Positions 1 through 64,000 of a stretch of 64,000 nt of DNA are shown piece after piece. The translations under genes were made by a program, and so were the position numbers. Every line of letters begins with the position of its first letter. Within the stretch, counting starts at the first letter, position 1. Source of the stretch: an uncultured archaeon (GTDB lineage Archaea > Asgardarchaeota > Lokiarchaeia > Sigyniarchaeales > SOKP01); contig CAZGJX010000001.1 in NCBI GenBank assembly GCA_964525635.1, positions 1 to 64,000 on the forward strand. The letters run 5' to 3'. The notes under the pieces are model-generated. The model made no database searches. It was not told the origin of the DNA and saw nothing but the letters and a program-made list of their open reading frames with translations.

Positions 1-60
1 CTTTGAAAAATCATGAAATTCAAAAATTAAATGATTTCATCAAAGATCAATTAAATAAAA

Positions 61-282
61 TTAAAGAAGAACAATCTCATGTTCAACAATTATACAATAC
101 ACAAAATGAACATAATCAAATCTTATAATGATTGTATTTTTTGATTTTTTACTTACAACAACTCCTTTAGTAATTTTCCCTCTTATTCTAGTTGTCCCAT
201 GGAAAGGACATTCTATATCATTACAATCTTCTGCTTTTGTTTTCGGAGGGTTTACATTTGGAATCCCTATATTTCTACTCAT
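61..282 (-). pseudogene. rps17: 30S ribosomal protein uS17, 3'-truncated or interrupted near position 100
   Basis: MSRNIGI...CPFHG...RGKITKGVVVS...YVHFV is archaeal uS17 in its usual position after rnp1. The sequence then diverges (YCIIVEHEIVLL*) where KKY.RYE.R is expected. Confidence 0.8.
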
Positions 283-608
283 TTTTTAAACCTTTTTTTT
301 TTTTTTAAATTTCTTAATCTATTTTCAGGACGACCAATAATTTTATTTCCATCTATTTCCAAAATATATTGTTCATCATCTATGTTTTTTGGTAATTCTA
401 TTTGAAAAATATATTTTTTTTTTATATAATTTTTTATTTCCTTTTCTTTTTTGGTTATTAACATATTTTTTGTATCGTCTATAACTAAACCAATATGAAT
501 AAATTCTTCTATATCATTGGATTTTGATTTTAATTTAGCATAAATATCTAAACCAATTAAATCATGATATATCAGATATTTTGGATTAATATTCATATTT
601 TTCTTCAT
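279..608 (-). CDS. rnp1: RNase P protein subunit Rpp29/Pop4
   Basis: HDLIGL...GLVIDDTKNML...IDG..IIGRPENRL motifs; lies between rpl29 and rps17. Confidence 0.9.
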   Translation of the reverse strand: MKKNMNINPKYLIYHDLIGLDIYAKLKSKSNDIEEFIHIGLVIDDTKNMLITKKEKEIKNYIKKKYIFQIELPKNIDDEQYILEIDGNKIIGRPENRLRNLKKKKRFKK

Positions 609-801
609 TCATCACAGTAAGTACCCGTGCAATCTGTTTACGCAATATTTTAGCTTTTGCAGGATTATCTTGGAGACCTCCTCCTGTTTGCATACTATAA
701 AGCATCATCAATTCTTCACGTAAATCTGTAAGTGTTCTCATTCTTTCCTTCTCATCCATCTCTCGAATATTTTTCGCTTTTATTATACCCATTTTAACCA
801 T
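586..801 (-). CDS. rpl29: 50S ribosomal protein uL29 (true start possibly 792)
   Basis: IREM...LTDLREELM...NPAKAKILRKQIARVLTV. Confidence 0.95.
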   Translation of the reverse strand: MVKMGIIKAKNIREMDEKERMRTLTDLREELMMLYSMQTGGGLQDNPAKAKILRKQIARVLTVMNEEKYEY

Positions 802-826
802 TCACATTTAATAGTATTTATTATTT

Positions 827-1633
827 TTATTCTTTATTCTCCTCATTTTCCTCATCAGGTTCTATAGAAACCTCTGATATTTCTTCTTCATCTATTTCAT
901 CAATTAATGCCTGGTCCTCATCAGACATTTTATCTAAGCTCTCTTCAATAAGATAATCTCCATCAGCTAATTTTTCTGCTTTTGATTTTGGTTTCTTTGA
1001 TTTGATTTCTTTTTGTCGTTTAGCTAATAATTCATTTTTAACTTTTATTTCATCACCAGTATAATGATTTGCATGGAAAATCTTTACAATAACCCCCAAA
1101 GTGCCAGATTTTTGGATACATTGAGCTACTCCTTTATCAACTGCCATTTGTGCAGAATATCCGCTCTTTTTCATTGTTCCCGCTCTAAAGATCTGTGTTC
1201 GTGCTCTTTGAGAAGTCACCTTTCCAGAGACTCTAATTTCAACTCCTTTAACACCAGAATCCATAATACGTCGTAAAATATAATATCCAGCTCGCCGATA
1301 ATGTCTACCTCTATCCAATGAATAAGCTAATCTTTCTGCCATAATTTGTGCATCTAAGCTTGGATCTTTGACCTCTTCTACTTCAATTTGTGGCATTTCA
1401 AGGCTGAATTTTTCTTCTAGAGTTTCTGTGATTTCTTGGATTCTTTTACCACTTTTACCGATAACTAATCCTGGTCTAGAAGTCTTGAGGGTGATACGGA
1501 CTCCGAGTGGTGTTTTCTGCAAGTCAATACCCGCAAATCCCGCACGTACTAATTCAGATCGCAGATATTCATTGATTTGCATTAGTTTAATTCCTTGTTC
1601 AATGAAGTGTTTACTTAAAGGCGTTGTTCCCAC
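827..1633 (-). CDS. rps3: 30S ribosomal protein uS3 with acidic C-terminal tail
   Basis: KH domain RPGLVIGKSG, LDAQIMAERLA, YRRAGY, GVEIRVSGK. Confidence 0.97.
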   Translation of the reverse strand: MGTTPLSKHFIEQGIKLMQINEYLRSELVRAGFAGIDLQKTPLGVRITLKTSRPGLVIGKSGKRIQEITETLEEKFSLEMPQIEVEEVKDPSLDAQIMAERLAYSLDRGRHYRRAGYYILRRIMDSGVKGVEIRVSGKVTSQRARTQIFRAGTMKKSGYSAQMAVDKGVAQCIQKSGTLGVIVKIFHANHYTGDEIKVKNELLAKRQKEIKSKKPKSKAEKLADGDYLIEESLDKMSDEDQALIDEIDEEEISEVSIEPDEENEENKE

Positions 1634-1961
1634 CGTATAATTTTATTTCAAACATTTATATTTTTCAAATTTGTAATTTTTTTTTGCACTATGTAATGTG
1701 GAAAGTGATATATTCAATTTTAATTTTATGATGGGAGATGGCAAAAAACCAGATGGGAAAGGGAAAATTTAAAAGGAATTATGTGAAAAAATAATTGAAA
1801 ATAGATGAAGAGTTAAATTAGGGAATTTGTCTAAAATAGCGGATTATGTGCTATTTATCTTCAAATTATCAATTAATGATAAATTACTGTACTTGAAAAA
1901 TTATAGAATTAATCTTGAAAAATAATATTGGATAGATAAGAAAAAAAAAAATTAAATATAT

Positions 1962-4214
1962 CTAAATTACTTCGTAAATGAAATTAGAATAATAAGAACC
2001 TGAAATTGTCTCCTTATGATAAATATCACATCCTCCCATAACACTTTCATATTCACAAGTCCAGATATTTACAGACCATCCAACTTGTATTTGATAAGCA
2101 CCAATAGGAGTTTCTGTGTAGGTATCCTCAATTACATCAGTACTCACAGTTACATTTGTAAATCTTTTTGGTATAGGTTCAATGCTATTTCCCCAACTAG
2201 AATGTCCGATTTCCCAATATGAACTATAATATCCGGGTTCAATTGGTTCTGATGCCCACCATGCATTATTGTATTCAGGATCTCCAATCCAAGTTAATCC
2301 ATAATTGATCCATCCAATCCACTCACCTATATATGGAGCCATACTGGCAAATTCCAAATTAAGCTCTAAGAATTTCATGGTCCAATATGCAATCTTATCT
2401 TCATGCCCTATTGCTGTATTCGATGATTCAACATAACCAGGAATACCATCAGGTGGTACATATATATTTCCAAATTGATCTATTATTTTATAATCCATTG
2501 AAACAGAATGAATATAATCAAAACAAGTACCAAACTTAAGTCCATCATTCGGTGTAATATCATAATAAGTAGTATTTTTATCAAGTTGAATCGTTATTAC
2601 AGACCTATAAGAGAAATCATTTCCATTCAAAACTTTACCATCATCTCCATTCTCTACACCATATGCAGGTTTCATGTTAAATGTAATATGTGCATTATTC
2701 GCTTCTTCTCCGAAAGTATGCAACATAGCAGGGGTATGAATTGTCCCATCTTCATAAATTAAATTTTCACTGAAATCAATTCCTCCGACTTTTAGATGTT
2801 CCAATGTAAACGCACTATTATCGGTTATAAATTCTTGAGTATCTATATTAAATGCATAAGATATCTCAATTTCAATTTGATGACCACAGGGGGGTTTTAA
2901 TACATCTAAATCAATGAATCCATTAATAAGATTATAAGTCCATTCGCCGCCATCAGTATGAACGAAAATACCGTCAACATAGAAATCTAATTGAATATAA
3001 ATTCTAGCAGGAATATCTTTAGAAATCCCCCAATATATTCGAGGTTTAATATTAAAAAACTCCACTGTCTGCATTACATATCCAAGTCGAGAACTTTCCA
3101 AAGCAGGAAAGGCTCTATTAATTGATCCTATTAAAGATTTAGCAACAGATACCATAGATCCTTCTGAAGTAGTATAGACACCATCAATATATAAATCCAC
3201 TTTAAGATAATAGATCTCTTCTTGATTAAATGGTCCCGTAACATATTCCTGAGAACCAATACCATTTTTTGTTACAATAAGCGTCCAATCATCATCATCT
3301 TCAAATTTCATTAAAAGCCTTGATTCATAAGGCTCAACACCCTCTTTAGGATTCACTTTCCAAGTTATGAGAGTTACATCACCTTGCAGGAGGAGATATG
3401 GATTTGCTTTGAGGTCATACAAACTTTCTCGAACCTCAAAAACTCTACTCTCATAAGTTCGAACATGATATGGTCCCAATTCTTCGAGAAGTTGACCATC
3501 TGGATAGGAAAATCTTATAAGAGCATATTGTTTTACAATGATCGTATAATATCCTCCTTTTGATATGATATAATCATAACTTTTCTGACCTAATCCTTCT
3601 ACAGTACCGATATATTCTGTCTCTCCATCATCATTTTTCAAGTAGAGTTCAGAATAATATTCGGAGTATCGATATGTTTCATCATTAAGCTCTTCTACAG
3701 CTTGCCATGTAATAGTTAAACTCTCTCCTTCATAAATGCAAATAGGAGAAATATGAACTCTATATACCTGCACTTCATTACTCTGTTCAGTAGCAACATC
3801 CCAGCATCCTTTAATTATAGTATAACTGCTTCCTCCGTTATATAGAACTTTTGCATAAGCATATTCTCTCACTTCGAATATATAAGTCCCATGCTCCTCT
3901 ATTAAGATATTCTTAGTTCTATCATAAAGGCCAGATATTTCTCCTTTAGATTCCCAATCTCCACCATCTTTACTCTGCCATATCTCGGATTTATAAGCTC
4001 CATAAGACCAGTCACCATCATTTGGTAAGGCTATCGCAGTCCATTTGACAGTGACCTCTTCTCCTTCATAAATAGGAGTAGAGCTTGCGGTAACGTTCAA
4101 ATCACCACCCACAGCTGAAGCTGGTGTTCCAAAATTGACAATAAAAACCGCATTAATTACAAATATGGCTAAAAACAATTTAGCCGAAATTTTTTTAAGT
4201 TTTTGTTTTTTCAT
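1962..4214 (-). CDS. Secreted/surface protein with repeated beta-sandwich-like (Ig/Fn3-like) modules
   Basis: Lys-rich plus hydrophobic signal peptide ending ASA; repeated IYEGE.(V/L)T(V/I).W.A units; Tyr/Trp-rich, beta-strand-like composition. Confidence 0.6.
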   Translation of the reverse strand: MKKQKLKKISAKLFLAIFVINAVFIVNFGTPASAVGGDLNVTASSTPIYEGEEVTVKWTAIALPNDGDWSYGAYKSEIWQSKDGGDWESKGEISGLYDRTKNILIEEHGTYIFEVREYAYAKVLYNGGSSYTIIKGCWDVATEQSNEVQVYRVHISPICIYEGESLTITWQAVEELNDETYRYSEYYSELYLKNDDGETEYIGTVEGLGQKSYDYIISKGGYYTIIVKQYALIRFSYPDGQLLEELGPYHVRTYESRVFEVRESLYDLKANPYLLLQGDVTLITWKVNPKEGVEPYESRLLMKFEDDDDWTLIVTKNGIGSQEYVTGPFNQEEIYYLKVDLYIDGVYTTSEGSMVSVAKSLIGSINRAFPALESSRLGYVMQTVEFFNIKPRIYWGISKDIPARIYIQLDFYVDGIFVHTDGGEWTYNLINGFIDLDVLKPPCGHQIEIEISYAFNIDTQEFITDNSAFTLEHLKVGGIDFSENLIYEDGTIHTPAMLHTFGEEANNAHITFNMKPAYGVENGDDGKVLNGNDFSYRSVITIQLDKNTTYYDITPNDGLKFGTCFDYIHSVSMDYKIIDQFGNIYVPPDGIPGYVESSNTAIGHEDKIAYWTMKFLELNLEFASMAPYIGEWIGWINYGLTWIGDPEYNNAWWASEPIEPGYYSSYWEIGHSSWGNSIEPIPKRFTNVTVSTDVIEDTYTETPIGAYQIQVGWSVNIWTCEYESVMGGCDIYHKETISGSYYSNFIYEVI

Positions 4215-4455
4215 TTTTCATCATTTTTTTTGTTTGTTTTATTATCCCTTATAAGGGTTTAATTTGAAAAAAGCCAAATTTATTTATAATATTTGAGGCA
4301 CACTTTTTGAACTATTCAGAACAATTTTACATACATTTCTGATAAATTGATTTCTCCTTCAATTTAAAAATAAATTAAAAAAAAAATATATTTAAACATA
4401 ATTTTTAGAGAAGTTAAATAAAAAAGGATTTATTATACACTTAGATATATTGATA

Positions 4456-6723
4456 TTAAATAACAATCTCATCCTCAACCGAATAAAGTCTTAAATTGCG
4501 ACCTTCTTTATGTGTTTTAATGAGATTATTATTTTTTAATTTATTAATATGGTAATTTAATGTTGTCATTTTTAAATCTAAATTATTCGCAATGGTAGAT
4601 GGAATTATCCCGGGATTTTTTTCGATTAACTCTAATATCTCTATTCTTAACTTTGATTTCATTAAGATTTTACTATAATTATTTGATTCTATGTTATCAA
4701 TACGTGAGAAATATGAGTTATATTGTCCTATTGGTTTTTTTCTAATAATACGAAATTCGATCAAGACTCTCAAATGCCATCGTAATTGCCCTGATTGTAA
4801 AAAACATTCCCTTAATAATTCTTGAAAATGAATTCCTGGATTTTCCAAGATTGTCTGAATTATTTTTTGGCGATTTTTATTTTCAAAAATCTTTTCAAAT
4901 TTTAATTTTCTATGAACGACAAGTTCCTTGTTCGTCGTTTTTAAATATGATTTATATTCTTTTAAAGAAATAACCAGAGATAGAGAAATTAATAATAAGA
5001 TTATAATGGCTAATATCAGTAAAAAATAAGGTAAGAGAAAAATAAAAGGATCATCTGCTATTTCCTTAATTCCTCTTTTCGTGTTATTATCAATTTGGTA
5101 AATCTGAACGGAGATAAGAGAAACATTCAAAGAAAAATTACAAATATCAATTAAAATTTTTTTTTTAAGATAATTTTTTATTTTTCTCTTTGAATCTCTT
5201 TCCAAAAATAATAAAAATGCTATACTAATTAAGATCAAGATACTAAAAACTATGGTAATAAAAATAGAATCTATTAAAGGAGGTTCTTCTATAATAGAAT
5301 ATGAGAAATAAATATTCATAATCTCCTGGTCGAACCCCCAAATGCCAAATGTATGATCTTCCCAAACCATATAAATATTTCCAGAAGTATCTGCAGCAAT
5401 GTAGGGATTTGTACTATCTCCATCATTCCATCTTGATTCATCATCCGAGATTTCAGTTACATTCGACCATCCAACACCTATTGTATAATTTACATACATA
5501 ATTTCACTATCAGTTCCCCAAATTCCATCAGTACCTTCACTCCATATCACATAAACTATCCCAGAAGTATCCACTGTAATTGAAGGACCTAGACTAGTAC
5601 CATCATTCCAATAAGATCCATTATATCCATCTGAGAGTACAGTTGCATTAGACCATCCTATTCCTTCAATATAAGAAGCATACATTATTTCTAAATCCAA
5701 TAACCCCCCGCCCCATATACCAAATGTATCATCATTCCATACCACATGAACATTCCCAAAAATATCCACTGTAATTGATGGTTCTGCACTAGAACCATTA
5801 TTCCAATAATAATTATTGAAACCATCTGAAGGCACTGTTACATTCGACCATCCAACACCTATTGTATAATTTACGTACATAATCTCATTATCGGTTCCCC
5901 ATATTCCAGAGGTCCAATCAGACCATACCACATGAATATTTCCAGAAGTATCTACTGTGATAGAAGGATCTTGACTATTATCATCATTCCAAAAGAAATT
6001 ATTATACCCATCTGAGATTATTGTAACATTCGACCATCCAACACCTATTGTATAATTTACGTACATAATCTCATTATCGGTTCCCCATATTCCAGAGGTC
6101 CAATCAGACCATACCACATGAATATTACCGAGATTATCAATAGTAATAGAAGGATTAACACTATTACCATCATTCCAAAAGAAATTATTATAACCATCAG
6201 AGATTATTGTAACATTAGACCATCTAACACCTATTGTATAATTTACGTACATAATCTCAGAATCATCCCCCCAAATACCCGAAGTAGTATCAGTCCATAC
6301 CACATGAACATTTCCCAAAGTATCAACAGCAATAGAAGGATTATTACTATAATTATTATTCCAATAATATTCATTATACCCATCTGAGATTACTGTTGCA
6401 TTAGACCACCCTATTCCATCTATATAAAACGCGTACATAATTTCTGTATCAGGTAGTCCGCCACCCCATATTCCAGATGTCCAATCAGACCATACTACAT
6501 GCATATTTCCAAAATCATCTACAGTAATAGAAGGTTCTTGACTATTACCATCATCCCAATAACTCCCATTAAATCCATCTGAGATTATACCTACATCTGA
6601 AGCGATTATAGCATATCTATTAAGGTTTTTATTTTGAATTAAATTTCCAATTTGAAATGTGAATACATTAAATAGACACAAAAGACCAATAATGGAATAA
6701 TATTTTAGATAAGATTTTTTCAT
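4456..6723 (-). CDS. Membrane-anchored protein: signal peptide, 7 repeats of about 62 aa (beta-propeller), TM helices, tandem winged-HTH
   Basis: Seven PSI.VD..GN.HVVW.D...G.WG.D.EIMY repeats; hydrophobic segments; C-terminal NRQKIIQTILENPGIHFQEL...LRWHL and IEKNPGI...TLNYHINKL wHTH pair. Confidence 0.8.
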   Translation of the reverse strand: MKKSYLKYYSIIGLLCLFNVFTFQIGNLIQNKNLNRYAIIASDVGIISDGFNGSYWDDGNSQEPSITVDDFGNMHVVWSDWTSGIWGGGLPDTEIMYAFYIDGIGWSNATVISDGYNEYYWNNNYSNNPSIAVDTLGNVHVVWTDTTSGIWGDDSEIMYVNYTIGVRWSNVTIISDGYNNFFWNDGNSVNPSITIDNLGNIHVVWSDWTSGIWGTDNEIMYVNYTIGVGWSNVTIISDGYNNFFWNDDNSQDPSITVDTSGNIHVVWSDWTSGIWGTDNEIMYVNYTIGVGWSNVTVPSDGFNNYYWNNGSSAEPSITVDIFGNVHVVWNDDTFGIWGGGLLDLEIMYASYIEGIGWSNATVLSDGYNGSYWNDGTSLGPSITVDTSGIVYVIWSEGTDGIWGTDSEIMYVNYTIGVGWSNVTEISDDESRWNDGDSTNPYIAADTSGNIYMVWEDHTFGIWGFDQEIMNIYFSYSIIEEPPLIDSIFITIVFSILILISIAFLLFLERDSKRKIKNYLKKKILIDICNFSLNVSLISVQIYQIDNNTKRGIKEIADDPFIFLLPYFLLILAIIILLLISLSLVISLKEYKSYLKTTNKELVVHRKLKFEKIFENKNRQKIIQTILENPGIHFQELLRECFLQSGQLRWHLRVLIEFRIIRKKPIGQYNSYFSRIDNIESNNYSKILMKSKLRIEILELIEKNPGIIPSTIANNLDLKMTTLNYHINKLKNNNLIKTHKEGRNLRLYSVEDEIVI
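5330..6600. repeat. Intragenic tandem repeat with a period of about 186 nt
   Basis: 5841-5940 and 6027-6126 are identical over 100 nt; more diverged copies flank them. Confidence 0.9.
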
Positions 6724-7007
6724 ATTAAACTTTCCTAAGATAAAATTATTTAATTTTACGTATTATATCATAAGTCATATTAAATTCCAGAATCTTTTTT
6801 TTAATTATTAATTAAATTTTATATTTCTTAAGAATTCTCTATTGCAATGTACTTATTTTAGATAAATCTTTTAATTTTGTAGTCTTTTCTTAAAAATTGG
6901 TTTCTATGAAGATAGAATGCTACTATTATATTGTATTTTACGTTATTATTTATATAATTTCATTAAATTTTTGATAGAAAAAATGTTTTTTTAAATCTTA
7001 TTTTTAT

Positions 7008-8072
7008 TTAAATCTCTGATTGAAAGGGTTCTAATTTAAATTTTTCAATTACTTCAGATTTTAGGAAATTATATTCAAGAATCACATGTCTTCGTTCTAG
7101 TTTACCATCCATATAATTTTTTATATAACTAATAATTTTTTTATTGTCTTTTCCATAAGATCCTGTAGCAAATTTTAATCCATTTCCTTTAGGATCAATT
7201 GCTAATTCCATAGTCTTCGAATATATGAAAACAGCTATACCTTTTCCTTGATATTCTTTATCAACAACCAAATGTTCAAAAGAAACAGAATTTAAATTTC
7301 CATTCTTATCTTTCATAAATGGATTAGGTGCCATATGTCCTGTAGCTACAATTTTATTAGTTGGTTTATATTTCACAACCCACACCATATAGCTTTTACC
7401 ATGATCAAAAATATAATCAAATAATGTTTTAACATTTTCTGGAGTATTAGGAGTTATTTGGCTATAATCTGGCATATTATTCATATGCAATTCAATCATT
7501 CTTGGTAAATATTTTTTCAATGTTTCTCTATTTACATTAATATATTCAAATTCATCAAAATTAAGTTGAAGTTTTTCAAGATCAAATCTATTTAATTTCG
7601 CTAAATATGTATCCTCAACATACTTTACATAAAATCCATTTTTCAATAAAATTTTTTGATAAAGTGGAGGATTAATGGGTTTTCCAATCCAAATTTGCTT
7701 ATTACTACCTTCTTCCATGAAACCAAATCCAAAAATAATAATCGGAATATTAACGGGGCCCCTTATTAATTTATACTCTTTTTCTCGCGCAAATTCAATC
7801 AATGTATTTGTTAGAAATTGAATCTTATCTTTAGAGTGATTTAAAATCCCAAAGAATCCAAAAAATAGAATTTCATTATCACTAAAAAGGATTGTAATTC
7901 CTACTACCTGCTTGTTCTCCTGCATTAATAATGCCTTGACATTATAATTCATAAAAGTTTCATAAATATATTTGTTAAATTCAGGTAGAATAGGAATCTT
8001 TATACCAATTTGCAAATTGTTCAAGATTTTTCCGATATTTTCTTCAAGTACAATTTTAAAATTTGACATCAC
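7008..8072 (-). CDS. GNAT-family N-acetyltransferase
   Basis: FFGFF, IRGP, NPPLY and acetyl-CoA motif VVDKEYQGKGIA. Confidence 0.75.
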   Translation of the reverse strand: MMSNFKIVLEENIGKILNNLQIGIKIPILPEFNKYIYETFMNYNVKALLMQENKQVVGITILFSDNEILFFGFFGILNHSKDKIQFLTNTLIEFAREKEYKLIRGPVNIPIIIFGFGFMEEGSNKQIWIGKPINPPLYQKILLKNGFYVKYVEDTYLAKLNRFDLEKLQLNFDEFEYINVNRETLKKYLPRMIELHMNNMPDYSQITPNTPENVKTLFDYIFDHGKSYMVWVVKYKPTNKIVATGHMAPNPFMKDKNGNLNSVSFEHLVVDKEYQGKGIAVFIYSKTMELAIDPKGNGLKFATGSYGKDNKKIISYIKNYMDGKLERRHVILEYNFLKSEVIEKFKLEPFQSEI

Positions 8073-8133
8073 AATAACCTCATTTAGTTTATTTCTTTAT
8101 AAAGAAAAAAATATTGTACTTTTTAATATTTAA

Positions 8134-9033
8134 TTGGAAATAAAGTTCATGTCTAAGTCTGACATAAATCAAATGGAACTCAAGAAAAAGAAATATAAAT
8201 TTCTGCTCTCTTCAATTTGTATTGTATTAGCTATTTCATACACTTTATTGATATATTTTACATATTCAATAATAAGTGGGGCATATCAAACAGATGGTTT
8301 ATTAGCTACAATAACTATAATCTTTAGAATTTCTATTTTGGTATCATGTACCTTCTATTTATTACACAAATGGTTCAGACAAGAAGCAATCTATCCATCA
8401 GATGCTTATTTTCTCTTTGCATTATTTTTCATAATTTTAATTATGGGAAAAGGGATAGATTTATATATATCACTTATTTTTCTCAATGAGACCTTTGACA
8501 TCAATTATCTATTAGTGTTCTTTAAATTACGTTATATTATAATTATAATCAATGCATTACCTTTACTATATCTTGGTTTAGAGGTTATAATAAACATATT
8601 TGATGCTTATGTAAAGAATATTTCAAAACAAAAGTCTAACACATTAAAAATTGCTATAATCTTTGCTTTTTCTTTCGTAATCACAGCTTTTATTCTATTT
8701 TCTACTTCTCTTCAATTGATCCTTAATGTATTGCCTATTGTTACTACATTAACTATGATAGGTATAATTATTTTATTTGTGATGATGTATAGAATTAAGC
8801 GTCTTTCTCAAGCAAATGGTTTAATCATAGGATTAGGTTTTATTCTAGTTGTTATATCTTCTATTTTTAGACCCTCCCTTACAAAAGATTTAGATATATC
8901 GGTGTTAATTCTAGCAGAATTAATTGATCAAGCAATTTATATTCTTATATTTGCTGGATTCATTAAGAAACCACCATATGCTAAGCAAACTTATATTGAA
9001 GTAAGAAAGAGTGAGGTAAAAGAAGTTTTCTAG
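8134..9033 (+). CDS. Multi-pass membrane protein, function unknown
   Basis: About 8 hydrophobic segments. Confidence 0.7.
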   Translation: MEIKFMSKSDINQMELKKKKYKFLLSSICIVLAISYTLLIYFTYSIISGAYQTDGLLATITIIFRISILVSCTFYLLHKWFRQEAIYPSDAYFLFALFFIILIMGKGIDLYISLIFLNETFDINYLLVFFKLRYIIIIINALPLLYLGLEVIINIFDAYVKNISKQKSNTLKIAIIFAFSFVITAFILFSTSLQLILNVLPIVTTLTMIGIIILFVMMYRIKRLSQANGLIIGLGFILVVISSIFRPSLTKDLDISVLILAELIDQAIYILIFAGFIKKPPYAKQTYIEVRKSEVKEVF

Positions 9034-9214
9034 TTTTTTTTCTACATTTAATTCTAAATATTATTAAATTTTTTTTTTCTGGTATTATTTTATCTTTTAT
9101 AATATATATCAAAATTACTAATTTTATTCAGTCTTATTATTTATTTTATTTAAGAGATTATATATACTTACTTTATTCTTCCATAACTTAATGGATATCT
9201 TTTCCCCTTTATTT

Positions 9215-9240
9215 AGATTATGAGATTATTCTCATAATCT
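9215..9240. terminator. Perfect 11-bp inverted repeat between convergent genes (terminator or operator candidate)
   Basis: agattatgaga-ttat-tctcataatct. Confidence 0.3.
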
Positions 9241-9372
9241 CTCCTTCTTTTTCCTTACTTAATATATGAAACAAATTCAAAAAATAATAATCAAAATCCT
9301 ACCTATCAAATTATCTATACAATTAAATAAAGATTTCAAAAAAAAGAAAGAATTAATTTGGTTGATATTAGA

Positions 9373-9852
9373 TTAGCTTGGGAATTCATGAATTACCATT
9401 TCTACGTGAGTTAGATATTTAAAATGAGATGATGATCTACCCATAGCTCGTTCAATATAACGTTTAATTATTCTTCCTCTTTGAGCTGCTGCATGAATGA
9501 TTCGACATAACTCTAGGTCCAATCCTTTATATTCAGCATTAGCTTCTACTTGGGTGAGGATCTCATAAATTCTTGCGGCAGCTTTCCGAGGATATCTTCC
9601 CGCATACCACTTGAATTGTTTTAAATCCTTTCTATGTGCTTGTTTCTTTTTATATCTTCGAAACGGTACGGATTGTTCAAGACTAATAACTTTTTCTAAG
9701 AAATTTTTTGCTTCTTCAAGTTTCATTCCTTTAATAACAGCACATATCTCTCTTGCGTGTTTTGGTTTTATTCGCAAATCTCTACCCGCAGCTTTTGCAA
9801 GTCTTTCTGCATCATATTTCTCTTCAACAAATGAGTAGCCCCACTTTGGCAT
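9373..9852 (-). CDS. rpl22: 50S ribosomal protein uL22
   Basis: KHAREIC..IKGM, VPFRRY, GRYPRKAA, RAMGRS, THVE. Confidence 0.97.
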   Translation of the reverse strand: MPKWGYSFVEEKYDAERLAKAAGRDLRIKPKHAREICAVIKGMKLEEAKNFLEKVISLEQSVPFRRYKKKQAHRKDLKQFKWYAGRYPRKAAARIYEILTQVEANAEYKGLDLELCRIIHAAAQRGRIIKRYIERAMGRSSSHFKYLTHVEMVIHEFPS

Positions 9853-9888
9853 GTTTAATTCCTCTTGATTTATTTATTAATATAATAA

Positions 9889-10383
9889 TTACTTCAATGG
9901 AACATATTTGGAACTTCGAGTAGCACCAACACCAGGAGAGCCATGTGATATTTTTTTTCTAGTTAATGAAAATTCACCAAGATAATGACCAATCATGTCA
10001 GGCTTAACTTCAACAACCTCAAAAGATCTTCCATTATATACTCCAATTTTAAGACCTACCATCTCTGGAAATACCAACATATCTCGTACGTGCGTTCTTG
10101 TGAGAAGATCCTTACCCCTTTTTTTAGCTCTATATGATCTTCTTAATCTTTCAAGTAATTTTTTTTGTCGTGGTGGAAGCCCACGTTTTAAAGAGCGTCT
10201 TGCTCGAGCAGGTAATAATTGAATGAATTGATCCATGTTCATTTTTTTAAGATCATCCAAGGTATGTCCTCGATAATGAAATTTTAATTTGTCAAGCTCT
10301 GCTTCAGTATCAATTTCATCTTCTGATGAATCGTCTAATTCCTCTTTATTTTCCTCTTCATTTGGTTCTTCGTTTGGAGCCAT
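9889..10383 (-). CDS. rps19: 30S ribosomal protein uS19 with acidic N-terminal extension
   Basis: [39 protein letters not shown]. Confidence 0.97.
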
Positions 10384-10580
10384 TATTTATCAAATCTTAC
10401 TGTTCCAATAAGTTTAATTATATTATTTTTTTTTTAATTTAATTATACTAATGTGGATTAGATTAGTATTATATAATTTTTTAATTTTATTGATTTTATT
10501 TGAAACGATAATTAAAAATTCAAAAATGATGTATAAAAAAGAGAAATTTTTTAAGTCTTATTTAGAGAGTTAATTAAAAT

Positions 10581-11564
10581 CTAAATTTTTTTTTCATATT
10601 CTTCCACTTTTTCCTTAATTTGATTTAAGAAGGGCATTGAATCCTGAGCACCTGTCTTTGTCACAGCTATTGATGCTGCACAAATAGCATATTTTATTGC
10701 ATTAAAGAGATTTTTTCCTTGACATAATTGACTTGCAATTACTCCATTAAAACAATCGCCTGCGCCTACAGTATCTATAGCATTTACTTTAAGAGCAGGC
10801 ATTTCAATTATTTTATCATTTAAAGCATCATAAAATAAACAACCTTTTGACCCTATAGTTGTAATTATATATTTAATCCCTAACCTAGTTAAATTCATAG
10901 AAGCTTTTCTCATTAAGGCAATAGTAAAATTTTTTATTTTTTCAAATTGTTTAAAACCAAGTAGTTCATTCAACTTAAGAAGTTCCCCCTCATTTGGAAT
11001 AATAATATCAATATTTTTGAAAATTTCTTTTGATATTGGTTTTAAAGGTGCAGGATTTAATATTTTTATAACATTTCCTTCTTTAGCAATTTCAAAAATA
11101 TATTTAATAGTTTCAATTGGTATTTCCATTTGGACTATTAATACTGTTGCATTTTTAATTATGTCCTCAAAATTTTTTAATTCTTCACGTTGTAAATGAT
11201 AATTCGATCCTGGAGCTACAGTTATCATATTTTCTCCTTTTTTATCAATCAAGATAAATGCAATACCGCTATGATGAATATGATCTCTTATAATATAGTC
11301 TGTATTTACACCTTCCTTTTCTAATCTCTCAACCATTTGATCTCCAAAAGAATCATTACCAATTTTGCCAATAAATATTGTATCAGAACCAGATCTTACT
11401 GCTGCTATGGATTGGTTTGCTCCTTTACCTCCCAAGAATTGTTTAAAAACACCCCCAGTTACAGTTTCACCTGGTATAGGTAATCTATTAGAATAAATAT
11501 TGAAATCCATATTACTAGAACCAACAATAAGAACATAATTCTTTTTTTGAAAATTTGTATTCAT
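10581..11564 (-). CDS. rbsK: Ribokinase (PfkB family)
   Basis: VVGS.NMD-like start, GGKGANQ, NPAP, PNEGE, DTVGAGDCF. Confidence 0.9.
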   Translation of the reverse strand: MNTNFQKKNYVLIVGSSNMDFNIYSNRLPIPGETVTGGVFKQFLGGKGANQSIAAVRSGSDTIFIGKIGNDSFGDQMVERLEKEGVNTDYIIRDHIHHSGIAFILIDKKGENMITVAPGSNYHLQREELKNFEDIIKNATVLIVQMEIPIETIKYIFEIAKEGNVIKILNPAPLKPISKEIFKNIDIIIPNEGELLKLNELLGFKQFEKIKNFTIALMRKASMNLTRLGIKYIITTIGSKGCLFYDALNDKIIEMPALKVNAIDTVGAGDCFNGVIASQLCQGKNLFNAIKYAICAASIAVTKTGAQDSMPFLNQIKEKVEEYEKKI

Positions 11565-11843
11565 ATTCTTAAATAGGTTTATCTTTGAATTAATAGTTTA
11601 GTTTAGCTAATGATTAATCATATTAATTACTCAATAAAACTGGTATAAGTCCTATTCATTAAAGAGATCGTTAAAAAAAAAATGAATTCTAAAAAATCTA
11701 AAATTCTATAGACTTCTTTTATCTAAAAAAGATTGAATAATGTATTTCTTCTTGAGATCAAATGGTTTTTATTGAAAAGTGATTTTTAATAGATATAAGT
11801 TATAAATTATAAATTTGTTACTTAAAATTAACAATAACTAAAG

Positions 11844-12194
11844 GTGTTAACAATTAGTAAAGATAAAATAATTGGATTAATTGTAATGCTACTAGGTGCT
11901 TTCATTGGTATTGTTTACGTTTTAGGCTCTCTTGTTGATTATCTTATGTGGGAATTTGCGAATGATCCTCTTAGCCGGGGATTTGATATCACAAGTAGTT
12001 GGCTAGGTGGTGTTGATATATTCAAGTGGCAATTCTTTGTTGTTGCTCCAATGTGTTTAATTGTCGTATTAATCGCTATTATAGCAGTTTGGATAGGCTA
12101 TAGTATGCTTACCACTCCTGCACCAGTCCCTCTTGAAGAACTTGAAGAAGAACTTGCTGCGGAAGAAAAAGCTCTTAGTGAAGACGAAACGTAA
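11844..12194 (+). CDS. Small 2-TM membrane protein with acidic tail
   Basis: Two hydrophobic helices; WIGYSMLTTP.P motif typical of a conserved archaeal small membrane protein. Confidence 0.7.
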   Translation: MLTISKDKIIGLIVMLLGAFIGIVYVLGSLVDYLMWEFANDPLSRGFDITSSWLGGVDIFKWQFFVVAPMCLIVVLIAIIAVWIGYSMLTTPAPVPLEELEEELAAEEKALSEDET

Positions 12195-12287
12195 TAATTA
12201 GATTTAGTTTTATTTTTTAATTTTATTTTTTTCTTTTCATTATGTAATTTCTATTAAAAACATGTTAAAGTAATTTGTAAAATAATT

Positions 12288-13394
12288 TCAGAGTTCTTCA
12301 AGATAATAAGCATTTAATTTACCATTATCATGACAACTTATTATTAGATCTTTTTTGGAATAATATTTCACCATATTTGTGCAAGAATTTTCATTTATAC
12401 AAGAGATTATTTTTCCTGTGGGTTCATCTATTAATGCAATTTCACCTTTAGTTGTACCGATTCCTATATATTTTAGATTCTTTCTCATAAAAAATAGTAA
12501 ACATTCTGCGTTTAATTCTTTTAAATTCCAAACAACTTCAAATAAATTATTTAAACATAAGATCTCTGAAGAAAACTTTATTCTATCTAATGGAATTATC
12601 TTTTCAAAATAATCAAATGAATATGTACTTACTACAATATTATTATATATATCTTTTGGATAGGAAATACATTTCCAAATATAATCTGAAAAATTGATGT
12701 TTCTAATTTCTTTATGATTGTTTATATCTATAAAATGTAGAATTTTGTCATCTCCTCCACAAATTAGTATAGATCTATCTATTGATTTAATTATTGAGAG
12801 ACAACGAATTTTATTTGAAAAAGTCTTAAACCATAACATTTCACCCGTTTTTCCATCAAAAACTCTAACAGTACCATCATTACCGGCAGCATATAGTTGC
12901 TTTATTTTCTTTTCTTTATTAACCAAAATGAAAGCATCTCCAATCCCTTTTTCGAATACCTGTCCCCATATGAAATTTCCATTGATATCAAATACTCTAA
13001 TGGTATTATCAAGGGAAAAAGCAATTACCTCAATATTTCCATCACAAGTAATATCATCAAGTAATATCCCGCTAATGGATGAGTTAAATTTATGTGTCCA
13101 TAATAGATTTAGATTAAATTTATCAATTATTGAAAATACTCGGAGTATCCCATCCATTCCACCTAATATTAATTCTTGACAACCATCATTATTTATATCT
13201 AAAACTTTAACAGAATAAATTGCTTTTTTTTCTGTAATTGATTCTTCTCGAATAAATCTTCCATTTAAATCTAGAAATATAATTTCTCCTGTTTTAGAAT
13301 AAGATAAAATAACTGACTCTCTTTTCTTAATAATTTTAGTAATTAAAAATCCCAATATTGGTTTCTTATACAAATAATACCAAAATCTCTTCAT
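12288..13394 (-). CDS. WD40/FG-GAP-like beta-propeller protein
   Basis: Repeats GGMDGILRVF, SLDNTIRVF, GNDGTVRVF, GGDDKILHF; DINNDG motif. Confidence 0.75.
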   Translation of the reverse strand: MKRFWYYLYKKPILGFLITKIIKKRESVILSYSKTGEIIFLDLNGRFIREESITEKKAIYSVKVLDINNDGCQELILGGMDGILRVFSIIDKFNLNLLWTHKFNSSISGILLDDITCDGNIEVIAFSLDNTIRVFDINGNFIWGQVFEKGIGDAFILVNKEKKIKQLYAAGNDGTVRVFDGKTGEMLWFKTFSNKIRCLSIIKSIDRSILICGGDDKILHFIDINNHKEIRNINFSDYIWKCISYPKDIYNNIVVSTYSFDYFEKIIPLDRIKFSSEILCLNNLFEVVWNLKELNAECLLFFMRKNLKYIGIGTTKGEIALIDEPTGKIISCINENSCTNMVKYYSKKDLIISCHDNGKLNAYYLEEL

Positions 13395-13631
13395 AATTAT
13401 AATTACTCACAACATCCTTGCTTGTTTCAAATAGAAAGATAATTGAATTTTAATAATAGTTTTATGAATATATTGTAATGCTATCAATTATACCTATTAA
13501 AATATAATTTTTTGCTACATGATTTAGAAAATTTTTTTTTAATTTGGTCTAAGTTTAGATAAAAATACAATAATGAAAATAAAAAATAAAAAATAAAAAT
13601 TATTTCATTTGAAAAGATAATATCTATAATA

Positions 13632-13829
13632 TTATTCTTCAGTGATTGTTATTACCTCTTCAGGGCATTGTGTCTCACAAGCTCTACATCCGACACAATC
13701 ATCTCTATTAGCTTCTATAATTGAAACTTTACCCCCTTTAGGTTCATCAAAACATTCTGATGGACAAACTTCATAACAGGTACCACATCCAGTACAAGCA
13801 TCCATATCAATTTCAATTCCAAATGACAT
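13632..13829 (-). CDS. 2x[4Fe-4S] ferredoxin
   Basis: CTGCGTCYEVCP and CVGCRACETQCP. Confidence 0.95.
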   Translation of the reverse strand: MSFGIEIDMDACTGCGTCYEVCPSECFDEPKGGKVSIIEANRDDCVGCRACETQCPEEVITITEE

Positions 13830-14414
13830 ATGTGCAAATCTCCTTTTGAATTTTATTTATTTTTTTATATATTTATTATTTTGTCTTAAGAGAAATATTT
13901 ACACTTAAAACCTATATTTTTTATTATTTTTTCTAATTATATAAAAAATAAAAACTTCGTGATTAAAAAAGAAAATTAAGAATAGAATATTCATTTTTAA
14001 AAAATAACTTATAACTATTTTAAAATGGATAATAATCTTTTAAAAATTTATCAATTGATATTATTTTTAAAGATGTTTTGAAAAAAAGAAACAGATACTA
14101 TTTTATAAGATAATAAATTTAATTATTTGAAAAAAATAAAAAGAGGTTAATTAATTTTAGGGGAATTAATGCAAACCTACTTTTTAACTCTTTTTAATAA
14201 TCACCTTCAATTTTGATTAATTAATAAGATTTCTATTTGTCTAGAAATCCATTATATTATTAATCATTCCTATATAAAAATGTTTGGATTATAAAAAAAA
14301 AGGATTTATTAAACGTTTTTTAAAAATATGCGATTATTTTTGAACATAATTATGAAGAAAGCAGATATTTATGAAAAAAGTATCTATTTTAAAAATTTTT
14401 AATATAAATCATTT

Positions 14415-15566
14415 TTACCATAAAAGAATACGTCCACATTTTTTACAAATTCCTTCATTAACCTGCTGATTTATGCAATTTTCATGATAATTAGCTCCAC
14501 ATTCTTTGCATTTATAGATTTTTTTAGTATATTCCAAAAAATCATATTCACAATATGCACATTTACTTCCGTAGGAGAAATTAGAATCATTAGCATCAGT
14601 TTCTACAATTTGAGATGTGCCGGTTAAATCCAGATTATTATTATCTGACATATTTGTTTGATTAACATAGACTCCATTTGATTGTGGAGTAACCCATTGT
14701 TCTTCTAGAGGTTGTTGATATATCTCTTTTCCAGATGAAGGATTTGAGGATGAATCCCAATTTTCTACATATCCTATTTTTTGTTTTTGAATTCCTACTT
14801 TTAAAGAGATTTTTTCATCTAATATATTCGTTAATATTAATGCGGAGGCATATTTACCCTTAATTCCCCCTTTCTGTAAATGTGTATGTGAAATCATATG
14901 TATCACTTTTCCTCCTTTTTTCCCAAAATCGAAATAAATCAAAACAGGGCCTTCTCCCCATTTACTTTTTATTTCCCATGAATTTATTAATACATGTACT
15001 GCGTTATAATTTAAAATTTCTATAGGAAAAGATCTATTTTCCAACCACCATCTGAATTCATCTTTTTTTGAATTTTTTGATGTCCATTTACTTTGTTGAA
15101 TTTCTCCTAGTACTCCATCTAAAAAAGGATGTTCTGGATTTAATATTTGACATGCAACTACAGCGTCATTAGTTCTTTGTCGATTCCATCTGATATAACC
15201 AGGAAAAATAGGTTCAATAATACTTTCTAGAGCCCAGTCTGTTGTAATTAGATAATTTCCATTCAGTACAAAGTCTTTTATCTTTGTAAAAATACTCGCT
15301 GGGATATCTCTACCAGAACACCCGATTAATAATACATCAAAATTATTAAAATCAATTGATCTTATTTTTTTTTTTATTTCTCTTCTCTTAACTACAACTT
15401 TTTCAGCAGCATACATATATTCTATTATTTTCTGTGGTTTCTCATATTCTCCTTCGATAGCTAAAATTCTTCCATGTTTTTCTACTGCTTTCACAACATC
15501 TTTTTTATTTAACGCTTCCATTTTACGCTTTCGAACTTCCGAATATAGATTTTTCCAATCACTCAT
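14415..15566 (-). CDS. Class I GATase-like fold domain plus C-terminal C4HC3 (PHD/RING-variant-like) zinc finger
   Basis: FDVLLIGC...FV.NG.YLITTDWAL; C-terminal CAYC-x13-CKEC-x4-H-x2-C-x9-CKKC. Confidence 0.6.
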   Translation of the reverse strand: MSDWKNLYSEVRKRKMEALNKKDVVKAVEKHGRILAIEGEYEKPQKIIEYMYAAEKVVVKRREIKKKIRSIDFNNFDVLLIGCSGRDIPASIFTKIKDFVLNGNYLITTDWALESIIEPIFPGYIRWNRQRTNDAVVACQILNPEHPFLDGVLGEIQQSKWTSKNSKKDEFRWWLENRSFPIEILNYNAVHVLINSWEIKSKWGEGPVLIYFDFGKKGGKVIHMISHTHLQKGGIKGKYASALILTNILDEKISLKVGIQKQKIGYVENWDSSSNPSSGKEIYQQPLEEQWVTPQSNGVYVNQTNMSDNNNLDLTGTSQIVETDANDSNFSYGSKCAYCEYDFLEYTKKIYKCKECGANYHENCINQQVNEGICKKCGRILLW

Positions 15567-15664
15567 ATTATAATACTCTTACATCAAAATTAAATAGAAT
15601 TTACTGTTATCTTATTAATAATAAATAAAAAGGAATATAAATATTTTCAGAGAAGAATACAAAA

Positions 15665-17161
15665 TTGACAGAGCTTAAGAATATTGGTTCACCAAAAGAA
15701 TTTTGGGATTATTTTAAAGAGATATCTAAGATACCACGTTGTTCTGGAAAGGAGGATCAGATTAGGAATTTTATTCAAAAAACTGCAATATCTTTTAAGT
15801 ATGATACCAAAATTGATAGCACTGGAAATTTAGTTGTTAAAGTATATTCAAAAACGAAGGATAAGAAGAATCTTAAAATCATTTTTCAATGCCATATGGA
15901 TATAGTTTGTGAGAAAGAAAAGGACATATCTCATAATTTTTCAAATGATCCATTAAATCTAGAAATAATTAGACTTCATGGTGAAGATTGGTTAACGGCA
16001 AAAGGTACAACTTTAGGTGCAGATAATGGAGTCGGAATAGCTTATTGCCTAACTTTAATGAATAGAATTTATAATAAAAAAATAAATATTAATAATTTAG
16101 CTATAGAATTTTTATTTACTGTAGAAGAGGAAACTGGACTGACTGGTGCCTTTAATATTGTACCAGGATTTATTGATGGAAAATATTTAATTAATCTTGA
16201 TTCAGAGGAAGATGATACATTTACTATTGGATGTGCTGGAGGAATAGATACACGAGGAGAATTAAAAATAAAATATGAAAACGTCAATGAAAAAGCAAAA
16301 AAGTTAATCCCATTACAATTAACTATCACAGAGCTATTAGGAGGACACTCTGGAATTGATATAAATAAAGGAAGAGGTAATGCTATTAAAATTCTCTCTG
16401 ATTTTTTATGGAAAATAAATAAAAAATATGGAATTTTATTAAATTCTATTTCTGGAGGTAAATTATCAAATACAATTCCTCGGGAAGCAAATGCTATTAT
16501 TTATTGTAGGGAAGAAAAATATTCAGACGTTAGTTCTTATATTAATCAAATAATATCAGAAATAATTAAACAGTTTCCTGATGAAAATATAAAAATCGCA
16601 TTAACAAAATTAGATAAAATTGAAAATGATTATTTTATTTCTAAACAAATTAGTGATAAATTGTTTCATATTCTCTATATTATTCCTAATGGTCCTATTT
16701 TAAATCATCCAAATAATCCAAATTTGGTCCATACATCAACTAATTTAGCTTCAATAAAAATAGAAGGAAATAAAATAATAATTATAACAAGTCAACGAAG
16801 TATAGATGAAATTTCAAAAAGGAACTTATATGAAAAAATTGAAGCTTTATTTAATTTAGCTGATTTAGATATAATAATAAAGCATACTTCAGATTATCCA
16901 GGATGGACTCCAGATTTTGAATCAAAATTACTTCAAATTGCCCAAAAGAGTTATAAAGAACTTTTCGACAAAAATGTAAATATTCAAACAATACATGCGG
17001 GGCTGGAAACGGGTATCCTTAAACAAAAATTTCCTAAAATGGAGATGATTTCAATTGGACCATTAATAGAGGGAGGCCATTCTCCAAATGAGAAATTAAA
17101 GATAAAAAGTGTGGAAAAAATATGGAAACTAATTGAAGTCATAATAAAAAATTTTAATTAA
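15665..17161 (+). CDS. pepD: Aminoacyl-histidine dipeptidase (M20C)
   Basis: QCHMDIV, TTLGADNGVG, EEETGL, NLDSEE, GGHSG, IHAGLE, HSPNE. Confidence 0.92.
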   Translation: MTELKNIGSPKEFWDYFKEISKIPRCSGKEDQIRNFIQKTAISFKYDTKIDSTGNLVVKVYSKTKDKKNLKIIFQCHMDIVCEKEKDISHNFSNDPLNLEIIRLHGEDWLTAKGTTLGADNGVGIAYCLTLMNRIYNKKININNLAIEFLFTVEEETGLTGAFNIVPGFIDGKYLINLDSEEDDTFTIGCAGGIDTRGELKIKYENVNEKAKKLIPLQLTITELLGGHSGIDINKGRGNAIKILSDFLWKINKKYGILLNSISGGKLSNTIPREANAIIYCREEKYSDVSSYINQIISEIIKQFPDENIKIALTKLDKIENDYFISKQISDKLFHILYIIPNGPILNHPNNPNLVHTSTNLASIKIEGNKIIIITSQRSIDEISKRNLYEKIEALFNLADLDIIIKHTSDYPGWTPDFESKLLQIAQKSYKELFDKNVNIQTIHAGLETGILKQKFPKMEMISIGPLIEGGHSPNEKLKIKSVEKIWKLIEVIIKNFN

Positions 17162-17238
17162 ATTGTTTTATTTCTAAAATAAATAGAAAAAAGAATTTAA
17201 TTTTATTTTAATTATTTAATCTAACTAAAAAATAATAT

Positions 17239-17805
17239 TTGTTTCTTATGAGTAGTAAACAATCATCCATTAAAAACAATCGAGACAAGGAAGAAGTTAG
17301 TGGTTCTGACACAGTTTTTGATATGTTGAGGGAGAAAACTCCTTGGGTATTTGGTAATGTAGTCAGAAAACCAAAAATTAATTTTCCAAGCACGAAATCA
17401 CGATATAGAATAAATCTTCCCACACCATCAAAAGCTCTTGGATTAATTATAATATATATAATTCTCTTCTTATTACAAACTGGTTTGTTATATATTATTT
17501 ATCGAAATCCACCCGCAATTGGCGCGGACAGCGAGGGAAATGCACAATTCTATTATCCTGGAGTGCATGATCAATTTATTATTGAGGGAATAGTGGCTTC
17601 AATCGTAATATTTCTTGCATCTAGTGGTTATTTATTTCTTTATCAAGCATCAAAATATATTTATGATAGAAGTATTGCATTAAAAATTCTGGTACTAGGA
17701 TTTATTCTAATTATTTTTACATTCATAACACTTCAATTCATGTTAGCAGTAAAAACCCAGGCGATTAGACAGTTCTTGAAAGACTTGTTGGACGTCTATG
17801 GTTAA
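17239..17805 (+). CDS. Oligosaccharyltransferase subunit, OST3/OST6 or OSTC(DC2)-like
   Basis: Three TMs with PPAIG...QFIIEGIVAS, resembling the OSTC/OST3-6 PP..G...QY..EG motif; the true start may be a few codons downstream. Confidence 0.7.
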   Translation: MFLMSSKQSSIKNNRDKEEVSGSDTVFDMLREKTPWVFGNVVRKPKINFPSTKSRYRINLPTPSKALGLIIIYIILFLLQTGLLYIIYRNPPAIGADSEGNAQFYYPGVHDQFIIEGIVASIVIFLASSGYLFLYQASKYIYDRSIALKILVLGFILIIFTFITLQFMLAVKTQAIRQFLKDLLDVYG

Positions 17806-17853
17806 GAATTAAATATTACTATATTTTAATTTTTATCTTTTATTTTATGAAAT

Positions 17854-18990
17854 TTATATTACTTTATATATTTTTAATTCATCATAATCTACTATTATCT
17901 TGTAATATCCTTTCATTTTCCTATCTAATTCAATATCTCGAGTATCTATTTTTAACATATTATCAGGAATAGTGTCCAATTTATATTTTGTGGATAGTAT
18001 AATAATATTCGTTAAACCGATTTTTTTTAGGATTTCAGAAGATATTTGTAAATTCCCCCTCCCAAATAGAAATCCTTGCCTTCCAATGGGAGAAATAATT
18101 ATTTTTGTTGGGTTTTTTTCAATTATTTTTAAAATATCATTTTCATTCAAATCTAATTTTTGAATTTTCTTATTTAACAGTAAATCTACTCCCAATACGG
18201 TTTTTTCTTGATCTAAAATATCTGTTATTGCTTTAATTGTTGTACCAGGCCCTAATATATAATTAACATCATCCTCAAGGTTTTCTATTATCCTTTTGGC
18301 AATTCTTTCTTGATTATTCAAATCAGAATTAGAAGACTCCATTTTTGATAATTGAGAATATTTGGGAGCAAATGGGGTCAATAAATAACCATAGAGTTTT
18401 GAAACCAATTTCCCCTTTCTATATTTTTCTTCATCTATATCCAATACCTCTGATTCTTTTAATGGAATTTCATCCCATAAAAATTGCATAATTAAATCAG
18501 CAGCAACTATAGGATTTAGTGCAAATACACTAGAAAAGATTTTTACACCTGCAGGTATTCCAAGAGCGGGTATTTTTGTATTTATTGCATCTTGTATGTC
18601 TCTAGCAGTTCCATCTCCTCCAACAAATAATATTAGTTTTAAATCTTTGATCTCACATAACATATTTGCTGCAATTTTTGTATATTCAGAAGTTGAATCA
18701 TAAATCTCATTATAATCATTGAAAATAGAATGTTTTATTATTTGAAAGTCAAATCCAAATTCTTCTAAAATAAAACCTCCCATATATTTCGGACAGGTAA
18801 TAAATTTTATTTTTCTCTTAATTGAGCTTAATTTTTCTAATAATTCTTTTGTTCTGTTATAAGCATTAGGTTTTGCTCCCAAAGAAAGAGCTTTCTCTAA
18901 TGTATCTCCTCCATCAGTTCCTTTAAGTCCTACCGCGCCACCCATCCCTGCAATAGGATTAATAATCAATCCTAAGATTAATTGGTTCAT
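17854..18990 (-). CDS. ATP-NAD kinase family protein (COG3199-like)
   Basis: NPIAGMGG.VGLKGTDG, GGDGTARD, GIPAGVK, GRGNLQ. Confidence 0.88.
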   Translation of the reverse strand: MNQLILGLIINPIAGMGGAVGLKGTDGGDTLEKALSLGAKPNAYNRTKELLEKLSSIKRKIKFITCPKYMGGFILEEFGFDFQIIKHSIFNDYNEIYDSTSEYTKIAANMLCEIKDLKLILFVGGDGTARDIQDAINTKIPALGIPAGVKIFSSVFALNPIVAADLIMQFLWDEIPLKESEVLDIDEEKYRKGKLVSKLYGYLLTPFAPKYSQLSKMESSNSDLNNQERIAKRIIENLEDDVNYILGPGTTIKAITDILDQEKTVLGVDLLLNKKIQKLDLNENDILKIIEKNPTKIIISPIGRQGFLFGRGNLQISSEILKKIGLTNIIILSTKYKLDTIPDNMLKIDTRDIELDRKMKGYYKIIVDYDELKIYKVI

Positions 18991-19049
18991 ATTTTTACAT
19001 AAATTAAAAAAAAAAGAAATAAATTTTAGTTTATAGCTATAATTTTAAT

Positions 19050-19469
19050 CTATTTTAATGTAGCTAAAAAATCTTTATATTCATTTGCGCCAAGTAGATT
19101 TCCTTTTTCATCATCAAAATTTGAAGCTTCAATCGTAAAGAGCCAACCTTCTCCATATGGATCTTCATTAATTTTTTCAGGATTATCTATTAAATCGTTA
19201 TTAACTCCTGAAATCTTTCCTGAAACGGGACTATAAATATCTCCTACTGCTTTACTTGATTCAACTGTTGCATCTAATGGATCGCTTGTTGGATCATCTC
19301 CATCCATTTTTATTTGTTCTACTTCTTCACCCTCAATAGGTTCAACATCTACGAAAGAGATCTCTCCTAATTGTTCAGCAGCAAAAGCACTTATACCTAC
19401 TTTACCAGAATTTGGATCATACCATTGATGTGTTTTTGTATAATATAATCCATCTTTTATATCTGACAT
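19050..19469 (-). CDS. gcvH: Glycine cleavage system H protein (lipoyl carrier)
   Basis: YTKTHQW, GISAFA..QLG, VESSKAVGDIYSPVSG, INEDPYGEGW. Confidence 0.93.
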   Translation of the reverse strand: MSDIKDGLYYTKTHQWYDPNSGKVGISAFAAEQLGEISFVDVEPIEGEEVEQIKMDGDDPTSDPLDATVESSKAVGDIYSPVSGKISGVNNDLIDNPEKINEDPYGEGWLFTIEASNFDDEKGNLLGANEYKDFLATLK

Positions 19470-19835
19470 TTTTAATCAATAACTAATTTTTATGATAATT
19501 CATAATTGATTCAATAATAATTAAGATTAATTATAAGAAAAATATAAAAGTTTTTGCCAAAAGAGATTACTCAAAAATATTCTATTTAATTGAAATATAA
19601 TAAAATTTAATAAAATAATATTAATTAAAAGAGTTATATTTTTTTTATCTTAAGAAAAATTATAAGATATTTATTTCAAGAAAATAGAAGTGGAACTAAT
19701 TATTATTATTATTGTTCTTCAATAAATTAAAATAATTTAATTCTATTTTCATAATTTATAATAAAATAATAATTATTTCATCTTAAGAATTAACTAACAA
19801 AAAATAAGTAGTCTTAAAAAAATTGGATTAATTAA

Positions 19836-20660
19836 ATGAAGGATAATCTAAACAATTATAAGAATTTTAAAAAATGGTATAAAATAATTTTAGCAGATTT
19901 TAATTTTAATCCTAAAATGGATAAAAATGCAAGTGATTACCTATTAAACATATTACGACAAAAGGGAGCAGATTGGCAATATGAGAGAATCTTAGAATTA
20001 TTTATAAATAATATTAAAGAAAAAGATTTTATTTTTATATATGGTTGTGGACCATCTCTTGAAGAAACTGTTGATAAACTTCTTGAGGAGGAAATAGAAA
20101 AAAACTTTAAAAATTCTTTTAATTTAGCCGCAGATGGGGCTTCCGTATTATTAAAAGAAAAGAAGATACCAATAAATTGTATATTTACAGATCTTGATGG
20201 TATTACAAAAGATGAATTTTACTATTCCGATTATGTAGTAGTTCATGCGCATGGGGATAATTTAGCAAAACTAGAATATTTTAAGGATGATATCCTTACC
20301 TTTAAAAATGTAATTGGAACAACTCAATGCAAACCGAGCAAGATTTTATTTAATCCAGGAGGATTTACTGATGGTGATAGAATCCTATATTTCATAAGAA
20401 ATCTTATTTTGCCTACTCAAAAAATATTTTTAATTGGAATGGACTTTGGAAATAAAATTGGAAAATATTCTAAACCAAATATGAAAAATAATTATGAGAT
20501 ATCACTATTAAAAGCAAAAAAGCTTCAATATGCTGTAAAACTAATTGAAGATATAATTATTACTTTTATAAATCCCATATATTTTATAAATTCTAAAAAA
20601 AGTTCAGATAAATTTCAATATATATCAATATCAGATTTTAAAAATATTATTAAATTTTGA
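19836..20660 (+). CDS. mptE: 6-hydroxymethyl-7,8-dihydropterin pyrophosphokinase, MptE (DUF115)
   Basis: GCGPSL, AADGA, TDLDG, VHAHGDN, GGFTDGDR. Confidence 0.85.
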   Translation: MKDNLNNYKNFKKWYKIILADFNFNPKMDKNASDYLLNILRQKGADWQYERILELFINNIKEKDFIFIYGCGPSLEETVDKLLEEEIEKNFKNSFNLAADGASVLLKEKKIPINCIFTDLDGITKDEFYYSDYVVVHAHGDNLAKLEYFKDDILTFKNVIGTTQCKPSKILFNPGGFTDGDRILYFIRNLILPTQKIFLIGMDFGNKIGKYSKPNMKNNYEISLLKAKKLQYAVKLIEDIIITFINPIYFINSKKSSDKFQYISISDFKNIIKF

Positions 20661-21468
20661 AGTCTTGTATTCCTTTATTTCCTATTTCGTACAAAACTCT
20701 TTTTTCAGGAAGTTTCAGTGAATTTACTAAATGTGCATAACATTGTTTATCTTTTTTTTGTTTTAAATAAATCGATTCTGAAAAAAAATGATTTAAATAT
20801 TGAAGTGCAACAGGTTCCTCTTTAATAAATGCATCATCTATAAAATTTGGAGTGACTTGGGCAGTAATAATCGTTATTATATTGTATTTTTTAGTTATAT
20901 GATTAATTTTTTCCAAAATATTTAGAAAATCTTTTTTTGTGTTATTAAAAGAGAAATTTTTTTCACCTTTCTCAAATCTATAATGGTGGTTGATACTATC
21001 GATTATAAAGATTTTAATTGAATTTTTTTTAATATCTTCCTCTATATTCTTTAAAGATAATAATAAGATGGAGTTGCTTCTAATATTTGAAATAAGAGTA
21101 TTCTTTAAAATTTCTTTATAATCTATATCATGAAATCCTGATAGTTCTTTTATTCTTTCTGGTCTAAAGGTATTCTCTGAATCAAAAAATAAAACAGATT
21201 TTTGATTTATTTTATTTTGTTCATTTGAAAAATATTTAAATCCTTGTACACAAATTTGATGGCATAGTTGAGTTTTTCCGGTGCTATTACCTCCAAAAAC
21301 TAAATAAACAGAACCTGAATCAAAACCTCCTCCTAAAATTTTATCAAGATTATCTACACCTAGTGGTAGTTTTATTCTATTTTTTCTTACATTTTCAAAT
21401 TTATCAAAAAAAAAATTAAAATCACAGATATCATCTTTATTATTATTTAAGAATTCTAAATTTTCCAT
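20650..21468 (-). CDS. RadA/Rad51 paralog (ATPase core only)
   Basis: LDKILGGG, GGNSTGKTQLCHQ, DSENTFRPERI, IIDS; no N-terminal HhH domain. Confidence 0.85.
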   Translation of the reverse strand: MENLEFLNNNKDDICDFNFFFDKFENVRKNRIKLPLGVDNLDKILGGGFDSGSVYLVFGGNSTGKTQLCHQICVQGFKYFSNEQNKINQKSVLFFDSENTFRPERIKELSGFHDIDYKEILKNTLISNIRSNSILLLSLKNIEEDIKKNSIKIFIIDSINHHYRFEKGEKNFSFNNTKKDFLNILEKINHITKKYNIITIITAQVTPNFIDDAFIKEEPVALQYLNHFFSESIYLKQKKDKQCYAHLVNSLKLPEKRVLYEIGNKGIQDFKI

Positions 21469-21699
21469 TTTTAGTATATTAGATTGTTTTAAAAGGTTAT
21501 TATAGATTATAAAACTTAAAGAAACAATAAATTTATTATAAAACGAAAATTTAATTTTTGATTAATCATAAAGATATTATTATAGTATTGATGATTTAAT
21601 CTGAAATTTTAAAAAAATCCTAAAAGATAAGCAAATTTTATTTTTAAATAATCTCAATGGTTTTTGTTTAAATAAATTTTCCTGTAGGAGTATACGTAA

Positions 21700-22317
21700 A
21701 TGACAAAAAAAAAGAAAGAACAATGTCCATATTGTGGAGATTGGTTTACATATCTCACTCGTCATAAATGCAAAGTTCAAGCACGAATTGAAAATAAAGA
21801 GGATGAAAAATCTGCAACAGAAAGAAGAATTGAAAGAATAGAAGAAAGAAAACATTTATTAACACGTAAACTAAAAAAAGAGGAAAGAGAAATACTTGGG
21901 ATAATAGATAGAAAGGGTGATCTATTTTTTGAAGACCTTATTCAAATAGTTGATTTGGAGAGAAATAAAATAGAAGAAATTATCGATATATTAGCGCTCC
22001 AATCAAGAATTAAGGTTAAAAGAGAATTAATAAATGCGAGTTGGGGTAAACATATATTTGCAATTGAGAACTTAGAAGCAGAGATGAAGGTTGAGGCTCT
22101 TAAGGTGGATCATAGTAAATTAAATTGGATCTGGTGGCAATTTGGGAGACAACCGTGTTTTATTTGTCCTTTTACTGAACAATGTAGTGATGATAATCCG
22201 GATTTATATAATCCTCAACACTGTCCTTGGTTAACAGAGTGGATAGAAGCTTCGTTAGAGGGGAGAGAATATGATGTAAATTTTGAAGAGATTCAAGAAA
22301 GTTTATCTGAAAACTAA
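21700..22317 (+). CDS. TFE-beta / RNA Pol III RPC34-like protein (wHTH + Fe-S) with an extra N-terminal zinc finger
   Basis: C-terminal PCFICP-x4-C...NPQHCPWLTEW Fe-S signature; central wHTH; N-terminal CPYC..F..L.RHKC. Confidence 0.7.
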   Translation: MTKKKKEQCPYCGDWFTYLTRHKCKVQARIENKEDEKSATERRIERIEERKHLLTRKLKKEEREILGIIDRKGDLFFEDLIQIVDLERNKIEEIIDILALQSRIKVKRELINASWGKHIFAIENLEAEMKVEALKVDHSKLNWIWWQFGRQPCFICPFTEQCSDDNPDLYNPQHCPWLTEWIEASLEGREYDVNFEEIQESLSEN

Positions 22318-22961
22318 ATTTTAAATTTTTTTTTAAATCCAATAAGATAGATTTCATTACTTTTCTTTTTTGTTCCAATAGGTTTATATGATTTCACTAT
22401 AGAAAAATCCTTGCTGAAATCATCATAAAATATTTTAAAATCAGAACCTTGAAAACATTTTAAAACAAATATTCCTTTTTTTTTCAGAATTTTTCTGGTT
22501 AAATCCAATATATCATTGCATAGTCTTATTTGGTTGATATGATCACTGAACTTATCTCCTTTTTTATTAATTGAAGCATCAGAAATAATTAAATCAAGTT
22601 TATCGTTAAAATACGAAGAGATTTGCTCTTCTATTTCTTTTTCAATTATATTTCCTTTTAAAATCTTAATATTATTAATCGGAGTTATATGTTTGATATC
22701 AATACCCATGATCTTATAATCATCTCTATGATAATATTTATCATTATATATTACTAAATTCTTTTCAGCGATTTCTTTAGCTACCTGTAACCAAGATCCT
22801 GGTGCGCTTCCTATATCTAATATATAAAAAGCTCTTTTAAAAATGTTATATCTATGTTGAATATCCAATAACTTATAAGCAGAACGTGCCCTATATCCTT
22901 CTTTTTTAGCTTTAAGGTAATGAGGATCTTGTTTATGTTTAAATGATTTATTACTCGGCAT
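22314..22961 (-). CDS. rlmE: 23S rRNA Um2552 methyltransferase (RlmE/FtsJ)
   Basis: DPHY..AK.EGYRARSAYKL, LDIGSAPGSWLQ, ISDA, KCFQG, S.EIY. Confidence 0.92.
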   Translation of the reverse strand: MPSNKSFKHKQDPHYLKAKKEGYRARSAYKLLDIQHRYNIFKRAFYILDIGSAPGSWLQVAKEIAEKNLVIYNDKYYHRDDYKIMGIDIKHITPINNIKILKGNIIEKEIEEQISSYFNDKLDLIISDASINKKGDKFSDHINQIRLCNDILDLTRKILKKKGIFVLKCFQGSDFKIFYDDFSKDFSIVKSYKPIGTKKKSNEIYLIGFKKKFKI

Positions 22962-22983
22962 AAAATATCAATTTTAATATTTA

Positions 22984-24198
22984 TTAAGAAGTTAAAATCC
23001 TTTTTAAAGAAAGTATATCCATATTTGTTTTAATAGATGTAAAATCAAAGTGAGTTCTTGATGCTTCATACCCTGCTTGTTTTATAATTTCAATTAATTG
23101 TTCTATTTTTGGTATTCTTTTACATTTTAATTGTTTACATAAATTATGTAAATTAAAATAATAAGCAGGCATATTTATCTCGTCTTGACAATATTTTAAT
23201 ATTTTTTCCAATCTTTTTTTATTTTTAAAATCAGATTTCTCATTTAATATATGTAATATTTCAATAAATTCAGAATCATGTATTTCATCTAGCCATAAGG
23301 GCCCAGCATAATTAAATTTATTCAATTCTCCACAAATTTTACATGTATCTGGTGATTCTAAATTTCTTTCTTGAATTGTAAATCTATGACCACATTTTTT
23401 ACAATGAAAGATAAAACCATAATTTTTAATATATTTTGTAATGAGACTTTTCTTCTTAAAAGTTTTTACAAACACTCTAATGAAATGATTTGAATAAAAA
23501 GTTAATAATGGAATTATTCCCATGTTATTGATATTTGCTATTCTTGAGATAAAATAAATTAAGATACGAGCCCCAATTTCTTTACAAAATTTATTATGTA
23601 AAGGTTTAGCCATATATTTTCTTAAACACGCATCAGATTTAACACCAAATAAAACCGCAGTGTCTGTTGCAGTTATACATATCATTCCCTCTTTTTGCTT
23701 AATTGCTTTAAAAGCAGGATCAATATACTTATTAGGAGTTCCCCAAGGATCAATTGAAATCACGTCTGGTTTTTTATATTTAGATTTGAAAGCAAGAGTA
23801 CTTAATAAATGACTTGCGTTTTTATCTAATACTTTAATCTTTGCATTTTCCTCCACCAGATTATTCAATCTTAAATTAATATTAATTAAATCTTTTGCAA
23901 CTGGACTAATATCATTTATATAGATCTTTTTAATATTTTTACATTCTTTTAATAATCGAATAGAACTCACACCTGACCCCGCCATTGAATCCACAATAAT
24001 TATATCTCTTTTATCATATAACTCCTGATAGGCTTGGATAGTTAAACTCGTAATATCGCGATTTATCTCCATTTTTTTATTATAAAAAACATTCATAGAT
24101 TTTGATGGTATTGCATCTACATCTTCTTTAAAGATGCTAAATCTAGCTAAACCTTCTTCTAAGATTTTTAATTTATTATCTTTTTCTATTGGATTCAC
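22984..24198 (-). CDS. trm1: tRNA (guanine-26-N2)-dimethyltransferase
   Basis: VFYN..M..NRD, IDPWGTP, TATD.AVL.G, EIGARIL, GPLW, SRTHF. Confidence 0.93.
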   Translation of the reverse strand: MNPIEKDNKLKILEEGLARFSIFKEDVDAIPSKSMNVFYNKKMEINRDITSLTIQAYQELYDKRDIIIVDSMAGSGVSSIRLLKECKNIKKIYINDISPVAKDLININLRLNNLVEENAKIKVLDKNASHLLSTLAFKSKYKKPDVISIDPWGTPNKYIDPAFKAIKQKEGMICITATDTAVLFGVKSDACLRKYMAKPLHNKFCKEIGARILIYFISRIANINNMGIIPLLTFYSNHFIRVFVKTFKKKSLITKYIKNYGFIFHCKKCGHRFTIQERNLESPDTCKICGELNKFNYAGPLWLDEIHDSEFIEILHILNEKSDFKNKKRLEKILKYCQDEINMPAYYFNLHNLCKQLKCKRIPKIEQLIEIIKQAGYEASRTHFDFTSIKTNMDILSLKRILTS

Positions 24199-24421
24199 AG
24201 ATTACATCTTAAAAATTTATTATTTTATACATCAAATAAAAGAATATCTCATATCTTCATATTAATTAATATTATCAATATATTAATTCATTTAATGTAA
24301 TGTAGGATAATATAATAAGTATATTCTGTGCTATTATTGTTCCTTTACTTTGATATATTCTTTAGTTTATCTTTAGATCTTAATTCTTTATTAAATCTAA
24401 TAGAATATCTTTCCAAAAATA

Positions 24422-25123
24422 CTAATTCATAAATCCAAAATCAGTCATATTTAATTTAAATTCTAGTACCTTATTTTTTGTAGAATGAGTTAGAATAAAT
24501 TTCCTTTCTTTTAATTTTTGTGTTCTCTCAATTTTTAAAGCATTGGAAATCCAATAATTCATAACATTACCTCCACTTTGAATCTCTTTTGTTGATCCAA
24601 TCTCAGTCTTTCTACTAACTTCATTTATTATTAATATTTCTACTTTGTATTTTTTATTTAAATATAATAAATTAGCTAATATCTGATTTAATTGATAATT
24701 AAGAGTAATAACATCTTTTTTTCGGTTTATATTTAAATTTAATCTATATAAATCAGTTATAGAATCGATTATAATCAAACTAATTGATTTTTCTTCTATT
24801 AAATTCTTTAAAAATAAAAATTCTAGATTAAAGCTAATTTTATATAGATTATCAAAATCTTTCAAATATATAAGAATAAAATTCTTTTTTTTTTGGGTGA
24901 TTACATTATGTTGAGGCTTAAAAAGATTATTTATCTTATCTATAGGAAGGTTTGGTTTTGTATAAAAAAAAAGAACATTTTTATCATTTTTTATTGTATT
25001 TAAAGCTATTTGAAGAGCGTAAGTTGTTTTTCCAACTCCAAAATTACCCCATATTGAAAAGATCCCATCAATAGGAGAATCTTTATCAAAAATAGTATTT
25101 AATTTAATTGTTGGAAAAATCAT
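24422..25123 (-). CDS. RadB-like RecA-family paralog
   Basis: GNFGVGKT Walker A, IIIDS Walker B, SGG.VM.YW. Confidence 0.75.
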   Translation of the reverse strand: MIFPTIKLNTIFDKDSPIDGIFSIWGNFGVGKTTYALQIALNTIKNDKNVLFFYTKPNLPIDKINNLFKPQHNVITQKKKNFILIYLKDFDNLYKISFNLEFLFLKNLIEEKSISLIIIDSITDLYRLNLNINRKKDVITLNYQLNQILANLLYLNKKYKVEILIINEVSRKTEIGSTKEIQSGGNVMNYWISNALKIERTQKLKERKFILTHSTKNKVLEFKLNMTDFGFMN

Positions 25124-25169
25124 TTTTTTTATCTAGTTATTAATTTTATGATTAATTTATTATTATGAA

Positions 25170-26028
25170 TTGAATAAAGTTAAAATTTTTGTTCTGACAA
25201 ATAATCCTAAATTCTTTTATAAAATAAATAAAGAGCTTAATGATCTAGGATATAAATTCAATATTATTGAATTTAAAGATATAATTCCTAATATTTCTTC
25301 TATTATTCTTACAACCTTGGAGGAATCTAAAAAGATCATAAATTTTAATAAAAATAAAGTGCTAATATTCCCTTATAACGAAAAAGAGGACTTTGATTAA
25401 AATTTTTCAATGTGGGGCAAAGGATTATTCTAACTTGTTATTTTCAATTGATCCTGGACAAACTATTGGATTAGCTGTTTTCCTTGATGGATTTCTTTTT
25501 TATTCTAATTCTTTCTATGATAAGAAAAAACTCATTTCAGATATTAAAAAAACTATAAAGAATTTATCAGAAGATAATTTAACTCAATTAATTATATCCT
25601 TTAAATTTGGTAGAGGTGTTTTTTCTATAACTGTTGATCTAATCTCAGAGATCTATAAAATTTATAATGAGAAAGAGAAATTTAAAATTTATTTAATTAA
25701 TGAATCAAAATCTTCAAAAATTAAACTTCATAAAATTTCTGATAAATTATCTAAACATGAAGCATCTGCTGTAATACTTGCTCTTAGACCAGGGATTGAG
25801 GTAAATAAAGATAATTATTCAAAATTTATCGAATTAACTAAATCAGACAAAAATATACGAAAAAAAGTAGATGAAGAACTGACAATTATATCTTTTCTAA
25901 ATCAAAATATTGACTTACTTAAATCAGTATTCCTTGATATAGTCGATTGTAAAATACCTATTGATAAAGTTCTTGAATTTATTGAACAGAAAAAATTGAT
26001 GAATAATATACCCTATTCAAAGAATTAA
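25170..26028 (+). pseudogene. RNase H-fold (YqgF/RuvC-like, SIDPG) protein split over two overlapping frames at about 25400
   Basis: ORFs 25170..25400 and 25393..26028 overlap in a +1 frame shift; SIDPG.TIGLA, NES.SS and HE.SA motifs are in the second part. Confidence 0.55.
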
Positions 26029-26065
26029 TAATTTTAGGTTAAAAGAGATTTTTTTTATTTATAAT

Positions 26066-26284
26066 CTAAGAATCTTTATGTTCATTAGAGTGAGAATCTT
26101 TACGTTTTTTTAATGCAATATCTACTGCTTTTTGGAGGTATTCCTCCCTTTTATTATTAAAATCAGGATCTGCCATATTAGTTATCATATTTTTTACCAT
26201 AATATTTGCAATTCTTTCAGCATCATTTAGAGGTTCTTTCATTTCATTATTTTCTTTTTTTTTTTCTTTCCCAGTATCATCCAT
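26066..26284 (-). CDS. Small hypothetical protein
   Basis: 72-aa ORF with ATG start, co-oriented with the upstream operon. Confidence 0.55.
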   Translation of the reverse strand: MDDTGKEKKKENNEMKEPLNDAERIANIMVKNMITNMADPDFNNKREEYLQKAVDIALKKRKDSHSNEHKDS

Positions 26285-26356
26285 ATACTTTTATCTCAAC
26301 TTATTTTAAACAATTTATCAATAACTATTCTCTCGAAATATTATACATTTAAAAGA

Positions 26357-27529
26357 TTAATTTTCTGGATAATTATGAAATAACTTACCCCAATCAGTTT
26401 TCATAAATTTCTCTATTCTTTTCTTTCCAATTGTTGGATACCAAAACATATCATGATATATTAAAGATCCAAGAATAGGTAATGCCATAAAAGCTCTATT
26501 ATGCATCAATGGTTCAATAAATTTTAAACGCCCCTTTCTAACCATTTGATCTCCCCAGATTACGAGACTTCTTTTTACGGTGAAACTCCAATTTATATTG
26601 GAAACATCTTCTCCGATTATTTCGATTTGATCGAAATCTCCGCATCCAAGTCCTTCATCATGTGCCAATTTTATAGCTGGTAATTTTAAAGGCTCAAATC
26701 CAAGCATTTTAGCCACAACGGTATCAACAGCAACTTGATCATATCCAGCAAGTAAATAATTTTTAATTCTTGGAATCATAGTTCTTGGTCCAGCACCATC
26801 ACCACAGACTGTTCCATCCACTATGGCCATTATTTCAGGGTGAATTTGTTTTTGGATAATCAGTAAATCAACTAATACTTCAGAAATATATTGATGACTA
26901 AAATGACGTCTTTTTGTTAAAAGCCCACCAAAAGCATTTTTCATAGCACAGGTAATCCCACCATTCTTCTGAGATTCATTTGTTTCTTTTAGAGATCCTC
27001 CCATAGCACCTGTATGACCATGGGTTTTCATTGTTGGTAAATGTATAATTGGTTTTCCAAGATAAAATTTCGGAATTCTAAATCCCATTGGAAATATTTT
27101 AGAATCGAGTACATGTAATTCCTTATCTTTTAATGTTTCAAATTTTGATCTTAATTTTTCATTATAAGGAATAAATGGGATTTTAGTCAGAGGAACAAAC
27201 CATGCACCATATTTTTTAATGATTGGACTCCATTTATTACCTTTTAGCCCCTTTGCTATATTGGTAACAACTGTACGATTTTCCGCAGTATAAAGGTTTT
27301 TTGGATTATATTGATCTTCCACCATAGTCTTAAGTATACCTTCTAATTGCCATGGAGGACTAGAGCATGATGGAAAGAATTTTGACCAACTAAGATTAAG
27401 TTTAATAATTGTTTTAAGATCTTTTGGAAATCGTTTTTGATATTCTGCTAAATGCATCAGTTTTCTGTAATCTTCTAAAATAGTTTTATGAGATGTTTTT
27501 ATGACGAAAATCTGAGGTTTTGCTTTCAT
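26357..27529 (-). CDS. DUF362 family protein
   Basis: IKLNLSW..FFP, LPTMKTHGH, AMKNAFGGL, DGTVCGDGAGP, DQVAVD. Confidence 0.85.
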   Translation of the reverse strand: MKAKPQIFVIKTSHKTILEDYRKLMHLAEYQKRFPKDLKTIIKLNLSWSKFFPSCSSPPWQLEGILKTMVEDQYNPKNLYTAENRTVVTNIAKGLKGNKWSPIIKKYGAWFVPLTKIPFIPYNEKLRSKFETLKDKELHVLDSKIFPMGFRIPKFYLGKPIIHLPTMKTHGHTGAMGGSLKETNESQKNGGITCAMKNAFGGLLTKRRHFSHQYISEVLVDLLIIQKQIHPEIMAIVDGTVCGDGAGPRTMIPRIKNYLLAGYDQVAVDTVVAKMLGFEPLKLPAIKLAHDEGLGCGDFDQIEIIGEDVSNINWSFTVKRSLVIWGDQMVRKGRLKFIEPLMHNRAFMALPILGSLIYHDMFWYPTIGKKRIEKFMKTDWGKLFHNYPEN

Positions 27530-27539
27530 AATTAGTTAA

Positions 27540-28223
27540 TTAAAAGTAACTTCCTTTTTTTAATTTGTTAATTATTGTTTTCACATGTACAAGCGGATTT
27601 GAAAGAGAACCCATGCTAATAGATTTCTTTAATAAAAGACTATTTCTTATACTATCAAGAGATAGGTCAGTATCATTGATAAGAGTATAAGCATTTCCAA
27701 TTTCTCCTCTCGTATGAGCATCAGATCCACCTGTTTCGAACAAAGAATGTTTTTTATTAAAATTTTTTGCTTTTTTAATGCAAGTTTTAAATATTATTCT
27801 AGAATTTAATATTTCTATTCCATCTATTTTTTTTTTTATAATTTTATCATTTAGTAAATTTATTTTTAAATGATTTCGCCTTAAGAAATCAAAAGGATGA
27901 GGAATGATTACCAATCCATTATTTTCTTTAATCTTATCAACAACATTAAAGAAATTATTATGTTTTATTGAAAATTCATGGTCAATAAAAAGACCAATAA
28001 CTTCCCCTATATCAGTTTCAATTTCCATTCCGGGTATTACAATTAAATCATTAAATTTGGCCTCATTCTTTAATTGTTTATATGCTTTTAAATTATGATG
28101 ATCACAGATAGCAAATCCATCTAAACCTTTTTTCTTTATGTATTTTATTATATCTTTTAGTTTAATATAAGAGTCTCCGGAATAAATAGAATGAATATGC
28201 AAATCTAATTTAATATTTACCAT
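27540..28223 (-). CDS. PHP-domain phosphoesterase
   Basis: DLHIHS, CDH, GMEI, PHPF, GGSDAH. Confidence 0.9.
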   Translation of the reverse strand: MVNIKLDLHIHSIYSGDSYIKLKDIIKYIKKKGLDGFAICDHHNLKAYKQLKNEAKFNDLIVIPGMEIETDIGEVIGLFIDHEFSIKHNNFFNVVDKIKENNGLVIIPHPFDFLRRNHLKINLLNDKIIKKKIDGIEILNSRIIFKTCIKKAKNFNKKHSLFETGGSDAHTRGEIGNAYTLINDTDLSLDSIRNSLLLKKSISMGSLSNPLVHVKTIINKLKKGSYF

Positions 28224-28241
28224 ATTAAATCATCATAATTA

Positions 28242-29192
28242 TTATAATTTAAATAAATCTATAAAAAAATCTAGAATTTCGTCACCATAAAAAGAATATA
28301 ATGTTATTATCCCCATTATTAAAAAAGCGATAATTATTCCTGTATCAAAAAATGCTTTTTCTGTATTACGAGCAATATCAGGTCTTTCTGAGGTTAAGTA
28401 CATATATCTCATAATAATATAGATAAGAACTGGAATTGAAAGAATCATAATTGAATTCTTATCATCTAATAGATTTACAGGTAATAATTGAAATTTATAA
28501 AATAAATAAAGACAATAGGAAATAAAAATAGATGTTGCTGTTATGTTATGAAAGTTATCTAATATTTTTATCGAATATATACTATAGACTTTCTTATGTT
28601 TAATTGCATTTTCTTGATGTCCAAACATCATTAAATCTCCCTTTCTTTTTGCTATAACCAAAAAGAGAGCTACTTCAAAAATTAATAAAAACAACCAGGC
28701 AGATATTCCTTCATCTATTAAAAAACATCCTGCCAAGGATCTCCATAGATATCCTGTAGATAAAATTAAAATATCAACAAAAGCATAATATTTAAAGAGA
28801 AGGTTATATAACTGCCCTGTAACAACAATTGCAATCAATATTAATATGAAATTCAAATTAACTGGTATTAAAAATATCAATGAAAATATGATAAAGAAAC
28901 TTAGAGCTAAAATCAAAAAAACGGCAAATTTAACAGATAATTCACCTGAAGCAAGGGGTTTTTTATTCAATTTCTCTTGATGTTCTTTATCCCTTTCAAT
29001 ATCTATAATGTCATTAATAATATAATTAATTGATGAGGTAAAACATAATAGAATGAAACCTATCATTAGAGGGAAGTAATAATCGATTTTGAAGAGTTTT
29101 TCACTGAAGAAAATACCAACAAATATTAATAAATTCTTATAGTATTGTCTAATTCTTAATAAATCGATTATATTTTTAACTGAATTTGACAT
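28242..29192 (-). CDS. UbiA-family prenyltransferase (polyprenyl-phosphate phosphoribosyltransferase-like)
   Basis: R..QYYKN, YIINDIID...D..H, PLASG, KRKGD. Confidence 0.85.
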   Translation of the reverse strand: MSNSVKNIIDLLRIRQYYKNLLIFVGIFFSEKLFKIDYYFPLMIGFILLCFTSSINYIINDIIDIERDKEHQEKLNKKPLASGELSVKFAVFLILALSFFIIFSLIFLIPVNLNFILILIAIVVTGQLYNLLFKYYAFVDILILSTGYLWRSLAGCFLIDEGISAWLFLLIFEVALFLVIAKRKGDLMMFGHQENAIKHKKVYSIYSIKILDNFHNITATSIFISYCLYLFYKFQLLPVNLLDDKNSIMILSIPVLIYIIMRYMYLTSERPDIARNTEKAFFDTGIIIAFLIMGIITLYSFYGDEILDFFIDLFKL

Positions 29193-29229
29193 TATTTTAA
29201 TATATAATTATAATTGATATTAAATTTTA

Positions 29230-31761
29230 TTAATACATTATTTTATCTGGTTTTATTTTTTTTAGTATTTTATACCCTATTTTTGACATTCCACTAGTTT
29301 CAGATTTTAATTGAATCATAGCACTATCATAACTAAAACTAATTAAATCAAGTTGCTTTAAAGATAATTCTATTGTTTTGTTAAATATATTTTCAATAAT
29401 AACAATTGTCTCTGATTCCTCATTTTTTGTTTTTTTATTTTTATCAAAATTAATTTGTTTTTTAGAAATCTCCTTTAGATATCCTATTTCAACATTATTC
29501 ACAGGCTTCTTTAAATAAAAATAAGATCTGATTTTATTGTTCAATAGCCAATTCAATAATTCAGTTTCAGATTTTTTATACCTTTCACTTTTTCTAATTG
29601 AATAATAGATATTTTTAGGGCGAACTATTAAGTCTTTTAGACTTAATTTAAAAATCTCTTTTTCACTGTTATTATTGTGATTTTTCATCAATTCTAATGT
29701 ATAATTTGTATCCCCTGTTTTTTTTACATTTATACATTCAGTTATTTGCAATATTCCTTTCGATTTTAAGAATAGATCTTTTCCTTGGAAGGTTTTTATT
29801 AAATCAAGAGAAATAGGTAATTTTGTTTTTTTTATTGGTTTTAAAACTTTTTCTTCATTATTATTTACAAAGACATAGTTTCCATCATTGTTTTCTTTAT
29901 TAAATTCTATCTCTTGTAAGATTAACGGTATATCTTTATTAAAAACATAATGATTTCCAAATTTAACTTCTGTTTTTGGATATAGGAAAGAATTAAGATA
30001 TTCTATTTTATTATTTTTTAGGTTTTCTATTTTATATTGAAAAGTATCAGATATATCATCAATAAATTCGATATCCTTTATTTTCCCTAATATTAATTTA
30101 CTATTAATTATATTTTTAAAGAGATAATCTTTTTCAAATTCATCTTTGTATAAATCTCTTATCTTTAAATCTTTTAAAAGATTGGAAATATCTTCTATAT
30201 CAAATAATTCCTTAAATTTATTATTAGCAATTTCCTTAAATTCTATTACTTGTTTTTCAAATTTTTTTCCATATTTTATCCTTTTTGAATTTTTGGCACA
30301 TAACAAAGGAAGAATTGCTTCCTTGTAAGGATTTATATCATCACCTAAAATTGCAGCAATTCTATGGTAACTAGGGGGATGAGAATTAATAAAATTACCT
30401 AAGAGAGATATTCGGGAAGGTTTTACCATCGAATGACTAATATATTTTGCTGTATCAATGTAATCTAATAATTGGTTATCTTTTGTTATTTTTTCTTCAC
30501 AGAGTAACATTGTATTTAAACCAGTTTCTCGTCCAGATGCATAAAAACTTTCCAAATTATATAATGCTTTTGTTAATTCTATTTTATAACCGGCTTCTTT
30601 GGTCCTTAAATCAGCATATCCTTCAAGAATTCTAACAAAGAAATAAAGAATAATATAAATACCTATATTAATTATAATAAAATAAATTAATGGGATCTGA
30701 GGATTACCAAATGTGTAATCATAAAAAGTAGCTGGGATTTTTAAAAAATACCTTACTATTAAATCACCAATGGTAATAAAAGTGAGTATAAGTATATGAT
30801 TTCCCTTAGTATGAGCAAGTTCATGTGCAATTATACCTTTTAACTCATCTTCTTTTATATTTTCAATATCATTAGCAATTATAGCAATTCTTTTATTAAA
30901 AAAAGGTCCATATGCTTGAGCATTCAAAATAGGGTATTTTCCAAATCCAACTCTTACTTTTCCTTTAATTCCTATATCTTTTTTTACTTCTTCGACGATA
31001 TTTAATAACTTCTCATCTTTTACTTCCTTGATACCTAAGAGTTTATCAATAAAAGCTCCTGAAATAAAGTATATTATAATATTTATAACAATTAAGATAA
31101 CGTAAATAATACTTAAGAGATCAAACTTAATATTAAATTCTAGAAGGATAGGATTAATAAATTGGCTAAGGAAGACTACAAATAACCATCCAATGATATA
31201 TAAGAAGATAACAAGATATTGAGGGCTCATAAATCGCCAAACAATTAAATATTTTCTACCAAATAATAAAAATCCTAATCCAAGAATGATCCAAAAAGAA
31301 AAAGCAAAGGTGGTATCTAGGACAATGGATGAAGTTAAAATCTTTGATTTTTCTAAATATGAAGATATAACCCCTGCTATAAAAATAAGATTATAGGTAA
31401 TTAAAGAAATAGTCAAAAGTTTGTTGATTATAGGATACTCTTTTAATTCAATGACACCAATCCATAAATAGATCGAAAATGCTCCCATAATGGAAGTCAA
31501 TATATCTTTAGTAAAAACATATATGATAAAAAAGAAAAAAGCCATAGCAATAAGATCGCTAAGCTCACTCCTTTTTCCATTTTTTGCCCATACATAAAAT
31601 TCTTCTATAGTAATTGCAAATAAACATATCATTACCAAAAAGGCCCAATCTGAAAAAAGTTCTGCTAGATTTATTTTCAAATAAAAATATATAATAAGAA
31701 ATGTGGATAAAGATCCAATAAGATAAATCAATAATAAACTGTATCTAGAAAATTTATTCAT
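29230..31761 (-). CDS. M48 (HtpX/Ste24-like) membrane zinc protease with long C-terminal extension
   Basis: About 7 N-terminal TMs, AHELAH, EGYAD, SHPP...R. Confidence 0.82.
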   Translation of the reverse strand: MNKFSRYSLLLIYLIGSLSTFLIIYFYLKINLAELFSDWAFLVMICLFAITIEEFYVWAKNGKRSELSDLIAMAFFFFIIYVFTKDILTSIMGAFSIYLWIGVIELKEYPIINKLLTISLITYNLIFIAGVISSYLEKSKILTSSIVLDTTFAFSFWIILGLGFLLFGRKYLIVWRFMSPQYLVIFLYIIGWLFVVFLSQFINPILLEFNIKFDLLSIIYVILIVINIIIYFISGAFIDKLLGIKEVKDEKLLNIVEEVKKDIGIKGKVRVGFGKYPILNAQAYGPFFNKRIAIIANDIENIKEDELKGIIAHELAHTKGNHILILTFITIGDLIVRYFLKIPATFYDYTFGNPQIPLIYFIIINIGIYIILYFFVRILEGYADLRTKEAGYKIELTKALYNLESFYASGRETGLNTMLLCEEKITKDNQLLDYIDTAKYISHSMVKPSRISLLGNFINSHPPSYHRIAAILGDDINPYKEAILPLLCAKNSKRIKYGKKFEKQVIEFKEIANNKFKELFDIEDISNLLKDLKIRDLYKDEFEKDYLFKNIINSKLILGKIKDIEFIDDISDTFQYKIENLKNNKIEYLNSFLYPKTEVKFGNHYVFNKDIPLILQEIEFNKENNDGNYVFVNNNEEKVLKPIKKTKLPISLDLIKTFQGKDLFLKSKGILQITECINVKKTGDTNYTLELMKNHNNNSEKEIFKLSLKDLIVRPKNIYYSIRKSERYKKSETELLNWLLNNKIRSYFYLKKPVNNVEIGYLKEISKKQINFDKNKKTKNEESETIVIIENIFNKTIELSLKQLDLISFSYDSAMIQLKSETSGMSKIGYKILKKIKPDKIMY

Positions 31762-31836
31762 GTTAATTTCCTTTAATAATCAATATTTCTTCTAATTAAT
31801 CACAATAAATATTTTTACCTATTATTTTTGGATAAT

Positions 31837-33198
31837 CTATTTTTTTTTTCTATTTTTTTCTATTTGCTTCCAAAAATAGATAATTGTTATTTTATACCAA
31901 ATTATTAAAATGGGTATAATTAATAAAAGAGAAATCAGAATATTATAGGGTATTTTAATAATTTTTAGATCTAATTCGGTAAGAGGTAATTCCATTATAT
32001 AAATATCAATAAAAAATAATAATAAAATCATCACTATAAATAAAGCAATGATATGAAGTGATATATCTATAATCCTAGGAAATAGATAAAAGAGAAGAAT
32101 ATAAACAATTGCAATCAAAATAACTATAACTATAATTATTGGTAGATCTAAAGTGTTCATTGTCCAGCGTATTAGTAATGTCGTTATTATTGATAATAAC
32201 CCACAAACAAAAGAGAGAATATAGAATTTTTTTACTAATTCAGGTTCTGTTAATGGCCCTTTAGATAGGATTAATCTTGGCATTGTTAATAAAGCATTTT
32301 TTTCTTCAGAAGCTTTTATCCTATCATCCTTAAGAAGGATTATATCATCTCTTGATTTATGAATCTCTTCACTTTCAAAAAAACCCCTTACAGAGGAGAT
32401 ATAATAAAAGCTATTAAAAACATGGATTAAAAGAGCAACAAATGCTATTATTTCTAATCCACCAAATAGGGCAATACATGCAATCATTGCACCCATAATA
32501 AGTGTTCCAATATCACCAGGAAATATCTTTGCAGGGTATTTATTGAAGAGGAAAAATGATATAATCACAGAAAAAGAAAGAACTGAAAATATTACGCCTG
32601 AATATGAATTTATTATTATACTACAAATGATCAAAAATCCAATAACAATTAAGCATGTTCCCGATCCTTCACCATTATATCCCTCTAACATGTTTACTGT
32701 GTTAGAAAAAATCGTAACTATTAAGGGAATTAGAATAGGATATAAAATGTTTAATCTTAATTCTCCAATAATAGGAAAAATTGGATTTTTTATAGTGATA
32801 AAATCAAAGAAGTTGGCAAAAAAAATCAATATTCCCGTCAATAAAGTTAAAGCGATTTTATATCTTGATCTTAATCTAATTCTATCATCAATATATCCAA
32901 TGCATCCAGATAGAAAAATTGTCAAGGTTACAATCAGAATTTCATTGATAATTTCAGGAAAAAATATCAGTAAAAATAATGCTCCTCCTAAAAAACCAAA
33001 AAGCATTCCTAATCCTCCAGATTCAGCTATTTGTGGTTTTGAATTTTTATGAATATCAAGTCCTATATAACCTCTCTTTTTCATGAATTTAATAATAAAA
33101 GGCATTAGAAAATAGGTTAGTGCAAAACCTATGATAAATATAATTATTAAAAAAACTATCTTTAATAGATTGAATTCATTAACTGAGAAACATATCAT
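31837..33198 (-). CDS. UDP-GlcNAc:dolichol-phosphate GlcNAc-1-P transferase (DPAGT1/AglH, MraY-like)
   Basis: DIHK, ESGG, GYIDD, NTVNMLEGYNG, FNKYPAKIFPGDIG. Confidence 0.88.
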   Translation of the reverse strand: MICFSVNEFNLLKIVFLIIIFIIGFALTYFLMPFIIKFMKKRGYIGLDIHKNSKPQIAESGGLGMLFGFLGGALFLLIFFPEIINEILIVTLTIFLSGCIGYIDDRIRLRSRYKIALTLLTGILIFFANFFDFITIKNPIFPIIGELRLNILYPILIPLIVTIFSNTVNMLEGYNGEGSGTCLIVIGFLIICSIIINSYSGVIFSVLSFSVIISFFLFNKYPAKIFPGDIGTLIMGAMIACIALFGGLEIIAFVALLIHVFNSFYYISSVRGFFESEEIHKSRDDIILLKDDRIKASEEKNALLTMPRLILSKGPLTEPELVKKFYILSFVCGLLSIITTLLIRWTMNTLDLPIIIVIVILIAIVYILLFYLFPRIIDISLHIIALFIVMILLLFFIDIYIMELPLTELDLKIIKIPYNILISLLLIIPILIIWYKITIIYFWKQIEKNRKKK

Positions 33199-33271
33199 TT
33201 TAGATCATAAATTTAAATCAAAGTAATATATATAATTTTCAATACAGAATAAAAATAAAATCTTCTTATTA

Positions 33272-34372
33272 TTATCCAAAATTAATTTTAACATAATTGA
33301 GACAAATTAAATTTGGATTATCGAATTTCTTTAATTTTTCTTTAAAATTCATAGTAAAACGTTCATTATTTGGTCCTTTCCTTAGAATTTGAACAGATCT
33401 CTTTACTATTCTATCAACATCTCTTATATGTTCCAATGGAAACCCATTATTTCTAAGAAAATGTTCTTGCGGGGCAGTTTCACCAGGGAAAAATTCTATA
33501 CTAGGAACATTCAATAAACTAGACTCTCTAACAATGGTTCCTCCTCCACTTATGACGAGTCCACTATAAAAACATAAATCATCCAGTTGGGGTAAATAAC
33601 GCGTTATAATAAGATTTTTATTTTTTGAATAGTCCTTTAATTTATTTTTTAAGAATATCTCTTGTTTTTCATTTCTAGCTAATAATAAATATTTATGATC
33701 AGGGTATTCATGATATAATGGTGAAAAGATTTTACTTAATAATGTTTCATTTGGATCAAGTTTATCAATAAAATAACATGCTGCTGATGGTTCTGTTCTC
33801 ATAATTATATATTTACCCTTCTCTAGATCAAAATCATTAAGAATTTGATCATTTGGAGTAAATTCATTAAGCCATGCAATTTCATCTATACCATTATATC
33901 GAATAATTTTTTTTGGATCAGCATATAGTTCAATATACCATTCCTTGGGAATACAATTGGGTGTAATTACATTGTCAATAAAAGGAAATACTAGCTTACA
34001 AACAGGTATATTTCGGGGTTCATCATTATATCCAATAGAAGGTATTTTTAATCCATAGGCAATTCTTACACCTTCAACAGAAGTAAAAGTGATAAAATGA
34101 TCTGGAGAAAATCCCGTAACTAATGGTAGTAATCCTTTGAGACGTTCAATATGTAATTCTAATTTATCCTCCAATTTTTGCCCTCCATGAGCTCCAACCT
34201 TTTTATAATCTATATTGTGATCATTTAAAATTTGAAACGTAGAGTCATAATCTCTTGCTGTTATTAATAATTCAACTTCTTCCTCTTTCAACATTTTAAA
34301 AAGAGGATTAAACATTATGGCTGTTTTAGGTTGCTCCACATCTATCCAGATCTTTTTACCAGAAAGACTCAT
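33272..34372 (-). CDS. DUF354 family (GT-B / LpxB-like) protein
   Basis: KIWID..PK, LITARDY, VGAHGG, SGGGTIVRES.LL.VPSI. Confidence 0.82.
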   Translation of the reverse strand: MSLSGKKIWIDVEQPKTAIMFNPLFKMLKEEEVELLITARDYDSTFQILNDHNIDYKKVGAHGGQKLEDKLELHIERLKGLLPLVTGFSPDHFITFTSVEGVRIAYGLKIPSIGYNDEPRNIPVCKLVFPFIDNVITPNCIPKEWYIELYADPKKIIRYNGIDEIAWLNEFTPNDQILNDFDLEKGKYIIMRTEPSAACYFIDKLDPNETLLSKIFSPLYHEYPDHKYLLLARNEKQEIFLKNKLKDYSKNKNLIITRYLPQLDDLCFYSGLVISGGGTIVRESSLLNVPSIEFFPGETAPQEHFLRNNGFPLEHIRDVDRIVKRSVQILRKGPNNERFTMNFKEKLKKFDNPNLICLNYVKINFG

Positions 34373-34834
34373 TTTTAAAAGTAATAATTTATATTTTGAA
34401 AATAATAATTATTTGTTATATTAAAACTTAGTGAACCATAGGCCTTAGGAAATTGAATTTCATTCTTTTTCATGATACTGCTGTTAAGGTTTGGCTTGTA
34501 TATCATAAAAAACCAATTCAATGTTTTAAAAACAATTATTCAATGATGAATGAGATATAAAACAGAAAATGAAATTAATTATCAAATTTGATTTTCTATA
34601 ATATTATAATTCTTTTTTCTAAGAAAGGAATATTGGGTTCTTCAGCAAATATTACATTACAACCTTATTATTTCTATTAGATCACTTATAAAAATATTAT
34701 TTCATCTGTTTATTGAAATTTTATAAAATCTTATTATTATTTATAAAAATCAAAAAATCCTCACTCTTTAGGAATTTATCTTTTTATAATTCCTTTGGTA
34801 TTATAATTTTATTCTTATCCTAATAATATATATT

Positions 34835-35461
34835 ATGAGTTCAGAACAATTATTAAAAATTGGAGATGTTGCCACTCTCTTAGGGGTTACCACCCAAACT
34901 TTAAGAAATTGGGCGAATAACGGATATATGGATGCCATCATTGGAAAAGGAGGACATAGAAGATTTCGAAGGAGTGAAATCGAACGACTTATGGAACTGA
35001 AAGAACCAGAAGGTAACGTTAAGAAATGTCTTCTATATTGTAGAGTTTCTACATCCATTCAAAAAGATAATTTAGAGCGCCAACTAGAAAGACTTACATC
35101 CTTTGCTTTATCGAATGGCTTTATAATTGAAGGAATTTATAAAGACATTGCCAGTGGAATGAATTTTAAAAGACGAGGGTTATTGAAGCTTTTAGATTAT
35201 TGTCAAAAGCATCGTATAAACACAGTTGTTATAGAATATAAGGACAGATTAGCAAGATTTGGAGTAGATTTGCTAAGAGAAATTTTAAATTCCTTTGGCA
35301 CGGAATTAATGATTGTAAATGCTACAGATTCAGATTATAAGCAAGAAATAATTGATGATATGATTGCTATTATCATTCATTTTAGCAATCAACTGTACGG
35401 AAAGCGAAAGGGAAAGAATAAAGTAAATATAATAAAAAAAGAACTTTTAAAAGGGATATAA
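34835..35461 (+). CDS. tnpA: IS607 transposase (MerR-type HTH + serine recombinase)
   Basis: IGDVA.LLGVT.QTLRNW, GGHRRF, YCRVST, DIASG, YKDRLARFG, LYGKR. Confidence 0.93.
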   Translation: MSSEQLLKIGDVATLLGVTTQTLRNWANNGYMDAIIGKGGHRRFRRSEIERLMELKEPEGNVKKCLLYCRVSTSIQKDNLERQLERLTSFALSNGFIIEGIYKDIASGMNFKRRGLLKLLDYCQKHRINTVVIEYKDRLARFGVDLLREILNSFGTELMIVNATDSDYKQEIIDDMIAIIIHFSNQLYGKRKGKNKVNIIKKELLKGI

Positions 35462-35506
35462 AAAACGATTTTTTATTTAAATAAATACACATATAGAGAG
35501 TAGTAG

Positions 35507-37042
35507 ATGATACAAACTATTAAATTTCGACTGCATCCGACACTCTCACAAGAGCACCAATTACATGAAATCTTTACTATCTATAATAGAATCAAGCGAA
35601 AAGGTTATAATCTATTTTATGAAAAGAGAGATTTATTCTTTTCAGAAAATGCCGAGGTCAGAAAAGAGTTAGATAAAGAAATACATCAGAAACTAATGAA
35701 GGTATGTCATAATAATCCTTATGTAAATAGCATTCGTATTGATTGTAAGAATAAGTTAACTCAACAACAAACATGGTTGGAGAAGCGAGAAACTTATCTT
35801 ACTCATCAGATAACGACTATTTTGGAGAAGATTGAACAAATAAAAGAAATGGATAAAAAAGATAGACGATTAAAAGGGCTCTATTCTCGTCTATCCTCTG
35901 TCCAACTTAAATTAGCTACTCTTCACTTCAAATCTATTATATTTGGAACCAAACGATTGTTTCGAGAGCGAATTTTAAGGAAGCTTAGCAGAGAGGAATT
36001 TAGAATCAGGAGAGATTCTTCTTTTTGTTGCGTGGGAAAAAAGCAAGGTATTAATTTGAATTTAAAAGTCCTTCCCAATGCAACCCTACGGATTCGTACT
36101 TTTTCTAAGGAAAAAGAGAAAAAATGGTTAATTTTACCCTTTACGGTCAATTACACGCAAGGGAAATGGTTTAACGAAATCCTTAGATTAGAATTATATC
36201 AAGTAGAAATAATTAGGCGGTTCTATAAGGGAAATATTCGATATTTTGCTCATGTATCCTATGAAACTCCTGAGATGGAACCGATATATGGATTTGAACA
36301 TGGGGCAGTCGGGCTTGACATGAATTATAACTTTGTTTCCCTTAGTAATATAGATAACCATGGAAATTTTAAGAGTTTTCATGGAATTCGTTTTAAGAAT
36401 TTGCACTCATATCGTAAATACAAGCGTTTGGATTATATTAGCTATAAAATGGATAAAGTGGTAAATTATTGCATTAATAAGAAGAAAGGACTAGTTGTTG
36501 AAGACCTTTCTTTTGAACATGAATTTTCTTATGGGAAAAAACGCAATAGAAAATTAAGCAATTTTAAACTATCAGCATTAGAATTATTAGAACGAAAATG
36601 CTTTAAAAAATGGATTATGATAAAGAGAGTACATCCAGCATATACCTCGTTAATTGGTAAATATAAATATTCACGATTATATAACTTATCTACTCATGTG
36701 TTAGCAAGTTATGTAATAGCTCGAAAAGGTTTAAGGATTAAGGAAGAGATTCCACCCAATTACAAGTGGGTGCTTGCACAAGTCGGGGACGTTATAAAGC
36801 CCCGTTTGAAACCAAGCAGTCCCTACCGCGATTGGGCTAAACTTCACGACTTTTTCAAGTATAGCGGGATAACTTCCTTCAAGACTTCCGAAGTAATGAT
36901 TAAAACATTACTAATGAAGCATGTCCTGAACTCGGTGACGAGCGAACCGCCTGATAACCTTAAGGCGGGTCTTTCCCCCACAGGAAAGATTGATAATTGG
37001 AATAAATTTTGGAATTTTACAGAAATTACCAATTTTTTATAA
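35507..37042 (+). CDS. tnpB: TnpB-related RuvC protein
   Basis: TIKFRL.P, RuvC-I GLDMN, RuvC-II VVEDL, VHPAYTS, HVLASYVIAR. Confidence 0.85.
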   Translation: MIQTIKFRLHPTLSQEHQLHEIFTIYNRIKRKGYNLFYEKRDLFFSENAEVRKELDKEIHQKLMKVCHNNPYVNSIRIDCKNKLTQQQTWLEKRETYLTHQITTILEKIEQIKEMDKKDRRLKGLYSRLSSVQLKLATLHFKSIIFGTKRLFRERILRKLSREEFRIRRDSSFCCVGKKQGINLNLKVLPNATLRIRTFSKEKEKKWLILPFTVNYTQGKWFNEILRLELYQVEIIRRFYKGNIRYFAHVSYETPEMEPIYGFEHGAVGLDMNYNFVSLSNIDNHGNFKSFHGIRFKNLHSYRKYKRLDYISYKMDKVVNYCINKKKGLVVEDLSFEHEFSYGKKRNRKLSNFKLSALELLERKCFKKWIMIKRVHPAYTSLIGKYKYSRLYNLSTHVLASYVIARKGLRIKEEIPPNYKWVLAQVGDVIKPRLKPSSPYRDWAKLHDFFKYSGITSFKTSEVMIKTLLMKHVLNSVTSEPPDNLKAGLSPTGKIDNWNKFWNFTEITNFL

Positions 37043-37075
37043 ATAATTTGAAGGTTAATTATAAAATCTATCTTT
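36780..37075 (+). ncRNA. Candidate omega/reRNA overlapping the tnpB 3' end
   Basis: GC-enriched hairpin cluster: 36784-88/36800-04, 36892-98/36906-12, 36947-52/36963-68, 36969-76/36983-90. Confidence 0.55.
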
Positions 37076-37125
37076 TAATATTATCTAGTTTTTTTTTATG
37101 AAAAATTAATAATTAAAAGAGAAAA

Positions 37126-37198
37126 TAGCCCGGCACGGACTCGAACCGTGGTCACAGGGTTCAAAGCCCCGTATGCTTGGCCACTACACCACCGGGCT
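37126..37198 (-). tRNA. tRNA-Gln(UUG), intron-less, CCA not encoded
   Basis: AGCCCGG/CCGGGCT acceptor stem, anticodon loop CT-TTG-AA, GGTTCGAGTCC T-arm. Confidence 0.97.
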
Positions 37199-37253
37199 AA
37201 TATAGATATATTAGAATAATCTAAAGTTTTATTTACTATTAGTATTAAATAGT

Positions 37254-37877
37254 TTATAGGTTAAAAGGTTTAAGATTTCTATTTAAAATTTCTTTATCTA
37301 AAAATTCTTGATTTTCTTTGAGGAATTGGATATCTTTCTCTTTTTCTCTATATTCGTCAGGTAACATCCTAGGAATTGAATCTTTAATTGGATACCACCT
37401 ATTACAGTTATTACATAAAATCAATCCTGTCTTAATCTCTATCTCAATTTTTATTCTATTTAGAAAATTCAATTCTGGTAATATTTTTTCAATTTCATTT
37501 AAATTTGAATAATCTCTAAATTGAAGTATCTTTTCTTTTATTTTTGTTTTTACCATATCAATACATTCCTTACTTAGATTAAAAGAAGAGTTATCACTAA
37601 TAAAATCAAATTCTTCTACACTAGAGATTATAAATTTTATATAATCATCAATTCTGATTTTCTCTATGACAATATTATCTCTAATATAAATTTGATCATC
37701 CTCTTTCGTCCATTCAGGTATTTTTTCTTTTATATGATATTTAATATCCGTTTTGATATATTTATCTAAAAGATTTTTAAAAAAATCCTCATCTGATTCA
37801 TAAGTAAAAATAAATAAATTTAAAGGATAATGTTTACAAATCGGACATGCTAAAATATCAAAAAGCCAAGGCTTCAT
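37254..37877 (-). CDS. Trm112-family methyltransferase activator with large internal insertion
   Basis: DILACPICKHYPL ... G.ILC..C.RWYPI.DSIPRMLP. Confidence 0.85.
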   Translation of the reverse strand: MKPWLFDILACPICKHYPLNLFIFTYESDEDFFKNLLDKYIKTDIKYHIKEKIPEWTKEDDQIYIRDNIVIEKIRIDDYIKFIISSVEEFDFISDNSSFNLSKECIDMVKTKIKEKILQFRDYSNLNEIEKILPELNFLNRIKIEIEIKTGLILCNNCNRWYPIKDSIPRMLPDEYREKEKDIQFLKENQEFLDKEILNRNLKPFNL

Positions 37878-37923
37878 GATTTTATTTTTTTTATTTTTTT
37901 TTTTATAAATAATGGAAAAAAAA

Positions 37924-39786
37924 TTATAATAAATAATTTCTCAATTGTTGGATATATCTGTCAATAGTTCTATCTATTTTTCTTCTTCGTTTCAAGAAAT
38001 CTCCAGATAATTTTTCAAAAGCAACCCTTGAAGGTAATTTTCCCTTTTTATATCTTGATTCTAATAATTTCAATCCATCTTCAACAGTCTGCCGTTCAGC
38101 TTCTAAGACTTCTAATTTTTGAACTATATTTTCAAAAGTCTCTCCAATTTCAATTAAAATTTTCTTGAATGGTTTTATTTCATCTTCGATAACTTTAATT
38201 TTTGACTCATTTTTATCAACAAGATTTCTATATTTCTTTTTCGGTAATTTTCTCCGTATTAAGTCTTCTTCTGCTTTTCTTATTTCAAGAACTAATGCAT
38301 TCTTCTCCTCATACAATGAACAAAATTCACGGATCTCATTTTGTGGGAGCATTTCTTTCTTAATTATAGGTAATACCCCTCTTTCTTTTTTCTTCTTTAC
38401 ATATACAATATATACTGCGGATATAAGTGTTATTGTAAGCATAAAAATAATAGGTCTTAACAGCAAATCAAATAAATCTATTGTATAGGTGATTAAGATT
38501 GGATGTTTATCTGAGGATACTACATCTATATCTTCATAAATTAGTATAGTCTTTCCTTGAGATTCATATATCCCCTCTGGAGTAGCAGAAATAGAATCGA
38601 TACTATAACATCCATCAATTATAATTTTAGTTGTTTGTTCTCGTATTATAAAATCAGCATAAGTTGGATAAATGTTCATTTTAATTGATTGTTGGAACCA
38701 ATTGATAGATAGATAATCTCTTAAATTCAAGGTATATTTTAAAATAAAATTTCCTATATCATATTGGTCAAGTACTACTCTGTTCTTTGCAAAACTGACA
38801 TTAACTGATTTGATACTATCCTGCTTAGCTATTTTATTTCCTTTAAGCTGACCTAAATCATCATATATTTCTATATTATTAGCACTTAGAGGAACAAATA
38901 AAGGGAATCCCGGTAATGGAATATAATCTAAATTTATTATAGAAAAAGCTTCTTTTACAATTAAAGTCCCCCATGGTGAGATTGAAATTTCTCGATTTAA
39001 ACTTATTACTTCTACTATAAGTGTATATTTATCTATAAATTTGAATTTGGATATTGCCTCACTACCTAGATTTTCTGCAAAAGGAGCTAAGTAAGATTTT
39101 GAATATGTTAATATGTTTTCTGATGAGTTGGATGCCCAATCAGAAATTGTTACGTGTGTTCCTGACAATAATAATTTATATTCAGCAGTTAATGCTCCTT
39201 CAGCTCTATAGGGTAATGATGGAAAAATATATGATTTGTAATATACATTAAATTTTATTCCTTTTTCTTGTTGCGCATAGCGCGCTACTTCATAATTACA
39301 AAGAGCTATAAAAGTTTGCCAAAATCTAACTGTTTTAGTCTGATATGGTTGTAAAGGTGAACTAAAATAAACCGAAATCATTTCAAACTCATGTCCTTTT
39401 GAATTCGATGATATTAATCCCTTTCTCTCACAATATAGGTTATTTTTTAATTCACCCATAGCTTTGAAATTAACTAGCTTTTGAGTGATATTTAATGGGA
39501 TTCCAATAAGAATTGAATTGATAGGATTATTATTTAAGTTTTTTATATCTAACCTATCTTGTATAAAAACTAATCTCCCATCAGATATGTTTGCTACTCT
39601 GTGTATATGTGTTATAACAATATTTTCTGCTCCATCTAGACCTATTGAACTTTTAGGAATATTACTGGGTTCTTCATTAATATTATTAACTCCATTTAAA
39701 TTTGGTATCAAGGCACTAACTATAAAGATCATAAATAAGATTGTTAAGTATGAAATTAATTTTCTTTTTCTCAACATAATATCCAT
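37924..39786 (-). CDS. Ribophorin I (OST1)-like protein
   Basis: Signal peptide, luminal REISISPWG.L.V.E motif and D.LG, single TM, C-terminal coiled coil. Confidence 0.75.
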   Translation of the reverse strand: MDIMLRKRKLISYLTILFMIFIVSALIPNLNGVNNINEEPSNIPKSSIGLDGAENIVITHIHRVANISDGRLVFIQDRLDIKNLNNNPINSILIGIPLNITQKLVNFKAMGELKNNLYCERKGLISSNSKGHEFEMISVYFSSPLQPYQTKTVRFWQTFIALCNYEVARYAQQEKGIKFNVYYKSYIFPSLPYRAEGALTAEYKLLLSGTHVTISDWASNSSENILTYSKSYLAPFAENLGSEAISKFKFIDKYTLIVEVISLNREISISPWGTLIVKEAFSIINLDYIPLPGFPLFVPLSANNIEIYDDLGQLKGNKIAKQDSIKSVNVSFAKNRVVLDQYDIGNFILKYTLNLRDYLSINWFQQSIKMNIYPTYADFIIREQTTKIIIDGCYSIDSISATPEGIYESQGKTILIYEDIDVVSSDKHPILITYTIDLFDLLLRPIIFMLTITLISAVYIVYVKKKKERGVLPIIKKEMLPQNEIREFCSLYEEKNALVLEIRKAEEDLIRRKLPKKKYRNLVDKNESKIKVIEDEIKPFKKILIEIGETFENIVQKLEVLEAERQTVEDGLKLLESRYKKGKLPSRVAFEKLSGDFLKRRRKIDRTIDRYIQQLRNYLL

Positions 39787-39938
39787 TTTGATATTTTAAA
39801 AAATATTAAATTATCATAAATTAATTAATACAACTTATAAAAATTTATTATAATTGAAGTTTAAGATTAATGAAAAATTTTTAAATGTTTTATAATATAT
39901 CTATTAAATAACAGATAAACAATTAATTCTTCAAATAT

Positions 39939-40151
39939 ATGTCAAGTGGAAAACAATCAAGGAGAAAGAAAAGAAGATCAAGTACTAGTCCTATGCCCAT
40001 GGGGGGTGCGGGATTGATGCGATTTTTTGAAGACTCTTCTATTGGTGTAAAAATTGGACCTATGGCAACATTAATATTTGCGATATCATTAGTTTTAATA
40101 GTAATCATGGCAAATGTTGGTGTTTTTGATTGGTTACTGACTCCAGGTTAA
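39939..40151 (+). CDS. Protein translocase subunit Sec61-beta
   Basis: Basic N-terminus, GAGLMRFFED...VKIGP, then one TM. Confidence 0.92.
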   Translation: MSSGKQSRRKKRRSSTSPMPMGGAGLMRFFEDSSIGVKIGPMATLIFAISLVLIVIMANVGVFDWLLTPG

Positions 40152-40190
40152 ATTTTTTTTTTAGTTATTAACATTTTATTTTGATTTAAA

Positions 40191-40493
40191 ATGAAAGTCA
40201 GTGAATTTCAACAATTGATAAAAGACCTTTATTTTCATCAAGATTTTGATAGAGGTATTGAGAAAAGCTTTCTATGGTTGGTGGAAGAGATAGGAGAATT
40301 AGCTTCAAATGTAAAATCAAAAATGATTAATAAAAAAGAAATTGGAGATGAAATGGCAGATATTGTTGCTTGGATTTGTTCTTTAGCTAATTTATTTGAA
40401 ATTGAACTGGAAGAAGCATTATTTAGGAAATATCCAAATAAATGCATAAAATGTGATTCTAATCCGTGTAGATGTAATCATTCAAAATTATAA
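40191..40493 (+). CDS. MazG-like nucleotide pyrophosphohydrolase
   Basis: WLVEEIGELA, EMADIVAW..SLAN, KYP..C..C...PC.C. Confidence 0.88.
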   Translation: MKVSEFQQLIKDLYFHQDFDRGIEKSFLWLVEEIGELASNVKSKMINKKEIGDEMADIVAWICSLANLFEIELEEALFRKYPNKCIKCDSNPCRCNHSKL

Positions 40494-40502
40494 TTAAAAA
40501 TT

Positions 40503-41618
40503 TTAAGTCTCAGATAAAAATTTTTGATATACATCTACTAATCTCTTTCCAACTTTATCCCATGTATACTTTTTGGCAATTTCTTGCCCTTGTTTTATTA
40601 ATTCTTTACGTAATTCCTCATCTTTAATAACTAATATAATTTTTTCTGCGAGTATTTTAGGATTTTTAGGGGGAATAAATATAGCCCTATCGTGTAATAT
40701 TTCTCTATAGACTTTTAAATTTGAACATAATACTGCTGTACCACATGCTAAAGATTCTAATGGTGTATTTCCAAAACCTTCAGAGCCATAAGAATAAGCA
40801 ATTAATATATCCGCCATTGTATAATAAATAGGAACTAATTCATCAGAGATAAATCCTAAGAAGTGGATATCTAGGTTCTTTTCTCTCCAAGTATTATAAA
40901 TATTCTCCATTTCAAAGTCAGGTTTTCCAGCAATTATTAAATTTAAATTGGAGATTGTTTTCTTAGCAATTTTATATGCTTTGATTATATGTTCTACTCC
41001 TTTATATTTAGCAATCCTTCCCAAGTATAAAATAATAGGTCCTTTAATTTTTAGTTGTTTTTTTAATTTTTCAGCATCTTTTGGATATGGTTTAAATTTA
41101 TTATCAATTCCATTATATAAGATATGAATATTCTTACTATTGATACTAGGAATAAACTTTTTAAGACCTTCTCTTGTATGGTTGGATACCGTTGTAATAT
41201 AAGTTGCTTTTTTAATTATATATTTTATCAGAAATTTCTGAAGTGATTGTGTCGCAAATTTTGTTTCAAATGGTCCTAAATCATGAATAGTGGAAATAAA
41301 CCTTTTATAATTAGAAAAAAGAATTGGTATTGAACTTTTAGGTCCATTTCCATGTATAATATCAAAAGAATTTCTATTTAAGTATTTATTTATATTATAT
41401 ATAAAATGGGGCATCCATAAGAAACGTTTCTTAACCAAGTTCATCTGTATTATATTTGGATCATTCAAAACATAATTCCATTTTCCAGTTAGTAATTTAA
41501 CGTCATAACCTTCATTTTTAAGATAATTATATATCCCTTCGAAACCAGTTCTTTCACAATCAGGAGCTATTTTAAGTGATATTAAACAAATTTTCATCTG
41601 ATTCATTGAACGAGACAC
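40503..41618 (-). CDS. Glycosyltransferase family 4
   Basis: TIHDL, YNGID, LGRI..YKG, EGFG.TPLE.LACG. Confidence 0.9.
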   Translation of the reverse strand: MSRSMNQMKICLISLKIAPDCERTGFEGIYNYLKNEGYDVKLLTGKWNYVLNDPNIIQMNLVKKRFLWMPHFIYNINKYLNRNSFDIIHGNGPKSSIPILFSNYKRFISTIHDLGPFETKFATQSLQKFLIKYIIKKATYITTVSNHTREGLKKFIPSINSKNIHILYNGIDNKFKPYPKDAEKLKKQLKIKGPIILYLGRIAKYKGVEHIIKAYKIAKKTISNLNLIIAGKPDFEMENIYNTWREKNLDIHFLGFISDELVPIYYTMADILIAYSYGSEGFGNTPLESLACGTAVLCSNLKVYREILHDRAIFIPPKNPKILAEKIILVIKDEELRKELIKQGQEIAKKYTWDKVGKRLVDVYQKFLSET

Positions 41619-41642
41619 TTCCTATTAAAAGAATTCATAATA

Positions 41643-42623
41643 TTATGTTAATTGTTCATATCCATCTTCTGTTATAAGAATAGTTTCTTCTGATTGTGCA
41701 ACATAGGCTTCTTTTTGTTCAGAAAGAACATAATGGGTTCTTAACTTTCCTTGTTGAATTAATTCCTGAAGTCCAAATACAACGCCCATTTGAAACTCAT
41801 CAGCTAGCCATCTTTCTGCAAATGGAAGAGTCTTAAAATTTGAATTAATATATCCTAAAATTCTTTTTGAACTTTTTCTTCTTAAAGGAACTCTACCTGT
41901 ATAGGGATTTAATTCATAAATACTACAAGTATTAGTATTATGGACTGATCCTACCCCTGTGGAAGCAAATATTTCAATTGCAAATATATCATCTATTTCT
42001 ATTAGATCTCCTCCCTGATTACCCAATTCAGGTAGTGATTTTTTACCATGAACGGTCCATCTTTCAATTTGATGTCCACCTAATTCTTTTATGGGATTAA
42101 AATTAAATCCTTTGACTATACTTTCAATCTTTTTTCCTATTTCTTGAGTATTAATTCCAGGTTTTACCATCATCTTGGCAGCTTCTAATGCAGTATCTGT
42201 AGCGATTATTATATTATCAAGTGATTTTTCTTCAGTAAATTTAATAGAGAAAGCTGTGTCAACAATAAATCCTTCAATATGAACTCCTAAGTCTATCTTT
42301 ACAAGATCTTTATTTTTAATTACTAATCCATCATCTTTCATAGGTGATGTGTAATGAGCAGCGATATTATTAATTCCTATATTAACTGGAAAAGCACATA
42401 AGCCGCCTAATTCCTTTATCTTCTCTTCAGTTTCTAAAACTATATCTTGTGCTTTTCTACCAATTTTTATCTTTGGTTTTATATACTCCTTAACTTTTTT
42501 CGCAATTTCTCCCGCTTTCTTTAAAGATTCTATCCTTAATCTCTTTTCTTCTTCACTTTCTCTGGGTTTTTCTTCCTTATTTTTATTAATGGGGGTTTTT
42601 TTTATAGTTTGTTTGTCACTCAT
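41643..42623 (-). CDS. map: Methionine aminopeptidase type II
   Basis: AFPVN, AAHYT, KIDLGVH..G.I.DTA, GHQI, AIE.FAS, AQSEET. Confidence 0.95.
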   Translation of the reverse strand: MSDKQTIKKTPINKNKEEKPRESEEEKRLRIESLKKAGEIAKKVKEYIKPKIKIGRKAQDIVLETEEKIKELGGLCAFPVNIGINNIAAHYTSPMKDDGLVIKNKDLVKIDLGVHIEGFIVDTAFSIKFTEEKSLDNIIIATDTALEAAKMMVKPGINTQEIGKKIESIVKGFNFNPIKELGGHQIERWTVHGKKSLPELGNQGGDLIEIDDIFAIEIFASTGVGSVHNTNTCSIYELNPYTGRVPLRRKSSKRILGYINSNFKTLPFAERWLADEFQMGVVFGLQELIQQGKLRTHYVLSEQKEAYVAQSEETILITEDGYEQLT

Positions 42624-42784
42624 AACGATTCATAATGAAAAATGGATAATAATATTTTTTAAATAATTATTAACAAATTTATATAATCTTTTTCATTATC
42701 TAAAAAAATAAATAAAATCAATATTAATATTAGTTTATAACTTATTATAATAAAATTAAATTTTAATTATTGGTTGATCTATAA

Positions 42785-43156
42785 TTGAGTGAAAACATCA
42801 GTGAACTTACCGATTTGTTAAGAAACCTTGAAGCAGTTAATTCTGATATTCAGGGTAGTGCTATCGTCTCAGTCCAAGGACTACCAATATGTTCTGCTCT
42901 ATCTAGAGATGTGAACGATGGAATTGTTAGTGCGATGAGTGCTGCTATTCTTAGTGTTTCAGAACGAGCAGTTCAGGAACTCGCAAGAGGTATTTTACAG
43001 AGAATTTTAATTGAAGGAATAGATGGTATCATTATTCTTTCAAGAGCAGGAGAAAATGCAATATTATGTACATTAGCAAAACCAGATGCTAGTTTAGGTA
43101 TGGTTTTTATACATATAACGAGTGTTTCAAAAAAAATAGCTACATTATTAGATTAA
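42785..43156 (+). CDS. Roadblock/LC7 (MglB-like) protein
   Basis: SAIVS.QGLPI.S, VSAMSAAILS..ERA..EL, ASLGMVF. Confidence 0.92.
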   Translation: MSENISELTDLLRNLEAVNSDIQGSAIVSVQGLPICSALSRDVNDGIVSAMSAAILSVSERAVQELARGILQRILIEGIDGIIILSRAGENAILCTLAKPDASLGMVFIHITSVSKKIATLLD

Positions 43157-43275
43157 ATAATATAAATTTGCTATATTCCTTTATTTAAATTTATTTGAAA
43201 CGTCTTGAACTTAATTTCTTATAATAAATAAAGAATAAAATATAATTAGAAATTTAAAAAAATAAAAATAAATTT

Positions 43276-44742
43276 TTACTCTCTTAGAGCTTGAATATTG
43301 TTAAAAATATTATCAAATCTATTTTTTATAGAACCTACTAATCCTTCTTCTTCTGAAATTACTGAATTTATAGCAGCTTTTAAACCATAATGTCCTTCTG
43401 ATATTGATACTCTAATTGGTAAAGTCAAAAATTCATTGATTAGCATAGCGATTTCTTGGAATAATTGTATTATTTTCGGAAAATTTTCTTGTGTTTTATT
43501 TATAATTGACTGTTCAGGTGATAATAATCCATTTTCTCTTTCTTGATTCAATTCTTCCCAAATATTTTCTTTAAGGGTAGAAAAATTAATTCCTAAATCT
43601 TCTAAAGCAATTTGAGCTCCTTCAAAAAGAAAATTTATATCATCTCTACCAGAATAATTTTTGATATTTTCAACCATTTCATTTGGTGCTAATCCTTCTA
43701 AGAATTTAATTAATAGATTATGATAATCTTTTACTACATCTAAAGGCACAAATAATAATACCATCTCTTTAAGTTGTTTGAAAAAATATCCTGCCACTTT
43801 GGCGATTGTTTCATTTTTTAGTAATTTCTCAATAAACCTTCCATTTTCATTAAGTAAGTGTATAAGAAGAAATCCAATAATTCTTATCATATCTTCTTCA
43901 TAATTTCTAAAATAGTCAAAAAAATGCTCTGGTTCCATATTTAATTTATCTCTAATAATATCAGCAATTCTTTTTTTGATATTTTCTAATGGTTCATCAA
44001 TTAGTTCTTCTAATTTATCGAGAGAAAAAGATTCTTGTAATTGATCTAGAAGATCTACTTTATTTTTTTGAATTACTTCCTCTTCTATATCTGATTCAAG
44101 GATTACTTTAGATAATGTTTTATCTTTTAATTTTAATTGAGTCATTTTTTTCCATTCATTATAATCATAGATTTTACATAACAACTGAAGGCAATTATCA
44201 CCTTTTCCCATGCATTTTTGTTCTACAATTTTTATCCTATAATTATTTTTTTTTACTTTTAAGATAAAATTTGCAACACCTTGAAGCATTCCACATAATC
44301 CACAAGCCATTCCTTCTGTTTTATTACCCAATTTCGATATATTAAATGTATCTTCTGGTGATGTACCATAACTTGCACATATTGGACAGTGTTTAATCTT
44401 TAAAAGATAACTATTATAAATGGAATTTTCTTCTGAAATTTCTTCATAATCTAGCTCTTCTAATTCTTTACCAAATACAACTACCCATAATAATTCAAAA
44501 TAGTCTACAACTTTATCTGGACTTCCAGGCATGAATTTAAATATTGCAGAATGACGTTCACATGACTCCATTGCTGCTTGTTTCCCAACCTCCCTCATTA
44601 CCAATAGACTTAATTCTTCATCTTTAGTAATTTCATTGATTTCTTTGAGAATTTCTCTATAAATTAATGAATAGAATAAAGAACTAGTATTCCGACCAAA
44701 TGCTTTAGATATTTTTTTCATTAACCATTGAACGATTCCCAT
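43276..44742 (-). CDS. V4R-domain protein with helical C-terminal region
   Basis: REVGKQAA, CPIC, CGLCG.LQG, EQKC..KGD..C (V4R Cys pattern). Confidence 0.7.
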   Translation of the reverse strand: MGIVQWLMKKISKAFGRNTSSLFYSLIYREILKEINEITKDEELSLLVMREVGKQAAMESCERHSAIFKFMPGSPDKVVDYFELLWVVVFGKELEELDYEEISEENSIYNSYLLKIKHCPICASYGTSPEDTFNISKLGNKTEGMACGLCGMLQGVANFILKVKKNNYRIKIVEQKCMGKGDNCLQLLCKIYDYNEWKKMTQLKLKDKTLSKVILESDIEEEVIQKNKVDLLDQLQESFSLDKLEELIDEPLENIKKRIADIIRDKLNMEPEHFFDYFRNYEEDMIRIIGFLLIHLLNENGRFIEKLLKNETIAKVAGYFFKQLKEMVLLFVPLDVVKDYHNLLIKFLEGLAPNEMVENIKNYSGRDDINFLFEGAQIALEDLGINFSTLKENIWEELNQERENGLLSPEQSIINKTQENFPKIIQLFQEIAMLINEFLTLPIRVSISEGHYGLKAAINSVISEEEGLVGSIKNRFDNIFNNIQALRE

Positions 44743-45254
44743 TACATTCCACCTTCAATTTTATATTTAAATATTTGAACGCAATATTTATTTCCAAATG
44801 TTTTTGATTCTTGAATTTTTAATGGTTCAATTAATAGGATTGTTTTATTTTTTGAATTAATATTAATAATATTTATAAATTCAGATATTAATCCTAAGAG
44901 AATTTCACATCCAGCAATTTGAATATCATCATATTCATATTTACATAATGCACAGTTGGTATCATTAACAATGATTAATTGTTCATTTTCATTCAATTCC
45001 ACTGAAATCGAGCTTTTTAAAACTTTTTTATATATTGTAGCAATCACATCCCTAATATTATTTAAATCAACTAGTTCAGTTGGACTCCAATATTTAATAT
45101 AGGTTTTAGAAATATTCTTACCAATTCTTTGCATTCTCTCTTTTTTATCATCAATATTATTTTTTGCCATAAAACGAGCCAGATGATAAATTGCATTTCT
45201 TAATTGATTTATTGCAGCATCAGCATGTAATAATTCATTTCTTGAGTAATTCAT
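44742..45254 (-). CDS. V4R/Bet3-fold-like small protein
   Basis: RIGKNI, CALC, GCEILLG, ESK..G...C; abuts the larger V4R gene. Confidence 0.6.
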   Translation of the reverse strand: MNYSRNELLHADAAINQLRNAIYHLARFMAKNNIDDKKERMQRIGKNISKTYIKYWSPTELVDLNNIRDVIATIYKKVLKSSISVELNENEQLIIVNDTNCALCKYEYDDIQIAGCEILLGLISEFINIININSKNKTILLIEPLKIQESKTFGNKYCVQIFKYKIEGGM

Positions 45255-45460
45255 TATTTTTACTAAATATGTTTAATGTTTATGATATTATGTGAAAAAA
45301 TAGAAGATATTTAAAATTTTTAATTAGATTAAAAATATTATTTGTATCTATTTCAAGATATTAATTTCTAAATTATTATTAAATAATAATTATTATCATA
45401 TGATTTTATCTAATTAAATTAAAATTATCAAGAAAAATAGTATATATTATTATAATATAG

Positions 45461-45846
45461 TTACATTTGTTCTATAATTGCTCTCAACATATCTTCTCCA
45501 CATGCTCCCACCATTTTTCCATTTTGTATATGATTTTGACCATTTACTTCTATATTTTTTTCTATTAATTCCCCATCTTTGAAAAACAACAGGGTTGGGA
45601 TTGCGTGTATATTAAACATATTACCCAATGGTCTATTTTGATCTAAATCAACTTGTATTATATTTATTAATCCTTCATCTCTTAGCTTATGTAAAATTGG
45701 TGTGATGAACTTTCATGATGATTTATCTAATTATTAAATCATTTGCATGGTCCGCACCAAACAGTATAAATATCTATGATAAGCTTTCCTTTTTTCATTT
45801 CCTCTGTAACTGGAATGTTCACATCTTTTAATTTATCGATATTCAT
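45461..45846 (-). CDS. trxA: Thioredoxin, 117 aa after removal of a 32-nt intron (exons 45846-45744 and 45711-45461)
   Basis: Spliced product MNIDKLKD...IIDIYTVWCGPCK|FITPILHKL...QVDLDQN...FNIHAIPTLLFFKDG...MVGA; absent from the ORF track. Confidence 0.9.
45712..45743 (-). other. BHB-type intron in thioredoxin mRNA (32 nt)
   Basis: mRNA GGAC-CAUG-CA^A-AUGAUUUA-(9-nt loop)-UAAAUCAU-CAUG-AA^A-GUUC: canonical 3-4-3 BHB; the cuts restore UGC AAG UUC. Confidence 0.88.
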
Positions 45847-46237
45847 TTGTTCTCATCTTATATTAAATATTTTATTTAAATATCTTTTTTAAGATTTTCT
45901 CTTATTAAGTTTTTAAGATATATTTACATTAAGTAAATTGTAATATTTATTTTTTATATTTTAAATATAAATCAAAAAGATATTAATACAATAAAATTTA
46001 TGTTAAATTCTAGCTAAATTGTTTAAATTGATTTAAGAATAAATCATTTAATTTCTATCAATTAAATTGATATTTCTTAAAATATTTTAATTGGTGATTA
46101 AACAGTATATTTAAGTTAATATCTATATTCTATTTTTATTTCTTAAATAAGGAAATAATTAGAATAAAATTTAAATTCTATGAAGAGAAATTTAAAATAA
46201 TCTATAGTAGTTAAATAAATTAATAATATATTTTGTT

Positions 46238-46744
46238 ATGTTAACAATAGATTTTGATTTTCGAAACCAAATCATTCAGTCTGATATTGGAAAAACATTG
46301 GTATATTGTTACCAATGTGCTACTTGTTCTGGAGCCTGTCCAGTAGCACAAGTAACTAATGGACGCTATAATCCAAGAAGACTAATTTTAACATCATTAT
46401 TAGGTTTAAAAGAAAAGATATTTGGTGCTGAAAATTCTTTTGAGATTTGGGGGTGTACAGTGTGTGATACATGCGATGAACTATGTCCACAAAAAGTTGA
46501 ACTTACAGAAATATTTACAATACTTAAGAATATCAGCGTAGAGCGAGGAGAGGCTCCCGATCATTATACTATGCAGGCATCAACTATATTGGAAAATGGT
46601 AAAGCAATTCCAATGCAGAGTGCCATAGAAAGGAGAAGAGAACAATTAGGATTGCCTAAAATTGTAAATCCAGATATTAATGAGGTAAAAAAGCTTTTAA
46701 AAGCTACTGAATTAGAAAAAAAAATCCCTAAACAAGAAAAATAA
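46238..46744 (+). CDS. hdrC: Heterodisulfide reductase subunit C-like Fe-S protein
   Basis: CYQCATCSGACP, NPRR, W.CTVCDTCDELCPQ. Confidence 0.85.
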   Translation: MLTIDFDFRNQIIQSDIGKTLVYCYQCATCSGACPVAQVTNGRYNPRRLILTSLLGLKEKIFGAENSFEIWGCTVCDTCDELCPQKVELTEIFTILKNISVERGEAPDHYTMQASTILENGKAIPMQSAIERRREQLGLPKIVNPDINEVKKLLKATELEKKIPKQEK

Positions 46745-46896
46745 GGTTTTCCTTCTTTAGTTTATTTTTTTTTTATTAGTACCTATAAATCTATCAAAGA
46801 TGGAGAAAGTGATGTTTGATTTTTACAAAATTTTTTAGATTTATATTAATTTTCAAAGATCAATTTTAGAATTATTTTGTTTTAGAGGTATCAAAT

Positions 46897-47664
46897 TTGA
46901 GAAGAATACCAATTATTGGTGGAAATTGGAAGATGCATCGAGGTACTCCTGAAGATGCTAAAGAAATGTTAGAAGAATTTATACAATTAGTTAAAGATAT
47001 TGAAAATGTTGAAATAGTCATTGTCCCCCCATATACTGCATTATCTGTGGTAAACGTCGTAAAGAACACTAATATAAAAATTGGTGCTCAAAACATGTAT
47101 TATGAGGATAAAGGGGCTTTTACAGGTGAGATATCACCTAGGTTTTTGAAGGCACTTGGATGTGAATATGTAATTCTTGGTCATAGTGAAAGAAGAGACA
47201 TTTTTAAGGAAGATGATGATCTAATAAATAAAAAATTAAAAAAAGCTTTATTGATGGAATTAAATCCTATTGTATGTATTGGTGAGCATTTAGAAGAAAG
47301 AGAAGCAGGGAAAACAAAAGATGTAATTCGAACACAGATTGAAGGAACATTTAAAGATTTAACAAAAGAACAGATGATTAAAATAGTTATTGCTTATGAA
47401 CCTATATGGGCAATAGGTACAGGAAAAACAGCAACTCCTGATCAAGCAGATGAAGTTCATCAATATATTCGAGATCTCCTAAATGAAAAATATGATAATG
47501 AAACTGCAGAATTAGTAAGAATTCAATATGGAGGATCTGTTAAACCAACTAATGCTCTAGAGCTTTTCCAAAAGAGCAATATAGATGGTGGTTTAGTAGG
47601 AGGTGCCTCCTTAAATGCAGATTCTTTTTCAGAAATAATAAAAGCTGCTGAAAATTCAAATTAA
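46897..47664 (+). CDS. tpiA: Triosephosphate isomerase, bacterial type
   Basis: GGNWKM, GAFTGEIS, GHSERR, AYEPIWAIGTG, YGGSV, LVGGASL. Confidence 0.96.
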   Translation: MRRIPIIGGNWKMHRGTPEDAKEMLEEFIQLVKDIENVEIVIVPPYTALSVVNVVKNTNIKIGAQNMYYEDKGAFTGEISPRFLKALGCEYVILGHSERRDIFKEDDDLINKKLKKALLMELNPIVCIGEHLEEREAGKTKDVIRTQIEGTFKDLTKEQMIKIVIAYEPIWAIGTGKTATPDQADEVHQYIRDLLNEKYDNETAELVRIQYGGSVKPTNALELFQKSNIDGGLVGGASLNADSFSEIIKAAENSN

Positions 47665-47888
47665 ATTACATTTCTTATTTTATTTTATTAAATTTCTAAT
47701 ATTAATCATTTATTTATCATAAATATTAACACTATTTTCAAATTATTTAAATAATTTTTAAAAAAACAAAATAAAATAAACATACGAAAAATATAGTTTT
47801 GTAATCATTTTTATTAATATTTTTTATAAAATTTCAATGAACTATTGAAGCAATGTTCTTTTATATATAAAAAAAATATAATATATTA

Positions 47889-48764
47889 ATGACAATTTAT
47901 GAGCTTAATATAATATCTACAACTGGTTTTCCCTACTATAATAAAATTTTAAAACCTATTCCAAAAGGAGTAAATGTTTTTTTAAGATTTTTTGATTTTT
48001 CTAAAGATAATAGAGAAGATTTACCAAATGACGAAGCTGATTTAATGTTCGATTTAAAAGCAGGATTAATTTCCGCCCTGTTTGAATTCGCTCGTAATAT
48101 TGATAAAAAAATAAAAATTTTAGAATTTAAACCCAAACCTTCGGTGGATTATAATTCAAAAACAAAGGAAAATGAAATAAAAATAGAAGGAGACGTTTTA
48201 ATAACGGTTACAACAGAATCTTATCTTCTACATAATCAAATTCGTAAAAAAATAAATCTAATATATAATGATTTTATAACGTCTATAATTCCTTTAGACT
48301 CTGCATATGAGATTCCTAATGTTGAAGAGAATAATCTAATTGATTTATTAGTTGATATGAAAGCTAAAAACCATATAAATCATAAAAAGAAAGAGCTTAG
48401 TAATAATGCTAAAAAGCTTCTTAATGAAATGGATCAATATGGCTTAAGAGGAATCGTTTGTACAAGTTTTGATTTAAGCCCAATTATTTGTTTTTCAAAA
48501 GAAAATAGATATTCCTTACAGGATATAGACATTATTCTTAGAAATATTGGAAATATACCAGATATAGAACCATATGAATGGAAATATAGACAATCGATTT
48601 ATAACAGTAAACCAATATGGGTTTTTATAATTAATAGTGGGGTGGGGGTGACTATCAAAGGTCTTTTTGAACCTTATTACTATCTATTATTAGCAGAACC
48701 TAATTCTTATATAGGGGAGTTTCCAAAAAAATTAACCTCCGAATTTAACCAAATATTAGGTTAG
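47889..48764 (+). CDS. Hypothetical protein, possibly longin-like
   Basis: N-terminal IYELNIIS.TG.PYY and GLISALF.FA resemble Asgard longin-like domains. Confidence 0.45.
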   Translation: MTIYELNIISTTGFPYYNKILKPIPKGVNVFLRFFDFSKDNREDLPNDEADLMFDLKAGLISALFEFARNIDKKIKILEFKPKPSVDYNSKTKENEIKIEGDVLITVTTESYLLHNQIRKKINLIYNDFITSIIPLDSAYEIPNVEENNLIDLLVDMKAKNHINHKKKELSNNAKKLLNEMDQYGLRGIVCTSFDLSPIICFSKENRYSLQDIDIILRNIGNIPDIEPYEWKYRQSIYNSKPIWVFIINSGVGVTIKGLFEPYYYLLLAEPNSYIGEFPKKLTSEFNQILG

Positions 48765-48843
48765 ATATTTATAATATCATTTTATTATATTGTATCGATA
48801 AATATTACCTTTAAAATAAAAAGACATAAAGTTACAATAAAAT

Positions 48844-51636
48844 TTATTTTATAACTATACTTGGTCTTCCAGGTAGAGCCTGATTAGCTTTATTTTCCTT
48901 TGTTTCCTTCTCAAATAAAATTTCCACTTGACAATCATATTTTTTTCGAATAATAAATTTAATATCTTCAAAGAAATTAAATTCTTCATCTTGAGATAAA
49001 GAAAACTTCGAGAATTTTCCTATATTTTTCAATATTTTATTTACAGTTTGACTAATGAATTTCCCATGTGGTTTCAGATTAGAATCTTTCATAATTTGAG
49101 TCATTATTTCTCCCTGATTTATTGTTTTCTGCATTAGTTTAAATAATTGAGAGTAAAATGTATATTTCCATTTATCAGCAATTATGATCAATATTTTTTC
49201 TAAAGAATCTTTTTTTACAACATGTTTAATATTATTAATATCATCTAAAGTACTATCCAATAAATTCCATTTAAATTCGTTTTCTTCTGTTAGAACATGC
49301 TCGTTACATTCTATCCAAGGGGCTATACTCAAATAATCTTTATTCCCCATAATTTCCCAAACTTCTTCTGTCATATGAGGAGCAATTGGATGTAATAAAA
49401 TAAGTAGTGTTTTAATACACTGATTATATACATCTTCAAAAATTCCTTCATTTTTATATTTAATAATTTCTGAAGTAAATTCAATGATATTATTAACAGC
49501 ATCTCTAATAGCTAATTTATTCATTTGTTCTAAAGTTTCCTTAATGATTTTATTCATATAATAATTCATTAAAAGATCTCTAACATTTTTATTATTTCTT
49601 TTCATTTTTGGAGGATTTGCTAAGAGAGAGAAAGTATTTCGTATAAATTTTGATGCAAAACCAATTCCCTCTTCAGAGAATTCCAATCCAGACTCTGGAC
49701 TAGCACCAAATAATACAAAAAACCTAGCAGAATCAGCCCCGTACTTGTTTATAATTTCATCTGGATTTACAGTGTTACCATAGCTTTTACTCATCTTTAC
49801 ACTTCTTATGATATATTTTGTCCCACAAAATTTACATGTTTCATCATCCATTTCTGATTTCATTGCAAATCTATTACAATTTAAACAATAAGGATGGGAT
49901 TTATTAATCATTCCTTGTGTTAACAATCTTTGAAATGGTTCATCAAACTTATGTAATCCCAAGTCTCGAGAAACTTTTGTAAAGAATCTTGCATATATTA
50001 AATGCATTACAGCATGTTCGACGCCACCAATATATTGATCCACATTTCCCCAATAATTTACGATATCTTTTCTATATGGAATATCTAAATTATGATAAGG
50101 AGGATCACAAAAAGCAAAGAAATACCAAGAACTATCAATAAATGTATCCATTGTGTCAGTTTCACGTTTAGCTGGCTTTCCACATTTGGGACAGTTGGTA
50201 TTTATAAATTTTTCACTAGTTTTTAATGGATTTCCTGATCCCGTAAAAATCACATCTTTTGGTAATAATACGGGTAATTCTTCAAAAGTCACAGGTACAG
50301 TACCACATTTTTCACAATAAATAATAGGGATGGGACATCCCCAATAACGTTGACGAGATATCCCCCAGTCTCTTAATTTATAATTGATCGTAGGATATCC
50401 TTTTCCTATTTTTTCTAATTTCTCGGTAATTGCTTTAATAGCATTACGATTTTCTAAACCATTGAATTCAACAGAATTTACAAGCACTCCATCACCTTCA
50501 AAAGCTCTATTCATTTTTTCAGCATTTATTTCATATTCATGAGGTTGGATTACAACTTTTATTGGAATATCATATTCTTTAGCAAATTCAAAGTCACGTT
50601 GATCGTGTGCAGGAACAGCCATTACTGCTCCAGCACCATATTCGTAAACTATAAAATTACCAATATATACAGGAATTTTTTCATTGGTCATAGGATTTAT
50701 ACAGTATTTTCCAATAAACATCCCTTTTTTCTCTACTTCAATATCTGTTCTTTTAAACTTGTCTTCTTTCATAATTTCATTATATAATTTTTCAAATGGT
50801 TTTTCATACTCAGTACCTTTTATCCATTCATGAATCCATGGATGTTCTGGAGCAAAAATCATAAATGTGACTCCAAAGAGAGTATCTGGACGTGTTGTAA
50901 AAATATCAATTGTTTTATCCATTCCAATTATTGGAAATTTAATTATTGTTCCTACACTTCTTCCAATCCAATTTTTTTGCATTATTTTTACTTTTTCAGG
51001 CCAATCAACTGTTTCTAATCCATCTAATAATTCTTCAGCATAATCTCTTATTTTTAAGAACCATTGAGTGAGAAATTTTTGCTCAACTTCAGTATTACAT
51101 CTCCAACATTTTCCTCCTTGAGCTTGTTCATTAGCTAAAACAGTTTTACATTTTATACACCAATTTACATAACTCTTTTGTCTATAAGCAAGCCCTTTTT
51201 CATACATTTTAAGAAAAAAATATTGATCAAATTTATAATAATTTGGATCATGACTATAGATTTCTCTTTTCCAATCATACGATAATCCTATTCTTTTTTG
51301 TTGTTCTTTCATGAAAGATATATTTGAATCAGTCCATTCTTCAGGTTTAATATTTTTATCGATTGCAGCATTTTCTGCTGGCATTCCAAAAGAATCATAG
51401 CCCATAGGATATAGTACATTAAACCCATTCATTCTTTTATATCTAGCATAACAATCACCAATTGTATAATTTCTTAAATGTCCCATGTGGAGTTTTCCAG
51501 AAGGATATGGATACATTTCAAGAATATAATATTTCTTTTTCTTTTTATCAACTTCAACTTCAAAAATTTTATCCTCTTCCCACTTTTTTTGCCATTTTTG
51601 TTCTACTGTATGGGGATCATATTCAGAATCTATCAT
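48844..51636 (-). CDS. leuS: Leucine--tRNA ligase
   Basis: MYPYPSG.LHMGH, TTRPDT, GAVMAVPAHDQRD, DW.ISRQRYWG, KMSKS. Confidence 0.97.
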   Translation of the reverse strand: MIDSEYDPHTVEQKWQKKWEEDKIFEVEVDKKKKKYYILEMYPYPSGKLHMGHLRNYTIGDCYARYKRMNGFNVLYPMGYDSFGMPAENAAIDKNIKPEEWTDSNISFMKEQQKRIGLSYDWKREIYSHDPNYYKFDQYFFLKMYEKGLAYRQKSYVNWCIKCKTVLANEQAQGGKCWRCNTEVEQKFLTQWFLKIRDYAEELLDGLETVDWPEKVKIMQKNWIGRSVGTIIKFPIIGMDKTIDIFTTRPDTLFGVTFMIFAPEHPWIHEWIKGTEYEKPFEKLYNEIMKEDKFKRTDIEVEKKGMFIGKYCINPMTNEKIPVYIGNFIVYEYGAGAVMAVPAHDQRDFEFAKEYDIPIKVVIQPHEYEINAEKMNRAFEGDGVLVNSVEFNGLENRNAIKAITEKLEKIGKGYPTINYKLRDWGISRQRYWGCPIPIIYCEKCGTVPVTFEELPVLLPKDVIFTGSGNPLKTSEKFINTNCPKCGKPAKRETDTMDTFIDSSWYFFAFCDPPYHNLDIPYRKDIVNYWGNVDQYIGGVEHAVMHLIYARFFTKVSRDLGLHKFDEPFQRLLTQGMINKSHPYCLNCNRFAMKSEMDDETCKFCGTKYIIRSVKMSKSYGNTVNPDEIINKYGADSARFFVLFGASPESGLEFSEEGIGFASKFIRNTFSLLANPPKMKRNNKNVRDLLMNYYMNKIIKETLEQMNKLAIRDAVNNIIEFTSEIIKYKNEGIFEDVYNQCIKTLLILLHPIAPHMTEEVWEIMGNKDYLSIAPWIECNEHVLTEENEFKWNLLDSTLDDINNIKHVVKKDSLEKILIIIADKWKYTFYSQLFKLMQKTINQGEIMTQIMKDSNLKPHGKFISQTVNKILKNIGKFSKFSLSQDEEFNFFEDIKFIIRKKYDCQVEILFEKETKENKANQALPGRPSIVIK

Positions 51637-51918
51637 TTGTTAAGAAAAATATGTTTATAATTTACCTAAATAGATAAAATATTTATTAAAAAAATATGGA
51701 GTGGAATAAATTATTTTCGATATAGGAGTCTATCTGAAAGGATAAAGGAAATTACAAATAAGTATAATTCATAATTTATTTTTTTATAGCAATAATATAT
51801 TAGAATTATAAATTTTTTAAAACTTTCTTCAAATCTATAATAATGGAAATTTATATTGTTATTATATTAATTTAACACTCTCTTAATTTTTTTTAGATAT
51901 ATTCTAATTTTTATAATT

Positions 51919-52392
51919 ATGTCGGAAGATTATGAAATCACACGATTTTTAACTTCTAAAAATAATAATAAAAAACCAAAAATAGATAATTATAATACTT
52001 TAAAAGAATATAACAATGAATTATATACAGGAATGAAAATAGGTGGTAAACATTATTGGAATTATGATAATGGAAAATGGATTGAAATTAAAAAATCCCC
52101 AAATAAATGGAATTTTACGTTTAATTCCATTAAAACAAGAAATCATCTTGCTCCAATAAATACAGGTGCAAATGTTCACACAAAATACCATTGGTATATT
52201 ATAGCAGAGCAATTCGCTGAGAAAATTAATGCTAATTCTTACATGACAACTATGAAAGGAGAGAAATTTAAAATAGGACATAAAAGACTATATTGGAGAA
52301 CATTTAATTATAGATATCCAGATCAAAAACCATATAAAGAGCGATTAATTGAAATTTTAGAAGGAATTTTATATAATTTAAAATCCGGATAA
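51919..52392 (+). CDS. Hypothetical protein (Trp/Tyr-rich)
   Basis: 157-aa ORF with YTGMKIGG.H.W.Y and YHWYI.A.Q motifs. Confidence 0.65.
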   Translation: MSEDYEITRFLTSKNNNKKPKIDNYNTLKEYNNELYTGMKIGGKHYWNYDNGKWIEIKKSPNKWNFTFNSIKTRNHLAPINTGANVHTKYHWYIIAEQFAEKINANSYMTTMKGEKFKIGHKRLYWRTFNYRYPDQKPYKERLIEILEGILYNLKSG

Positions 52393-53001
52393 AAATGGAT
52401 AAAATATGCAAATGGGTTCTTCAATAGTTCTAAAATGTAAATAAATTTGAATAATTTTAATATAATTTCTCCTATCTCTCTTATATTTTCTATATCTATG
52501 TTTTAACTACAATTTCTTCATATCTACATACTAAAGTAGAAATTTTTCATTCTCTATTATAGTTTTAAAAAGAATTTTCTATTTCTTATAGATAAAATCA
52601 TAATATAGGTGTATTATAAGAGAGAATAAGAAAATGTAAACACACATCCAATAGAACATGTATAAAAAATAAAAGAGGATATCCCTCAATTGGGAAAAAT
52701 TACTCCTATTTCAGGAGTAAAAGAGAAATTGGGAAGAAATTTCAATTCATAATTCATTGGTGCGATAAAAACAAAACAAAATCGATGTTTCTGGAGTATT
52801 CTAGAAGATAATGACTTTGAACTCTATCAGAATGTAGCGAGTCCCGTTCCCGCTAAAAGGTGATTGATGATAATAAGGTAGGGAGAGCTCTGTGAGTTCA
52901 ATGAACACTTATTTGAGATGCAAGTTAAAGTGATAAAAGATATGAATTTATATCATTTTTATCTATTTGACAGAACGGAAAATTGGTTGATGAATAAATA
53001 A

Positions 53002-54090
53002 TTATATTTTCCTTCTATCCCAAATTTTTTTTATCATTATTGCTTTTTTAAAGTATCCTTCAATAGTATCCACTGTATCACTAAAATCATGCATTTTTTT
53101 TGCTTTTTCACAAGCACTTTTAACTAATTTCTTTTTATAAATTAAATCATCTAAGATTTTTTTTATTCCTTGAATAAAATCATTTACATCATTCGCTTTA
53201 TAAGCAGAAATATTATGTTCCAACCAATTAAATACTTCAATATCCCTTGCTATAACAGGTAATTTACATAAAGATGCTTCAATTAGGGGAAGGCATAGAT
53301 TTTCTTCATCTGATGTATTTAACAAGATATCTGCACCGTAATAAGGTTCTCTAATGTCATCATAATATCCTGTAAAAAAAACATTATTTAATTTCGATGC
53401 TTTCTCTACTTCTGGATTATCACTTGTTGGTCCTACCCATATAAAATAATAGTTAGGGAGTTTTTCAGCTACTTGACGAAATGTATCAACTCGTTTTCTT
53501 TTCCATGTTAATCCAACATTCAAAATAATAGTCGCATCTATTGGGATTTTGTATTTTTCATTAAGATATTGCCGGAATTTTATTCTATACTCCTTTTTCT
53601 CCGTGAATTTTTCAATTATAATTCCACTACTAACTGACCATATTGGATATGTCCTTGATTTCTGTATTCCTTCAATGCACGTCTTTGCATAATCGCTTGG
53701 AGTCATTAATAAATGAGCTTGGCTATATAAGAGTCTGACCCATAATTTTATAATTTTATTAATAATTGGAATATCTGGTAATAAATTTCCTTTCAAATCT
53801 TCATATGTTGTATGAGCATGTTGAACAACAGCAATTGTTTTTTTAAATTGATTTTTAAACCTATATAATTGAAGAAAAGTAAGAGGATCAAAACTTGAGG
53901 AACAAATTATATCCACATTACCTTCTTCGACCCATTTTGGCTTTTTTTGTCTATTGGGAATCCATAAATTATGACCCCTATTTTTTAGTTCTTGAATAAT
54001 ATCTTCAGTAGTTACCTCTATTCCTCCAATTGTATCTAGTTTCTTGAATTTTTTATAAATATGAAAGTTAACAATATAAATGATATTCAT
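53002..54090 (-). CDS. Glycosyltransferase family 4 (diacylglycerol glycosyltransferase-like)
   Basis: HAHTT.ED, TPS.Y, RK.VD.F, EENLCLPLIEA. Confidence 0.82.
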   Translation of the reverse strand: MNIIYIVNFHIYKKFKKLDTIGGIEVTTEDIIQELKNRGHNLWIPNRQKKPKWVEEGNVDIICSSSFDPLTFLQLYRFKNQFKKTIAVVQHAHTTYEDLKGNLLPDIPIINKIIKLWVRLLYSQAHLLMTPSDYAKTCIEGIQKSRTYPIWSVSSGIIIEKFTEKKEYRIKFRQYLNEKYKIPIDATIILNVGLTWKRKRVDTFRQVAEKLPNYYFIWVGPTSDNPEVEKASKLNNVFFTGYYDDIREPYYGADILLNTSDEENLCLPLIEASLCKLPVIARDIEVFNWLEHNISAYKANDVNDFIQGIKKILDDLIYKKKLVKSACEKAKKMHDFSDTVDTIEGYFKKAIMIKKIWDRRKI

Positions 54091-54150
54091 AATTTGATTT
54101 TATGAATTGAATGAAAAAAACTTAACTTCACTCAGAAATTATCAAAAATA

Positions 54151-55155
54151 ATGGATGTTGATAAAATAAGAATTTCAATTGGGAGTGCAATTGCCCTTGG
54201 TTTAATTAATTATAGAAAATGTGATGTTCTTCCAACAACATGTTATTTGATGACTTATTTCTCAGGGAAATGTTTATCAAATTGTAGTTTTTGTCCTCAA
54301 GCAAGAAATTCACAAGGTTCATTAGATAAACTTTCACGAGTTAGTTGGCCTGCTTTTGAATTTAATGATTTCATAACAAAATTAAAATATATGCACCCTT
54401 TAAAAAAATTTAAAAGGATCTGTATTCAAACCCTCAATTATCAAAATAATTTTAAAGATCTAACTGAAATAATAATAGAAATAAAGAAAGAAACAGACAT
54501 TCCAATATCTGTTGCAATTCCTCCGATGAATAAAGAGGAATTAAGAGAATTAAGATTAATAGGCGTGCAACGAGTGGGTATTGCTCTTGATGGCGCTTCA
54601 AAAGATACTTTTGAGAAAATTAAAGGAAAAGGAGTTAATAGTTCTTATAAGTGGAATACCCATTATAATGCACTAATCGAAGCTACAACTATTTTTTCAA
54701 ACAACTCAGTATCTACACATTTGATATATGGTTTAGGTGATACACAACAACAGATAATGAATTTGATCAATGAATTAAAAAATTATAATATATTAACAGC
54801 TTTATTTGCTTTTATGCCAATAAAAGGTACGAAACTTGAAGATTTAAATCAACCAAACTTATTAGATTTTAGAAAATTACAACTTGCAAGAGAGCTTATT
54901 ATAAATAGAGGTAAAGCTTTAAAAGATATTACTTTCAACAACAAGGGCGATATTATTAATTTCAATATTAATAAAAAAGAATTAATGGATATTATAGATG
55001 AAAATAATGCGTTTATTACAACTGGATGCCCCAATTGTAATAGACCCTATTACACTTCAAGACCATCTGGTCCTATTTATAATTTTCCAAGAAAATTAAA
55101 GGAATTTGAGAAACAAGACATATATCAACAAATGAAAAATTTAGTCAAGTTCTAA
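54151..55155 (+). CDS. lipS2: Radical SAM lipoyl synthase subunit LipS2-like
   Basis: CLSNCSFC, LSRVSWP, TTGCPNCNRP motif; adjacent to a lipoate ligase. Confidence 0.78.
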   Translation: MDVDKIRISIGSAIALGLINYRKCDVLPTTCYLMTYFSGKCLSNCSFCPQARNSQGSLDKLSRVSWPAFEFNDFITKLKYMHPLKKFKRICIQTLNYQNNFKDLTEIIIEIKKETDIPISVAIPPMNKEELRELRLIGVQRVGIALDGASKDTFEKIKGKGVNSSYKWNTHYNALIEATTIFSNNSVSTHLIYGLGDTQQQIMNLINELKNYNILTALFAFMPIKGTKLEDLNQPNLLDFRKLQLARELIINRGKALKDITFNNKGDIINFNINKKELMDIIDENNAFITTGCPNCNRPYYTSRPSGPIYNFPRKLKEFEKQDIYQQMKNLVKF

Positions 55156-55165
55156 AACCCGAATT

Positions 55166-55945
55166 ATGAATGATTGGAGATTTATTCCTTTAGAAATTAA
55201 AGATGGATACTGGAATATGGCTTTAGATGAATCAATTTTAAAAGCAGTAATTCAAAAAAAAACTCCTTACACAATAAGATTTTATAAATGGAATCCTTCT
55301 ACTGTATCTATAGGGAGAAATCAAAGTCTAACTAATGAAGTGAATATCAAATTCTGTAAACATAATAATTTTAATATTGTAAGAAGGATAACAGGGGGAG
55401 GTGCTGTTTTTCATGATCAAAAAGGTGAGATTACATATTCTATAGTTTGTTCTCTGAAATTCTTGAAAGACCTGAATGCTATAAATGTGATGGATCAATA
55501 TGAATTAATTACAGATTCTATAATATTTAGTTTGAGTCGACTTGGATTAAACGTTCATAAGGGAGTAATTAATTGTCCTGCGATATTTTTAGATGATAAA
55601 AAATTCTCAGGAAATGCTCAAATAAGAAGAAAAGGGTTTATTTTGCAACATGGAACAATATTATTAAAAATTAATGCTGATTTAATGTATTCTGCATTAA
55701 AAACTCCTCCAAACATATCTCAAAATAGAATGGTTCGATCTGTAAAAACAAAATGTATAGGAATTAAAGAAAGATTAGATGATTATAAAGAAGAAGATTT
55801 TATAAATTCACTAAAAAAAGGCTTTGAGGAGACACTTAATATAAATACTATTAGAGGTCAATTTTCTAAATGGGAATTAAAATTAGCGGAAAAATTAGTA
55901 AATGAAAAATATATAAATAAAACTTGGTTAAGAAGATATGAATAA
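55166..55945 (+). CDS. Lipoate/octanoate-protein ligase catalytic domain
   Basis: NMALDE, RRITGGGAVFHD, KKFSGNAQ, LQHGT. Confidence 0.9.
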   Translation: MNDWRFIPLEIKDGYWNMALDESILKAVIQKKTPYTIRFYKWNPSTVSIGRNQSLTNEVNIKFCKHNNFNIVRRITGGGAVFHDQKGEITYSIVCSLKFLKDLNAINVMDQYELITDSIIFSLSRLGLNVHKGVINCPAIFLDDKKFSGNAQIRRKGFILQHGTILLKINADLMYSALKTPPNISQNRMVRSVKTKCIGIKERLDDYKEEDFINSLKKGFEETLNINTIRGQFSKWELKLAEKLVNEKYINKTWLRRYE

Positions 55946-57005
55946 AGTTAATACCTTGTTAAAGAAATTTCAAAATAATGCATGTTCATGGGAAGATTAT
56001 TTAAAATTTTTAGAATTAGATAATAATGAAGAACTTGAAGCTTTTTTTAAATTTGCTCAGGAATTAAAAAAAGTTCATTTTGGAGATATCCTTAAAATAT
56101 ATATTCCAAATAAAAGATTTCCTCCAATTAGTATAACAGGAAATAAATGTGAATTACATTGTGAGCATTGCAATGAAAAATATCTTAATGGCATGCATCA
56201 TATCATCAATAAAGTGGAATTGGAAAATTATTTAATACAACATTATAAAAATGGGGGTATTGGCGCATTAATTTCCGGAGGTTGTCTTTTAGATGGATCA
56301 GTTCCCTTATTGGGTTTTCTAGATGCGCTTAAAAATGTGAAAAATAAAACGGATTTAATATTAAACATACATACTGGGTTATTAAATAATGAAACAGCTA
56401 AACAATTAGCAAATATAAACGCTGATATTATTTCCTTTGATATCAATATGGATACAGAAATAATTAAAGAAATATATCATTTAAACAAGGATATAAATGA
56501 TTATAAAGAAGCTATTAGATTATTAAAAAAAAATAATCTTAATATAGTTCCCCATATATGTGTAGGATTATATTATGGTGAATTACATAAAGAATTGAAT
56601 TCAATTAAATTTATAAAAGAATCTAAAATAAATCCATCTTTAATAGTGCTTATTGTTTTAATACCTCCAAAAGAATCTAAAAAACATTTTAAAACACCCA
56701 ATCCATATGATATTGCGAAGGTTATTACTATTATTAGAACTGTGTTTCCCAAATCAGAAATTTCTTTAGGTTGTATGCGTCCAAGAGATAAAATCAGGAA
56801 GAGAATAGAAAAATTTGCAATTAAAGCAGGTATAACAAGGATAGAATTACCTTTAAGACAAACATATGAATGGGTTATGAAAAAATTTTCAAGAATAAAT
56901 ATAGAGTTTTACTCTGCTTGTTGTGCTATTCCTCAAGAATATGAAAAAAAGGCAAAAATGTCTAAATCTGAAATAAAAAAATATCAAAGGAATGGAAATG
57001 AATAA
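55938..57005 (+). CDS. lipS1: Radical SAM lipoyl synthase subunit LipS1-like
   Basis: SITG..CELHCEHC, LISGG, LGCMRP, C-terminal CC. Confidence 0.78.
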   Translation: MNKVNTLLKKFQNNACSWEDYLKFLELDNNEELEAFFKFAQELKKVHFGDILKIYIPNKRFPPISITGNKCELHCEHCNEKYLNGMHHIINKVELENYLIQHYKNGGIGALISGGCLLDGSVPLLGFLDALKNVKNKTDLILNIHTGLLNNETAKQLANINADIISFDINMDTEIIKEIYHLNKDINDYKEAIRLLKKNNLNIVPHICVGLYYGELHKELNSIKFIKESKINPSLIVLIVLIPPKESKKHFKTPNPYDIAKVITIIRTVFPKSEISLGCMRPRDKIRKRIEKFAIKAGITRIELPLRQTYEWVMKKFSRINIEFYSACCAIPQEYEKKAKMSKSEIKKYQRNGNE

Positions 57006-58398
57006 TAAAGTTGAGATAATTAAAATTCACGGAATTCCCCATATTAAAAAGGGAGATAATATTTCTCAAATTATTTTAGATAATTTAGAAAATAATAATA
57101 TAGAAATAGAGAATAAGGATATTTTAATAATTGCCCAGAAAATTATTTCAAAAAGTCTGGGTTTAGTAAAAGATTTAAGAAAAATAAAACCAAGAAAAGA
57201 AGCATTAAGAATATTTAATAAAATTAATTCAATAATAAGAGAACCCAATCTTCCAGTAAAAGATCCAGAATTAATAGAAATTATATTAGATGAATCCAAT
57301 GAACTAATAAAAATAAACCATGTATTAATAACTGAAACAAAACATGGATTTGTCTGTGCAAATGCAGGAATTGATAAATCTAATATTAAAGGTCAGAATA
57401 ATGTTACGTTGTTACCTGATGATCCTGATAAAGAAGCAAAAAAAATAAAAGAAATTATAAAAGAAAGAATAGGTAAAAATATTGCTGTTATTATTTCTGA
57501 TTCTTTTGGAAGACCATTTAGAAATGGATCTGTTGGAGTTGCTTTAGGTGTTGCAGGTATTGAACCTTTATTAGATAAAAGAGGATGTAAAGATCTTTAT
57601 GGAAAAATTTTAAGGAGTACAATAATAGCTCAAATAGATAATTTATCTTCAGCCGCACAATTAATTATGGGTGAATCAAATGAAGGAATTCCTATTGCTC
57701 TTATTAGAGGATATAATTTTAAATTAAGTGATAATTCTTCAATAAAATCCATTTTAAGAGAAAAAAAAAAAGATCTTTTTAGACAAGAGAATGTTGAAAG
57801 AGTAATAGAAGATTTATTGAAGAATAGAAGGAGTTACAAACTAAAATTTGCAAATAAAGATGTGAATGAAGATTTAATTATAAATTGCATTAATATAGCT
57901 AGATATGCCCCTAGTGCTCATAATAAACAATTATGGAAATATATAATATTAGAAAAGCAAAATCGAAAAGAATTAATAGATAATATGAATCAAAAATTAA
58001 AAGATGATTTAGAAAAAGATGATAAATCAGAAAAATTCATAAAAAATAAAATTAATAAAACGAGAAGTCATTTCCTAGAAGCTCCCTTTCTAATATTATT
58101 ATCCTTAGATTGTTCTGAAATAGATGAATATTCAGATCTTAAAAGAAATAATAATGAATTTCTATTGGGGATTCAAGGTATAAGTGCTTCTGCAATTTAT
58201 TTCCTTTTAGCTCTAGAATCAAAAGGATTAAATTCTTGTTGGTATTCTGCACCATTATTTGCTGAAGAAGTAGTTCAAAAAACTTTAAATTTACCCAAAA
58301 ATTTTAAACCAATCGCATTTTTTACAATAGGTTATCCAAAAAAAAAAATTTTGGCTCAACCACGTAAAAAAATAGATGAAATAATTTATAAAATATGA
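56992..58398 (+). CDS. cofE: F420-0:L-glutamate ligase CofE fused to a nitroreductase domain (FbiB-like)
   Basis: ANAGIDKSN, LLP.DPD, SDSFGRPFR; C-terminal RRSY, APSAHN.Q.W, IGYP. Confidence 0.9.
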   Translation: MEMNNKVEIIKIHGIPHIKKGDNISQIILDNLENNNIEIENKDILIIAQKIISKSLGLVKDLRKIKPRKEALRIFNKINSIIREPNLPVKDPELIEIILDESNELIKINHVLITETKHGFVCANAGIDKSNIKGQNNVTLLPDDPDKEAKKIKEIIKERIGKNIAVIISDSFGRPFRNGSVGVALGVAGIEPLLDKRGCKDLYGKILRSTIIAQIDNLSSAAQLIMGESNEGIPIALIRGYNFKLSDNSSIKSILREKKKDLFRQENVERVIEDLLKNRRSYKLKFANKDVNEDLIINCINIARYAPSAHNKQLWKYIILEKQNRKELIDNMNQKLKDDLEKDDKSEKFIKNKINKTRSHFLEAPFLILLSLDCSEIDEYSDLKRNNNEFLLGIQGISASAIYFLLALESKGLNSCWYSAPLFAEEVVQKTLNLPKNFKPIAFFTIGYPKKKILAQPRKKIDEIIYKI

Positions 58399-58408
58399 AT
58401 GATATAAA

Positions 58409-59335
58409 TTGGAAGATTATTACTTAATTTTAGCAGGTGGTGTGGGTGCAGCAAAATTCATTGAAGGATTAGCTAATATAATAGATCAAGCAAAAATAAA
58501 GATTGTAGTAAATACGGGGGATGATATTGAATTATTTGGTTTACAGATATCTCCTGATTTAGATATAATTACATATACATTGGCAAATTTAATTGATAAA
58601 AAAAAAGGCTGGGGATTTAAAGAAGATACATTTAATTGTTTGAAGAATTTAAGCAAATTTTATCAAGATGATTGGTTTAATCTTGGAGATAAAGATTTAG
58701 CAACTCATATTTATCGAACAAATTTATTCAATAAAGGATATTCTAAAGCAAGAATTACAAAAAAAATTAGTCGAAAATTAGGGATTAAAGCAGATTTAAT
58801 TCCTATGTGCAATGAACCTGTTCAAACATATATAGAAACTACAGAAGGATTATTTCATTTTGAGGAATTTTATATAAAATATCAGTGTAAACCTAAAATT
58901 TTAGACATTAAACTTGAAGGAATTGAAAAAGCGAAACCAATCGATGGTATTTTTAAAATAATAAAGTTTGCTAAAAAGATAATAATAAGTCCTTCGAATC
59001 CTATTGTATCTATAGGTCCAATTCTAGCTGTACCTGGAATGAAAGAAGCTTTAATTAAGGAAAAAGATAAAATATATGGAATTAGCCCAATTATAAAAGG
59101 AGCACCAATTAAAGGTCCTGCTGATAAATTATTACAATTCTGTGATTTAGAAGTCTCATGTGTAGGAGTTGCAAATTTTTATAAAAATATAGTAAGACAT
59201 TTTATTATTGATAAAAGAGATGAAAAATTAAAATCAAAAATAGAAGAATTAGATATAAATACGTATTGTTATGACACCTTAATGATAAATTTAAGAAAAA
59301 AGAAAGATTTAGCTTCTTTTATAATCGAGTTGTAA
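58409..59335 (+). CDS. cofD: 2-phospho-L-lactate transferase
   Basis: GGVGAAKF, NTGDD, SPDLD, LGDKDLATH, PSNP.VSIGPI, KGPADK. Confidence 0.94.
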   Translation: MEDYYLILAGGVGAAKFIEGLANIIDQAKIKIVVNTGDDIELFGLQISPDLDIITYTLANLIDKKKGWGFKEDTFNCLKNLSKFYQDDWFNLGDKDLATHIYRTNLFNKGYSKARITKKISRKLGIKADLIPMCNEPVQTYIETTEGLFHFEEFYIKYQCKPKILDIKLEGIEKAKPIDGIFKIIKFAKKIIISPSNPIVSIGPILAVPGMKEALIKEKDKIYGISPIIKGAPIKGPADKLLQFCDLEVSCVGVANFYKNIVRHFIIDKRDEKLKSKIEELDINTYCYDTLMINLRKKKDLASFIIEL

Positions 59336-59341
59336 TAAAAA

Positions 59342-60847
59342 TTAGGTTGTTTCAGTTGCTATTTCTTCAGATCCAACTTTAGGCTCTTCTTCTAAACTTG
59401 AGTCAATATCCTCTTTTTTAACGTAATCTCCCACAGATATAAGTATATCTTTTATCTTTCCTTCTTGCTTTAATCTCATAATCAGACTACGGTTTTTAAT
59501 GAATGAAATAACTTTTGCAACAACAGGGAAAAGAAGCATAATTGGTAGAAGAAGAACAATAATTGCCTCTGGAGAATACATAGCAACACTTTTACTAATA
59601 GCATCGGGAAGTTGAAGAACATTAATAAGGAACCACCTTGGATGAATAATAATATAGCTGATAAATATTAAGACGATAATTCTTGTAGATGCATTAATGA
59701 GTGTAGAAACTGCTAGGTTTTTTGATCTCGGTGCAGAACTTTTTGCGGTTAAAGTATCCTCTGCCTCTGGATCTTCTCTAAATAAACGTTCAGCATATCT
59801 CCCTAACCTCCGTGTCTTTGAGGCTGCAGTAATTAATTTTTTCTCCTCAGATTCTAATTTTTTCTTTTCAATCATTTCTTTTATATAGGAGAATTTTCTT
59901 TCTTTTTTCATTAAGAATACTTCTACAGATTCTTTTTCTATTCCTAATTCTTCTTTTTTTTTTTTAGCTTCTTCTTTTATTTTATCTATATTTGTTGTAA
60001 TATGCATTGATTCTCTGCGTATTAATTTTAATTGAGCTTCTAATCGTTCACTTCTCCTGAGAGATGGTTGAGTGACTGTATCTGTATAATTAATTTGAAA
60101 GGCCATTTCAAGATACAAATAGCATACTATTGCAAATAATATAAGTGGATTACTAATGAAGGTAAAAAAATTATCTATTGGTATATCGTTGAAAGAATCA
60201 CTTAATGGATTTGCTAACTCATTTAAATTAATAATTTCATTTTCTGTAAGCCAATCATTTATAGGTTTAAGTGCACCAAATAAATCGAGCATATCTCTAA
60301 ATCCATAAATAATTAATGGAAATATAATCATTGAAACTAAAAGTCCAATAGCTCTTAAATTATTTTTTGGATTACTTTGGAATATAGCTCTTATAACATA
60401 AAAAATAGCTAAGATAAACAATAATTGAAAGATGACTAAATAAATATCATTTGAAAGTATAGCTAATTGTGTAAATATTTTATCTCCAAGATCATCAAAT
60501 TCAGGAGTTACTCCATCTGGGAAACTAAACCAACTACCAAGAAGATTTTTAAAGAATAGATGAACAAAATTAAATATATCTGATCCACCAACAGCGGAAA
60601 ACATTCCACCAATTACAAATGCAAAAGCTATAGCAATGCAATATAATAGTACAAAGATTAATAAACTAATCAGATCCTTTAATGCAAATATAAAATCCAC
60701 AACAACCCATTGTTTATTACCATCTTTAGCAACTGTGAGTATTTCTTGAAAATTAAACAATGAGAAAAAGATAGTAAGTATCCAAAAAAATAATAATGCA
60801 TTTAATATTCTTAAAGTCATTAAATAATATCTTCGTTCCATATTCAA
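59342..60847 (-). CDS. Multi-pass membrane protein of the MoxR operon
   Basis: Multiple TMs with a cytoplasmic coiled-coil loop. Confidence 0.7.
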   Translation of the reverse strand: MNMERRYYLMTLRILNALLFFWILTIFFSLFNFQEILTVAKDGNKQWVVVDFIFALKDLISLLIFVLLYCIAIAFAFVIGGMFSAVGGSDIFNFVHLFFKNLLGSWFSFPDGVTPEFDDLGDKIFTQLAILSNDIYLVIFQLLFILAIFYVIRAIFQSNPKNNLRAIGLLVSMIIFPLIIYGFRDMLDLFGALKPINDWLTENEIINLNELANPLSDSFNDIPIDNFFTFISNPLILFAIVCYLYLEMAFQINYTDTVTQPSLRRSERLEAQLKLIRRESMHITTNIDKIKEEAKKKKEELGIEKESVEVFLMKKERKFSYIKEMIEKKKLESEEKKLITAASKTRRLGRYAERLFREDPEAEDTLTAKSSAPRSKNLAVSTLINASTRIIVLIFISYIIIHPRWFLINVLQLPDAISKSVAMYSPEAIIVLLLPIMLLFPVVAKVISFIKNRSLIMRLKQEGKIKDILISVGDYVKKEDIDSSLEEEPKVGSEEIATETT

Positions 60848-60856
60848 TATACCTCT

Positions 60857-62185
60857 TTAATATGCACTTCCTTTCTTTTTTGCTTCTAAATAGTTATTTA
60901 TTACTTGATTCATCATATCATCAGGACCAACTGTAATAAGATTAATTCCAAGCCTTCGAGCTTCTTGTTTTATTCCTAAAATATGCTCCATCATTTCTTC
61001 AGATATTGCTTCTGCTAAGGCTTTATCTGTTGACGATAAATCAACTTCATGAATTTCAAACCAAGGTGAAAAAGGATTTATTATAATAACTGTATGACCA
61101 AAAGGAATTAATTTTCTAACTGCGTCTCTAATTTCTTTGATACTTGTCTCTAAATCAGAAATGATAAAAATTAAGCTCCGCTTCTGATACCTCTTAATAA
61201 AATTATCCATAGCATCAAAAATTTTGCATTTACCTTCAGGTTTTACTCTTGCAACAAAATCTAAAACTTGATAAAAATACTCTTCACCACTTCCTGGTTT
61301 TAAATATTTAAAATTTTTTTTATTGGAGAATGTATATATCCCCACATTATCACGTCTCGTTAAGGCAATTTTTGTTAATAACATACATGCTCTAATAGCA
61401 TATTCAAATTTTGTATTATCTATTGCACCCCCCGCCATTGAATTAGAGGAATCAACCAAAATCATCATATTGATATCTCTTTCAGTTTCAAATTCTCTTA
61501 CAATTAATTTTTGGGTTCTAACACTTGCTTTCCAATCGATTAATCTAAATTGATCTCCAAAAACATATTTTCTCATTCCAAAAAATTCTGAACCTAATCC
61601 TTTTTGTTTTGATCGTTGTACACCATAATTTAAATTAAGAGATCTTTTTGATCCTAAGATTTCTATCCTTTTTATATCTTCATACGGAGGATAAATTAAA
61701 ACATCAGTAACACTATTTGGGATAATTCTTTCAGCAGAATTAAATCCAAGACGATCTTTTACTATTACAGATAAAGGTCCAAGTGGATATTCACCCCTTA
61801 CCTTTGGTTCAAGTACATAAGAAAATTTAATTAAATCTTTTGGACCTATTCGAGTACTTATAAAATTCTCACCTAATATTAATCTAAAAAGTGCAGGATT
61901 ATAGTAATCTCTAATTTCTATAAAGTCAAAACTATTTCTCCCAGCATTTTCAATGATTACTTTGATATGTACAAAATCATCTTTGAAAATCTTTTGTTTT
62001 TCTAATTCCCTATGAACCCTTAATTCTTCTACATCCATCTGATAATAGAATAATGGGAGACTGATAACGGCACTAAATAGTAGAATTATTCCAAAATAGA
62101 CTAGAAAATAATTTACATTAGCAAACCCAGCTGCTAAAAAAAAAACACTAAATAAAATTAACGTTCTTCCTTTTCCACCTAGCAT
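60857..62185 (-). CDS. DUF58 / vWA-domain MoxR partner
   Basis: EFFGMRKY..GD..R.IDWKAS, VREFE, DSSNS MIDAS, IISD. Confidence 0.9.
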   Translation of the reverse strand: MLGGKGRTLILFSVFFLAAGFANVNYFLVYFGIILLFSAVISLPLFYYQMDVEELRVHRELEKQKIFKDDFVHIKVIIENAGRNSFDFIEIRDYYNPALFRLILGENFISTRIGPKDLIKFSYVLEPKVRGEYPLGPLSVIVKDRLGFNSAERIIPNSVTDVLIYPPYEDIKRIEILGSKRSLNLNYGVQRSKQKGLGSEFFGMRKYVFGDQFRLIDWKASVRTQKLIVREFETERDINMMILVDSSNSMAGGAIDNTKFEYAIRACMLLTKIALTRRDNVGIYTFSNKKNFKYLKPGSGEEYFYQVLDFVARVKPEGKCKIFDAMDNFIKRYQKRSLIFIISDLETSIKEIRDAVRKLIPFGHTVIIINPFSPWFEIHEVDLSSTDKALAEAISEEMMEHILGIKQEARRLGINLITVGPDDMMNQVINNYLEAKKKGSAY

Positions 62186-62261
62186 TCTAATTTATCTCCC
62201 ATTATTTATTATTTTAAAAATTTTCAATAAAAATAAACTCAGAAAATTATAAAAATCCAGC

Positions 62262-63273
62262 TTAAATTGGAACTGGAATTTCCTCCATAATATTTTTTAT
62301 AACAGCTCTGACGTCAAGACCTTCTAATTCTGCTTCTGGTTTTAATAACAGACGATGATTCAATGCAGGGACAGTTAATGCTCTTACATCATCAGGAGTT
62401 ACATAAGTTCTTCCTAAGATCGCAGCTCTTGCCTTAGAGCATTTCATTAGTACTAAACTTGCTCTAGGACCACATCCTAATCCAATTTGAGGATGGTTTC
62501 TTGTTTTAAGAATTATATCTCTAATATATTTTAGAATTCTCTCATCGATATATACTTGATTTACCAAATTCTGAGCAGCAAGTATTTCTGGTCCACTAGT
62601 GATACGTTGGACAGTTGGTGAGTCTCCAGACAATTGTCGTCTCATGATTTCAACTTCTTCATCATGTTCTGGATAATCCAGCCATAATTTAAACAAAAAT
62701 CTATCAACCTGAGCTTCAGGTAATGGATAAGTCCCTTCCATCTCTACAGGATTCTCTGTTGCTATTACCATAAATGGTTTTTCGAGTTCCAAGGTTTGAC
62801 CTTCTATTGTAATTTGCCGTTCAGCCATGGCTTCAAGGAGTGCTGCTTGTGTTTTAGGAGCACTTCTATTAATTTCATCCGCTAATACGATGTTTGCAAA
62901 TAAAGGTCCTTTTTGAAGCACGAATGTTCCTTCTTCTTGTGAGAATATTTTTGTACCGGTAATATCTGCCGGAAGAAGATCTGGTGTGAATTGTACTCGT
63001 TTAAAACTTACACCTAAAGTATTTGCAAATGTTTTAGCCATTACTGTTTTACCTAGTCCCGGAACGCCTTTTAACCAAATAATTCGAATTGAATTAAATT
63101 TCTAGTAAGACGTGTCCGTTGACAAGTAAGGATACAAATAATTGCTGAAGAATTTCTCCACATCCCACAATAACTCTACTTACCTCTGAGAGTACCTCCT
63201 GAGCAATTTCTCTTATGGGGGTAATATCTAACTCGCTATGAGAAGCTGTTTTTATTTTACTTGGTGTTGACAT
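62262..63273 (-). CDS. moxR: MoxR-family AAA+ ATPase, 326 aa after removal of a 31-nt intron (exons 63273-63102 and 63070-62262)
   Basis: Spliced product MSTPSK...VIVG...[10 protein letters not shown]|[12 protein letters not shown]...[12 protein letters not shown]...LADEINR...[14 protein letters not shown]; the track ORF lacks Walker A. Confidence 0.9.
63071..63101 (-). other. Relaxed BHB-type intron in moxR mRNA (31 nt; boundary could slide 1-2 nt)
   Basis: mRNA ACGUCU-UACU-AG^A-AA..UAAUUC-loop-GAAUUA.UU-GGUU-AA^A-AGGCGU; removal gives CUA GAA GGC. Confidence 0.78.
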
Positions 63274-63355
63274 ATTTTTTTATACCTTCCTTTTTTTATT
63301 TTTAATTTTTATATTATTTTTTTAATAAATTATTCATTTATAACTAGATTTTAAA

Positions 63356-64000
63356 TTACATATTGTTTACAACCCATTCCATTTCAAAGAATAGGTCTTC
63401 AAATTCTATTTCATTTTTAATTTTTAATTTTCCTACTTTTAAATTTAACATATTATCAATAAAACGTGATATTCTCTTTACTTTATTCCTTGTGATATTT
63501 GGATCTTTTCGTTGAACCAAATCAATTACGTTTTTTGTAGTTATTTTCATATCTCCTAATTGAGCATGTAATTTTCTATCCAATCTTCGATTAAGTAAAG
63601 TGAGTGCTTTATTAAATTGTCTCTTTTCATGATACCACTCTATTTTTTTTGCAAAAAATGATGAGGTTCTAAATCTCATTTTTTCCTCTTTTTTTTCTTC
63701 TTTTTCTATTTTCTTTTTCTCAGCTTTCTTTCCTTTTTTAGGTAGATACCTTCTTAAAGAATAAATAGCAAGTAAAGGATAAATCCAGGCCGTAATTGGA
63801 TTTGTACTTAGATGTATAACATATTGTAATACAATTCCATAAATTCCAGCGGAACTTAAATCTCTTGATTGTTCAGGGCGAATATGTGCTTCATCAAAAG
63901 CTATAACCCAATCATCTGGACCTTCATTATATGTAAGCCACTCTATTACATTCATTGCTAATTGTTTATTATCATAACCACCTCGATCAATTAGCTCATT
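63356..64000 (-). CDS. DUF4350-like MoxR-operon protein, 5' part lies outside the window
   Basis: DN..F/I..NVIEWL...IAFDEAH motif, TM, basic tail; frame remains open to the window edge. Confidence 0.65.
   Translation of the reverse strand, partial: NELIDRGGYDNKQLAMNVIEWLTYNEGPDDWVIAFDEAHIRPEQSRDLSSAGIYGIVLQYVIHLSTNPITAWIYPLLAIYSLRRYLPKKGKKAEKKKIEKEEKKEEKMRFRTSSFFAKKIEWYHEKRQFNKALTLLNRRLDRKLHAQLGDMKITTKNVIDLVQRKDPNITRNKVKRISRFIDNMLNLKVGKLKIKNEIEFEDLFFEMEWVVNNM

What the first reader, a model, noticed from the sequence alone, without database searches (positions are those of the whole stretch)
45712..45743. Canonical BHB intron immediately after the WCGPC active site of a hidden thioredoxin
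The mRNA reads UUGGUG-C-GGAC|CAUG|CAA|AUGAUUUA AUAAUUAGA UAAAUCAU|CAUG|AAA|GUUC-AUCA-CACCAA. This gives an 8-bp perfect intron stem, a 4-bp CAUG/CAUG central helix, two 3-nt bulges and exon stems GGAC/GUUC and UUGGUG/CACCAA. Cutting after the second nt of each bulge removes 32 nt and yields ...WCGPC-K-FITPIL..., a complete 117-aa thioredoxin. Unspliced, the frame stops at UGA after 35 aa.
Basis: partly seen in the sequence, partly recalled or inferred. Interest (0 to 1): 0.95.

Follow-up and report, generated by a model that had tools for sequence, protein, structure and literature searches.

The report
tRNA-type mini-intron in Asgard thioredoxin gene
A thioredoxin gene of an Asgard archaeon is broken by a 32-base hairpin that relatives have kept as a shape rather than a sequence, so it is very probably an intron cut out of the messenger RNA by the tRNA-splicing enzymes, a kind of splicing I found published for only one other archaeal coding sequence (cbf5).

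Summary
Observation confirmed. Removing 45712-45743 (minus strand) gives a complete 117-aa WCGPC thioredoxin; unspliced, the frame stops after 35 aa. The insert is a canonical bulge-helix-bulge (BHB), the lowest-energy fold; random genomic 32-mers match that geometry 13 times in 1.5 million. The host is an Asgard archaeon (same-genus genomes are titled Promethearchaeota) encoding a two-subunit EndA and RtcB. Seven other orthologues carry 30-34-nt inserts at the same point, in all three frames, with different sequences but the same fold and compensatory pairs. Both exons are under purifying selection (dN/dS about 0.1-0.27), and synonymous exon bases are held to pair (8/8 carriers, 5/45 non-carriers). 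The same gene has two further intron sites in relatives; one genome has two introns around a 16-nt micro-exon encoding WCGPC. The genome's only aIF2-gamma gene is broken the same way. Best reading: an EndA/RtcB-spliced mRNA intron (about 0.9). Splicing itself is not shown, because no RNA data were available. The mechanism is known from crenarchaeal cbf5; the Asgard, multi-gene, multi-intron setting was not found in the literature searched. This scan already noted such introns in other genes of this genome and in thioredoxins of other genomes.

The parts
45744..45846 (-). Exon 1 of the thioredoxin gene (103 nt: start codon to the WCGPC motif plus the first base of the Lys codon)
   Evidence: Pfam Thioredoxin profile 17-34
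45745..45759 (-). Codons of the WCGPC active-site motif; they also supply the 5' strands of the outer and central helices
45712..45743 (-). 32-nt BHB intron: last base of bulge 1, 8-bp hairpin with 9-nt loop, 3' strand of the central helix, first two bases of bulge 2; holds the in-frame UGA at 45741-45739 and shifts the frame
45746..45749 (-). Central helix, 5' strand (exonic)
45743..45745 (-). Bulge 1; predicted 5' splice site between 45744 and 45743
   Evidence: cut rule from PMC2738675
45718..45742 (-). Inner hairpin of the intron (8 perfect pairs, 9-nt loop)
45714..45717 (-). Central helix, 3' strand (intronic)
45711..45713 (-). Bulge 2; predicted 3' splice site between 45712 and 45711
45697..45710 (-). 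Exon-2 strands of the outer helix (45710-45707) and of the distal exon stem (45702-45697), pairing with 45753-45750 and 45760-45755
45461..45711 (-). Exon 2 (251 nt, Lys35 to stop); no ATG before Met31 of its own frame and no active site on its own

Best explanation
The 32 bases are an archaeal BHB intron in the thioredoxin mRNA. The transcript folds so that the WCGPC codons, the insert and the next exon codons form helix-bulge-helix-bulge-helix (shown by folding and by covariation). The cell's two-subunit splicing endonuclease EndA cuts both 3-nt bulges after their second base, and RtcB joins the exons to give an mRNA for a 117-aa thioredoxin (inferred: enzymes present, substrate shape canonical, reaction not observed). 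Unspliced RNA yields only a 35-residue stub. The intron is most likely a tolerated passenger, not a conserved switch: most orthologues lack it, and introns come and go at three sites of this gene. It is one of a small set of such introns in conserved genes of this Asgard family. How introns arrive is open; I favour insertion at mRNA hairpins that already resemble the spliced product (the joined exons form a stem with a 7-nt loop, like an anticodon arm), but that is inference.
For: (1) Geometry beyond chance: 13/1,500,000 random 32-mers; BHB is the MFE. (2) Same-site inserts in 7 other orthologues: three same-genus genomes (32 nt), two other genera (30 and 31 nt), two metagenome contigs (34 nt); each removal at the BHB cut points gives a full thioredoxin; synteny shows true orthology for the six genomes. 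(3) 96% of 136 cells pair; all four inner-stem pairs and one central-helix pair (A-U to U-A) change on both sides; slid controls pair 31-52%. (4) Exon 2 dN/dS 0.12-0.14 for this genome against same-genus carriers and 0.04-0.24 across measurable carrier pairs; exon 1 0.11-0.27 within the genus; synonymous sites near saturation between genera. (5) Synonymous exon positions that close the outer helix pair in 8/8 carriers and 5/45 non-carriers. (6) EndA alpha and beta genes and RtcB present; alpha is closest to the Aeropyrum pernix enzyme among solved structures, E 4e-37, aligning through the loop and the Tyr/His/Lys positions. (7) The only aIF2-gamma gene of the genome is broken inside GHVDHGKT by a 29-nt BHB insert, and 28 genomes of the family show a 29-30-nt insert in that motif, so the organism must remove such inserts somehow.
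Against: No spliced molecule has been seen. Two of eight carriers have a G.A mismatch in the central helix, and the introns at the other two sites are relaxed forms. The carriers are not independent: about four lineages, so shuffle and Fisher numbers overstate. The genome has intact thioredoxin paralogues, so this gene alone need not be essential.
Confidence: 0.9

Rival explanations
1. Pseudogene: a small hairpin insertion killed a redundant thioredoxin and the BHB look is chance.
For: Intact paralogues exist on other contigs; the palindromic central helix makes a 7-nt imperfect direct repeat that looks like a target-site duplication.
Against: No other lesion in any of 8 carriers; dN/dS far below 1 on both exons across saturated synonymous distances; fold kept by compensatory changes.
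Confidence: 0.02
2. Translational recoding: the ribosome frameshifts, reads through or hops over the hairpin.
For: A hairpin with a stop just after matching codons recalls ribosomal bypassing (own knowledge); the genome has a tRNA-Sec.
Against: Insert lengths 30, 31, 32 and 34 need three different frame corrections at one site; the stop is UGA here but UAA or UAG in others; conserved 3-nt bulges and a 4-bp helix are an EndA signature that bypassing does not need.
Confidence: 0.02
3. EndA cuts the motif to destroy or regulate the mRNA, with little productive ligation.
For: EndA processes a BHB in the 5' UTR of a Haloferax mRNA (PMC7714728); human RTCB activity is redox-regulated by thioredoxin (PMC10653391).
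Against: Selection on both exons and a frame restored exactly in every carrier require that full protein be made; patchy presence argues against a conserved control circuit.
Confidence: 0.03
4. The insert is removed at the DNA level (miniature mobile element or programmed excision), or intron-less alleles coexist.
For: Patchy presence and three sites in one gene suggest mobility.
Against: No second copy in the genome (nearest 25-mers differ at 4-5 positions); no sequence family among carriers; pairing with exon bases and 3-nt bulges make sense for RNA only; no joined form in four DNA runs or in the metagenome scan (weak, contigs drop rare variants).
Confidence: 0.02
5. Assembly artefact.
For: The genome is a 245-contig metagenome assembly.
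Against: A 374-nt contig from another sample covers the insert with no difference; seven other assemblies have inserts at the same base.
Confidence: 0.01

Closest known systems
BHB intron in the cbf5 pre-mRNA of Desulfurococcales and Sulfolobales (Watanabe 2002; Yoshinari 2006; Yokobori 2009, PMC2738675)
   Same: Short intron inside a coding sequence; BHB at the exon-intron borders; cuts between second and third bulge bases restore the frame; variable intron interior; patchy presence among relatives; host has a two-subunit EndA.
   Different: Asgard host; thioredoxin; canonical rather than mostly unconventional BHB; three intron sites in one gene, with double-intron genes and a 16-nt micro-exon; several unrelated genes affected in one genome; splicing not yet shown by cDNA.
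Archaeal tRNA introns, including the repeatedly gained introns of Asgard tRNA genes (PMC11291895; bioRxiv 10.64898/2026.10.13.758758)
   Same: Same motif, similar size, same predicted enzymes; repeated gain at limited positions; route of arrival unknown.
   Different: The substrate is an mRNA. The preprint has no occurrence of 'mRNA', 'cbf5' or 'Lokiarch' and concerns Jordiarchaeia and Atabeyarchaeia.
BHB intron in the 5' UTR of Haloferax HVO_1309 (PMC7714728)
   Same: EndA acting on an mRNA BHB.
   Different: Non-coding position; the reading frame does not depend on it.
XBP1/HAC1 non-spliceosomal mRNA splicing in eukaryotes (RTCB role in PMC10653391; rest own knowledge)
   Same: A short frame-breaking intron removed by endonuclease plus tRNA ligase.
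   Different: Cut by IRE1 at two stem-loops, not by EndA at a BHB; regulated by stress; no regulation shown here.

Membership tests
Archaeal BHB (EndA/RtcB) introns | 4-bp central helix flanked by two 3-nt bulges on opposite strands, each 3' of the helix | tested here: met
   4/4 pairs in 6 of 8 carriers, 3/4 in two
Archaeal BHB (EndA/RtcB) introns | Flanking helices: exon-exon stem and intron stem | tested here: met
   outer helix 100% paired, inner stem 94% paired with two-sided changes
Archaeal BHB (EndA/RtcB) introns | Cuts after the second bulge base restore the functional RNA | tested here: met
   full thioredoxin frame in all 8 carriers; five adjacent registers are equivalent in this genome
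Archaeal BHB (EndA/RtcB) introns | Host is an archaeon that encodes EndA and RtcB | tested here: met
Archaeal BHB (EndA/RtcB) introns | Structure conserved while the interior sequence varies | tested here: met
   (about four independent lineages)
Archaeal BHB (EndA/RtcB) introns | Spliced RNA or excised circular intron observed; cleavage by EndA | not testable with these tools
   no RNA holder listed
Thioredoxin (PF00085) | WCGPC motif and profile match over the domain | tested here: met
   exon 2 alone passes the Pfam cut-off (34.1 against 23.5 bits) and exon 1 supplies the motif; an intron-less orthologue matches TIGR01068 at E 1.5e-21 but below its equivalog cut-off
Miniature mobile element (MITE/REP-like) | Multiple similar copies in the genome | tested here: not met
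   single copy
Group I / group II introns | Ribozyme core of hundreds of bases | tested here: not met
   32 nt in all

The most novel reading that the evidence does not exclude
This Asgard family runs a non-spliceosomal mRNA-splicing programme over several core genes, with ongoing intron gain and ordered removal of neighbouring introns around micro-exons, and the thioredoxin intron is spliced conditionally (for example through the redox sensitivity of RtcB), a prokaryotic parallel of XBP1-type regulated splicing. The multi-gene, multi-intron half is likely (about 0.8); regulation has no evidence here and sets the probability.
Probability: 0.1. Interest if true: 0.95.

Novelty: new variant of a known kind. 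Interest (0 to 1): 0.8.

Why it matters
In the papers searched, splicing inside an archaeal coding sequence rests on one gene, cbf5. If this holds, a family of Asgard archaea, the closest prokaryotic relatives of eukaryotes, splices the mRNAs of several core genes with its tRNA machinery, including two-intron mRNAs with a 16-nt exon. Gene callers truncate or miss these genes, so Asgard gene inventories are affected. Close relatives that differ by single introns at three sites of one 350-nt gene give a direct test case for the open question of how BHB introns arrive, and the 76-nt substrate is easy to assay with recombinant EndA.

Tried and rejected
No RNA holder listed among sequencing runs; this is no evidence either way. 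Four DNA runs showed no joined form. A folding z-score was not significant (-1.5). An intrinsic genome-wide scan for BHB plus frame-joining was too noisy in this 27% GC genome: 39 candidates against 22-30 for wrong bulge sizes; it recovered this intron and aIF2-gamma but most rows are probably chance. A homology survey with 320 kb of a relative found no split gene among 157 matched frames, some of them antisense shadows, so such introns are rare per gene. No 16S gene is assembled, so taxonomy rests on titles of same-genus genomes. A 12-base word shared by the insert and the 3' flank is marginal (shuffle p about 0.05). The gene tree puts carriers in four places but has weak deep support, so repeated gain versus repeated loss is unresolved; I did not run a test of one clade. 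Sigma-70 promoter scans are uninformative for archaea. I did not hand in the joined protein for folding or profile searches, because it has no reference; exons and an intron-less orthologue were used. Literature searches found no report of mRNA BHB introns in Asgard archaea; subscription journals are mostly not covered.

Full report
Observation. On the minus strand an ORF starts at 45846, runs through the codons for WCGPC and stops at UGA after 35 residues; the rest of a thioredoxin follows in another frame to 45461. Removing 45743..45712 gives one frame of 117 aa. The overall folding z-score is weak (-1.5), but the specific geometry is rare: 13 of 1.5 million random genomic 32-mers and 1 of 300,000 shuffles give a full central helix and an 8-pair stem at this junction. 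A contig from another sample carries the insert unchanged. The insert has no second copy in the genome.

Host and machinery. The genome is 4.45 Mb, 26.8% GC, and is found in salt-marsh metagenomes. Genomes of the same genus are titled Promethearchaeota, so the host is an Asgard archaeon, of the Loki type by inference. It encodes two EndA subunits and one RtcB. The catalytic subunit is closest to the Aeropyrum pernix enzyme among solved structures and aligns through the specificity loop and the catalytic positions. Asgard EndAs are reported as the two-subunit type with that loop, which also cuts relaxed motifs (PMC5829648).

Orthologues at this site. Among 135 genomes of the family, 122 match exon 2. 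Six have an insert right after WCGPC: this genome, its three genus mates (32 nt), and two other genera (30 and 31 nt). Two metagenome contigs add 34-nt inserts. Gene neighbours are shared among the six genomes and an intron-less relative. The interiors differ in sequence, yet 96% of cells pair, all four inner-stem pairs change on both sides, and the central helix switches one A-U pair to U-A; slid controls pair 31-52%. In all eight, cutting by the BHB rule gives a full thioredoxin. The lengths cover all three frames, which no single frameshift explains. Exon 2 has dN/dS of 0.12-0.14 between this genome and its genus mates, and synonymous sites are near saturation between genera, so the split gene has stayed functional for a long time. 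A further test uses the exons only: the third bases of the Gly and Lys codons close the outer helix, and both pair in 8 of 8 carriers but in 5 of 45 non-carriers. The carriers form about four lineages, so these counts are not independent draws.

Other sites in the same gene. Relatives carry a 30-32-nt intron just before the Trp codon (8 genomes, 3 metagenome contigs; relaxed helix with an A.G pair and a C-G to U-A switch) and a 34-35-nt intron 30 codons downstream (3 contigs). One genome has introns on both sides of the active site, leaving a 16-nt exon for WCGPC; three contigs have other pairs. Nearly identical genes differ in which introns they hold, which points to turnover. Deep branches of the gene tree are weak, so gain versus loss is not settled.

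Other genes. My scan of the genome was noisy but recovered a 29-nt BHB insert inside the GHVDHGKT motif of aIF2-gamma, the only copy found in the genome. A pattern search shows 29-30-nt inserts in that motif in 28 genomes of the family and in none of the 12 matched genomes of the neighbouring family. A 31-nt insert breaks the Walker A motif of a MoxR gene in this window, at 63069-63099. A sample of a relative's genes showed no further split, so the introns are few and lie in strongly conserved motifs, which is also where they are easiest to see. Earlier notes of this scan list more such genes in this genome and thioredoxin introns in other genomes; I checked only moxR and the thioredoxins.

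Mechanism. Shown: the frame break, the fold, its conservation, selection on both exons, and the enzymes' genes. Inferred: EndA cuts both bulges and RtcB ligates the exons, as for tRNA introns and for cbf5 mRNA (PMC2738675). The joined exons fold into a stem with a 7-nt loop, which follows from BHB geometry and suggests, without proving, that mRNA hairpins resembling an anticodon arm are the entry points. A recent preprint on Asgard tRNA introns found repeated gains and no general route of arrival. A regulatory role is possible, since human RTCB is controlled by thioredoxin (PMC10653391), but the patchy distribution argues for a tolerated passenger.

Comparison and verdict. It works like, and by every testable feature is, an archaeal BHB intron; the defining experiment could not be run. 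The literature searched names cbf5 as the only coding-sequence case and a Haloferax 5' UTR as a second mRNA substrate, and no paper on Asgard mRNA introns turned up. I rate it a new variant of a known kind: known chemistry, new lineage, several genes, several introns per gene. Confidence in splicing 0.9; interest 0.8.

Noticed in passing
G000 contig C142:4667-4695, minus (L089:1368-1396): 29-nt BHB insert with an in-frame UGA inside GHVDHGKT of the only aIF2-gamma gene found; 28 genomes of the family show a similar insert. The N-terminal exon also carries a long extension that looks like a helix-hairpin-helix domain (by eye only).
   Followed up: partly
window 63069-63099, minus: 31-nt insert in the Walker A motif of a MoxR ATPase gene; removal restores [14 protein letters not shown]; folds as a BHB-like structure.
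   Followed up: partly
L026 (G015), around 1729-1830, minus: Thioredoxin orthologue with two introns (32 and 31 nt) enclosing a 16-nt micro-exon that encodes WCGPC.
   Followed up: yes
L126, L128, L134, about 95 nt after the WCGPC codons: Third intron site (34-35 nt, between Glu and Lys of LGEKFG) with no outer helix; these contigs also carry an intron at one of the other two sites.
   Followed up: yes
G000 contig C174:4329-4670, minus (L090): Thioredoxin paralogue with an in-frame UGA in place of the first Cys (W-UGA-GPC). The genome has a tRNA-Sec, so it may be a selenoprotein, or a pseudogene. A second paralogue on that contig reads WSAPC.
   Followed up: no
G000, one contig with 22 tRNA calls between 19098 and 26273 (C54): Dense array of mostly intron-less tRNA genes, unusual for the rest of the genome; possibly a virus, a mobile element or binning contamination.
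   Followed up: no
window 46238-46744 (+) and 44742-45254, 43276-44742 (-): The thioredoxin lies divergent from a stand-alone HdrC-like 4Fe-4S gene and upstream of two genes without Pfam match; this order is conserved in carriers and in an intron-less relative.
   Followed up: partly
window about 45402-45417, minus: A 12-base word shared with the intron lies in the 3' flank; marginal against shuffles (p about 0.05).
   Followed up: yes
G044, G050, G055 (single-contig genomes of the neighbouring family): They lack the aIF2-gamma insert and the thioredoxin insert pattern. By size two may be the cultured Lokiarchaeia (my inference), which would explain why such introns went unnoticed.
   Followed up: no
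G000 contigs C121:10928-10956 (-) and C62:16268-16296 (+): Two further 29-nt BHB candidates from the noisy scan, with GC-containing helices near gene starts; unverified.
   Followed up: no

Follow-up and report, generated by a model that had tools for sequence, protein, structure and literature searches.

The window, by which we mean the whole 64,000-nt stretch of DNA that was analysed, comes from an archaeal genome assembly of 4.45 Mb in 245 contigs (hereafter G000). Close to one of its ends, the minus strand carries an operon that includes a gene for a MoxR AAA+ ATPase whose codons are interrupted by 31 nt. The features of this locus are as follows:

59342..60847, minus strand: 501-aa ORF downstream in the operon, intact (ORF list; no Pfam match)
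60857..62185, minus strand: DUF58/VWA gene downstream of MoxR in the operon, intact (Pfam DUF58, 4.5e-31; VWA_2, 2e-9)
62262..63070, minus strand: MoxR exon 2, from the AA of a Glu codon through GVPGLGKT... to the stop at 62262-62264 (Pfam AAA_3 and AAA_lid_2)
63071..63101, minus strand: very probable BHB intron of 31 nt, with an in-frame UAA, present as a single copy and skipped by an RNA contig
63102..63273, minus strand: MoxR exon 1, from the ATG at 63273 to GHVLL and the first G of the Glu codon (ORF and translation)
63356..64000, minus strand: 3' part of the upstream 589-aa gene, which runs to C1:65125, with a weak DUF4350 match

The sequence-only reading of this DNA had described the rest of the operon as intact. 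This description holds for the DUF58/VWA gene and the 501-aa ORF, which corresponds to the "membrane protein" of that reading, whereas the DUF4350 label that it attached to the gene upstream has behind it a sub-threshold match of the 589-aa ORF (25 bits, the cut-off being 30.4).

Read along the minus strand, positions 63071-63101 separate the MoxR codons for GHVLLE/GVPGLGKT and bring in an in-frame UAA, the sequence across the break being ...GGA CAC GUC UUA CUA G / AAAUUUAAUUCAAUUCGAAUUAUUUGGUUAA / AA GGC GUU CCG GGA CUA GGU AAA ACA. The flanking A's make the exact placement of the insert ambiguous, so that 63069-63099, 63070-63100 and 63071-63101 are all equivalent. From the ATG at 63273 the MoxR frame extends for 58 codons to ...NGHVLLE and then encounters AUU UAA (ORF 63094-63273); as written in the DNA it is broken by the UAA plus a +1 shift. 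Removal of 63071-63101 gives a 981-nt frame that encodes an uninterrupted MoxR of 326 aa with an intact Walker A motif. Exon 2 begins with GVPGLGKT at position 6 of the AAA_3 profile, and it is on this exon that the matches placing the protein in the MoxR family are found (Pfam AAA_3, E=1.7e-61; AAA_lid_2, 3.1e-23); the first ATG in its frame (63041) comes only after the P-loop codons. The full Walker A motif of this MoxR, GxxGxGKT, exists only after splicing, while in the intronless orthologues it is uninterrupted. The intron sequence itself occurs once in the G000 genome (blastn-short).

This description of the insert agrees to the base with that given by the sequence-only reading, which is hereby confirmed. 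Moreover, the insert is found in five separately assembled genomes, in two JGI metagenome contigs and in a 776-nt contig of the DNA run X4. That run was not flagged as a possible source, and its contig is 100% identical and keeps the insert; the DNA runs that contain this stretch are salt-marsh metagenomes. The insert is therefore not an assembly artefact.

The RNA around the insert can be drawn with the following elements:

63108..63117, minus strand: outer helix h, exon-1 strand (GGACACGUCU), pairing with 63061-63069
63104..63107, minus strand: central 4-bp helix H, exon-1 strand (UACU), pairing with GGUU at 63073-63076
63101..63103, minus strand: bulge 1 (AG/A), with the 5' splice site between 63102 and 63101
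63077..63100, minus strand: intron-internal helix h' (AA/UU plus UAAUUC/GAAUUA) closed by a 5-nt loop (AAUUC)
63073..63076, minus strand: central helix H', intron strand (GGUU), giving U-U, A-U, C-G and U-G with UACU
63070..63072, minus strand: bulge 2 (AA/A), with the 3' splice site between 63071 and 63070
63061..63069, minus strand: outer helix h, exon-2 strand (AGGCGUUCC), pairing with 63108-63117

Two 3-nt bulges, AGA and AAA, are thus situated on opposite strands with a 4-bp helix between them, the arrangement by which a BHB is recognised. The individual elements that had been proposed from the letters (the exon pairing GGA-c-ACGUCU/AGGCGU-UCC, the stem UAAUUC/GAAUUA, the helix UACU/GGUU with one U-U, and the bulges AGA and AAA) were all found. 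Helix h comprises 9 bp with one bulged C. For the introns of the crenarchaeal cbf5 genes the cuts are predicted to fall between the second and third nucleotides of each bulge (PMC2738675), and the same rule applied to the MoxR insert yields ..UAG/AAGG.., that is, Leu-Glu-Gly with the frame restored. A BHB of equal quality (H at least 3/4, h 6/6 and h' at least 2/3) occurs in 3.2e-4 of the site-length combinations in the G000 genome. The exon-exon pairing is also comparatively strong: the h duplex has an energy of -8.9 kcal/mol in G000 and of -8.3 to -10.1 kcal/mol in the intron-bearing alleles, which represent two independent lineages only, while in 25 intronless orthologues the mean is -4.5 kcal/mol and only one of the 25 reaches -8.3.

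To place this structure in its family we searched 135 genomes, 126 of which have a MoxR orthologue. Every one of the four species of g1, the genus to which the window belongs (G000 to G003), has the Walker-A site interrupted, as does G012, the single species of genus g10. The remaining orthologues read straight through; set apart from these are G007, whose inserts lie at other sites, and three matches at contig ends. One of the latter, a short match in G057, was considered as an intron and rejected because it is cut by the end of its contig; those in G080 and G042 start at the first bases of their contigs. The inserts measure 31 nt in G000, 30 nt in G001, G002 and G003, and 32 nt in G012, so that all residues modulo 3 are covered. 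Nevertheless, a single architecture is common to all five: an outer helix of ACGUCU/AGGCGU and beyond, UACU or UAUU facing GGUU or GGUA, the bulges AGA and AAA, and a hairpin with a 5-nt loop. Cutting at the same BHB positions restores LLEGVP in each of the five genomes. With three lengths all fixed by one structural rule, explanations at the level of translation or of gene decay are hard to sustain.

The variation within this architecture is also informative. The central helix pairs at three of four positions in G000, G002 and G012 (in G000 as UACU/GGUU with one U-U) and at four of four in G001 and G003, where it reads UACU/GGUA and the U-U position is a U-A pair; the concern that the sequence-only reading had raised over this mismatch is eased accordingly. 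The h' helix, which has 2 + 6 bp in G000, has 3 + 6 bp in G012, where it adjoins both bulge 1 and H', and the sole departure of G012 from the canonical hBHBh' form is, as in G000, a U-U in H. Two h' hairpin pairs show compensatory changes in G012 (UA to AU and UA to CG). In an alignment of the five sequences the BHB structure pairs 94% of the cells; sliding the 3' partners by 1-3 columns lowers this to 28-54%. Statistical support from covariation is thin, there being four distinct intron sequences from two lineages: in 16 of 500 shuffles the score is at least as high as the one observed. Between G000 and G002 the intron differs by one substitution and one indel, far below what the saturated synonymous sites would predict. 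Pattern scans of the genome and the metagenome contigs for further variants gave only the known sequence types. The MoxR tree does not unite g1 and g10 as sister groups, for two nodes supported at 89% (bootstrap) stand between them; the history of the site must consequently include losses or a transfer, and a single gene of 268 columns cannot choose between these.

The G000 genome encodes two EndA genes (PF01974) and one RtcB gene (PF01139; 554 bits). The first EndA (alpha, 202 aa) retains Tyr, His and Lys as catalytic residues. Among PDB entries it is closest to the alpha (catalytic) subunit of the heterotetrameric Aeropyrum pernix enzyme (3P1Z_B, E=4e-37), with which it aligns end to end, including ...PLGISKPRLEYF... 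opposite ...PLDVEKPRGADF...; we take the stretch PLGISKPRLEYF to be the L1 (Crenarchaea-specific) loop. In the second paralogue (204 aa) Phe stands in place of the Tyr and Ala in place of the His, so that it can be recognised as a structural beta subunit. An EndA of (alpha-beta)2 type, with an L1 loop that confers a broad substrate range, has been described for the Asgard archaea (PMC5829648). The relaxed-specificity EndA that the sequence-only reading had deduced from the motif thus has a counterpart in the genome, which possesses the (alpha-beta)2 type described as broad-specificity in Asgard and TACK archaea. Of the 51 tRNA genes that ARAGORN calls in G000, it marks 19 as intron-bearing.

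Taken with the structure and its conservation, these genes suggest how the MoxR transcript might be matured. The end of exon 1 would pair with the start of exon 2 (GGA-c-ACGUCU with AGGCGU-UCC) and the last four paired bases of exon 1, UACU, would pair with GGUU near the 3' end of the intron, the rest of which would form a hairpin; the result would be the bulges AGA and AAA on opposite strands, 4 bp apart. A heterotetrameric (alpha-beta)2 EndA would then cut after the second nucleotide of each bulge, and RtcB would presumably join the exons to give ...CUA GAA GGC..., with an intact Walker A motif and hence the 326-aa MoxR ATPase. RNA left unspliced would yield only a 59-aa peptide. We consider it very likely that the insert is a BHB intron of the MoxR pre-mRNA, and the earlier interpretation of these 31 nt as an intron is thereby supported.

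The sequence-only reading had suggested a search for junction reads that would separate an excision of 31 nt from one of 29 nt, and such a junction is indeed found in X19, a sediment metatranscriptome from another study. A 151-nt contig of this RNA library aligns with 62989-63068 and 63100-63167 and skips 31 nt, not 29; the skipped segment is 63069-63099 (equivalent to 63071-63101, with 2 nt of ambiguity), the shorter side measures 68 nt and the junction reads GUCUUACUAG/AAGGCGUUCC. Its source is a close relative of G000 from another sample: 10 of 148 positions differ (about 93% identity), and the four whose positions are listed (63024, 63036, 63130 and 63133) are synonymous changes at third codon positions. 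A second X19 contig, on 63139-63289, is 98% identical to G000. The corresponding identities to G000 over these two stretches are 80-87% and 75-79% for the intron-bearing congeners, and 45-82% for the three intronless genera that were sampled. Since X19 is closer to G000 than the intron-bearing congeners are, the source of the RNA falls on G000's own branch within the genus. The parsimonious reading is that the contig would be the spliced transcript of a close relative, RNA and DNA having come from different samples, and the organism behind it would then carry the intron in its DNA.

One rival alone is left standing by the X19 contig taken by itself, namely a polymorphism of the DNA, in which a small mobile element is present or precisely excised according to the cell or strain, the contig representing an insert-free allele (either as RNA or as contaminating DNA). 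The 7% divergence of the contig leaves room for such an allele, RNA libraries can hold DNA, and the distribution of the insert on the MoxR tree is patchy (g1 and the non-sister g10). On the other hand, the X19 population is far nearer to G000 than are three congeners that all bear the insert, the insert is a single-copy sequence in the genome, and its borders coincide with the BHB cut sites in five genomes in spite of three different lengths. Furthermore, the joined, insert-free form is absent from the contigs of the DNA runs X4, X5 and X21, although none of the pieces listed for X5 and X21 reaches across the intron. All told, we regard a DNA polymorphism as very unlikely. A precise loss of the sequence at BHB sites would, it may be added, itself point to an intron. 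As for the splicing of the MoxR transcript, the RNA run showed neither unspliced nor circular intron RNA; its coverage was very low, and neither this absence nor the gap in X5 and X21 carries any weight at such depth.

Alternatively, the mRNA could keep the 31 nt and the ribosome could hop over them, in the manner of T4 gene 60 or of the mitochondrial byp elements. A stop soon after the break and a hairpin within the gap are features of known bypass sites, and both are present here. However, the take-off and landing codons are unmatched (GAA before the gap, AAA before GGC), the RNA-library contig lacks the 31 nt, and the conserved BHB includes an exon-exon pairing for which bypass has no need. 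Translational bypass thus appears highly improbable.

Could the gene simply be decaying? The insertion might have disabled it, leaving a pseudogene, or have split it into a 59-aa peptide and a P-loop-less protein of 259 aa that starts at the ATG at 63041; certainly the frame in the DNA is broken by the UAA and the +1 shift, and there is an ATG-started ORF of 259 aa downstream. The pattern of substitution argues otherwise. Between G000 and its congeners the MoxR DNA is 81-82% identical and the protein 93-95%, with dN/dS (Nei-Gojobori) of 0.02-0.03 for exon 1 (last 42 codons) and 0.03-0.04 for exon 2, and dS running from 0.7 up to saturation (>2) in every species pair but the near-identical G001 and G003. 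Such low dN/dS on both exons against saturated dS indicates that MoxR is not decaying. The nine P-loop codons GVPGLGKTV, all upstream of the ATG at 63041, show synonymous differences only in every pair with G000 (5-6 of about 8 synonymous sites), the sole non-synonymous change in these codons being one on the G002 branch. No ATG, GTG or TTG occurs between the stop in the intron and GVPG, and with no start available before them the GVPGLGKTV codons, which in all pairs with G000 change only synonymously, must be read by the ribosome in one run with exon 1. In addition, the insert has been kept at one site in five species with compensatory changes, and the operon partners are intact. The sequence-only reading had appealed to those intact neighbours as an argument against decay; the purifying selection on MoxR, together with the undamaged DUF58/VWA gene and 501-aa ORF, bears this out, and we give decay or splitting of the gene very little credence.

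There is, finally, the matter of where the cuts would fall. A competing register (ACUA/UGGU, bulges GAA and UAA) had been foreseen, and it does exist: the minimum-free-energy fold of G000 (RNAfold; z = -4.0 against shuffles) chooses it, pairing ACUAGA with UUUGGU over 6 bp, which corresponds to an excision of 29 nt. This preference of the fold and the U-U in the central helix both count against the BHB reading in G000. That EndA cuts in this register, removing 29 nt and leaving a frameshifted product that is either non-functional or regulatory, is scarcely credible: the minimum-free-energy fold does use and extend its pairing, but the sole joined molecule seen skips 31 nt, the excision leaves the G000 frame unrestored, no equivalent is kept in G001 and G003 with their perfect UACU/GGUA, and the selection on exon 2 demands an in-frame product. 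A 29-nt product could exist as a minor by-product. The 31-nt register has in its favour the observed junction, the reading frame and the perfect central helix in G001 and G003; it is also the one that the earlier reading had preferred as restoring the frame, and it is kept across five genomes with three intron lengths. Because the fold optimum misses the functional register in G000, thermodynamic prediction is unreliable for cut sites here.

The MoxR intron of G000 does not stand by itself. In G012 the same gene has a second insert, of 30 nt, between FTP and DLLPAD, and the MoxR of G007 (genus g5) has two others, one of 29 nt at MAE/KQV and one of 31 nt at ELE/GLD; in the other g5 genomes with a match, the region of the G007 inserts is unbroken. 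Within the family the MoxR orthologues therefore have four intron sites in total. Elsewhere in the window, a thioredoxin gene contains an insert of 32 nt after CGPCK. The cut rule that restores the frame at Walker A does so equally at the second G012 site, at the two G007 sites and in the thioredoxin gene, with central helices that pair at four of four positions. The ELE/GLD intron of G007 and the Walker-A intron of G000, both 31 nt long, are identical at 21 of 31 bases in a hand alignment and share the context ..UAG/AAGG.. (Leu-Glu/Gly).

A scan of the whole G000 genome for BHB motifs was less rewarding. Requiring H of at least 3/4, h of at least 5/6, h' of at least 2/3, a length of 20-50 nt and an excision that brings together two ORFs, each of 50 codons or more, we obtained 1994 collapsed matches. 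Controls with a shifted register gave 2017-2057, and the motif was not enriched at any level of stringency. The scan recovered 63071-63101 exactly. With no enrichment over the controls, it has no power unless homology evidence is added, and it is silent on the number of introns in the genome. Two other high-scoring candidates that it gave within the window were discarded: 28225-28254 (minus strand), which gives no recognisable joined protein and seems to be an ordinary boundary between genes (MVNI... opens the downstream part), and 31535-31565 (minus strand), whose joined protein is likewise not recognisable. A search of five genomes for related introns with a degenerate pattern allowing 3 mismatches produced two extra matches that we attribute to chance, one of them lying in an open ORF and the other having no intron-like context.

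The closest precedent is the BHB intron in the coding region of the cbf5 pre-mRNA (aCBF5, the dyskerin homologue) of Crenarchaeota (Watanabe 2002; Yoshinari 2006; Yokobori 2009, PMC2738675). The two cases share a short intron within a protein-coding frame, a relaxed BHB at its borders with cuts predicted between the second and third bulge residues, a host that possesses a hetero-oligomeric broad-specificity EndA, and a patchy presence among relatives that bespeaks gain and loss. They differ in that the gene here is a MoxR AAA+ ATPase interrupted inside Walker A, and the hosts are Promethearchaeota (Lokiarchaeia-type Asgard) rather than Desulfurococcales or Sulfolobales; moreover, the MoxR orthologues have introns at four sites, two of them in one gene copy. 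The evidence differs too, since cbf5 has been studied by RT-PCR and in-vitro cleavage, whereas for MoxR there is one metatranscriptome contig. The MoxR intron is of the same mechanism class as that of cbf5, but it is not the same intron.

Archaeal tRNA and rRNA introns of the BHB kind have the same motif and the same presumed enzymes; the MoxR substrate is instead an mRNA, so that the exonic portions of the motif have to serve as coding sequence as well. IRE1/RtcB splicing of XBP1/HAC1 is likewise independent of the spliceosome, with a short frame-changing intron (26 nt in XBP1) that is removed by an endonuclease, after which a tRNA ligase joins the ends. It resembles what we propose for MoxR in that a short, frame-changing mRNA intron is taken out by a protein endonuclease; it differs in the endonuclease (IRE1), in its twin stem-loop motif and in being a regulated stress response. 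The EndA of Haloferax volcanii is a homodimer (alpha'2). In that organism the HVO_1309 mRNA has a BHB intron in its 5' UTR (PMC7714728), again an mRNA substrate of the splicing endonuclease outside tRNA and rRNA, though one in which the intron occupies the untranslated leader and the reading frame is uninterrupted. The tRNA genes of Asgard archaea are known to be intron-rich; the text of the preprint concerned has no mention of mRNA, and protein-coding genes figure in it only as neighbours matching tRNA loci (bioRxiv 10.64898/2026.10.13.758758).

In the literature that we searched, cbf5 is the only archaeal coding-region intron of the BHB kind, and protein-coding genes of Asgard archaea are not reported to have any, an absence that is of course no proof. 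What is new, then, is MoxR as the gene, Asgard as the phylum and a junction at the transcript level, the mechanism class being already known. The MoxR intron joins a very small group of archaeal protein-coding introns that are backed by RNA, the RNA here coming from a very close relative.

There are practical consequences. Annotation pipelines would call genes of this kind broken or split, thereby biasing gene content and "pseudogene" counts in Asgard MAGs. The expression of at least some Asgard proteins would depend on EndA and RtcB, the enzymes that we infer to be responsible, which would tie mRNA maturation to tRNA splicing. Several intron positions within one gene family would furthermore provide a tractable prokaryotic system for the study of intron gain and loss. 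We offer as a tentative possibility, and one that we think will rather probably not hold, that Lokiarchaeia-type Asgard archaea carry dynamic BHB mini-introns of about 30 nt that are gained and lost in protein-coding genes. If it did hold, introns would be spreading by way of the tRNA-splicing machinery, for example through reverse splicing or ligation, with reverse transcription and recombination as the later steps, and the prokaryotes most closely related to eukaryotes would splice mRNA as an ordinary part of expressing their genes. The eukaryotes themselves have the same pair of enzymes (TSEN/RtcB) and an analogous mRNA splicing by IRE1/RtcB, and the Asgard archaea are the lineage nearest to them.

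The MoxR gene of G012, the single species of genus g10, carries a 30-nt insert besides the 32-nt bulge-helix-bulge (BHB) mini-intron in its Walker A codons, and there are therefore two mini-introns in a single gene copy. Further inserts are found in the MoxR of G007, a genus g5 genome, and in a thioredoxin gene of the window:

L024:1589-1618 (+), G012 MoxR, second insert, 30 nt, between FTP and DLLPAD, in frame and containing three stops
L034:614-644 (-), G007 MoxR, insert of 31 nt between ELE and GLD; helix AAUU/GAUU, bulges AGA and AAA
L034:1141-1169 (-), G007 MoxR, insert of 29 nt between MAE and KQV; helix GCAG/CUGU, bulges AAU and AUA
window 45712-45743 (-), thioredoxin gene, insert of 32 nt, splitting the gene after WCGPCK

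The predicted cut in each of these bulges falls after the second of its three nucleotides. The G012 insert has a fully paired central helix (CACC/GGUG, 4/4), bulges AGU and AGA and a 9-bp intron hairpin (UUUAAAAUU/AAUUUUAAA), and its excision restores TPDLLP. In the thioredoxin case, where the check covered the BHB and the junction only, the helix is CAUG/CAUG (4/4), the bulges are CAA and AAA, and the joined product reads ...CGPCKFITPILHKL... As for the G007 inserts, the same part of MoxR is continuous in those remaining g5 genomes with a match, which suggests that both are recent gains.

The G007 intron between ELE and GLD resembles the Walker A intron of G000, the genome of the window (63071-63101, -). 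Each is 31 nt long, 21 of the 31 positions are identical in an ungapped hand alignment, the 3' end ..UUAA/AAGG is common to both, and both are inserted in the context ..UAG^AAGG.. (Leu-Glu/Gly). This likeness may reflect either the transposition of an intron to a look-alike target or, perhaps, a convergence imposed by the BHB constraint.

At minimum free energy, the G000 pre-mRNA (window 63055-63120, -) folds with a 6-bp central helix, that of the competing 29-nt register, whereas the sole joined RNA seen for this MoxR site uses the 31-nt register; splice sites here would thus be mispredicted from thermodynamic folding alone. In any MoxR the GHV and GVP codons are partly self-complementary (GGNCAYGU versus GGNGUNCC; intronless L008-L033 against intron-bearing L004-L007 and L024), a property that may predispose the Walker A site to hosting a BHB. 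All of the intron-bearing alleles use CAC GUC and, with the exception of one intronless allele, theirs are the strongest exon-exon helices.

ARAGORN finds 51 tRNA genes in the whole G000 genome. In 19, the anticodon loop is interrupted by an intron of 8-61 nt; a further call of 491 nt is probably spurious. The window's single tRNA, tRNA-Gln (37125-37199), is intronless. The window also holds, judged by eye only, a putative F420 biosynthesis pair:

window 56992-59335 (+), 468-aa ORF (fusion of a CofE-like ligase and a nitroreductase-like domain), then an adjoining 308-aa ORF (CofD)

On a MoxR protein tree of 30 genomes, genus g1 (G000-G003) and G012, which all have the Walker A intron, are not sisters. 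Taken at face value, this single-gene phylogeny would require either losses of the intron or lateral transfer of an intron-bearing allele.
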